From IMG/VR virus record IMGVR_UViG_2718217785_000001: a DNA stretch of 40,734 nt, one strand, 5' to 3'. The DNA is from a virus (lineage: Duplodnaviria > Heunggongvirae > Uroviricota > Caudoviricetes). Under the pieces are notes generated by a model, which made no database searches, was not told the origin of the DNA, and saw only the letters and a program-made list of their open reading frames with translations. A program made the position numbers and the translations under genes. This document shows, piece by piece, positions 1-40,734 of this stretch (the stretch's first letter is position 1; each line of letters starts with the position of its first letter).

Positions 1-469
<469 letters not shown>

Positions 470-1873
470 TTGAGAATGCCGCGCACTGTAACACATAATC
501 CGGATAGCCCCAATAATGACGATGTTTTAGCCGCATCTGAAAAATGGGACGCCTGTAAACCCCCCTATACCAGCGCACACATGAAAATCTGTGTTGCTGC
601 CGCCAAAATCATCCTCGCTGCTTCCGGTGTGGCTCGCCGTTCCAAATACGAAAAAGAGAACTATCTCCGTATCGATTTCAGCAAAGCCGGTAAGGTTACA
701 TTTTACGCCGAGTTTCCAAAAAAGATGGGCCTCAAAGGTAAAAAGCTCGGCGAGTGGCCGGAGCTCGCTATCCAGCTGGCGCGCGAAAAAGCACTAGGTA
801 TGGCTGACGGTGGACTGCGGGCAGAGTCCGTACATGCAGCGCTGGAAATGTACCGGGATGACCTCAAAGCCAAAGTAGCCCGGCAGAAGCTGAGCCCGGA
901 CAGTTTCACAACCTACGGGGTGCGTATCGACCGGATTAAAGCAACGTTCGGCGAGCGCGAGGTGTTCAGCGACGTAACATACAGTCGGCTGGTGGAAGTG
1001 CTGGACGAGTGGATCGCCACTCGCTCGAACAATAACGCCCTGGAGTTGTTTGCCGAACTCCGTCGGTTCTGGAAGTTCTGCGCACCTACTCTTTGCAACG
1101 GCCGCAATGTTGCCGCCAGTTTGCCAGATGATTATGTTTCCTCCCGCGTACAGAAACCCACCCCCACACGGCTTTTTACCGATATTGAATCAATCGCCCG
1201 ACTCTGGCTCAATGTTGCTGCCTGCACCTCTGTACACCAGAAGAATGCTGTTCGCTTCATGATCATCACTGGCGTTCGTCCGATTAATGTCCATAACCTG
1301 CGCTGGGACTACGTTCACGAGGAGGCTGGTGAAATTGTTTATCCGGAAGGGGTTATCGGCATGCGAGGGGCTATGAAAACACAAAAGGCTTTCCGCCTGC
1401 CGATAACGCCTGAGATCCGGCGGATTATCGACGAGCAGAAAGCCTGGCGTGATTCAGTTCCTGAGTGCAACAGGGATTATGTATTTTTGCAGCCACGTGA
1501 TCCAATGCAGCCATTTTCAAAACGATCACTGGATAAGCTGGTGAAAACATACAGCCCGGACGGGGCTGTAAAAGGAATAAAACATGATGGGACTGTTAAA
1601 GGGAAAGACGGTGCATTTAATACGATGTGCCGTAAATTCCTTAAGAGCAATGTTATTGCCTTGATGAAGGAAAGAGGCTATTCCCGATCAGACCGAAGGG
1701 AAATCAGCCTCCTTTGCCTTCACCACTCCAGCAAGTCAGATGACCCGATGGCAGAACATTACGACTTTTCTGATGAGATTTTACAGGAAGAGATTGCGTT
1801 AAAGCGCGAAGCTTTCGAGGCTCACGAGCGGAGCATACTTGCGCAGGTGGCATTGCTACGGCGGCGAGGTTAA
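470..1873 (+). CDS. int: Phage integrase, tyrosine recombinase (start uncertain; alternative ATG at 581)
   Basis: 467 aa ORF at prophage edge; C-terminal region with conserved R, H-x-x-R and terminal Tyr context typical of tyrosine recombinases; lies next to host gene. Confidence 0.8.
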   Translation: MRMPRTVTHNPDSPNNDDVLAASEKWDACKPPYTSAHMKICVAAAKIILAASGVARRSKYEKENYLRIDFSKAGKVTFYAEFPKKMGLKGKKLGEWPELAIQLAREKALGMADGGLRAESVHAALEMYRDDLKAKVARQKLSPDSFTTYGVRIDRIKATFGEREVFSDVTYSRLVEVLDEWIATRSNNNALELFAELRRFWKFCAPTLCNGRNVAASLPDDYVSSRVQKPTPTRLFTDIESIARLWLNVAACTSVHQKNAVRFMIITGVRPINVHNLRWDYVHEEAGEIVYPEGVIGMRGAMKTQKAFRLPITPEIRRIIDEQKAWRDSVPECNRDYVFLQPRDPMQPFSKRSLDKLVKTYSPDGAVKGIKHDGTVKGKDGAFNTMCRKFLKSNVIALMKERGYSRSDRREISLLCLHHSSKSDDPMAEHYDFSDEILQEEIALKREAFEAHERSILAQVALLRRRG

Positions 1874-2070
1874 TACTGGCTGCGACATTTTTGAATAAAA
1901 GCGTCGACATTTCGGCGCTCATAACGAACTACTTTTGCACTGAAACGAATTGGTGCCAGGATAGCCCGATGACGATGCTTAATATTCCACTCACATAGCG
2001 TTTTCTGTGTAATACCTAACTTTTGGCATACTTCATCCGGGGTGAGTAAATCGTCGGGTTTCTCGCTCAT
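1870..2070 (-). CDS. Small HTH DNA-binding protein, excisionase-like or AlpA-like
   Basis: 66 aa, helix-turn-helix-like segment (LTPDEVCQKLGITQKTLCEW), immediately beside integrase. Confidence 0.55.
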   Translation of the reverse strand: MSEKPDDLLTPDEVCQKLGITQKTLCEWNIKHRHRAILAPIRFSAKVVRYERRNVDAFIQKCRSQY

Positions 2071-3461
2071 GCTATACCTCTCTTTTTCATGGCATCGAGC
2101 AGGATGTCCTGCACTGTTCGTTTTGAGTTGCGCCGCTCCATCACCATTTCGTCCATAGTGTCGGCAGCAATAATGTGGTGAATAAATACCGGACGATTGT
2201 GTCCGGCCTGTATCTGTCTGGTTGGGCCGATACGTTCAATAATTTGCTGATACTGCTCCAGGTCCCACCAATGTGAGAAAAATACCAGTATGTTTCCGCC
2301 GTCCTGCATGTTCAGACCGTGGCCCGCGCTGGCTGGGTGTGCAAAGAGAACAGGAATCTTTCCGGAATTCCAGTCACGTAGTGTCTGTGGATCCTGGTCG
2401 AGGTGACGACCGCGAGGAAATGCTTTAAGCAAGCGTTCAAGATCGTGTTTCCAGTGATAAGCAACCAGCACAGGTGCGCCAGCTGCTTCGGTCAGTATGC
2501 TGTCCAGCGCCTGTAGTTTGGTGTCATGCAGTTCTGACCAACTTCCGGTGTCATCTGTGTATACTGCGCCGCTGGCGATTTGCAGACACTTCAGTGTCTT
2601 TGCCGCGGCGTTTGGTGCTTCGATGCCTTCGCCATTCAGCTCGAGGAACATTTCCTTTTCCATTTCACGATACTGCTGACGGGCCTTCGGCGGCATATCC
2701 ACGCGGATTACGTTATGGATGGGGTCTTTGATATCGAACCAGTCGGTCGCATCCAGCGAGAGGGTCACATCGGCTAACGCTCGCTGTATTTCACCCTGTG
2801 AGTGAGCAAAAGGCTCCAGTTTGGTCCAGCTCTGCCCCGGAAACTGTATCGATTTGAACCAGCGTGAGGTAAACGCGCCGTAAGTGCGCCCGAGACGTTG
2901 CCCCAGGTCCACAAACCACGATTGTCCCCACAAATCTACCAGGCCGTTCGGTGCTGGCGTACCGGTGAGATTTATCCAGCGCCGGACATACTTGTGCGCC
3001 ACTTTGCCCAGCGCCGCCGCGCGCTTACCACCACCTCGCAGCCGGAAGGATTTTAGCCGGGTGCTTTCATCTGGAATGACAGTACCGAACGGCCATCGTT
3101 CTCCCAATTCCTCAACCAGCCAGACAAGGTTATCGTAGTTGATGGTGAACACGCTCGCGTTGTTGTTCGCCAACGCTGCAGAGCGCGCTTTGGCATTACC
3201 AACAATTGATTGTACCTCGATATTGCGCAAATGCCCCCACTTCAGTGCTTCATCCGGCCATGTGCTGGCAGCCACGCGCAGCGGCGCGAGAACCAGCGCA
3301 GGTTGTGTTTCTGCACCCGCCATGAAGAGGTCTTCCAGCGTAGTGAGTGTCGCTACGGTTTTACCCATTCCCATACCCGCCCAGATGTTGCCGCGCAGAA
3401 TGTTAGTTTGGTGATTGATTATGAGGTTTTGATAAATTCTGGGGTGGAATATGCTATTCAT
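2067..3461 (-). CDS. SNF2-family helicase/ATPase (phage replication module)
   Basis: Walker A GMGMGKT, DEST motif II, C-terminal helicase motif ERIGPTRQIQAG. Confidence 0.85.
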   Translation of the reverse strand: MNSIFHPRIYQNLIINHQTNILRGNIWAGMGMGKTVATLTTLEDLFMAGAETQPALVLAPLRVAASTWPDEALKWGHLRNIEVQSIVGNAKARSAALANNNASVFTINYDNLVWLVEELGERWPFGTVIPDESTRLKSFRLRGGGKRAAALGKVAHKYVRRWINLTGTPAPNGLVDLWGQSWFVDLGQRLGRTYGAFTSRWFKSIQFPGQSWTKLEPFAHSQGEIQRALADVTLSLDATDWFDIKDPIHNVIRVDMPPKARQQYREMEKEMFLELNGEGIEAPNAAAKTLKCLQIASGAVYTDDTGSWSELHDTKLQALDSILTEAAGAPVLVAYHWKHDLERLLKAFPRGRHLDQDPQTLRDWNSGKIPVLFAHPASAGHGLNMQDGGNILVFFSHWWDLEQYQQIIERIGPTRQIQAGHNRPVFIHHIIAADTMDEMVMERRNSKRTVQDILLDAMKKRGIA

Positions 3462-3534
3462 TAATACACCTATGGTAGAATATGGTCACTTCTCTCTCTC
3501 TATATATATATATATATAACTAACGGAGGCGGGT

Positions 3535-4332
3535 ATGCCCCTGGCGAAAATATTTACAAAGCAAGTTTCTTTATTAACTATGTTTTCAGCGTTAGCTTAT
3601 GCGATGGCATATTATTTTCAGAAAGGTGTCGCATCGTATTATGGCTATCCAGACCTTTTTATTAAAATAGACTTAAATACGCTATTGTATTCGGCTGTGT
3701 GGCTTTTGTTTTTTAGTTTTTTATTTCTCGGCGCCTTATATGCGGCGTTGATGTTTGATTTGAAAGGAAAATATTATGTTCCATTTATTGTATTTATAGT
3801 TGTTATGCTAATGGCTAATATTTGTATAATAGGATTTCATTGGCCTTTTGGTTATTTCTCCGAAACTTCTGTGATGAGTGTTCAGGATATTTTATTATTT
3901 GCTATGCTTTTGTTGAATTATCACAATGTGGTGTCTATGCCAATCCATAGTAAGAGACACGAACATCATATGGAGAGCATTAGAAAATTTGGGAGGCTTG
4001 CAGAGTATAAGAACGTATTTTATTATATCGATTTAAAAATCCTAAAGTCAGCTTTTCCTTTAGGGGTGATAACGTTGTTGATATTGAGCTATACATTCGG
4101 GAAGGTTACTGCATTTAAAAATAACGAATATTATATGGTAGATGGTAGTAATACTAAAGTGTTGCTCAATTCATTTGGTAGTGGTTTTGTTGTTGGTGAT
4201 TGTGAGTCAAATAGCGCAAAATTTGAATTTGTTAATGATTTAAAAGGGATGAGATTCACAATTATGTCCTCTAAAAAGGAAATAGCTAAATTAAAAGAGT
4301 GTTTCGAAATACGTGTTAAAAATACGGATTAA
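3535..4332 (+). CDS. Low-GC moron encoding integral membrane protein (about 4 N-terminal TM helices plus C-terminal soluble domain), unknown function
   Basis: 265 aa ORF, strongly AT-rich codon usage, opposite strand to flanking replication genes, RBS GGAGG at 3525-3529, hydrophobic N-terminal segments. Confidence 0.6.
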   Translation: MPLAKIFTKQVSLLTMFSALAYAMAYYFQKGVASYYGYPDLFIKIDLNTLLYSAVWLLFFSFLFLGALYAALMFDLKGKYYVPFIVFIVVMLMANICIIGFHWPFGYFSETSVMSVQDILLFAMLLLNYHNVVSMPIHSKRHEHHMESIRKFGRLAEYKNVFYYIDLKILKSAFPLGVITLLILSYTFGKVTAFKNNEYYMVDGSNTKVLLNSFGSGFVVGDCESNSAKFEFVNDLKGMRFTIMSSKKEIAKLKECFEIRVKNTD

Positions 4333-4344
4333 AGCATAAGTCTT

Positions 4345-4632
4345 TTATCCTTTATTGCGGCTTAAAATAATGGCTTCCAGATTTTTGCTATCCAGCACCA
4401 CTACGGTAAAGCCCAGCGCGCGCAACCGTCCGTGTTCGCGCAACTGGTCAGGCCGTGGTGGCTTGCCGGGGGATTTACATTCAACGAAAATGATACGACC
4501 GCCGGGTAGCAGAACAATGCGATCTGGTACCGAGCGGCGACCGGGGGATACGAACTTAAAGGCAACCCCGCCAGCCTTTTTTACTTCAGCGACGAGGTGC
4601 TTTTCGATTAGGTTTTCACGTTCATAGGCCAT
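4345..4632 (-). CDS. VRR-NUC domain nuclease
   Basis: 95 aa with PD-(D/E)xK-like D...ECK motif (PDRIVLL...IIFVECKSPG) typical of VRR-NUC. Confidence 0.75.
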   Translation of the reverse strand: MAYERENLIEKHLVAEVKKAGGVAFKFVSPGRRSVPDRIVLLPGGRIIFVECKSPGKPPRPDQLREHGRLRALGFTVVVLDSKNLEAIILSRNKG

Positions 4633-4826
4633 TAGCTTTCGCCTTCCTGCTTTTTGCGTTTCTTCATGCAGATAGCGCAGTTCTCAGGATGGTCATGCCA
4701 TTCATCAATCCTGATACCTATGAACATCCATTTTCCGCATAGTGATATGGCTTCCCCCGAATTAAAGAAATGTGCTTTTTTTGACAGAGCGGGGAACCCC
4801 CAACCCTTATTATCGATATTAGACAT
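4632..4826 (-). CDS. Small Cys/His-containing hypothetical protein
   Basis: 64 aa ORF tightly coupled to the VRR-NUC gene; contains C-x12-H-x-H-x3-C-x2-C pattern; no family recognised. Confidence 0.4.
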   Translation of the reverse strand: MSNIDNKGWGFPALSKKAHFFNSGEAISLCGKWMFIGIRIDEWHDHPENCAICMKKRKKQEGES

Positions 4827-4862
4827 CGTCCACCTCCTTACGCTTTTCGCGCATGTTCTGCA

Positions 4863-4997
4863 TCAGACAAAAATCAAACCGACGTTCGCTTTGGCCCAGA
4901 CCTGCATCGCCCGGTCGTACCCGCCGGACTGTTCAAGGTGCAAAGCCTCCCGCACAGTCCGGTAATAAAGCGGACTGTCCCGGTATTTAAATGACAT
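4863..4997 (-). CDS. Possible 44 aa small ORF (MSFKYRDSPLYYRTVREALHLEQSGGYDRAMQVWAKANVGLIFV), unknown function
   Basis: ATG-initiated ORF in otherwise noncoding gap, found by manual translation; below the ORF-track length cutoff. Confidence 0.25.
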   Translation of the reverse strand: MSFKYRDSPLYYRTVREALHLEQSGGYDRAMQVWAKANVGLIFV

Positions 4998-5011
4998 AGG
5001 GTTTTTATTCC

Positions 5012-5038
5012 CAAATAAAAAACCCCGCGATGCAGGGT
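5012..5038 (-). terminator. Intrinsic terminator downstream of the TIR-like gene
   Basis: Minus-strand hairpin CCCTGC-ATC-GCGGGG followed by TTTTTTATTT. Confidence 0.5.
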
Positions 5039-5060
5039 TGTAATCAACAATAAGGGGTAA

Positions 5061-5822
5061 TTACGAGGAAGCGTTAGCTATTTGAGCTTGTGTAAATTCG
5101 AAACCAGAATTTTGTAACCGTTGCACTAGACGAGGAACTGTTTCACGTACATGGTCGTTGAAATTCAGATACAAAATCCCGTTAGCATCAGAAGGCTGTT
5201 CTAGGTGCTGTTTCTGAAGGATTGCTACATTGCTGCGCCCTAAGGACGAAAGAAGCATACCCATCTCGAGTACAACGTTCTGTCTTGCGCGGGGTTGGAT
5301 TTCTGCTTCACCGGCGCGCTTTGAGTATCCCATATCATCAGGTGTCAAAAGAACAATCCCGAAACGGGTAGCAGTTTGTCCTTGCCCAATTTCACGTTCA
5401 AGCTCTTCAATAATGGTGAGTCCAGTCCCTCCCGTATTCTGCAAAATGAAATGGTCTGGTAATCCAAGTTTATGAAGGATTAGCTCAAGTTGCTCCTTTG
5501 CAGTATGGTCATGGCCGTGAACAATGAATATCTTTTTGGGGAGCTCAGATGGCTGTTCTACGGCTAGTGGTGTTGCCGTGGGCGGCGTTCCTAAATGGGT
5601 CATTATTGCAGTTTCAACATTGGGACGTTCTTGAGGGTTACCTTGAAACTGAATGGTCCGGGTGGTGTAAAGGTTAACAATTACGCCATTCGTTAAACGA
5701 TAGCAGTCACAAGTCTCACGCTGTTCGTGGGAAAAATTGGTGAACCCACACTCCCCCAAAAAGTCAGGAAAAGATTCTCTCGGGTATGGATAGGTGATCG
5801 GCATTTCAGTTAGTTCCTGCAT
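5061..5822 (-). CDS. Protein with C-terminal TIR-like (COG4271-type) nucleotide-binding domain and unassigned N-terminal domain; candidate defence or abortive-infection effector
   Basis: 253 aa; C-terminal motifs KIFIVHGHD, VLLTPDD, RARQNVVLEMG resemble TIR-like/SLOG-type domains from memory; GC lower than flanking pol gene; own terminator. Confidence 0.5.
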   Translation of the reverse strand: MQELTEMPITYPYPRESFPDFLGECGFTNFSHEQRETCDCYRLTNGVIVNLYTTRTIQFQGNPQERPNVETAIMTHLGTPPTATPLAVEQPSELPKKIFIVHGHDHTAKEQLELILHKLGLPDHFILQNTGGTGLTIIEELEREIGQGQTATRFGIVLLTPDDMGYSKRAGEAEIQPRARQNVVLEMGMLLSSLGRSNVAILQKQHLEQPSDANGILYLNFNDHVRETVPRLVQRLQNSGFEFTQAQIANASS

Positions 5823-5886
5823 AAGTATTGTTCCTTTAATTTACTCGAATTCAGCATGTCGCCATAGCTCGATAAGGTGAGTTATA

Positions 5887-7950
5887 TCAATCTTTTTTGT
5901 AGTGGTACGCCTCAAAACCGCCAGCGTTCAGTGGGATATCGGGCGCCCATTCGGGGTCAGTGGAGAGAAGCGCGGAAAGCGCTTTATCGTTGAAATCTTC
6001 TGTGTCAGGTGCTTCGGTGATCACCTCGTCGTGTACCGTCAGCACAATGCTGTAACCGGCATCTTCGATAAGCGGCATGTTTCCGGCCAGAATGTCGCGG
6101 GCGGCCGCCTGGGTGATGTTCTCCACCAGCTTTCCGCCGTAGGTTTTGAGTCGTTGCCATTTACGCGAATAAGAGTTAACCCCCATGTAGGTGATATTCC
6201 CTTTTTCGATAACCGGAGACGGGTAGCATACAGCGCGTCCTGATGGTAGCTGTATGCGCAGCCACGCGCCATCGCGGCGGATTTTAAGATAACCGCAATA
6301 CAATGTTTTTTGCGGTGTGGCGATTGCAGTGCGGACGGTGCGCTCCAGTTCGTACCAGAAATCACAGGTCGCGGGATGCGCCCGGCGCCAGAGACGTTTA
6401 AGTGAGTCGCAGGCGATAAATACCCGTTCAGAAAGCCCGTAGGTTGACTTGCGTTTAACCGATTCGTCGTACCAGCTTTTCGCCTCGTGGATAACATCGC
6501 GGGGAATGTTTGGTAGTGCGGCGTTCGCCAGCTCGTCGAGATCGAGACCGTAAACCAGTGCAAAAGTGATGAAGGCCGACACACCACCACCATAACCCAG
6601 ACCGAGTTCCATGACTTTACCGATCTGACGCATGTGTTTATCAACATCATCTGGTGCAATATCGAAAGCTTTTGCATACGCCAGTTTATATAAGTCCGGA
6701 CCCGTTCCGGCGTCGTACTCTCTGAATGCATTCAGTTTCCATTCTTCTCCCGCCAGCCATGCCAGCATACGGCCTTCAATGTTCGACAAGTCACTTACCA
6801 CCAGCTTTTTGCCTGTTGGCGCGATAATGCAGCCACGTAACGCTGAACTGGTTAGTTCCATGATATTGTCAAACAGCAGGTCTGCACATCCGGCTTTCAG
6901 TGCTTCGATGCCTTCGTCTATTTGTTCCTGTTTTAGTGAAGGGCGGGGAAGGTTCTGGGGCTGGAATAGCCGTCCGGCCCAACGACCGGTACGTGACGCC
7001 CCGCAGAACTGTAGCGTACCGCGTAAGCGCCCGTCGTGGCTTACGCCTTTCATCAGTGCCTTGTATTTACTGGTGCTGGTAGTACTGGCCTGCAGGCGGA
7101 TAGCCAGCAGTTCTTTCACGGCAGATGGTAAATCGGGGTCGGCAATACGACGTTCCAGAGTACTGCGTTGCATGTCTGGTAGCTCCACACCGTAGGATTC
7201 AACAATGTGCTTAATCAACGCGTCTCGTTGTGTGGCTGCCTGCACTTCGCCATCAGTCATTTCCTGTGTACGCTTTGCCAGGCGCTTTTGTTCCTGGTCT
7301 ACCGCGTCGATCGCAGCGCGTGCGAGTTCCACGTCCATGCAGACGCCCCGGTCATTGATCTGCTGATCACGATGCCAGAGCGTCAGTTCTGTCCCCTGAT
7401 AATTCCACTTCGGCAGACGTTTATAGACTTCGCGCATTGCCTCGATATCCAGTCCGGCGTAAGCAACAAAGCGCCGCCATTCTTCCGGGTGGGTTTTGCT
7501 GGTGGCACGGCGCAGTTTGCTGTTTTTCGGGCGGGGCTTACAGAACAGCTGGATCAGCGCTTTACCTTCTTTGTCCTTCGCTTTGTCTTGCGGGACGCCT
7601 AGTACTTCGCAGAGTTCCCCCAGAGACCCCGGGAGACCGTGCGCCAGCGCCTGCACCATTGTGTCGCGCCAACGTTCGACTGGCGGTGCCAGGCGCGGCA
7701 TTGCATAACGCAGGACGGTGCGGTCGAAGTGAGAGTTATGGAAATAAAGCAGGGTTTCAGGGTCTGCGATTGCTTCGTATAAGCCGTGTGGAATACCACC
7801 ACCGGCAGTGATATCCCACACGTTTACGGGCCCGTCGTTGATAGCCCATGCGAACAGCATCACTTCAACGCCTTCGGCATACGCATGGGTACCGTTCGTA
7901 ATAGGGATTTCGCAATAGGTTTCTAGGTCACCCCATAGTATATTGGACAT
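5887..7950 (-). CDS. Family A DNA polymerase with 3'-5' exonuclease domain
   Basis: 687 aa; exo motif GDLETY, pol motif [17 protein letters not shown], motif [17 protein letters not shown], motif C VHDEV. Confidence 0.9.
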
Positions 7951-8006
7951 AAAATAACCTTGTGTGATATATGGTTATGTAGGCGTAAATAAACAAGGAG
8001 ACGGCG

Positions 8007-8276
8007 GTGTTTAGCTTTGGTATCGGAATACTTTCATTGATAGGTATTATTGCTTTCCCCATTCTTTATATTTTAGGGAGAATAGTTCGGGCTGGTGGCG
8101 CATGGCTCGAACGTGAAGAAGGTCCTAAGGATCGTGTTCTTCCCAAAATTATAATTTTTGCGCTTATTGGGTTCTTTCTTGGGTGTTTGGCTCAGCCTGT
8201 ATGGGACAGCATTTCGGCATGTAGAGACTATGGCAATCCAATAGGGAAATGTCTTTTTAAATTCAATGAATTTTAA
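8007..8276 (+). CDS. Low-GC moron encoding small membrane protein (2 TM), GTG start
   Basis: 89 aa, GTG start with RBS AAGGAG at 7995-8000, opposite strand to replication genes, AT-rich, hydrophobic segments. Confidence 0.5.
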   Translation: MFSFGIGILSLIGIIAFPILYILGRIVRAGGAWLEREEGPKDRVLPKIIIFALIGFFLGCLAQPVWDSISACRDYGNPIGKCLFKFNEF

Positions 8277-8343
8277 TTTTTAGTATTGCGGTAGGCTGGT
8301 TTGGATAACTATTTTCTTAAGCCAGCCTTTGTTATAAGAAATA

Positions 8344-8982
8344 TTAAGCATCTACCCCTTCGTCAGAAGGGAGGCCGATCATTTCGTTGAGAGTTTCGCG
8401 TCGTATAGCTGGCGGAAGCGGAGCAGATGGTGCATCGGCTGGCAGAAGTTCTTTAGCTTCAGGCCACTCTTCCAGCAGGCGCTTAACTGTGCGCACTTTA
8501 CTGAGTGCAGCGCTGACATTCTGTCGAATGTCTGACTCATCGCTCTGTATCTGCTCATAAAGTGCATCAAACCCGTAAAACTCTGTAACTAGAGGGTCAT
8601 TTGCCAGAAGGGTAAATTCCCCCGGCGCGATTTTGTGAATATGGTCTGGTGACCCTGATTCATATCCTCGATAGTTACCGTTGAAATAGACGGTAACCCG
8701 AGAACCTGCCAGATTCAGACACATGTAACACTCTTTCCTGATAATATTATTGGCGGTTTTTAATGCTTCGGGGAATTTTGATACCAGTGTTTCTATTTTT
8801 TTTATAATTTTTAATATTTCAGCTTCTTTCTCTACGCCCCCGATAGCTGCAAGCCGAACACGTTCGGCCCATTCAACACGAGCAGCTCGTAGTGCTGATT
8901 TACGTTTGGGGATACCCGCTTTCTCAAGTGCGTTATTGATGATTTGAGTTTTAAGGTGATTAGTTAATACGGGCTGTGACAT
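8344..8982 (-). CDS. Hypothetical phage protein (replication module); ORF could start 15 nt upstream at 8997
   Basis: ORF with RBS GAGGGAAAG ahead of internal ATG (MSQPVL); no family recognised. Confidence 0.55.
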   Translation of the reverse strand: MSQPVLTNHLKTQIINNALEKAGIPKRKSALRAARVEWAERVRLAAIGGVEKEAEILKIIKKIETLVSKFPEALKTANNIIRKECYMCLNLAGSRVTVYFNGNYRGYESGSPDHIHKIAPGEFTLLANDPLVTEFYGFDALYEQIQSDESDIRQNVSAALSKVRTVKRLLEEWPEAKELLPADAPSAPLPPAIRRETLNEMIGLPSDEGVDA

Positions 8983-9034
8983 TATTCTTTCCCTCATGAG
9001 ATACCCCCAGCACGTAGCTGGGGGATGAATATTT

Positions 9035-9583
9035 TTAAATTAGTGCTTCAGCATCAGCACCTTCGCTGATATCGTCGAAATCGTCAGCGCTTGCCACTCC
9101 GCCGCCAGCGAATGCATCGCCGTCTCGCAGGAACTGGACTCCGCCGAGTGAGGCATTAATGCGTTTACCGAAATTATTGTCCTGTGCCCAGATATCGATA
9201 ACGGCGTTTACATAGCACCCTGCATAGGGACGTCCGTCAGCCTGAATAAGTGGCGAACGATCGCGATCAAGAACAGCTGGGCGCGCTTTGTTAGCAGCAT
9301 TCAGGAAGAAATTACCGGGGAAGCCTTCATACTCTGCTTTTTCATCACCATCATGCAGGCACAGATTGAGTTTTTTCTCCAGCTGGTTATAAATGGGCTC
9401 CCACTTCTCTCCCCATTTTTCCTTCGCTACCTGCTTCATAGCTTTACGGATTTCTTCCAGTTGTGGGTGTTTGGGTGACATTAAAAATACTGCGGAGAAA
9501 CGTGGATCGCCTTCGCCGTTTACAGTTTTAGCTTCAAACAGAGACGGGAAGGCCAGACGAACATTGTTCAGCTTCAGTTTCAT
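9035..9583 (-). CDS. DUF2815-like phage protein (putative ssDNA-binding)
   Basis: 182 aa, N-terminal MKLKLNNVRLAFP and acidic C-terminal tail typical of DUF2815 proteins that accompany Pol A in this module type. Confidence 0.65.
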   Translation of the reverse strand: MKLKLNNVRLAFPSLFEAKTVNGEGDPRFSAVFLMSPKHPQLEEIRKAMKQVAKEKWGEKWEPIYNQLEKKLNLCLHDGDEKAEYEGFPGNFFLNAANKARPAVLDRDRSPLIQADGRPYAGCYVNAVIDIWAQDNNFGKRINASLGGVQFLRDGDAFAGGGVASADDFDDISEGADAEALI

Positions 9584-9598
9584 GGGTATTTCCTTAAA

Positions 9599-10900
9599 TC
9601 AGATGAGGTCTGCGGTTAGCGTATCGTCGGATACGTCGTCGAAATCATTTATAGGGTTGATATTGAGTGCGGGGCGTGGGTCTGACTCGGGAACGACGGT
9701 GGGTTTACCATCAGCTCGTGTTATCAGTGCCTCGACTTTTGACCAACGGCGCGGACTGGCCTTTTTGATAAGTTTTTCGGCTTTTGTGGGGCTAATAAGT
9801 TTAAAGTCGAATACTTCTTCAGTTTTGTACCTGAACTGGTCCTTCAGAAGTGCGCGAGCTGCCTCTTCATCACTCCAGGCCCGGTTACCTTGTTTTCCTG
9901 TTACCAGTTTAAACCCCGGTACCGGATGTCCGGCATTGAGTTCATTGTGAACCCGGTCTCGTACTGCCTTTAGCCAGGATTCAATAAAGTCGGCCTGGCT
10001 ATAGATCTCCGCAAGCTGCTCAATGGTTAACAGAGGTACACGTGCGCTGGCATTGGTGATTATTTCGCTGACAGGCTTTGTCAGATCTTCAAAATCGCTG
10101 GCCGCTGTTTGTAAATGCTGCATTTTCTGGGCAGTGCAAATAGCTTTTGCTTTACAGAAGCGGCACTGTTTTTCTCCAGGTATGAAGTTTTCCAGCGGTA
10201 GTGTCTCAATGCCTTCGCATTCAGCAATATTGAGAACAAGGATCGCACTGGTTGCGGCCTCCTGTGCCCGTTCACCGAAAGACTGAAGTTCCTGTACGGT
10301 TAACGACCATTCTGAAACGTGGTTGAGCCTTGGCTGGTGAATAAATAATCTTACAGTCTCAAAGTCATACAGCATGCTGAATTGTTCGAGTGCACCCAGG
10401 GCATACAGTTGTAGTTGCTCATTTTGTTCTGCATCAATGCGGACGCCTTTGCCATATTTCAGGTCGTGGATTTGTAATTCGTTACCAGCGATGATTATGC
10501 CGTCGGCAGTTCCGAAAGATTCTTCCACACCCGTTATATGTGAGAAATCAACACGTTGTTCAACCAATAGTTCATTATTCTGTGCAAGAGTCCAGACCGT
10601 ATCAACATACCGGCCAACGGCTTCGACCATTTCATCATCCACCTGTGGGCCAGATGTATCATCAGGATTTTCGCGAAGGGGGTATGAGCCGAGAAACATA
10701 GAAACATTGCATCCGGCGTAGTGTTCCGGGTGGCTTTGCCTGTTTCGTAGAACTTTTTCAGCAAGCGCGTGCGCTGCAGTGCCCTCGATTGCAAAAGTTG
10801 TTTCTTTATCCGGTTGTGTGGCCTCCAGCGCCAGACTTCCTGGGCAGCGCATCCATCGATGCGCTGATGATGGAGAAAGTTGTGCGTGAACGTCTGGCAT
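9599..10900 (-). CDS. DUF2800 / Cas4-like PD-(D/E)xK nuclease with Fe-S Cys cluster
   Basis: 433 aa; N-terminal Cys (RWMRCPGS), D-x-K motif [10 protein letters not shown]-terminal C-x2-C-x5-C ([13 protein letters not shown]). Confidence 0.75.
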
Positions 10901-10902
10901 GA

Positions 10903-11805
10903 TTAACCCTCCAGTGCTTTTTCAGCCAGGGTGATTACTTCAGCGAGATTTTCATCCGTTACTTCACCAAGTTTCCTGGCTCCCTGTTTTTCCAGAATTG
11001 CAATAGCTTCTGCCCGGTAGCCCCCTTTTGCTAACTGGAGGATCAACCCTTCAGCTTGTTTGCGTAGTGCCGCGAAATCAATTGTATGGTCATCTTTGGC
11101 GTCATGATTCTGGCTGGAATTTGCTGCGTCTCTGCGTGCAAATTCTTCCTGCAGCTGAAGGTACTCAACACGGTTGATCTCGATATGGCCTTTTTTAAGC
11201 ATCTCGTTCAACTTGCGTAAGGTGTGGAGTTCACTGGCTGCTGTGCCGGATACATTTTTGACGTAAAACGGCCCCGTGCGTTCTCCATCTTTGTCACTGG
11301 CCTTTTTCGGCTTAACTTCATCACGCCCATCTGCAGGTGCATCAAGTAGCTGCTCGGCAAAAGCGCGTCGCTCGCCGATGGTTGGCAGGTCGTCCCAGAA
11401 CTTAAGAATGTTACGGGACAGGTCCAGGAGAGCAGGTTTAAGCAGCGCCCTGGCTCGTTTGACGCCCTGCAATGCGCTGTCGAGAGCATCAATCTGAACT
11501 ACTCGTTTATCGCCTTCAGCATCACGGTAGGCAACAGCACGTTGCAGCATATCTTCTGTGATAGGGGTGGCTACCGGGTAGAAACCAGCCAGTGCGATAA
11601 CGTCGCTGAACTCCAGATCATCCAGTGTCATTGCCGCTGACATATTTTCAGTTTCAGTTGCTGTATCCCGACATTCCTGCACTCGTGAAATTGTGTCAGG
11701 ATGCATAACAATACCTGATGCCATTGTGCGGATAAGACGTTCAAGCAGCGCATTATGTTGTGCCAGAAGTTGATTATTAAGTTCTAGACTGGTTTCTAAA
11801 CTCAT
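10903..11805 (-). CDS. Hypothetical phage protein
   Basis: 300 aa ORF translationally coupled to neighbours in the leftward early operon. Confidence 0.55.
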
Positions 11806-11984
11806 ACTGTGGTCCTCGCTACAAGGAGAATGAAAGTGATGATCAGACCGAGCGCAGTGGCAACGGCCAGACCGGTCATCAAATCGAAGTTTTTACGGCG
11901 ATAACGGAGAACATCGCGCCCCGTCAGTCGATGGAGGTATTCAGGTTTCATCGGTTGTATTCCTTTTTTCATATCGGGGAGCAC
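11802..11984 (-). CDS. Small membrane protein (1 TM)
   Basis: 60 aa, C-terminal hydrophobic helix, start overlaps downstream gene. Confidence 0.4.
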   Translation of the reverse strand: MLPDMKKGIQPMKPEYLHRLTGRDVLRYRRKNFDLMTGLAVATALGLIITFILLVARTTV

Positions 11985-12078
11985 GCTGTTGCGAGTGTGC
12001 TTTCAGACATAAAAAAGCCCGTCACGTGAGGCGGGCAAAGACTACACACAGCAATTACATGGAGGATTCAGAGGATTG

Positions 12079-12288
12079 TTATGGGTGAAGGACGACGGTA
12101 TCCATTCGGTTAAAACAAGTATTGGTCGCAGAACCTGTATGTTTGTTAACTAGAGTCAGGCTAACGTTATGCTGGTCGCGGTCAGCTTTTTGGGTAACCT
12201 CCATTATCCGTTTTCCACTGAATTCAATTTTGTCGCCGATAGCCAGGTCATTAACCAGTTTATATTTAGGCATCTTGTGATTCCTCAT
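12079..12288 (-). CDS. Hypothetical small protein
   Basis: 69 aa ORF first in leftward early operon. Confidence 0.4.
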   Translation of the reverse strand: MRNHKMPKYKLVNDLAIGDKIEFSGKRIMEVTQKADRDQHNVSLTLVNKHTGSATNTCFNRMDTVVLHP

Positions 12289-12544
12289 TCAGTTCACTTT
12301 GGTGGTTCGGCGGCTTCGACTTGTATTAATTAGACAGTGCTTCGCCGCACCCCAAAGGGAACTTACTGACCCGTATTGCCGACATCCTGTCCCGCCACGG
12401 TCCCGACGCATGGTTTAGAGTCGCGCCGTTCGACTTGTGGTTTAAATATCTGTGTATAGATATCTTAACTTCACGCATATAGTTAAGACCTCTAAACTCA
12501 CAAAGTCAAGTGCTGCGGTTAAGAAAAGTGAACTTTTTCGGATA

Positions 12545-12574
12545 GGTAAAGAAAAGCCCGCTTAGGAAGCGGGC
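12545..12574 (-). terminator. Intrinsic terminator downstream of repressor gene
   Basis: Perfect 8 bp stem GCCCGCTT / AAGCGGGC with 3 nt loop, followed on minus strand by TTTTCTTT. Confidence 0.55.
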
Positions 12575-12598
12575 ATGTGGTATAGAGTGAATTTACGC

Positions 12599-13291
12599 TC
12601 AGAGCAGAACGGAGTACCAAAATACTTGGCCTATAATCCTGATTTTATTAGCCTCTTGATTAAAATACTCTTCGTCTGCGTATTCATCCCTATTGAAAGA
12701 GCGTATCCGGAGTCCGCTTGGGAGACGGTACAATAGTTTGACACGAAGTAATCCGTCTTGGTCTATAGCGTACATTTGACCATCTTTTACACCTGTTTTT
12801 GATGTATCTATGCCGACGACAGCGCCATCCGGTAATACCGGTTCCATGCTGTTGCCGTGGATGCTGACACAAGCCGCACAATTTACGTCAACACCTGCTT
12901 TGCGCAACGTTGAACGGGCGAATCTTAACTTACATCCCATTCGATCTATATCAACATAAGTACCATTACCGGCAGACAGTTCAATTTCCTGATAGAACGG
13001 TATTTCCACTTCATCATCCTCTAATGGTGTTGATGAGTCCCATACAGAAAACCCCCCTTCAACTTGTGCATTAGAATGTATTTCTTTGGTATCGCTTGTT
13101 TTGCCTGAAAGTAGCCACTCTGGAGAAACGTTCAATGCTTCGGCCAGATTTATAAGATTTTTCCCGTTAGGTGTGGTGTTTCCGGATTCCCATTGTGAAA
13201 TCGTGGCTTTAGTTAGACCAATACGTTTAGCAAGCGCATCCTGCGTTAGGTGGACATTGCGACGAGCCTCGCGAATACGATCATTAATCAT
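12599..13291 (-). CDS. cI: CI-like phage repressor (N-terminal XRE HTH, C-terminal S24 LexA-like peptidase)
   Basis: HTH LTQDALAKRIGLTKATISQWESG; S24 region with catalytic Ser context GNSMEP and Lys context LRVKLL. Confidence 0.85.
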   Translation of the reverse strand: MINDRIREARRNVHLTQDALAKRIGLTKATISQWESGNTTPNGKNLINLAEALNVSPEWLLSGKTSDTKEIHSNAQVEGGFSVWDSSTPLEDDEVEIPFYQEIELSAGNGTYVDIDRMGCKLRFARSTLRKAGVDVNCAACVSIHGNSMEPVLPDGAVVGIDTSKTGVKDGQMYAIDQDGLLRVKLLYRLPSGLRIRSFNRDEYADEEYFNQEANKIRIIGQVFWYSVLL

Positions 13292-13404
13292 GGTTTTACC
13301 CTCATATAGTTTAGTTAGCTTAACTTAATCAGGGTATCGCTTTCTTGACTTATTGGTTTAGTTTTCTTAACCTCATATAACCATATATTTCCTGGGTAAC
13401 GGTT
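13292..13404. promoter_or_regulatory. Divergent immunity promoter/operator region between cI-like and cro-like genes
   Basis: 113 bp AT-rich gap between divergent repressor and Cro-like genes, with recurring TTAACT/AGTTAA half-sites. Confidence 0.45.
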
Positions 13405-13587
13405 ATGAAAAAAGCAGAAGCAATTGAGCTTGCAGGAAGTAAAGCGAAACTAGCGAGACTATTGAAGGTTTCCAAAGGCGCCGTATCTCAATGGGGGGAG
13501 GAAATCCCAGAGCTAAGAGCTCTTCAACTTGAAAAGATTTTGGAGCAAAAAAATGTAGTCAAACAAAAAGGCGTAACCCATGTCTGA
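13405..13587 (+). CDS. Cro/CII-like HTH regulator
   Basis: 60 aa, HTH (LAGSKAKLARLLKVSKGAVSQW), divergent from repressor. Confidence 0.65.
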   Translation: MKKAEAIELAGSKAKLARLLKVSKGAVSQWGEEIPELRALQLEKILEQKNVVKQKGVTHV

Positions 13588-15841
13588 TAACAAACCATGG
13601 GGAGCTACGCCCGATGAGTGGTTCCACTTCGATCTGGTGTTGGGGATGACAGACAGGCTTTTACCTGTGGTGTCCAATCCCTGTGCAGAACTGTCGCCTA
13701 ATAGCAAGCTGTCTCATAATTTCGGCAAAACCCCCAGTCGCTACAATGGCCAACGTAAGGTTGTTGGTATCCCCGACTGGGCTAACTATGTTGTTACGGA
13801 AAACGATTTTGCCCGGTGGTCGAACGAACCCGATTACGGTATTTGCGTTCGTACTGGCGACGGGGTGGTGGCTCTGGACTGCGATATCAATGACGCCGGG
13901 ATGCAGGAGATCGTACGCAATATTATCCTATCATGCCTGGGGGAACTTCCGCCACGTCGCTGGCGGGCTGACAGTCATAAATGCCTGTACCTGATTGCTG
14001 TTGATGGCGACTACCGTAAACGTGGTCACCGCCTGGAAGGCGAAAACAAACAAATAGAGCTGCTCGCTAAGGGCCAGCAGTTTGTGGCTTGTGGTACCCA
14101 TCCGGCAGGCGAACGTATTCAGTGGGACTGCGGTTTGCCCGGCGAACCTCTGAAAATTACATCTGAACAGCTCGAAAGCCTGTGGCAGCGTCTGGCGGAT
14201 AACTTACCCGTGAAAGACAGCTATACCGCAGGTGCAGGACGTCAGCGTGACCTTTCCTGTGTTGATCCTTCCGCGACAGATGATGTCGCCGACTGGCTTG
14301 ACGCGAACGGGTGGACTCTGTCAGTCAGCTCTGATGGTTCCCGCAATCTGAAACCGTTTCGGGATGAGTCAGAATACAGCAACGGTTGCAGCGAAACATC
14401 CATTAAGTATTTCCCAAAAGGGACGGGGGGATTTGAACAGGGACATTTTAAAAGCATGCACAACACCGATGCGGGGCTTACTGATGCCGACTGGCTGGAA
14501 GGCTACGGCTATACGCAATCCCTGTTCGAAGATCTCACGGTGGTTGAAGATGGCGATAAGCCTGAATTTACCGATATTAATACAGATATGACAGCTCATT
14601 TTCTGGAACGCTTTATCTACGTTATCGAGGGTGACCAGGTATGTGATCTTAGCCGACCGCCATATCAGTGCATGATGGATATGAAGTCGTTCAAAAACCT
14701 GATGGCGCCTTACCAGTTCCCGCCAGAAGGGAAAGGGCAACCAACTCCCGCAACCAAACGGTGGATAGAGCATCGGCATAAGAAGATTGCTGAGACGACA
14801 GGCTATAAGCCCGGTGCGGGACGTATTATCGAGCGTTTCGACGGGCGGTTTGAGATAAACGAATTTTATATGCCTGAGCATCCACGTACAGCGGATACAA
14901 GTAAGGTGTCCACGTTCCTTAATCATATGGCGTATCTGGTACCTGATGCCTGGCAGCGCGAGTTTTTCATCGCCCGTCTGGGGTGGATGGTTCAGCGTCC
15001 GGAGCGTCGATGCCCGATTTCTATTCTGCATGTGGCTACCGCACATGGTACGGGCAGAGGATGGGTCAGTCAGTTAATGGAGCGCGTGCTTGGCCCGTGG
15101 AACTGTGCTCGTACTCGCATGAAGATCCTGTGCGATAACCAGTTCCATGACTATCTGTACAATACGCTTCTATGCACCATTGACGAGGTGCGCGAAAATG
15201 ATAAGCGGTATGAGGTGAACGATAAGATCCGTGACGTGCTGACAGAACCACGGTTTGAAGTGAACCGCAAATATGGCAGCAAAAAAACGATGGATATATA
15301 CACCGGCTTTCTGTTCTACACCAACCACTTTGATGCGCTGGCGCTGCCAGAGGAAGACCGACGTATAGCTGTGCTGGGGGGCCCTGACTTCGCCGCAACT
15401 GAAGAGCATTACGCCAGCCTGTACGGTGCGCTAAGCGACAGCGACTTTATCGCCCAGGTGTACTGGTATCTAATGGGCGTTGACCTGTCTCGCTTTAACT
15501 GGCAGCGCGCCCCCGAGACGAAAGAACGCCTTCTGATGATTGAAAGCAATAAGAGCGATGTGGAGGCTGCTCTTATTGAAATCCTGGATAATCCGCCTGT
15601 GCCAGCAATGACTTATCAACAAATTGTTAACGCAATACTGGCAGAAGCAGGAATGGATGTAGAAATTAACCAGAAGCATATTACTCGCATTTTGAAAGAA
15701 AGAACAAAACGTGAAGCAGTGAAACTAAAAGTGGACGGCATGACTGTTCGCATGTGGATGCTTGCAAAAAATTGCGACTTCAATAATGAGGAATTGCGTG
15801 AAATATATAAAACATGCGAAATTTTGCAATCTGGATTGTAA
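13580..15841 (+). CDS. DNA primase/helicase-like replication protein (prim-pol-like N-terminus, D5-like C-terminal region)
   Basis: 753 aa; acidic motif VVALDCDINDAG in N-terminal part; large C-terminal region of D5/P4-alpha type by position and size. Confidence 0.6.
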   Translation: MSDNKPWGATPDEWFHFDLVLGMTDRLLPVVSNPCAELSPNSKLSHNFGKTPSRYNGQRKVVGIPDWANYVVTENDFARWSNEPDYGICVRTGDGVVALDCDINDAGMQEIVRNIILSCLGELPPRRWRADSHKCLYLIAVDGDYRKRGHRLEGENKQIELLAKGQQFVACGTHPAGERIQWDCGLPGEPLKITSEQLESLWQRLADNLPVKDSYTAGAGRQRDLSCVDPSATDDVADWLDANGWTLSVSSDGSRNLKPFRDESEYSNGCSETSIKYFPKGTGGFEQGHFKSMHNTDAGLTDADWLEGYGYTQSLFEDLTVVEDGDKPEFTDINTDMTAHFLERFIYVIEGDQVCDLSRPPYQCMMDMKSFKNLMAPYQFPPEGKGQPTPATKRWIEHRHKKIAETTGYKPGAGRIIERFDGRFEINEFYMPEHPRTADTSKVSTFLNHMAYLVPDAWQREFFIARLGWMVQRPERRCPISILHVATAHGTGRGWVSQLMERVLGPWNCARTRMKILCDNQFHDYLYNTLLCTIDEVRENDKRYEVNDKIRDVLTEPRFEVNRKYGSKKTMDIYTGFLFYTNHFDALALPEEDRRIAVLGGPDFAATEEHYASLYGALSDSDFIAQVYWYLMGVDLSRFNWQRAPETKERLLMIESNKSDVEAALIEILDNPPVPAMTYQQIVNAILAEAGMDVEINQKHITRILKERTKREAVKLKVDGMTVRMWMLAKNCDFNNEELREIYKTCEILQSGL

Positions 15842-16140
15842 AAAGGTGGCAGCAAGGTGGCAGATAAACGACTAACTGCCACCTTAAAAAGTGCATATAA
15901 ATCAATTTGATACTGTAAAAAGGTGGCAGGTGGCAGTAGAATTTAAATTATATACGCGAGAACTTATATTTTATGTATTATGCGATCTCTTATATATATA
16001 TATATAACTAAAACTATCTGCCACCTGCCACCAAAATAGCCCGGAGCCTTACGTGGCGTGCGTTTCAGGAGGTGGCAGATAGCTATTTAACTGCCACCTA
16101 ACTGCCACCCGGAAATTAACTTGAAAAAATTAGCAAATAA
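15842..16140. repeat. Iteron array: 10 copies of GGTGGCAG (5 per strand) flanking an AT-rich (TA)8 tract; candidate replication origin or activator-binding site
   Basis: Motif counted directly at about 15845, 15857, 15880, 15922, 15929, 16017, 16024, 16068, 16090, 16100. Confidence 0.7.
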
Positions 16141-16158
16141 CTAAATGAGGATACGACG

Positions 16159-16449
16159 ATGTCAAAGATATTCCGCCAATGTATGCCTTACGGTATCCGC
16201 AAAACAGCTGAGGGGGCTTGGGAAGCATTCAACAGAGACTACCAGCCCTTAGGGGAGGCTTTTTTCTTCAAAAGAGCACTAACGCAGGCCACTCGAGATG
16301 TGTTGGCGCCACCGCCGGTAACTCAGCGCGACGACTGTGTATGGCTGTATAGCGATATCGAGCACCCGATGCACTCTGAGGCTTACTGGAAAGCGTATTG
16401 CCAGCGGCTTAAACATCTTTCTAACCTCAAAATGAAAGATGAACGGTAA
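16159..16449 (+). CDS. Hypothetical protein
   Basis: 96 aa ORF with upstream RBS GAGG. Confidence 0.5.
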   Translation: MSKIFRQCMPYGIRKTAEGAWEAFNRDYQPLGEAFFFKRALTQATRDVLAPPPVTQRDDCVWLYSDIEHPMHSEAYWKAYCQRLKHLSNLKMKDER

Positions 16450-16474
16450 GTAGCAAAACGTAGAGGTCAGAGCT

Positions 16475-16897
16475 ATGCGTAATATTCAACAGGTTTTAGA
16501 GCGCTGGGGGGGCTGGGCAGCGAGTGAAGGTGGTAGCGTCTACTTTCCTCCTGTTGCAGCCGGGTTTAAGAATCTGCTACCCGCGACGCAGTCTGGAAGG
16601 CTGAAATGCAGTGACAATGACGGTCTTATCATCAACTCCGCTATGAGCTGCCTGAAGAAAAAAGATCCGTATCTGTGCACGCTCCTTGAGTGGCATTACG
16701 TCCAGGCCATGCCCGTGCGGGCGATGGGTGAGAAGCTCGGCGTATCTCACACCCACGTTCTGAAGAGGCTTCAGGCGGCAGAGGGATTTATTGACGGTTG
16801 CTTAGCCATGCTGGATGTGGTGCTCGAAATGGATCAGTCGGTTCAGTCAAAGCCTCAGGCTATCAGGACTTTGCGTAGGAGCTGCTCGGCGGCATAA
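16475..16897 (+). CDS. Q: Late-gene antiterminator Q (DLP12 QuuD-like family)
   Basis: N-terminal VLERWGGWAA...AAGFK and Cys-containing core resemble recalled QuuD-type Q proteins; sits upstream of lysis genes. Confidence 0.75.
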   Translation: MRNIQQVLERWGGWAASEGGSVYFPPVAAGFKNLLPATQSGRLKCSDNDGLIINSAMSCLKKKDPYLCTLLEWHYVQAMPVRAMGEKLGVSHTHVLKRLQAAEGFIDGCLAMLDVVLEMDQSVQSKPQAIRTLRRSCSAA

Positions 16898-16928
16898 TAT
16901 CCAGCAATCAATCACGTAAGGGAACCAG

Positions 16929-17270
16929 ATGGCTCTGATCAGCGTTCGCAACAGATTTGAAAGCTTCATGGAACAGAGGTACCCAGACCTGTCGTTGCAG
17001 GTCAAGGGTAATATTGGCGCATCAATGAAGGCTCAACTTGGCATCAGGATTGAACGAGAATTGTACAGTGAAGATGTTACTTACTGTGATTCAGCAGTTC
17101 AGTTGATGTGGACACTCTTTCAGGCAGGTGTTCTGGCCGAACGAAGAGCTACCAGCGTTACGCTTCCTGCGCTGAAGGCAAAGCCGGATAGCTTCTACGA
17201 TGCGGGTTATAACGAAGGTATTCAGGACTGTCGTAAACATCTGACGGCATCAGGCATCAAGGTAAGATAA
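16929..17270 (+). CDS. Hypothetical protein
   Basis: 113 aa ORF between Q and late leader; followed by strong terminator. Confidence 0.5.
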   Translation: MALISVRNRFESFMEQRYPDLSLQVKGNIGASMKAQLGIRIERELYSEDVTYCDSAVQLMWTLFQAGVLAERRATSVTLPALKAKPDSFYDAGYNEGIQDCRKHLTASGIKVR

Positions 17271-17335
17271 AAAATAGTTGTGGAATTCCAAAAAGCCGAT
17301 TAGCCTGATATCTGTTGAAAACAGTTCATCACGAA

Positions 17336-17362
17336 GAGGCTCCCGCAAGGGGGCCTTTTTTA
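17336..17362 (+). terminator. Intrinsic terminator (GNRA-loop hairpin plus U-tract)
   Basis: AGGCTCCC-GCAA-GGGGGCCT stem-loop (one G-U pair) followed by TTTTTT. Confidence 0.6.
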
Positions 17363-17591
17363 ATGCGCTATTCTCAGTAAAAGTTAATAAAACAGGGTTT
17401 TCGTCGCGAAAAAACGCTATGCAGTTTTTGCCCTTTTTTATGCACCTTTTATTCACTCGAATTTCGTCATTCTGGACCACTTAAGTTGATTAAATAGGCC
17501 TTTCATCGCAAATCTATTGCGAGCGGGGATCGTGTGGTTCCTATAACGTACATTATGTTAAATAACTTCCTTTTTTAACAAATTTAACAAG

Positions 17592-17614
17592 GTTCGCTAT
17601 GGCGAACTTTTTTT
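17592..17614 (+). terminator. Intrinsic terminator in late leader (tR'-like)
   Basis: GTTCGC-TATG-GCGAAC hairpin followed by TTTTTTT. Confidence 0.55.
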
Positions 17615-17715
17615 GTATTCAGGGCCCACCGAAGGACGGCTCATAACCCAATCCTGCGGGCGTATACGCAGGGCCCGCCTTTCAACAACACCCCGTAATG
17701 GCGGAGGTGGGAAGT

Positions 17716-18057
17716 ATGAAAATGCACAATGCTCCTCATTCCTGGCCTGACTTACTGGAACTCTTACAAAGTTGGTGGCGTGGAGATACGCCGTTGGGCG
17801 CAGTGGTTATGTCAATTGTTATGGCTGGCTTGCGCATTGCCTATTTTGGCGGTGGCGGCGGCTGGAAACGAAAAACGCTTGAGATTTTGCTCTGTGGTGC
17901 TCTGACGCTGACCTTTGCATCCGCTCTTGAGTATGTTGGATGGCCTAAATCTCTTTCTGTTGCCATTGGTGGTGGTGTTGGGCTGATCGGTGTCGATGCT
18001 ATTCGTGGGGCTGCAATGCGAGTAATCGGTAACAAGTTTGGTGGCTCTAAGGAGTAA
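17716..18057 (+). CDS. Holin (class I, dual-start MKM motif); ORF could begin at 17698
   Basis: Hydrophobic TM segments, RBS GGAGGTGGG before ATG-AAA-ATG, immediately upstream of endolysin. Confidence 0.7.
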   Translation: MKMHNAPHSWPDLLELLQSWWRGDTPLGAVVMSIVMAGLRIAYFGGGGGWKRKTLEILLCGALTLTFASALEYVGWPKSLSVAIGGGVGLIGVDAIRGAAMRVIGNKFGGSKE

Positions 18058-18060
18058 TTC

Positions 18061-18537
18061 ATGCAGACACTAAATTCCCAACGTAAAGCTTTCCTGGATA
18101 TGGTGGCATGGTCAGAAGGAACGGATAACGGGCGACAACCGACACGTAATCACGGTTATGACGTTATCGTCGGAGGTGAGTTGTTCACTGATTACTCCGA
18201 TCACCCTCGCAAACTTGTCACTCTAAACCCGAAGCTTAAATCAACAGCCGCAGGCCGGTATCAGCTTCTTTCACGCTGGTGGGATGCCTACCGCAAGCAG
18301 CTTGGCCTGAAAGATTTTTCGCCAGAAAGTCAGGACGCTGTGGCATTGCAGCAGATTAAAGAGCGTGGCGCTTTACCGATGATTGATCGCGGTGATATCC
18401 GTCAGGCTATCGATCGTTGCAGCAATATCTGGGCGTCGTTACCTGGTGCAGGTTATGGTCAGTATGAACATAAAATCAGTGACCTGATTTCCCGGTTTAA
18501 AGAGGCTGGTGGGGTGGTAAATGAAGTTGAGCTATAA
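18061..18537 (+). CDS. R: Endolysin, lambda R-type lytic transglycosylase
   Basis: 158 aa, near-identical over long stretches to lambda R as recalled (QRKAFLDM, AWSEGTDNGRQ, TRNHGYDVIVGGELFTDYSDHPRKLVTLNPKLKST). Confidence 0.9.
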   Translation: MQTLNSQRKAFLDMVAWSEGTDNGRQPTRNHGYDVIVGGELFTDYSDHPRKLVTLNPKLKSTAAGRYQLLSRWWDAYRKQLGLKDFSPESQDAVALQQIKERGALPMIDRGDIRQAIDRCSNIWASLPGAGYGQYEHKISDLISRFKEAGGVVNEVEL

Positions 18538-18913
18538 GCTGGTTATCGCTGCATTCTTCTTTACTGTCATCGGTTCTTTCATCTGGTCTGCCAACCACTA
18601 CTACAGCAAATATCAGCACGAAAAGAAACGTGCTGATGAGGCTGTACAAAATGCCAAATCGGCAACTGTCATTACCAATAACGTCCTGCAATCACTGCAA
18701 ATCGTCAATACAGTTCTGGAGGCTAACCAGCATGCAAAACAGCAGATCACACTGGAGTCACAGAGAACCCAGGAAGATATCAAAGTGGCTGTTGCGGATG
18801 ATGATTGTGCTTCACGTCCTGTGCCTGCTGCCGCTGCTGACCGGTTGCGGAAGTACGCGAACAGTTTACGTGCCTATTCCGGCGGTACCGTTGCCAGCAA
18901 GCCTGACTACTGA
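18521..18913 (+). CDS. i-spanin (Rz-like)
   Basis: N-terminal TM helix, charged coiled-coil-like periplasmic part, overlaps endolysin 3' end. Confidence 0.65.
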   Translation: MKLSYKLVIAAFFFTVIGSFIWSANHYYSKYQHEKKRADEAVQNAKSATVITNNVLQSLQIVNTVLEANQHAKQQITLESQRTQEDIKVAVADDDCASRPVPAAAADRLRKYANSLRAYSGGTVASKPDY

Positions 18914-19070
18914 AACTCCCCAGCCAGTTATTCCCGATCCTCTGACCTATGGGGCCAGCCTGGATCTGAATGTGAGCCTGCTTTCGGCGTTGGGACAATG
19001 CAATATTGACAAAGCGGGGATTAGAAGTATCGAGATGCGCCGTAACGCTTTGCTGGCAGCAGTCAAATAG
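18798..19070 (+). CDS. o-spanin (Rz1-like lipoprotein), overlapping the i-spanin in another frame
   Basis: Lipobox LLTGC after signal peptide, Pro-rich mature part, begins inside the i-spanin gene. Confidence 0.6.
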   Translation: MMIVLHVLCLLPLLTGCGSTRTVYVPIPAVPLPASLTTETPQPVIPDPLTYGASLDLNVSLLSALGQCNIDKAGIRSIEMRRNALLAAVK

Positions 19071-19096
19071 TCCGGACAAAGAACAGGAATATATTT

Positions 19097-19447
19097 ATGC
19101 CCCCTCGAACCCCAAAAGCCTGCCGTGTTCGCGGCTGCCGCCATACCACCACTGACCCGTCAGGCTATTGCGAAAGCCACAAAAGCGAAGGCTGGAAGCA
19201 ATACAAACCTGGACAATCCCGTCATCAGCGCGGCTACGGTTCGAAGTGGGACAGTATCCGCGCGCGTGTCCTGAAGCGTGACAAAGGCCTGTGTCAGTTA
19301 TGTCTGCGTTCTGGTGTGGTGCGTGAGGCGAAAACTGTTGACCACATCATCCCTAAAGCGCATGGCGGCACTGATGCCGACTGTAATCTGCAGAGTCTGT
19401 GCTGGCCGTGTCATAAGGCGAAGACGGCCCGTGAATGGCTTAAGTGA
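19097..19447 (+). CDS. HNH endonuclease (packaging-associated)
   Basis: 116 aa; Cys pairs and HNH core (DHIIPKAHGG...NLQSLCWPCH), immediately upstream of terminase small subunit. Confidence 0.8.
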   Translation: MPPRTPKACRVRGCRHTTTDPSGYCESHKSEGWKQYKPGQSRHQRGYGSKWDSIRARVLKRDKGLCQLCLRSGVVREAKTVDHIIPKAHGGTDADCNLQSLCWPCHKAKTAREWLK

Positions 19448-19473
19448 TAATAATTCTCAACTGTCTGAGGGGA

Positions 19474-19533
19474 GGGGCGGGTCAAATCTCTGCGGCCTGA
19501 CGTCTTCAGGACTGCCCGCCCCATCGTTTTTTT
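19474..19533 (+). terminator. Structured hairpin plus T7 tract between HNH and terminase genes (terminator and/or cos-proximal element)
   Basis: GGGGCGGG ... CCCGCCCC outer stem with inner hairpin, followed by TTTTTTT. Confidence 0.4.
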
Positions 19534-19572
19534 ATACCCGCGAAAAATGAAATTTAACCAGGAGTGCCGCAT

Positions 19573-20067
19573 ATGGCTGGAACGGCGGGGCGTTCCGGGC
19601 GTCGCCCCAAGCCAACGGCGCGCAAGGCGCTGGCCGGAAACCCCGGCAAGCGAGCCCTGAATAAAGATGAACCTGTTTTTACGCCCATCAAAGGTGTTGA
19701 GCCACCGGAGTGGTTCGCTGAAGAAGATCTCCCTCTCGCTACGATCATGTGGCAACTGACAACCAAAGAACTCTGCGGTCAGGGCCTGCTGTGCGTGACT
19801 GACCTCGCGGTGCTTGAGCGGTGGTGCGTGGCCTACGAGTTCTGGCGACGTGCCGTGAAAAATATTGCCAGACAGGGCAATACCATCACCGGTGCAATGG
19901 GCGGTATGGTCAAAAATCCGGAGCTGACCGCCAAGAAAGAACAGGAGTCCGAGATGAGCAGCACGGGGGCAATGCTCGGACTCGACCCCAGCAGCCGCCA
20001 GCGTCTGATTGGCCTGGCGGGGCAGAAGAAAGCCACTAACCCGTTTCTGAAAATCATCGAATCATGA
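19573..20067 (+). CDS. Terminase small subunit (P27-like)
   Basis: RBS AGGAG 9 nt upstream of ATG; Arg/Lys-rich N-terminus [14 protein letters not shown]; directly upstream of large terminase. Confidence 0.75.
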
Positions 20068-21797
20068 GCCGGAAATCTTACCCCAACGTAAATGCTGCCA
20101 ATCAGTATGCCCGTGATGTCGTGCGCGGAAAGATTGTGGCCTGCCAGTTTGTGATTCAGGCCTGCCAGCGCCATCTTGATGACCTGATGGCGGAAAAAAG
20201 TAAGTCGTTTCGTTACCGCTTCGACAAGGACCTGGCTGAACGGGCCGCGAAATTTATTCAGCTGTTGCCACACACCAAGGGGGAGTGGGCATTCAAGAGG
20301 ATGCCCATCACGCTGGAACCGTGGCAGCTCTTTGTGATCTGCTGTGCGTTTGGCTGGGTCAATAAAGGCTCCCGGCTGCGCCGCTTCAGGGAGGTGTATA
20401 CCGAAATCCCCCGTAAGAACGGCAAATCGGCAATCTCTGCCGGTGTTGCCCTGTATTGTTTTGCCTGTGATAACGAGTTTGGCGCGGAAGTGTATTCCGG
20501 TGCCACGACAGAGAAACAGGCGTGGGAAGTCTTTCGCCCGGCGCGACTGATGTGTAAACGCACACCCATGCTGACGGAAGCGTTCGGGATTGAGGTTAAC
20601 GCCTCAAACATGAACCGTCCGGAGGATGGCGCGCGGTTTGAACCGCTGATCGGCAACCCCGGTGATGGCTCATCACCCCACTGTGCGGTGGTGGATGAAT
20701 ATCACGAGCATGCCACCGATGCGCTTTATACCACAATGCTTACCGGGATGGGGGCGCGACGTCAGCCACTGATGTGGGCCATCACCACCGCCGGGTACAA
20801 CATTGAGGGGCCGTGCTACGACAAGCGGCGGGAAGTCATCGAGATGCTCAACGGCTCGGTGCCTAACGATGAACTGTTCGGGATCATCTATACCGTTGAT
20901 GAAGGTGACGACTGGACCGACCCGCAGGTGCTGGAAAAAGCCAATCCAAATATTGGCGTGTCGGTTTATCGCGAATTTTTGTTAAGTCAGCAGCAGCGTG
21001 CGAAAAATAACGCCCGTCTGGCAAACGTCTTTAAAACAAAACACCTCAATATCTGGGTGTCGGCGCGTTCGGCGTATTTCAACCTGGTGAGCTGGCAGAG
21101 CTGCGAGGATAAATCACTGACCCTTGAGCAGTTCGAGGGGCAGCCGTGCATTCTGGCCTTTGACCTGGCGCGTAAGCTGGATATGAACAGCATGGCGCGA
21201 CTTTATACCCGCGAGATTGACGGTAAAACGCATTACTACAGTGTGGCCCCGCGTTTCTGGGTACCGTATGACACGGTGTACAGCGTCGAGAAAAATGAAG
21301 ATCGACGGACAGCCGAACGCTTTCAGAAATGGGTGGAAATGGGCGTTCTGACCGTTACTGATGGTGCGGAGGTGGATTATCGCTACATCCTCGAGGAGGC
21401 CAAAGCGGCGAACAAAATCAGCCCGGTCAGTGAGTCACCCATCGACCCCTTCGGGGCGACCGGGTTGTCACATGACCTTGCTGATGAAGACCTGAACCCC
21501 ATCACTATCATTCAGAACTACACCAACATGTCCGACCCGATGAAAGAGCTGGAAGCGGCAATTGAATCGGGGCGCTTTCATCATGATGGCAATCCCATCA
21601 TGACCTGGTGTATCGGCAACGTGGTCGGCAAAACCATTCCGGGTAACGATGATGTGGTGAAGCCCGTCAAAGAGCAGGCGGAAAACAAAATCGATGGTGC
21701 AGTTGCGCTGATTATGGCAGTTGGCAGAGCCATGCTGTACGAGAAAGAAGACACGCTGTCTGACCACATTGAGTCCTATGGGATCCGCTCGCTTTAA
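20064..21797 (+). CDS. Terminase large subunit
   Basis: 577 aa, ATPase and nuclease domains in expected position and size. Confidence 0.85.
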
Positions 21798-21808
21798 CTG
21801 AGGTAATT

Positions 21809-21991
21809 ATGATCATGCTGATTCTCGCGCCTCTGGTGGGCGTGCTGGGGGCGCTTTTGCTGGCGTATGGTGCCTGGCTGATTTATCCCCCGGCGGGGTT
21901 TGTTGTTGCCGGGGCGTTGTGCCTGTTCTGGTCGTGGCTGGTGGCGCGATATCTCGACCGTACACAGTCGTCTGTCGGCGGAGGTAAATAG
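21809..21991 (+). CDS. Small membrane protein (2 TM)
   Basis: 60 aa hydrophobic ORF between terminase and portal. Confidence 0.4.
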
Positions 21992-23232
21992 TGTTCTTTT
22001 CGGGATTATTTCAACGAAAAAGTGACGCACCGGTGACCACGCCAGCAGAGCTGGCGGATGCTATCGGGTTGTCCTACGACACCTATACCGGAAAGCAGAT
22101 CAGCAGCCAGCGGGCCATGCGACTGACGGCGGTTTTTTCCTGTGTCAGGGTGCTGGCGGAGTCGGTCGGGATGTTGCCCTGCAACCTGTATCACCTGAAC
22201 GGCAGCCTGAAGCAGAGAGCCACTGGCGAACGTCTGCATAAGCTGATCTCCACGCATCCCAATGGCTATATGACGCCGCAGGAGTTCTGGGAGCTGGTGG
22301 TCACCTGTCTGTGCCTGCGGGGAAACTTTTACGCCTACAAAGTGAAAGCATTTGGCGAAGTGGCTGAACTGCTGCCCGTCGATCCCGGCTGTGTGGTACC
22401 GAAGCTTAACAGTAGCTGGGAGCCGGTCTATCAGGTCACATTCCCGGATGGCTCCACGGATGTACTGAGCCAGGAGGATATCTGGCATGTGCGCACGCTG
22501 ACGCTGGACGGACTGGTGGGGCTGAATCCCATCGCCTATGCCCGCGAGGCAATATCGCTGGCGGCAGCGACCGAAGAGCACGGGGCCAGACTGTTCAGCA
22601 ATGGCGCGGTGACGTCGGGTGTGTTGCGTACAGAGCAGACGCTGTCAGATCAGGCTTATGAGCGCCTGAAGAAAGATTTTGAGGAGCGTCACACCGGGCT
22701 TGGCAATGCTCACCGCCCGATGATCCTTGAGATGGGGCTGGACTGGAAGTCGATGGCGCTGAACGCCGAGGACAGCCAGTTCCTGGAAACCCGCAAGTTT
22801 CAGCTTGAAGAAATCTGTCGTCTGTTCCGGGTGCCGTTGCACATGGTGCAGAACACCGATCGTGCCACCTTCAACAATATCGAAGAGCTGGGGCTGGGAT
22901 TTATCAACTATTCACTGGTGCCGTATCTGACCCGCATCGAACAGCGGATCAACACCGGACTGGTACGAAAAAGTAAGCAGGGCGTTTATTACGCCAAATT
23001 TAACGCCGGGGCGTTACTGCGCGGGGATATGAAGTCCCGTTTTGAAGCCTACGCCACCGGGATCAACTGGGGAATTTACTCTCCCAATGACTGCCGCGAC
23101 CTGGAAGATATGAATCCACGACCCGGTGGTGATGTCTATCTCACACCGATGAACATGACCACGAAACCCTCCGATGGCAGTAAAGCCGGTAAGCAGAAGG
23201 ATAACGCCAATGCAGACGAAACAACGTCTTGA
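21991..23232 (+). CDS. Portal protein (HK97 family), GTG start
   Basis: 413 aa, GTG start with RBS GGAGGT; position after terminase. Confidence 0.85.
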   Translation: MFFSGLFQRKSDAPVTTPAELADAIGLSYDTYTGKQISSQRAMRLTAVFSCVRVLAESVGMLPCNLYHLNGSLKQRATGERLHKLISTHPNGYMTPQEFWELVVTCLCLRGNFYAYKVKAFGEVAELLPVDPGCVVPKLNSSWEPVYQVTFPDGSTDVLSQEDIWHVRTLTLDGLVGLNPIAYAREAISLAAATEEHGARLFSNGAVTSGVLRTEQTLSDQAYERLKKDFEERHTGLGNAHRPMILEMGLDWKSMALNAEDSQFLETRKFQLEEICRLFRVPLHMVQNTDRATFNNIEELGLGFINYSLVPYLTRIEQRINTGLVRKSKQGVYYAKFNAGALLRGDMKSRFEAYATGINWGIYSPNDCRDLEDMNPRPGGDVYLTPMNMTTKPSDGSKAGKQKDNANADETTS

Positions 23233-23860
23233 TGTACCGCTGAGTCTGAAATCTGTCAGTGACTCCGGTGAGTTTGAAGGGTATGGCTCCGTCTTTGGTG
23301 TAAAGGACAGCCACGATGATGTGGTGATGTCCGGGGCATTTGCTGCTTCCCTGCGGGCGTGGAGTGACAGAAAAGCGTTACCTGCGCTGCTCTGGCAGCA
23401 CCGCATGGATGAACCCATCGGTGTTTACACTGAAATGAAGGAAGACGATGTCGGGCTTTACGTCAGGGGGCGGTTGCTCATTGATGATGATCCCCTGGCA
23501 AAACGCGCACATGCACACATGAAGGCCGGTTCGTTAACCGGCCTTTCTATTGGGTACGTCCTGAAGGACTGGGAATACGACCGGACGAAAGAAGCCTTTC
23601 TGCTGAAAGAAATCGACCTCTGGGAAGTCAGTCTGGTGACATTCCCGTCTAACGACGAGGCGCGGATCAGCGACGTCAAGAACGCACTGGCCCGCGGGGA
23701 AATCCCCGAACAGAAAAAAATCGAAAGAGTCCTGCGTGATGTCGGACTCTCCCGTACCCAGGCCAAAGCATTCATGGCCGGGGGCTATGGCGCACTGTCC
23801 CTGCGCGACGCTGAGGATGTGGGCTCTGCACTGAATGCACTGAAAAATCTGAACTTCTAA
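23210..23860 (+). CDS. Prohead protease (HK97 family); ORF could begin at 23174
   Basis: Motifs GYGSVFG and HDDVVMSGAF in N-terminal region; between portal and capsid. Confidence 0.8.
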   Translation: MQTKQRLDVPLSLKSVSDSGEFEGYGSVFGVKDSHDDVVMSGAFAASLRAWSDRKALPALLWQHRMDEPIGVYTEMKEDDVGLYVRGRLLIDDDPLAKRAHAHMKAGSLTGLSIGYVLKDWEYDRTKEAFLLKEIDLWEVSLVTFPSNDEARISDVKNALARGEIPEQKKIERVLRDVGLSRTQAKAFMAGGYGALSLRDAEDVGSALNALKNLNF

Positions 23861-23874
23861 TCAGGAGAAATACG

Positions 23875-25080
23875 ATGGCGGTTGATATTAAAGATGTCGA
23901 ACAGGTCGCGCAGGAGCTGCAGCAGAAGTTTGACGACTTCAAAGCAAAGAACGACAAGCGCGTGGATGCGATTGAGCAGGAAAAAGGCAAGCTTGCCGGG
24001 CAGGTGGAAACCCTGAACGGGAAACTCAGCGAGCTGGAAAATCTCAAAAGCGACCTTGAAAAAGAGCTGCTTGAGCTGAAACGTCCGGCAGGTGGAGCGC
24101 AAAATAAACTGGCCACCGAGCATAAAGAGGCGTTTGTGGGCTTCCTGCGTAAAGGCCGTGAAGACGGTCTGCGCGATCTGGAGCGTAAGGCATTGCAGGT
24201 GGGTACCGATGAAGACGGTGGCTACGCCGTGCCGGAAGAACTGGATCGCAACATTCTTAACCTGCTGAAAGATGAAGTGGTGATGCGTCAGGAAGCCACG
24301 GTGATCACCGTTGGCGGTTCCGACTACAAAAAACTGGTGAATCTGGGCGGTACGGCTTCCGGATGGGTGGGGGAAACGGATACGCGAGCCCAGACTGCCA
24401 CCTCCAGACTGGAGCTGATTGAACCTCTCATGGGGGAAATCTACGGCAACCCGCAGGCTACCCAGAAAATGCTGGACGATGCCTTCTTCAACGTGGAGGC
24501 CTGGATCAACAGCGAGCTGGCAACCGAATTTGCCGAACAGGAAGAAATTGCCTTTACCTCAGGCGATGGCACCAAGAAGCCGAAAGGGTTCCTGGCGTAT
24601 GAATCCACTGATGAAACCGACAAGGTCCGGGCGTTCGGCAAACTTCAGCATATTGTATCCGGCGAAGCGACCGCGGTGACCGCAGACGCCATTATCAAAC
24701 TGATTTACACGCTGCGTAAGGCACACCGCACTGGCGCGAAGTTCATGATGAACAACAACAGCCTGTTTGCCATCCGTCTGCTGAAAGACACCGAGGGTAA
24801 CTATCTGTGGCGTCCGGGGCTGGAACTGGGGCAGCCGTCCTCTCTGGCGGGTTACGGTATCGCTGAAAACGAACAGATGCCGGATATCGCCGCTGATGCG
24901 AAAGCCATTGCATTTGGTAACTTCAAACGGGGTTACACCATCGTTGACCGTATCGGCACCCGCATTCTGCGTGACCCGTACACCAATAAACCGTTTGTCG
25001 GTTTTTATACCACCAAACGCACCGGCGGCATGCTGGTCGATTCGCAGGCCATCAAACTGCTGAAGATTGCAGTGGCGTAA
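23875..25080 (+). CDS. Major capsid protein (HK97 fold) with N-terminal coiled-coil delta domain
   Basis: 401 aa; coiled-coil N-terminus then capsid core; follows protease. Confidence 0.85.
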   Translation: MAVDIKDVEQVAQELQQKFDDFKAKNDKRVDAIEQEKGKLAGQVETLNGKLSELENLKSDLEKELLELKRPAGGAQNKLATEHKEAFVGFLRKGREDGLRDLERKALQVGTDEDGGYAVPEELDRNILNLLKDEVVMRQEATVITVGGSDYKKLVNLGGTASGWVGETDTRAQTATSRLELIEPLMGEIYGNPQATQKMLDDAFFNVEAWINSELATEFAEQEEIAFTSGDGTKKPKGFLAYESTDETDKVRAFGKLQHIVSGEATAVTADAIIKLIYTLRKAHRTGAKFMMNNNSLFAIRLLKDTEGNYLWRPGLELGQPSSLAGYGIAENEQMPDIAADAKAIAFGNFKRGYTIVDRIGTRILRDPYTNKPFVGFYTTKRTGGMLVDSQAIKLLKIAVA

Positions 25081-25128
25081 TCACTCAGGGGCGCGGAACC
25101 GCGCCCCTGTTCTGACGGGTGAAGAATC

Positions 25129-25329
25129 ATGATCCTGAAACAAGATCTGAAATGGTCACCGGACGGTATGCGTGTTGAGGTCATTCGGGCCGGTGAGTAT
25201 GACGACGGGGCGCTTCCTGCCCGGGTGCAGGAGATTGCACTTCAGGCCGGGTTAGCAGAGCGCGGAATCAGTGCAAAAAGCAGTAAAGCGGCAAAAGAGA
25301 AAAAAGCCACGACCAGTAAAGAGGGCTGA
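25129..25329 (+). CDS. Hypothetical small head-module protein
   Basis: 66 aa ORF after capsid gene. Confidence 0.45.
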   Translation: MILKQDLKWSPDGMRVEVIRAGEYDDGALPARVQEIALQAGLAERGISAKSSKAAKEKKATTSKEG

Positions 25330-25331
25330 GT

Positions 25332-25655
25332 ATGCTTCTGACAATGGAAGAGATTAAAGCCCAACTCCGGCTGGATGAGGATTTCGATGCTGATGACCGC
25401 CATCTGCAACTGCTGGCCTGTGCGGCACAAAAGCGGACGGAAACGTATCTGAACCGGAAGCTCTATGCACCGGATGAAACCATTCCGGACAGCGATCCGG
25501 ACGGGCTGCACCTGCCGGATGATATTCGTCTGGGGATGCTGATGCTTATCAGCCATTTTTACGAAAACCGCTCGTCGGTTACGGAAGTGGAGAAACTCGA
25601 CATGCCGCAGAGTTTTGGCTGGCTTGTCGGCCCGTACAGGTACTTTCCGCAATGA
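25332..25655 (+). CDS. Head-tail connector protein (gp6-like)
   Basis: 107 aa, position and size; MLLTMEEIKAQLRLDEDFD N-terminus typical of this family. Confidence 0.6.
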   Translation: MLLTMEEIKAQLRLDEDFDADDRHLQLLACAAQKRTETYLNRKLYAPDETIPDSDPDGLHLPDDIRLGMLMLISHFYENRSSVTEVEKLDMPQSFGWLVGPYRYFPQ

Positions 25656-26062
25656 AAATTCGTCAGGCGCAGACCAGCGCAACCTACATTCTGCCGGACC
25701 CCGGTGAACTGAATAAACGCGTCCTGATCCGCCTGCGGGTGGATATGCCCGCGGATAACTTTGGCGTGGAGCCTCAATACCCGGTTACGTTCCGGACATG
25801 GGCGAAGGTTATCCAGACCAGTGCCACCACCTGGCAGGAAACCGCGCAGACCGGGGACGCCATCACCCATTACATCACCATTCGTTACCGCCGGGGGATC
25901 ACCGCTGATTATGAGGTGGTCTGCGGTGACAGTGTGTACCGGGTGAAACGTCAGCGCGATCTGAACGGGGCGCGGCGCTTTCTGCTGCTGGAGTGTACGG
26001 AGCTGGGCGAATGCAGGCAGAGTCACGGAGGCAACAATGACGACTTCCTTTTTGCACGTTGA
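25652..26062 (+). CDS. Head closure / head-tail adaptor protein
   Basis: 136 aa, translationally coupled in head completion cluster. Confidence 0.55.
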   Translation: MKIRQAQTSATYILPDPGELNKRVLIRLRVDMPADNFGVEPQYPVTFRTWAKVIQTSATTWQETAQTGDAITHYITIRYRRGITADYEVVCGDSVYRVKRQRDLNGARRFLLLECTELGECRQSHGGNNDDFLFAR

Positions 26063-26543
26063 TTTTCAGCAGTCCGCGGAGATGCGCTTTAACCGCGCCC
26101 GTGTCCGGCGGGCGTTTGTCACGATTGGTCAGCGTCATATGCGTGATGCCCGTCGGCTGGTGATGCGCCGTGCGCGGTCGGCACCAGGTGAAAACCCCGG
26201 TTATCAGACCGGACGCCTGGCTCGTTCGATTGGTTACATGGTACCCAGAGCCAGTAAACATCGCCCTGGTTTTATGGCACGTATAGCCCCTAACCAGCGT
26301 AATGGAGAGGGAAACCGACGTATCACCGGTGATTTTTATCCGGCTTTTTTGTTCTATGGCGTGAGGCGAGGGGCAAAGCGTCGTCGCAGCCATCATCGTG
26401 GTGCATCCGGTGGCAGCGGCTGGCGACTGGCTCCACGTAATAACTTCATGGTGGAAACGCTTGAAAAGAACCGCAGCTGGACACGCTATTTTCTGGCGCG
26501 GGAATTGCGTAAATCACTGAAGCCGGAGCGACGACACAGATGA
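26037..26543 (+). CDS. HK97 gp10-like tail-completion protein
   Basis: 168 aa, Arg-rich, position in head-tail joining cluster. Confidence 0.55.
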   Translation: MTTSFLHVDFQQSAEMRFNRARVRRAFVTIGQRHMRDARRLVMRRARSAPGENPGYQTGRLARSIGYMVPRASKHRPGFMARIAPNQRNGEGNRRITGDFYPAFLFYGVRRGAKRRRSHHRGASGGSGWRLAPRNNFMVETLEKNRSWTRYFLARELRKSLKPERRHR

Positions 26544-27100
26544 AACTGACGCCTGTTATTGCTGCGCTGCGTGCCCGCTGTCCGTATTTTGAAAACCGGG
26601 TGGCAGGCGCGGCCCAGTTCAAAAATCTGCCGGAGGTCGGAAAGCTGAAGCTCCCGGCGGCATATGTGGTACCGGGTGATGACTCTCCGGGAGAAAACAA
26701 AAGCCAGACCGACTACTGGCAGGAGCTGAAAGAGGGCTTCTCCGTGGTTGTCATACTGAGTAACGGGCGTGATGAGCGCGGTCAGTTTGCCTCGTATGAT
26801 GTGGTGGACGATGTCCGGCAGATGCTCTTTAAGGCTCTGCTGGGCTGGAACCCGGAAGCGTGTGGTAACCCGATTACCTATGACGGCGGCACGCTGCTGG
26901 ATCTGAATCGTCATGAGCTGATTTATCAGTTCGATTTTTCGGTCATCAGCGAGCTGACCGAAGACGATACCCGCCAGCAGGATGACCTGAACAGTCTGGA
27001 TGAACTGCGAACGCTGGCGATTGATGTTGATTATCTCGATCCCGGTAACGGGCCTGACGGCGATATCGAACATCACACCGAAATACCCCTTCCTTCCTGA
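26540..27100 (+). CDS. Virion structural protein (putative tail terminator)
   Basis: 186 aa, position immediately upstream of sheath cluster. Confidence 0.45.
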   Translation: MKLTPVIAALRARCPYFENRVAGAAQFKNLPEVGKLKLPAAYVVPGDDSPGENKSQTDYWQELKEGFSVVVILSNGRDERGQFASYDVVDDVRQMLFKALLGWNPEACGNPITYDGGTLLDLNRHELIYQFDFSVISELTEDDTRQQDDLNSLDELRTLAIDVDYLDPGNGPDGDIEHHTEIPLPS

Positions 27101-27108
27101 GGATCATC

Positions 27109-27279
27109 ATGTTTGTGAAACCTGTTAAAGGGCGGTCAGTGCCTGACCCTGCCCACGGCGACCTTTTGCCCGCCGAAGGGCGAAATGTTGATGAGAACAA
27201 CTACTGGCTGCGCCGTGAAGCAGCGGGTGATATCCGGCGCGTGAATAAAAAGGTGAACACCGATGACGATAAGCTTTAA
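27109..27279 (+). CDS. DUF2635-like small protein preceding tail sheath (Mu-like tail cluster)
   Basis: 56 aa ORF found manually (MFVKPVKGRSVPDPAHGDLLPAEG...), RBS GAGGA 5 nt upstream. Confidence 0.5.
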   Translation: MFVKPVKGRSVPDPAHGDLLPAEGRNVDENNYWLRREAAGDIRRVNKKVNTDDDKL

Positions 27280-28759
27280 CACCATTCCGTCGAATACGCT
27301 GGTTCCGCTGTTTTATGCGGAAATGGATAACCAGGCTGCGAATACTGCACAGGACAGCGGAGCATCGCTGCTGATTGGTCATGCCAATAACGGTGCAGAG
27401 ATTGTTGCCAACAGTCTGGTGCTGATGCCGTCGGCAGACTATGCACGCCAGATTTGTGGTGCGGGAAGTCAGCTGGCGCGTATGGTCGAGGCTTATCGCC
27501 AGACCGACCCGTTTGGTGAGCTGTATGTGATTGCCGTTCCGGAAGCCACAGGCGCGGCGGCAACGGTTAAGCTGACGGTGACCGGGGAAGCAACCGAAAG
27601 CGGCACGGTGAATGTCTATGTGGGACGTACCCGCGTGCAGGCTCCGGTGACCAACGGCGATAACGTCACGACGATTGCCAGCAGTATCCAGGATGCCATC
27701 AATGTCGTTCCGACTCTGCCGTTTACAGCTTCATCTTCGGCTGGCGTGGTCACACTGACCGCGCGTCATAAGGGGCTTTGCGGGAATGAAATTCCTGTCA
27801 GCCTCAATTACTACGGCTTCGGTGGGGGCGAAGTGCTGCCAGCGGGCGTACAGATTGCCGTGGCTACGGGGACCGCCGGAACGGGCTCTCCTGTTCTCAC
27901 CGGCGCGGTGGCTGCAATGGCGGATGAGCCGTTTGATTATATCGGCCTGCCGTTCAACGACACGGCCTCCGTTAACACGCTGGTGACCGAGATGAACGAT
28001 ACCAGTGGTCGCTGGAGCTATGCGCGTCAGCTGTATGGTCATGTGTATACGGCAAAGATCGGCACGCTGTCAGAACTGGTGACCGCAGGTGACCAGTTTA
28101 ACCAGCAGCACATTACCCTGGCGGGGTACGAAAAAGAGACCCAGACGCCTGCTGACGAGCTGGCGGCAAGCCGTACCGCCCGCGCAGCGGTGTTTATTCG
28201 CAACGATCCGGCACGTCCCACGCAGACCGGTGAGCTGGTGGGTATGCTGCCTGCGCCGAAGGGGAAACGGTTCACGATGACCGAACAACAGACCCTGCTG
28301 TCTCATGGCGTGGCAACGGCGTATGTCGAAAGCGGGGTACTGCGCATTCAGCGTGATGTCACCACGTACAGGAAAAACGCTTACGGGGTTGCGGATAACA
28401 GCTACCTCGACAGTGAGACGCTGCATACCAGCGCGTATGTACTGCGCAAACTGAAATCCGTCATTACCAGTAAGTACGGGCGTCACAAGCTTGCTAGTGA
28501 TGGTACCCGCTTTGGTCCCGGTCAGGCGATTGTCACCCCGGCGGTGATCAAAGGGGAACTGCTGGCAACCTACCGTCAGCTTGAGCGTGCGGGGATCGTG
28601 GAAAACTACGAACTTTTTAAGCAGTACCTGGTTGTGGAGCGTGATGCCAGCGATCCGAACCGCCTGAACACGCTGTTCCCGCCTGACTATGTTAACCAGT
28701 TGCGTGTCTTTGCCGTGGTTAACCAGTTCCGTCTTCAGTATTCAGAGGAGTCCGCATAA
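27263..28759 (+). CDS. Tail sheath protein (Mu L-like)
   Basis: 498 aa, position and size in Mu-like contractile tail cluster. Confidence 0.8.
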   Translation: MTISFNTIPSNTLVPLFYAEMDNQAANTAQDSGASLLIGHANNGAEIVANSLVLMPSADYARQICGAGSQLARMVEAYRQTDPFGELYVIAVPEATGAAATVKLTVTGEATESGTVNVYVGRTRVQAPVTNGDNVTTIASSIQDAINVVPTLPFTASSSAGVVTLTARHKGLCGNEIPVSLNYYGFGGGEVLPAGVQIAVATGTAGTGSPVLTGAVAAMADEPFDYIGLPFNDTASVNTLVTEMNDTSGRWSYARQLYGHVYTAKIGTLSELVTAGDQFNQQHITLAGYEKETQTPADELAASRTARAAVFIRNDPARPTQTGELVGMLPAPKGKRFTMTEQQTLLSHGVATAYVESGVLRIQRDVTTYRKNAYGVADNSYLDSETLHTSAYVLRKLKSVITSKYGRHKLASDGTRFGPGQAIVTPAVIKGELLATYRQLERAGIVENYELFKQYLVVERDASDPNRLNTLFPPDYVNQLRVFAVVNQFRLQYSEESA

Positions 28760-29115
28760 TGGCCCGTATCGGGGGAACCTGTTATTTCAAAATTGACGGT
28801 CAGCAGCTATCGCTGACCGGCGGCATTGAGGTGCCCATGAACAGGACGGTTAACGATGACATCATCGGTCTGGATGGTTCAGTGGACCGCAAGGAAACTC
28901 ACCGCGCGCCTTATGTCAAAGGAACCTTCAAGGTGCCGAAGAATTTTCCGGTGAGCAAAATCACCTCGTCTGATGAGATGACCATCACTGCCGAGCTGGC
29001 GAACGGTCAGGTCTATGTACTGTCGTCTGCCTGGCTGCACGGCGAAGCGAACCATAATGCCGAAGAAGGCACGGTTGATCTTGAGTTCCACGGTGAAGAA
29101 GGGGATTACCAGTAA
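28759..29115 (+). CDS. Tail tube protein (Mu M-like)
   Basis: 118 aa immediately after sheath. Confidence 0.7.
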   Translation: MARIGGTCYFKIDGQQLSLTGGIEVPMNRTVNDDIIGLDGSVDRKETHRAPYVKGTFKVPKNFPVSKITSSDEMTITAELANGQVYVLSSAWLHGEANHNAEEGTVDLEFHGEEGDYQ

Positions 29116-29384
29116 TGAAAGAGCTTGAGTTAAAGAAACCGATTATCGCTCATGGCGAGACACTCTCCGTACTGGAGTTTGATGAACCCACCGGGAAGGA
29201 TGTCCGCGAGCTGGGGTATCCTTACCAGATGAATCAGGATGAGTCCGTCAGACTTCTGGCGCATGTGGTGTCGAAATACATTGTGCGGCTGGCGAAAGTG
29301 CCGCAAAGCTCTGTCGACCAGATGTCTCCGGCAGACCTGAATGCAGCGGCGTGGCTTGTGGCTGGTTTTTTCCTCCAGGCCTGA
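29115..29384 (+). CDS. Tail assembly chaperone (G-like, frame 0 product)
   Basis: 89 aa between tube and tape measure; contains slippery heptamer near 3' end. Confidence 0.65.
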   Translation: MKELELKKPIIAHGETLSVLEFDEPTGKDVRELGYPYQMNQDESVRLLAHVVSKYIVRLAKVPQSSVDQMSPADLNAAAWLVAGFFLQA

Positions 29385-29533
29385 CGGCTGAATACCTCAC
29401 TGATCGCTTCTTTGACTGCGCCAGTTACTGGCGCATTAATCCCTTCGAATTGCTGAATATGCCGATCAGTGAAATTCCCTTGCTGGTCAGTCAGGCAAAC
29501 AGGATAGAGCAGGAGAAACGCACACATGGCTGA
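29351..29533 (+). CDS. Tail assembly chaperone -1 frameshift extension (GT-like fusion with 29115..29372)
   Basis: Overlapping -1 frame ORF entered at TTTTTTC (29366-29372); no independent RBS. Confidence 0.55.
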   Translation: MACGWFFPPGLTAEYLTDRFFDCASYWRINPFELLNMPISEIPLLVSQANRIEQEKRTHG

Positions 29534-31358
29534 ATTTGAGCTTAAGGCGTTGATCACCGGTGTCGACAGGCTTTCTCCGGCGCTGTCGAAAATGCAAAAG
29601 AAAATCCGGGGATTTAAACGCCAGGCGGAAGAAGCGTCACAGGGTGGGCTGGCGCTTGGTGGCGGACTGGCAGCGGGTCTGACGCTTTCCCTGAAATCTT
29701 ATGCCGATCAGGAAAACGCCGCCACCGGGCTGAAAGTCGCCATGATGGATGCGAACGGCGAGGTCGGAAAGAGCTTTCAGGACATCAATAAACTGGCTAT
29801 TGGCCTGGGTAACCAGCTACCCGGTACAACGGCTGATTTTCAGAACATGATGCAGATGCTGGTGCGTCAGGGGATCCCGGCAGAAAACATTCTTGGCGGT
29901 GTGGGTAAAGCGACGGCTTATCTTGCGGTACAACTGAAAAAAACACCGGAAGCGGCTGCTGAGTTTGCCGCAAAGATGCAGGATGCTACCGGAACGGCGT
30001 CAGAAGACATGATGGGGCTGTTCGACACTATCCAGAAGGCGTTTTATCTGGGCGTTGACGATACCAACATGTTGTCCTTCTTCACTAAAACCAGCTCTGT
30101 TCTGAAGATGGTGAACAAGGACGGTCTTCAGGCTGCACAGAGCCTTGCCCCCATCAGCGTCATGATGGATCAGATGGGGATGAACGGGGAGTCGGCAGGT
30201 AACGCCCTGCGAAAAGTTATCCAGTCCGGATTAAGCGTTAAGAAAATCAGGGACGTCAATAAAATCATGGCCCGCCAGAAACTCGGGGTACAGCTCGATT
30301 TTACTGACGGCAAAGGGAGTTTTGGCGGTCTTGATAACATGTTCAGGCAACTGGCAAAGCTGCGAAAACTGACCGACGTTAAACGAACTGGTGTACTTAA
30401 GGCAATATTTGGTGATGATGCCGAAACCCTTCAGGTGGTCAATGCGCTGATCGATAAAGGAAAGGATGGCTACGATCAGATCCAGCAGAAGATGAATAAA
30501 CAGGCCAGCCTGAATAAACGTGTTCAGGCACAGCTTGGTACGCTGTCCAACCTGTGGGAGGCAATGACAGGGACCGCAACTAACGGCCTTGCGGCTATTG
30601 GCGGCGCATTTTCTGGTGACGCTAAAAATATCACGCAATGGCTGGGGGAGTTGGGGGAAAAATTCACGAAGTTTGCGGATGAAAATCCCCGGGTTATTCG
30701 CGGCGTCGTCGGGCTTGCTGCCGGTCTTGCGATTCTGAAACTGGGATTGATGGGCGTGGGCAGTGCCATCAGTATTGTCAGCAGGATCATGTCGATGACG
30801 CCGATTGGCATGATTGCGACGGCGATTGCTCTGGCTGCGGGATTAATTATCACTAACTGGGATGTTGTCGGACCTTATTTCAAGAAGCTCTGGGAAACCA
30901 TTGGTCCTTATTTTGAGGCTGGCTGGGAACTCCTTAAGAAAGTTTTTGCCTGGTCGCCGCTGGGGATGGTGATCAATAACTGGGGGCCGGTTGTTAAGTG
31001 GTTTCAGGATATGTGGGACAAGCTGAAGCCAATTATTGAGTGGTTTACCGACAGTTCCGGTGACACGGTCGATGCCATTAACTCTGCGCAGTGGGGCGCG
31101 GGTGCTTATGATGCTTATGGGACGGGAATACCGGCACGGGGATACACTCCTTATCCGGCGGTGGATCCGGCTCAGGCAAACAACGCCTCCGATGCCACAG
31201 GCCCGAATCCCTTCATGATTAATAAAGCTACCGCGCCAAAAGTTGATGGTGAGATCAAGGTATCATTTATAAATATGCCACCAGGTATGCGGGTTACGGA
31301 AACACGCTCCAGTGGCATTGATATAAATCACGATGTTGGCTATACCCGATTTTGGTAG
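29526..31358 (+). CDS. Tail tape measure protein
   Basis: 610 aa, helical, Gly/Ala-rich TM-like segments, downstream of chaperone. Confidence 0.8.
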   Translation: MAEFELKALITGVDRLSPALSKMQKKIRGFKRQAEEASQGGLALGGGLAAGLTLSLKSYADQENAATGLKVAMMDANGEVGKSFQDINKLAIGLGNQLPGTTADFQNMMQMLVRQGIPAENILGGVGKATAYLAVQLKKTPEAAAEFAAKMQDATGTASEDMMGLFDTIQKAFYLGVDDTNMLSFFTKTSSVLKMVNKDGLQAAQSLAPISVMMDQMGMNGESAGNALRKVIQSGLSVKKIRDVNKIMARQKLGVQLDFTDGKGSFGGLDNMFRQLAKLRKLTDVKRTGVLKAIFGDDAETLQVVNALIDKGKDGYDQIQQKMNKQASLNKRVQAQLGTLSNLWEAMTGTATNGLAAIGGAFSGDAKNITQWLGELGEKFTKFADENPRVIRGVVGLAAGLAILKLGLMGVGSAISIVSRIMSMTPIGMIATAIALAAGLIITNWDVVGPYFKKLWETIGPYFEAGWELLKKVFAWSPLGMVINNWGPVVKWFQDMWDKLKPIIEWFTDSSGDTVDAINSAQWGAGAYDAYGTGIPARGYTPYPAVDPAQANNASDATGPNPFMINKATAPKVDGEIKVSFINMPPGMRVTETRSSGIDINHDVGYTRFW

Positions 31359-31386
31359 CCAGGATTCCCCTCACATGTATTGCTGG

Positions 31387-31414
31387 TTGTAAGTCATAAA
31401 TAGAGTGATAGAAT
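31387..31414 (+). promoter_or_regulatory. Putative sigma70 promoter for tail-module moron (TTGTAA-N16-TAGAAT)
   Basis: -35 at 31387-31392 and -10 at 31409-31414 read from sequence. Confidence 0.35.
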
Positions 31415-31449
31415 TAATGCACATTTAGAAAAATGTTAATAGGCGAAAA

Positions 31450-31980
31450 ATGAAAGGCTATATCACAGCAAGTGTAATTCTTGGAGCAGCGGCTATTTTT
31501 TCATCTCTCATAATCTCTGGCAACATCTCCTTTAAAGATGAACATATTATTCAGTTATCTGGAGGAGCCATAAAACTTGGTGATGTTTATAAAGAAAATA
31601 AATTGATAAGTGCAAAGATTATTTTTCCAGATAATCAGGGTGAACAGATTCTTGTTGTCGACGGCAATCCTGAAAACTTTAAGGAGGATTTTCAGGAGAA
31701 ATTAAATAAAGTAATAAAAACTTTAAATGCGTCAAAGAAAAAAGATGAAGAGAAAGTTAGTCTGGATAATTTAAGTGTTATTGAAGAGTCTAAACTAGAG
31801 CTCGTTTCTGCGGTGCGTTACTCTGCTCAGTATGTTCCTATGTTTACTCTGACGCTGGACAAAAAAGAAATTACCATGCCTAAAAATACGGTAATATTTC
31901 CATTTGCCAGCGATGAAACAGCTAAGTATTTAAATGAACAACAGCAAAAGTATAAAGATTCGTTGTTTCTGACTCGCTAA
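31450..31980 (+). CDS. Low-GC moron encoding secreted or membrane-anchored protein, unknown function
   Basis: 176 aa, N-terminal hydrophobic signal/anchor, Lys/Glu-rich, AT-rich, own promoter-like element and terminator, inserted between tape measure and baseplate genes. Confidence 0.6.
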   Translation: MKGYITASVILGAAAIFSSLIISGNISFKDEHIIQLSGGAIKLGDVYKENKLISAKIIFPDNQGEQILVVDGNPENFKEDFQEKLNKVIKTLNASKKKDEEKVSLDNLSVIEESKLELVSAVRYSAQYVPMFTLTLDKKEITMPKNTVIFPFASDETAKYLNEQQQKYKDSLFLTR

Positions 31981-31998
31981 TTAATAAAATTCATTACA

Positions 31999-32030
31999 AG
32001 GCCACCTTCTAATAGGTGGCTTTTTTATTT
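31999..32030 (+). terminator. Intrinsic terminator after tail moron
   Basis: GGCCACCT-TCTAAT-AGGTGGC hairpin followed by TTTTTTATTTT. Confidence 0.65.
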
Positions 32031-32041
32031 TCGGAGTGTAT

Positions 32042-33370
32042 ATGACGTGGAAAGACAGGCTTCAGGATGCGTCATTTCGAGGTGTGCCGTTTAAGGTTGA
32101 AGAAGAAAGTGCGGGAACCGGTCGCCGTGTGGAAACACATGAATACCCGAACCGCGACAAGCCCTATACCGAAGATCTGGGAAAAGTCACTTTCCGCCCG
32201 TCCATCACAGCTTATGTGGTGGGAGATGACTGCTTTGACCAGCGCGATCGCCTGATTGAAGCGCTGAATAAACCCGGTCCCGGCACGCTTGTCCACCCGA
32301 CATATGGTGAGCTGAAAGTCTGTGTTGACGGGGAAGTTCGGGTCAGCACATCGAAAAGTGAAGGGCGTATTGTCCGCTTTGACCTGAAGTTTGTCGAAGC
32401 AGGAGAACTCTCTTACCCCACATCAGGTGCGGCGACGGCGCAGACGCTGATGTCATCCTGTTCTGCACTGGATGACTGCATCAGTGACAGCTTCAGCGGT
32501 TTCAGTATCGATGGCGTGGCAGATTTTGTGCAGAACGATGTCGTCGGTAATGCCAGCACAATGCTTGGGTATGTTTCTGATGCGATGAAAGTGGTGGATT
32601 CTGCCGTATCGGATGCCGCCAGGCTGTTGCAGGGGGATATCTCGGTACTTCTGCCGCCGCCATCGTCAGGCAAAAATTTCGTTGAGCAGGTGCAGAAAAT
32701 GTGGCGTACCGGGAAACGCCTTTATGGTAACGCCAGCGACCTGGTCACCATGATCAAAACGCTTTCCGGTGTCAGCCTCGGCAGCGATCTGCAACCGCGC
32801 GGCGTCTGGAAAACGGACAGTAAAACCACCGCCACGGCGACGCAGCAGCGTAACGTGGTTGCCAGCACCCTTCGTACGACCGCAATCAGCGAAGCGGCGT
32901 ATGCCGTCACCCGATTGCCTGCGCCAACAACTTCCGCGGTGATGCAGAATTCCGCAGTGGGGCAGGCAACAACACCCGCGCAGAGTACTGGCTGGCCTTC
33001 CGTCACGCATCCGGCACTGAACAATGCACCGGCGGTGAAAAACACGGTTGACCTGCCGACGTGGGAAGAACTGACTGACATTCGCGACACACTGAATACG
33101 GCAATTGATAAGGAGTTGTCCCGTACAACCAGCGATGCGCTGTTTCTGGCGCTGCGCCGGGTGAAAGCAGATCTGAATGCGGATATCAATACGCGCCTTG
33201 AACAGTCTGCACGGATCATTCAGCGCACACCGGATGAGGTTTTACCCGCGCTGGTGCTGGCGGCGACCTGGTTTGATAACGCGGCGCGTGACGCGGACAT
33301 TATCCGGCGTAATGCCATTACGCATCCCGGCTTTGTGCCGGTGATCCCTCTGAAGGTGCCAGTGCAATGA
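32042..33370 (+). CDS. DNA circularization protein (Mu N-like); ORF could begin at GTG 32036
   Basis: RBS GGAG then ATG; N-terminal domain in expected position after tape measure. Confidence 0.7.
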   Translation: MTWKDRLQDASFRGVPFKVEEESAGTGRRVETHEYPNRDKPYTEDLGKVTFRPSITAYVVGDDCFDQRDRLIEALNKPGPGTLVHPTYGELKVCVDGEVRVSTSKSEGRIVRFDLKFVEAGELSYPTSGAATAQTLMSSCSALDDCISDSFSGFSIDGVADFVQNDVVGNASTMLGYVSDAMKVVDSAVSDAARLLQGDISVLLPPPSSGKNFVEQVQKMWRTGKRLYGNASDLVTMIKTLSGVSLGSDLQPRGVWKTDSKTTATATQQRNVVASTLRTTAISEAAYAVTRLPAPTTSAVMQNSAVGQATTPAQSTGWPSVTHPALNNAPAVKNTVDLPTWEELTDIRDTLNTAIDKELSRTTSDALFLALRRVKADLNADINTRLEQSARIIQRTPDEVLPALVLAATWFDNAARDADIIRRNAITHPGFVPVIPLKVPVQ

Positions 33371-34446
33371 ACGACAATGTCACGCTACGGGTAAATGGCC
33401 GGGAGTGGAATGGCTGGACATCGGTGCGCATCGGTGCCGGTATTGAACGGCTGGCGCGGGATTTCAGTGTGGAGATCACCCGCCAGTGGCCGGGTGATGA
33501 GGGTATCACCACGCTTCAGCCGCGCATTAAAAACGGTTCAAAAGTGGAGGTGCTGATTGGTGATGAGCTGGTGATCACCGGCTGGGTGGAGGCTACGCCC
33601 GTTCGTTACGATGCCCGTTCGGTCAGCACCGGTATTGCCGGACGCAGTCTGACCGCTGACCTGATTGATTGTGCAGCCGAACCGACACAGTTTAACGGAC
33701 GATCACTGGTACAGATTGCGCAGGCGCTTGCTGCGCCTTTCGGCATTGAGGTGGTGAACAGCGATGCGCCGTCGGGTGTTATTCCGGATGTCCAGCCTGA
33801 TCACGGTGAAACGGTGATCGAGGTGATCAACAAAATACTCGGTCAGCAGCAGGCACTGGCTTACGACGACCCGCACGGCAGGCTGGTGATTGGCGGTATT
33901 GGCTCAACGCGGGCACATACTGCGCTGGTACTCGGGGAAAACATCCTTTCCTGCGATACGGAGAAGAGTATCCGGGAGCGGTTTTCTGTTTACCAGGTGG
34001 CGGGGCAGCGTGCCGGAAACGACGATGATTTCGGTGAGGCCACCACCACCGCGCTGCGGGCCCGCACAGAGGACGCATTTATTGCCCGTTACCGTCCGAT
34101 GTATATCAGGCAGACAGGGCAGGCTACGGGGGCAGGCTGTATTGCCCGTGCGGACTTTGAAGCCAGACAACGGGCGGCGCGGACGGATGAAACCACCTAT
34201 GTGGTGCAGGGCTGGCGACAGGGTAACGGTACGCTGTGGCAGCCCAACCAGCGGGTGATTGTCTTTGATCCTGTCTGTGGTTTCGACAATACCGAACTGC
34301 TTGTTTCGGAAGTCACGTTTACTCAGGACCAGAACGGCACCCTGACGGAAATCCGTGTCGGCCCACCTGATGCTTATCTGCCTGAACCCGAAGCCCCCGG
34401 CGCGCGGAAAAAGAAAAAAGCCAGAGTACAGGAGGACCCGTTCTGA
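33367..34446 (+). CDS. Baseplate hub / tail protein (Mu P-like)
   Basis: 359 aa, position in baseplate cluster. Confidence 0.7.
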   Translation: MNDNVTLRVNGREWNGWTSVRIGAGIERLARDFSVEITRQWPGDEGITTLQPRIKNGSKVEVLIGDELVITGWVEATPVRYDARSVSTGIAGRSLTADLIDCAAEPTQFNGRSLVQIAQALAAPFGIEVVNSDAPSGVIPDVQPDHGETVIEVINKILGQQQALAYDDPHGRLVIGGIGSTRAHTALVLGENILSCDTEKSIRERFSVYQVAGQRAGNDDDFGEATTTALRARTEDAFIARYRPMYIRQTGQATGAGCIARADFEARQRAARTDETTYVVQGWRQGNGTLWQPNQRVIVFDPVCGFDNTELLVSEVTFTQDQNGTLTEIRVGPPDAYLPEPEAPGARKKKKARVQEDPF

Positions 34447-34994
34447 TGAGGACGATTGAAGCCATGCAGCGACAACTCCTCGGCCTGATTGGGCGGGCGG
34501 TGGTGAAAAGCATCAGTGCCGCCACGAAATGTCAGACCGTGGATGTGTCCCTGATTGCCGGTGAACCCAAAGCCGGGGTTGAACATCTTGAACCCTACGG
34601 TTTTACCGCAAGGGCAAACAGCGGTGCGGAAGCGGTGGTGTTGTTTCCGGATGGTGACCGTTCTCATGCGGTGGTTGTTACGGTGTCGGACCGGCGCTAC
34701 CGCCTGAAAGGGCTGCAGACGGGTGAGGTGGCTGTCTATGACGATCAGGGGCAGTCCGTGACGCTGACCCGGGAGGGGATCGTGGTGGACGGTGCAGGTA
34801 AAACGATCACGTTTCGCAATTCACCTAAAGCACGTTTTGAAATGGACCTGGAAGTGACAGGACAGGTGAAAGACCTGTGCGACTCCAGCGGCACCACCAT
34901 GTCAGCGATGCGGCTTGCCTATAACGGGCATCGTCACAGAGAGAACGGTCAGGGCAGTAACACCGACAAACCTGATAAAGCGATGGAGGCATGA
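34446..34994 (+). CDS. Baseplate spike protein (gpV / Mu gp45-like)
   Basis: 182 aa, position and size. Confidence 0.65.
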   Translation: MRTIEAMQRQLLGLIGRAVVKSISAATKCQTVDVSLIAGEPKAGVEHLEPYGFTARANSGAEAVVLFPDGDRSHAVVVTVSDRRYRLKGLQTGEVAVYDDQGQSVTLTREGIVVDGAGKTITFRNSPKARFEMDLEVTGQVKDLCDSSGTTMSAMRLAYNGHRHRENGQGSNTDKPDKAMEA

Positions 34995-35419
34995 TGGAAC
35001 TGTGGCTGACGGTGAACGGTAAACGCACCTGCGCCAGCGCACCGCTGGATCCGCTGACCCGCGCCGTGGTGATTTCCCTGTTTACCTGGCGGCGGGCGGA
35101 GCCTGATGACAACGCCGACGTCCCGATGGGATGGTGGGGGGATACCTGGCCTGCGGTACAGAATGACCGTTACGGCTCCCGACTGTGGCTGCTTCAGCGC
35201 AGCAAACTGACCAATCAGCTGGTGCAGACGGTAAGGGGGTATATCCGCGAATGCCTGCAATGGATGATTGATGACGGCGTGGTGTCCCGTATTGATCTGG
35301 ATATCCGCCGCACCGGGATTAATGAACTGGGTAACAGTATCACTCTCTGGCGTCGTGACGGACCGGTAATGATTTCTTTTGATGATCTGTGGAGTGCGAT
35401 AACGCATGGCGGACAGTGA
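34991..35419 (+). CDS. Baseplate wedge protein (gpW / gp25-like)
   Basis: 142 aa upstream of baseplate J. Confidence 0.65.
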   Translation: MMELWLTVNGKRTCASAPLDPLTRAVVISLFTWRRAEPDDNADVPMGWWGDTWPAVQNDRYGSRLWLLQRSKLTNQLVQTVRGYIRECLQWMIDDGVVSRIDLDIRRTGINELGNSITLWRRDGPVMISFDDLWSAITHGGQ

Positions 35420-36464
35420 ATTTCAGCGCCCGACGCTGGCAGAAAATATCAGTATGCTCCGTAACGATTTATTCGCCAGGCTGGACGTCAGCGACACGCT
35501 CCGGCGCATGGATGAAGACGTGCGGGCAAAGGTGTATGCGGCGGCGCTGCATACGGTTTACGGGTACATCGATTATCTGGCAATGAACATGCTGCCTGAC
35601 TTGTGCGATGAGTCCTGGCTGGCGCGACATGCTGCGATGAAACGATGTCCGCGCAAGGGGGCCACGGCTGCCAGCGGGTATATGCGCTGGGAAGGTGTCA
35701 GCGATGGCCTGAAGGTGACCGCCGGGAGTGTTATTCAGCGCGATGACCTGGTGCAGTACACGGCAACTGCCGATGCAACCAGCTCCGGTGGTGTCCTGCG
35801 CGTGCCGATCGCCTGCTCAAATGCAGGCGCGGTCGGTAACGCTGACGACGGTACGGCATTAATCCTGGTCACGCCGGTGAATGGTCTGCCGTCTTCCGGT
35901 GTGGCTGACACCCTGACAGGCGGATTTGATACTGAAGAGCTGGAAACGTGGCGCGCCCGCGTCATTGAGCGGTATTACTGGACGCCGCAGGGCGGGGCTG
36001 ACGGGGACTATGTCGTCTGGGCTAAAGAAGTGCCCGGCATTACCCGCGCATGGACATACCGTCACTGGATGGGAACGGGAACTGTCGGTGTGATGATTGC
36101 CAGCAGTGACCTGATTAATCCCATTCCGGAAGAATCAACGGAAACGGCGGCAAGACAACATATCGAGCCACTGGCCCCGGTGGCAGGCTCTGATTTGTAT
36201 GTGTTCAGGCCGGTGGCACATACGGTGGATTTTCATATCCGCGTGACGCCGGACACACCGGAAATACGGGCTGCCATCACCGCGGAGTTGCGTTCGTTCC
36301 TGCTGCGTGATGGTTATCCGCAGGGAGAACTGAAGGTATCGCGTATCAGTGAGGCGATTTCCGGTGCGAACGGGGAATACAGCCATCAGTTGCTTGCACC
36401 GGCAGACAATATCTCCATTGCGAAAAACGAACTGGCGGTACTGGGGACGATTTCATGGACGTGA
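35406..36464 (+). CDS. Baseplate J-like protein (e14 JayE-like)
   Basis: 352 aa in conserved baseplate position. Confidence 0.75.
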
Positions 36465-37039
36465 CAAACGATGATTACATCCGTCTGTTGTCAGCACTGT
36501 TGCCGCCCGGTCCGGCGTGGTCAGCCAGCGATCCGGCGATTGCCGGTGCGGCACCGTCATTAACCCGTGTTCATCAGCGTGCGGATGCCCTGATGCAGGA
36601 GCTGGATCCGCGCACCACCACCGAACTGATAAACCGCTGGGAGCGTCTGTGCGGCCTGCCGGATGAATGTATTCCGGCAGGGACGCAGACCCTTCGCCAG
36701 CGTCAGCAACGGCTGGATGCGAAGGTTAACCTGGCGGGCGGCATCAATGAGGATTTTTATCTTGCACAGCTTGCTGCCCTGGGCAGACCAGACGCCACCA
36801 TCACGCGATACGACAAAAGCACGTTCACCTGCTCATCGGCCTGTACTGACGCGGTGAATGCGCCGGAATGGCGGTATTACTGGCAGGTCAACATGCCAGC
36901 CGCCACCAACACCACCTGGATGACATGTGGCGATCCCTGTGATTCCGCGCTGCGCTTCTGGGGGGACACCGTTGTCGAGTGTGTTCTTAACAAACTCTGC
37001 CCGTCGCATACCTATGTGATTTTTAAATATCCGGAGTAA
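36455..37039 (+). CDS. Tail protein, YmfQ-like (DUF2313)
   Basis: 194 aa between baseplate J and tail fibre, as in e14. Confidence 0.65.
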
Positions 37040-37042
37040 TCC

Positions 37043-37705
37043 ATGCATCGTATAGACACGAAAACCGCGCAGAAGGATAAGTTCGGCGCGGGTAAGAACG
37101 GTTTTACCCGTGGTAACCCCCAGACCGGCACGCCTGCCACCGATCTGGATGATGACTACTTTGACATGTTGCAGGAGGAGCTTTGCAGCGTTGTGGAGGC
37201 ATCCGGTGCCAGCCTGGAGAAGGGGCGGCATGACCAGCTGCTTACCGCGCTTCGTGCGCTGCTGTTAAGCCGCAAGAATCCGTTTGGCGATATCAAATCG
37301 GATGGCACGGTGAAAACAGCTCTCGAAAACCTTGGTTTGGGAGAAGCGGCGAAACGAAATGTGGGAACAGGGGAAAATCAGATACCGGACATGGCCTCTT
37401 TTGCCAGTGGTGATGGATGGATGAAATTACCCAACGGGAAAATCCTGCAATATGGTCGTGGGCGTGTGTCTCCTACGCTTGCGAGTCAGACACTACGGGT
37501 AGAATTTAATATACCTTTCCCTAAAAAAGCTGATATTGCCTTGCTTTCACATTCTGGTGATGGTGGTTCAACTGCCGGGAGTGGTCGTGGTTTTATGATG
37601 ACAACTGAAGAGCCAGGGTTAACAGGGTTTTATTCTGCCTTTAGAACAACCTCGACAAGTCCAACTGTTACCATGAATTACTGTTGGTGGGCTGTTGGCG
37701 AGTAA
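37043..37705 (+). CDS. Tail fibre protein: constant N-terminus (res 1-104) fused to variable C-terminus inside invertible segment
   Basis: 220 aa; N-terminus [21 protein letters not shown] typical of e14/Mu-type fibres; crossover site within LGLGEAAK coding region. Confidence 0.75.
37320..37350. other. Left crossover site of invertible segment (hix/gix-like)
   Basis: TTGGTTTGGGAGAAGCGGC at 37332-37350 is the exact reverse complement of 38917-38935; imperfect palindromic half-sites AAACC/GGTTT. Confidence 0.65.
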
Positions 37706-37725
37706 TTTTATTCAGGGTGATTTAT

Positions 37726-38169
37726 ATGAACAAATATGTTTATAGTGCCAGACATAATGCTTTTTTCCCTGTGGATATGATTGATAAATATAAATCAGAG
37801 GGATGGGATTTATCAGATGTGAAAGAAGTGAATCAAAATATTGTCAGTGAGTTTATGGCTGAACCGCCACAAGGAAAAGTCCGTATTGCCGGAGATGATG
37901 CGCTGCCTGCGTGGGCTGATATTCCTCCACCCACGCATGAAGAGCTTATTGAAATTACTGAATCAGAAAGACAGCTACTAATTAACCAGGCCAACGAATA
38001 CATGAACAGTAAACAATGGCCCGGTAAAGCCGCTATTGGTCGTCTGAAAGGTGACGAACTGGCGCAATATAATTTGTGGCTGGATTATCTGGACGCACTG
38101 GAACTGGTTGATACTTCCGGTGCGCCAGATATTGAATGGCCTACGCCTCCGGCTGTTCAGGCCAGATGA
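37726..38169 (+). CDS. Tail fibre assembly protein (Tfa), active orientation
   Basis: Conserved Tfa core (LPAWADIPPPTHEE), directly after fibre gene. Confidence 0.7.
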   Translation: MNKYVYSARHNAFFPVDMIDKYKSEGWDLSDVKEVNQNIVSEFMAEPPQGKVRIAGDDALPAWADIPPPTHEELIEITESERQLLINQANEYMNSKQWPGKAAIGRLKGDELAQYNLWLDYLDALELVDTSGAPDIEWPTPPAVQAR

Positions 38170-38557
38170 CATCAGGGGCCGTTGACGTATCGACGGCTTT
38201 CACCGCTTTTTTATGCGCCATCCACTCAGACAATTTCGCTTTATCCTCGTCACTTATATCGCCGAGCATTAATTCAACCCGCCAGTCGGCGGTTACTTCG
38301 TCAATCTGCTGTAGCCGTTGCTGGCGATATTGTTCTGCCGCCGCTATTTGCTCTTCATGCGTTGGAGGCGGCGCATCGACCCAAGCGGGCAGTCCAGTGC
38401 TATCTGCACCAAGCATTTTACCTTCAGGCCAGGCAATACCAGCAAATTGGTTGTAGAGGTTAACACTGATTTCAATAGCTGATTCAGGAATAAACCTGCT
38501 TTCAGGTTCAATATAAAATCCGTTATCAACGGCGTCATAAAAGTATCTTGTTTTCAT
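38141..38557 (-). CDS. Tail fibre assembly protein (Tfa), alternative cassette
   Basis: Same Tfa core (LPAWVDAPPPTHEEQ) on the opposite strand, convergent with the first. Confidence 0.7.
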   Translation of the reverse strand: MKTRYFYDAVDNGFYIEPESRFIPESAIEISVNLYNQFAGIAWPEGKMLGADSTGLPAWVDAPPPTHEEQIAAAEQYRQQRLQQIDEVTADWRVELMLGDISDEDKAKLSEWMAHKKAVKAVDTSTAPDVIWPEQPEA

Positions 38558-38558
38558 G

Positions 38559-38935
38559 TTAATAACCTATTGCGAATAAACAACCGGCAGCTGAAGCACC
38601 CGCCCATGAAGTCCCATTAGTTGTTCTTAAAACACGAACTTTGACTGTCGTTCTGGTAGAGCCACCAATATCGAAGCCCCACGTTGTGCCGGCCGATCCA
38701 TTCCACGAGCTAGCAGAAGCACCTGAGTCAATCGCAGTGGCATGAAACAGAGCGTTAGGAAATGCCATAGGTAATGTCACGGTTGCTACTCCAGTCGAAT
38801 CGGAAAGAAATCCAGAGACCCACTGGAAAATGATATTTTGTTCAACCCCACCAATTAAAGCCGGGATCAATATTCTCCCGGTATTACCCGTTACCCCTAC
38901 AGCAGCGCCAAGTTTTGCCGCTTCTCCCAAACCAA
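38559..38935 (-). CDS. Alternative tail fibre C-terminal cassette (silent in present orientation)
   Basis: Minus-strand ORF sharing GLGEAAK junction with the + strand fibre, lacks its own constant N-terminus. Confidence 0.65.
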
Positions 38936-38947
38936 CGTTTATGAAAA
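38917..38947. other. Right crossover site of invertible segment (TTCTCCCAAACCAACGTTTATGAAAA)
   Basis: 26 bp hix-like imperfect palindrome; inverted copy of left site. Confidence 0.65.
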
Positions 38948-39001
38948 TGCAGAAATAACGAGCAAATGGCATCATTCCTGCTTTTGTCAGGGAGATCTAC
39001 C

Positions 39002-39316
39002 ATGCTTATTGGCTATGTACGTGTGTCAACAAATGACCAGAACACCGATCTGCAACGTAATGCACTGAACTGCGCGGGATGTGAGCGGATTTTTGAGGAT
39101 ACAATCAGTGGCACTAAGTCCGACAGACCAGGGCTGAAAAAACTGCTCAGGACATTATCGGCAGGTGACACTCTGGTTGTCTGGAAGCTGGATCGGCTGG
39201 GGCGCAGTATGCGGCATCTTGTCGTGCTGGTGGAGGAGTTGCGCGAACAAGGTGTTAACTTTAGTAGTTATGTTATTACAGGTGGGGGATTTCTCCCCCT
39301 TATGCAGATTTTCTAG
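39002..39316 (+). pseudogene. pin: Pin/Gin/Hin-family serine DNA invertase, truncated after about residue 85
   Basis: N-terminus MLIGYVRVSTNDQNTDLQRNAL...TLVVWKLDRLGRS matches Pin-type resolvase domain; homology stops near 39262 and ORF ends in unrelated low-GC sequence. Confidence 0.7.
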
Positions 39317-39320
39317 TTAA

Positions 39321-40166
39321 CTATTGGCGAAGTGGCCATATTTTTCTGTTTTTTAAAAAACTATCTCCAACTATATAACTGCAACAATGTTCACTAAGGC
39401 CATAAAAACTAATTATTCCATATTTATGAGAAGCTATATCAGACAGTTCTGCTAATACTGTGGCAAGCCAACGAGCGATGCTAAGAGAATAGAATCTTCC
39501 CCATTTTTGAACAATGGTATTTTGTCCAGTACGGATGGAGGCTGATATAAGGTCTTGCATCATGTTGGTACTTTCATTCATATACATGATCGTTGTATAC
39601 GGCGAAAGAGTGGCATTGATAAACCTAGCATTTTCTTCAACACGTCTTTGTTCAACTGTATAATAATAATGTTTTTCAAGGATACTCTCGGCTACTTCTC
39701 CCCACCATTTATTAATAGGTTCATTATTGGTTAAATTGGGGCTGCTTAATGAAGAGAAATTTGCGTAACGTCCCCGTCGGGCATCAGCAAAGGAATCTAA
39801 ACATTCAAGTATTTTGTAGGTGATTTTATGTGTAGGACGTGAATATCTCAGAGATAGTTGCATTTTTTTAGAAATACTATCAACCTCGTTGGTTAATTCA
39901 ATGAGCTTATGTCCAAATTTTCTTACAATATTCTCGTCAGGCATTTTTCCTTTATGTTCAATGGCATAGTGTGCAACAAGTATTAGTTTAGCAAGTCTCT
40001 CAAAACCTACAGAAAGCCCAAAAAATGCAGTGTAATACTCACCTATTTTGTCTGCATAATTGGCTTTACCTATGGCTGTTGCCCCAGAACCAATGAGCTG
40101 TGTAACTAAAGATGCTTCTCGGCCCAGAGCGTGCCATGCTGGAATATCCCAGGGATTTTTATTCAC
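39321..40166 (-). CDS. Low-GC cargo gene, unknown function, at the invertase-distal hotspot; candidate defence gene
   Basis: 281 aa ORF, AT-rich, occupies the position where e14 carries mcrA; no recognised motifs. Confidence 0.6.
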   Translation of the reverse strand: MNKNPWDIPAWHALGREASLVTQLIGSGATAIGKANYADKIGEYYTAFFGLSVGFERLAKLILVAHYAIEHKGKMPDENIVRKFGHKLIELTNEVDSISKKMQLSLRYSRPTHKITYKILECLDSFADARRGRYANFSSLSSPNLTNNEPINKWWGEVAESILEKHYYYTVEQRRVEENARFINATLSPYTTIMYMNESTNMMQDLISASIRTGQNTIVQKWGRFYSLSIARWLATVLAELSDIASHKYGIISFYGLSEHCCSYIVGDSFLKNRKIWPLRQ

Positions 40167-40293
40167 TTTATTATTTTCCTTTGCTCATAAATTTAAATTG
40201 TTTGAGTATCTCATAAAATATAAGGAGGTGGTTAAGGTTGTTGATCGCATATAATAGCTATTGAAAGTCAAGAACTCGGTTTTATGTTCTACC

Positions 40294-40334
40294 ACTAATT
40301 AATATATTGTGAATCTTACAATATATTAATTAGT
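40294..40334. repeat. Perfect 17 bp inverted repeat with 7 bp spacer (ACTAATTAATATATTGT ... ACAATATATTAATTAGT)
   Basis: Read directly from sequence in the gap between the two cargo ORFs. Confidence 0.65.
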
Positions 40335-40467
40335 ATGATCAAACCAGCCATCAACTGATTCCTTGTATCTTTCAGAGTCTCCAGAATAAAAGCCTTAACG
40401 AATTCCTTATTTGTGAGTGCCTTACAAAAAGCCCATTGTTGCAGGGAACGAGTATAAAACTCGTCAG

Positions 40468-40734
40468 CTACTGGAGAAGGCTACCTGAACTTCGATCTAT
40501 TCCTGCATCCATATAGTTGATGGTCTTCTGGAGCTCTTCGATTAGGGCAACAGCTTTTGCTCGAGAAATGCATATTAGGTGATCCGGAAATTCTTGTAAG
40601 GGCCAGTTTGGTATACAGGCCATGTTATCAGTGAAGGATGCAGACAAGTAAACTTCATTGGTAACCAGAGAATAGCTTACCTCAAAATTGGTGAGCTCCG
40701 GCAAACTGCTAACGTTTGACTCTTTTCTGCGCAT
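40468..40734 (-). CDS. Hypothetical cargo protein; start at window edge, may extend beyond
   Basis: 88 aa minus-strand ORF ending at 40468, low GC, upstream of the 281 aa cargo gene on the same strand. Confidence 0.4.
   Translation of the reverse strand: MRRKESNVSSLPELTNFEVSYSLVTNEVYLSASFTDNMACIPNWPLQEFPDHLICISRAKAVALIEELQKTINYMDAGIDRSSGSLLQ

Follow-up and report, generated by a model that had tools for sequence, protein, structure and literature searches.

Genome comparisons indicate inversion of a prophage tail-fibre segment after truncation of the adjoining pin invertase gene

Introduction

Can a prophage tail-fibre switch go on inverting once the invertase gene beside it has been truncated? 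The question is raised by an open reading frame (ORF) near the right end of a Caudoviricetes prophage, where an initial annotation described a serine invertase that had been truncated by a cargo insertion and had lost its helix-turn-helix (HTH) DNA-binding domain, next to intact crossover sites and fibre cassettes, and suggested that the host-range switch may be locked unless another invertase acts in trans. We refer to the whole stretch of DNA analysed here, 40,734 nucleotides in length, as the window, and to the truncated gene as pin'. Taken as a whole, we regard as highly probable an explanation in which a cassette swap killed pin and the fibre segment is flipped by an invertase acting in trans on retained cis elements.

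Results

The window holds an apparently complete prophage in yfhL

The window is 100% identical to the chromosome of Escherichia coli strain C11 (NZ_CP010133.1), in which yfhL borders the prophage on the left and yfhH on the right. The att core is a direct repeat of 18 bp, TTCACACATATCACAATT, with one copy within the 5' end of yfhL and the other 100 bp short of yfhH; the two copies fall at about 214-231 of the window and at 40940, just past the window end (L001 14041-14058). The prophage encodes a tyrosine integrase, replication and lysis genes, an HK97-type head, and a contractile tail of the Mu/SfV type, with the tail end ordered ymfQ, fibre, tfa, tfa', fibre', and recombinase. We therefore describe the window as an apparently complete SfV/e14-like prophage with a Mu-type tail, integrated in the 5' end of yfhL, with the pin' locus in the right arm of the prophage, adjoining attR.

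Two other features of this prophage are recorded here. The phage end gives YfhL a new start and new first residues, MSLLITKR..., where the K-12 protein presumably starts MALLITKK.... In the prophage early region, a TIR-domain protein (window 5061-5822, minus strand) matches PADLOC PDC-S35 (E 2e-108), a candidate single-gene defence system, and its gene lies beside genes for a family-A-like DNA polymerase, DUF2800/DUF2815, VRR-NUC, and Nmad5.

pin' encodes the first 89 residues of a Pin/Gin-type invertase

The ORF is composed of two parts:

39002..39268, plus strand: pseudogene pin', codons 1-89 of a Pin/Gin-type serine invertase (Pfam, DNA homology, Gin alignment, RefSeq)
39269..39316, plus strand: 15 foreign codons and a stop added to pin' by the adjoining cassette (alignment with intact pinE and DEC5B)

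Counted from the conserved MLIGY start, ORF 39002-39316 (plus strand) encodes 104 aa; the 116 aa given previously were counted from an upstream ATG at 38966. The product keeps the catalytic Ser9, within VSTNDQ, and the DRLGRS motif. Residues 3-89 match Pfam Resolvase (PF00239; E 1e-30) over positions 2-98 of the 145 in the profile; no HTH family in Pfam matches the ORF. Alignment with Mu Gin (4M6F/3UJ3, 193 aa) is limited to residues 1-89 at ~80% identity, which upholds the truncation, and homology to Gin and PinE alike stops at residue 89 of 184-193, a few residues past the divergence point of about residue 85 first proposed. Since the Pfam match and the Gin/PinE homology end before it, pin' lacks the E-helix, the oligomerisation helix at about residues 100-135; in all, 54% of the invertase protein is missing. 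The initial annotation was right in what it took to be kept and lost, the resolvase domain and the HTH, respectively.

The DNA tells the same story. Homology with other pin loci begins at the right crossover site described below, continues to 39268 at about 90-93% identity with many intact pinE genes, and falls to noise within one codon at 39268/39269; the RefSeq label for 39002-39268 is a recombinase pseudogene "missing C-terminus." A tblastn search with intact PinE from the junction to host yfhH found nothing past residue ~89, i.e., no pin 3' remnant. A sequencing frameshift hiding a full-length invertase is ruled out, since homology stops cleanly at 39268 and the same junction recurs in 44 of 5426 complete E. 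coli genomes, each an independent record. The pin' pseudogene is the only invertase gene beside the invertible segment, and a cognate functional invertase is absent there.

pin was truncated by a two-sided cassette replacement

The right end of the prophage beyond pin' contains the following features:

39269..40452: replacement cargo cassette of 1184 bp, 36% GC, carrying orf281 (both breakpoints relative to DEC5B; drop in GC)
39284..39299, minus strand: GC-rich hairpin GGGGGA-TTTC-TCCCCC, 22 nt downstream of the orf281 stop (fold z-score)
39321..40166, minus strand: orf281, cargo gene encoding an uncharacterised conserved all-alpha protein with a putative HEPN-like fold
40468..40734, minus strand: orf88, conserved small gene adjoining attR and common to prophages with different cargo (phrog_17793, unknown function, E 2e-44)

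The same yfhL att site is occupied in strain DEC5B (O55:H7) by a related prophage whose pinE, 555 bp long, is intact and is followed by orf215 (minus strand), orf88, and attR. The window is homologous to DEC5B from 38921 to 39268 and then again from 40453, which lies 15 bp past the orf88 stop, such that window 39269-40452 stands in for 1060 bp of DEC5B, comprising the last 288 bp of pin and orf215. As judged from these breakpoints, the event is a two-sided cassette replacement with deletion, one boundary of which lies inside pin. A simple insertion splitting pin was considered and rejected on the same DEC5B comparison and because no pin 3' remnant is present up to yfhH. The "cargo insertion" of the earlier description is therefore correct in that AT-rich cargo adjoins the truncated pin, but the cargo came by replacement with deletion.

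The slot between pin and orf88 is variable: it holds orf281 here and a 215-aa coiled-coil-like gene in DEC5B and IAI1, with an additional acyltransferase in IAI1 (compared over window 39269-40452, L011 (DEC5B) 3940-5000, and L008 (IAI1) 2400-5000). The attR-proximal region is matched in 159 genomes, and about 115 further genomes have the orf88-attR part only. The locus thus marks a variable cargo slot adjoining attR.

Some prophages that carry the junction, mostly in ST38-like strains, differ in their baseplate module, which is of the DUF2612 type, and the pin' alleles of the lineages differ at 23-39 of 267 nt. These differences are unevenly placed. Between the C11 and ST38 types, 20 of 23 fall within nt 45-132, a stretch that is 9-15% different between lineages, and nt 133-315 together with orf281 are nearly identical; the foreign tail (39269-39316) shows 0 differences in most junction-bearing loci and one in locus L009. 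Comparison of window 39002-39268 with L003, L009, and L010 thus shows mosaic alleles and places a recombination breakpoint within pin'. Because the alleles diverge in nt 45-132 and yet nearly match from nt 133 onward and through the cargo, the alignments indicate, as the simplest reading, that pin was truncated once and that homologous recombination in the 5' part of pin' afterwards spread the truncated form. On the same simplest reading, recombination in pin' would have joined the same right end to different tail modules. Among individual loci, the pin' stop codon is mutated in L009 and residue 2 is altered in L010 (strain 14EC029); R-to-C and M-to-V changes are also present across the lineages.

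The cargo gene orf281 has no match in Pfam, PADLOC, PHROGs, or NCBIfam, and a Foldseek search of the PDB found nothing. It belongs to a well-conserved family of about 280 aa distributed across Proteobacteria (485 matches). In two of four genomic contexts examined, the orf281 homologue lies directly after hsdM-hsdS-hsdR or between hsdS and hsdR; the other two place it beside umuDC and beside an IS110 element. An alignment of 32 sequences reveals invariant columns that include E56, R57, H86, R133, R212, R224, and R232, with no pair among the invariant columns corresponding to the Rx4-6H catalytic motif of HEPN RNases; the sole such string in orf281 is R107..H113, the His of which is not conserved. 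A role as a defence gene is plausible but unproven, and the putative HEPN-like fold and the relatives in type I restriction-modification operons make orf281 a reasonable candidate for anti-phage testing.

The hairpin is present with the sequence and coordinates (39284-39299) previously given, but it sits 16 nt inside the foreign cassette rather than on the junction. Relative to shuffled sequence, it folds with a z-score of -2.7 for the minus strand and -0.7 for the plus strand; as it lacks a T run, it went uncalled in a terminator scan. On the grounds of the minus-strand fold and a location past the orf281 stop, we set aside a junction or recombination signal; the hairpin is probably a 3' stem-loop of the orf281 transcript. 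At the other end of orf281, the 300-bp spacer that separates it from orf88 contains a perfect 17-bp AT-rich palindrome (window 40294-40334; ACTAATTAATATATTGT, 7-nt spacer, ACAATATATTAATTAGT) that overlaps promoter-like hexamers on both strands and may be an operator.

The crossover sites and both fibre cassettes are intact

The invertible segment lies immediately upstream of pin':

37043..37705, plus strand: tail-fibre gene in its current orientation, 220-aa ORF with a Gp53-like_C domain
37320..37345: left 26-bp crossover site, reverse complement TTCTCCCAAACC-AA-GGTTTTCGAGAG (inverted repeat; 26-mer also in intact-pinE prophages)
37726..38169, plus strand: tail-fibre assembly gene of the expressed cassette (Caudo_TAP, E 3e-30; RefSeq tail fiber assembly protein)
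38141..38557, minus strand: tail-fibre assembly gene of the silent cassette (Caudo_TAP, E 4e-32)
38559..38934, minus strand: silent alternative fibre C-terminal part without its own promoter or start (Gp53-like_C; joined to the constant part in C10)
38922..38947: right 26-bp crossover site, TTCTCCCAAACC-AA-CGTTTATGAAAA (inverted repeat; in-silico inversion; intact-pinE prophages)

The constant 5' part of the fibre gene (37043-37332) is outside the segment, and two mirror-image fibre 3' parts with their assembly genes are inside it, the variable part in use spanning 37333-37705. The two crossover sites are inverted relative to one another, share a matching central TT/AA, and overlap a 29-nt inverted repeat that is 93% complementary (37327-37355/38912-38940); they are identical to sites found beside intact pinE in other prophages. 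In C11, both cassettes are open, each with a fibre C-terminal part and a Caudo_TAP assembly gene, and fusion to the constant part gives fibres of 220 and 221 aa. The statement that both the sites and the cassettes are intact is thus fully borne out.

The segment has inverted in lineages with a truncated pin

E. coli C10 carries the C11 prophage with flanks that are 99.98% identical and the fibre segment inverted. When 37333-38934 is inverted in silico at the central dinucleotides, the 2274 bp of 37043-39316 match C10 without a single mismatch, and the resulting fibre is an open 221-aa frame identical to the C10 protein. The same relationship is found in the ST38-type prophage, also with a truncated pin', where the flanks of WP3-W18-ESBL-08 and 22AR0747 (the L003/L004 pair) are 100% identical and the segment of one is the exact inverse of the other; among 21 genomes with an identical ST38-type prophage, 18 are oriented one way and three the other. 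The truncation is older than the split of the lineages, and the inversions therefore came after it. On this comparison, which reads inversion from differences between the genomes of strains as opposed to reads of one culture, a precise inversion is shown to have occurred after truncation, and a locked fibre switch is not supported for this prophage.

That the switch is nevertheless locked, with the segment frozen as in the window and the silent cassette decaying, strikes us as improbable. The loss of 54% of the protein from pin' would be in keeping with it, and a second chromosomal pin 3' half is missing in 16 of 18 ST38-type genomes of orientation A, where the segment may indeed be frozen. 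Strain 14EC029 goes further: its pin'-orf281 junction and cargo are 100% identical to C11, but the right crossover site is lost and a gene in the former segment is frameshifted (L010 2396-3734), and switch decay therefore does happen in some hosts. Against a general lock, however, the C10/C11 and L003/L004 pairs each differ by an exact inversion between flanks that are 99.98-100% identical, with the truncation being older; both cassettes remain open in C11; and C11 has another pin 3' half (see below).

Inversion could in principle come about without an invertase, by RecA-dependent homologous recombination between the short inverted repeats, which over 29 nt at 93% complementarity would yield a product that looks like site-specific inversion. 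We consider this very unlikely. The repeats coincide with canonical Pin crossover sites identical to those of intact systems, the inversion arose independently in two lineages, and the enrichment of an extra pin with the minority orientation (2/3 versus 2/18, suggestive only) points the same way. Furthermore, imperfect repeats of 20-29 bp are at or below the usual minimum length for efficient RecA recombination.

An invertase acting in trans is the favoured driver

A chimeric query (orf281 plus the pin 3' half), read by counting extra places, revealed one additional pin 3'-half match on the chromosome of C11 and one on that of C10, and the extra pin is accordingly defined by the presence of a 3'-half match rather than by coordinates. 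In the ST38-type set, an extra chromosomal pin 3' half is found in two of three minority-orientation genomes versus two of 18 majority-orientation genomes, counts that come from the chromosomes of a small, clonal set with few independent lineages; strain 1296KP has the minority orientation, and its chromosome lacks a further pin 3' half. The link between orientation and an extra pin is no more than suggestive, and the pattern is what one would expect if the switch needed another invertase in order to run. Together, inversion despite pin', the extra pin 3' half in C11 and C10, and the identity of the crossover sites favour the alternative that had been held open from the outset, namely another invertase acting in trans.

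Such an enzyme would act on cis elements that include one more candidate:

39023..39086: presumed recombinational enhancer, placed by two Fis-core-like 15-mers and homology with Hin

The Hin enhancer is situated about 100 bp from hix, in the part of the gene that encodes the N terminus (PMC2724282, PMC3798978). The two 15-mers in pin' (39023-39037 and 39072-39086) are about 96 and 145 bp from the center of the right crossover site, and the second (39072-39086) is the only one that fits the strict Fis-core pattern. pin' thus retains the homologous position with a geometry that matches Hin, and we infer that its 5' fragment carries a presumed Fis-dependent enhancer.

In the mechanism that we propose, a single ancestral illegitimate recombination would have swapped the moron slot between pin and orf88 for the AT-rich orf281 cassette, and the same exchange would have taken the last 288 bp of pin, which encode β-4, the E-helix, and the HTH DNA-binding domain. 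pin' would then be a dead pseudogene that leaves in place the right crossover site upstream and the presumed enhancer in its first ~90 bp. As these cis elements are intact and the sites identical to PinE-type sites, an outside Pin-family invertase should therefore be able to flip the segment: made elsewhere in the cell, it would bind both sites and, once an invertasome had formed at the enhancer, invert the 1.6-kb stretch. Switching of host range would then rely on resident invertases; it would work with another pin and be frozen without one. The truncation, the replacement, the common junction, and a precise inversion that postdates the truncation are shown by the data; which enzyme acts in trans, and that the retained stretch works as an enhancer, are inferences. 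A more speculative proposal, which we put forward tentatively and think doubtful, is that the 5' stump of pin has been kept for its enhancer and crossover site, with the invertase given up for HEPN-like defence cargo and the switch run on the invertases of co-resident prophages; if true, the switch would be active or frozen according to the prophage complement of the host, as the 2/3 versus 2/18 imbalance in extra pin 3' halves hints.

An active or regulatory 104-aa product, e.g., a dominant-negative subunit or half of a split invertase, would accord with an ORF that is open in all loci examined and that keeps Ser9 and DRLGRS, but we give it almost no credence, as the product lacks the E-helix that forms the dimer/tetramer interface as well as the DNA-binding domain, no second half is encoded nearby (tblastn to yfhH), and the stop codon and residue 2 vary across lineages that also show the R-to-C and M-to-V changes.

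Phage records vB_EcoM-606R2, vB_EcoM-611R5, and vB_EcoM-683R1 were considered as inducible phages with pin' and rejected. These "complete phage genomes" resemble prophage predictions with host flanks (ON470588.1 (L005) 8106-10359); they contain host yfhH, pgpC, and tadA, therefore represent prophage regions, and are not used as evidence here.

Discussion

These findings leave the current understanding of serine invertases unchanged, but they show that a pseudogenised invertase is not to be equated with a dead phase-variation switch. Tail-fibre switching of this prophage probably depends on the other prophages of the host, and annotation pipelines and host-range predictions should seek the cis sites and the invertases encoded elsewhere in the genome.

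The closest known case is prophage Phi4 of E. coli EC958, where PacBio reads captured both orientations of a tail-fibre segment that adjoins an invertase without an HTH (Forde et al. 2014, PMC4134206), the inversion being ascribed by those authors to the invertase of another prophage acting in trans. The two loci share an HTH-less invertase, intact crossover sites, mirror-image fibre cassettes, and inversion. Phi4 is, however, a different prophage, with crossover sequences TTATCGAATACCTC-GGTTTACAGGAA and a 3.1-kb segment, and the truncations are therefore independent events of the same kind. The nature of the evidence is also distinct, as mixed reads within one culture document inversion in Phi4, whereas an exact inversion between near-identical genomes does so here. 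Likewise, the cause of truncation is dissected here and was not analysed in the Phi4 study.

The right arm also has the gene order of e14, namely ymfQ, stf, tfa, tfa', stf', pin, cargo, and attR. The crossover core TTCTCCCAAACCAA of the e14 P segment is common to e14 and this prophage. PinQ of prophage Qin inverts the P segment (Kirigo et al. 2025, PMC12529663), so that in e14 inversion can be performed by an enzyme from a different prophage; the moron there, mcrA, comes after pinE (PMC12529663; van de Putte et al. 1984). In e14, however, pinE is intact, whereas here the cargo swap took 54% of the gene; action in trans is therefore obligatory rather than additional.

More broadly, the layout, with a pair of 26-bp sites and an invertase gene whose 5' coding region contains an enhancer (presumed in the case of pin'), is that of the Mu G segment (gin, mom) and of Hin/Fis. 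Unlike Mu, this prophage is integrase-based rather than transposable and does not encode a functional recombinase of this type. It is well established that Gin, Cin, Pin, and Hin can stand in for one another (references in PMC12529663 and PMC4134206). A fibre segment that goes on inverting next to a truncated invertase is already known from EC958 Phi4, and the prophage described here is a further example, to which our comparison adds the anatomy of a two-sided replacement, its apparent spread by recombination within pin', and between-genome evidence of precise inversion after truncation.
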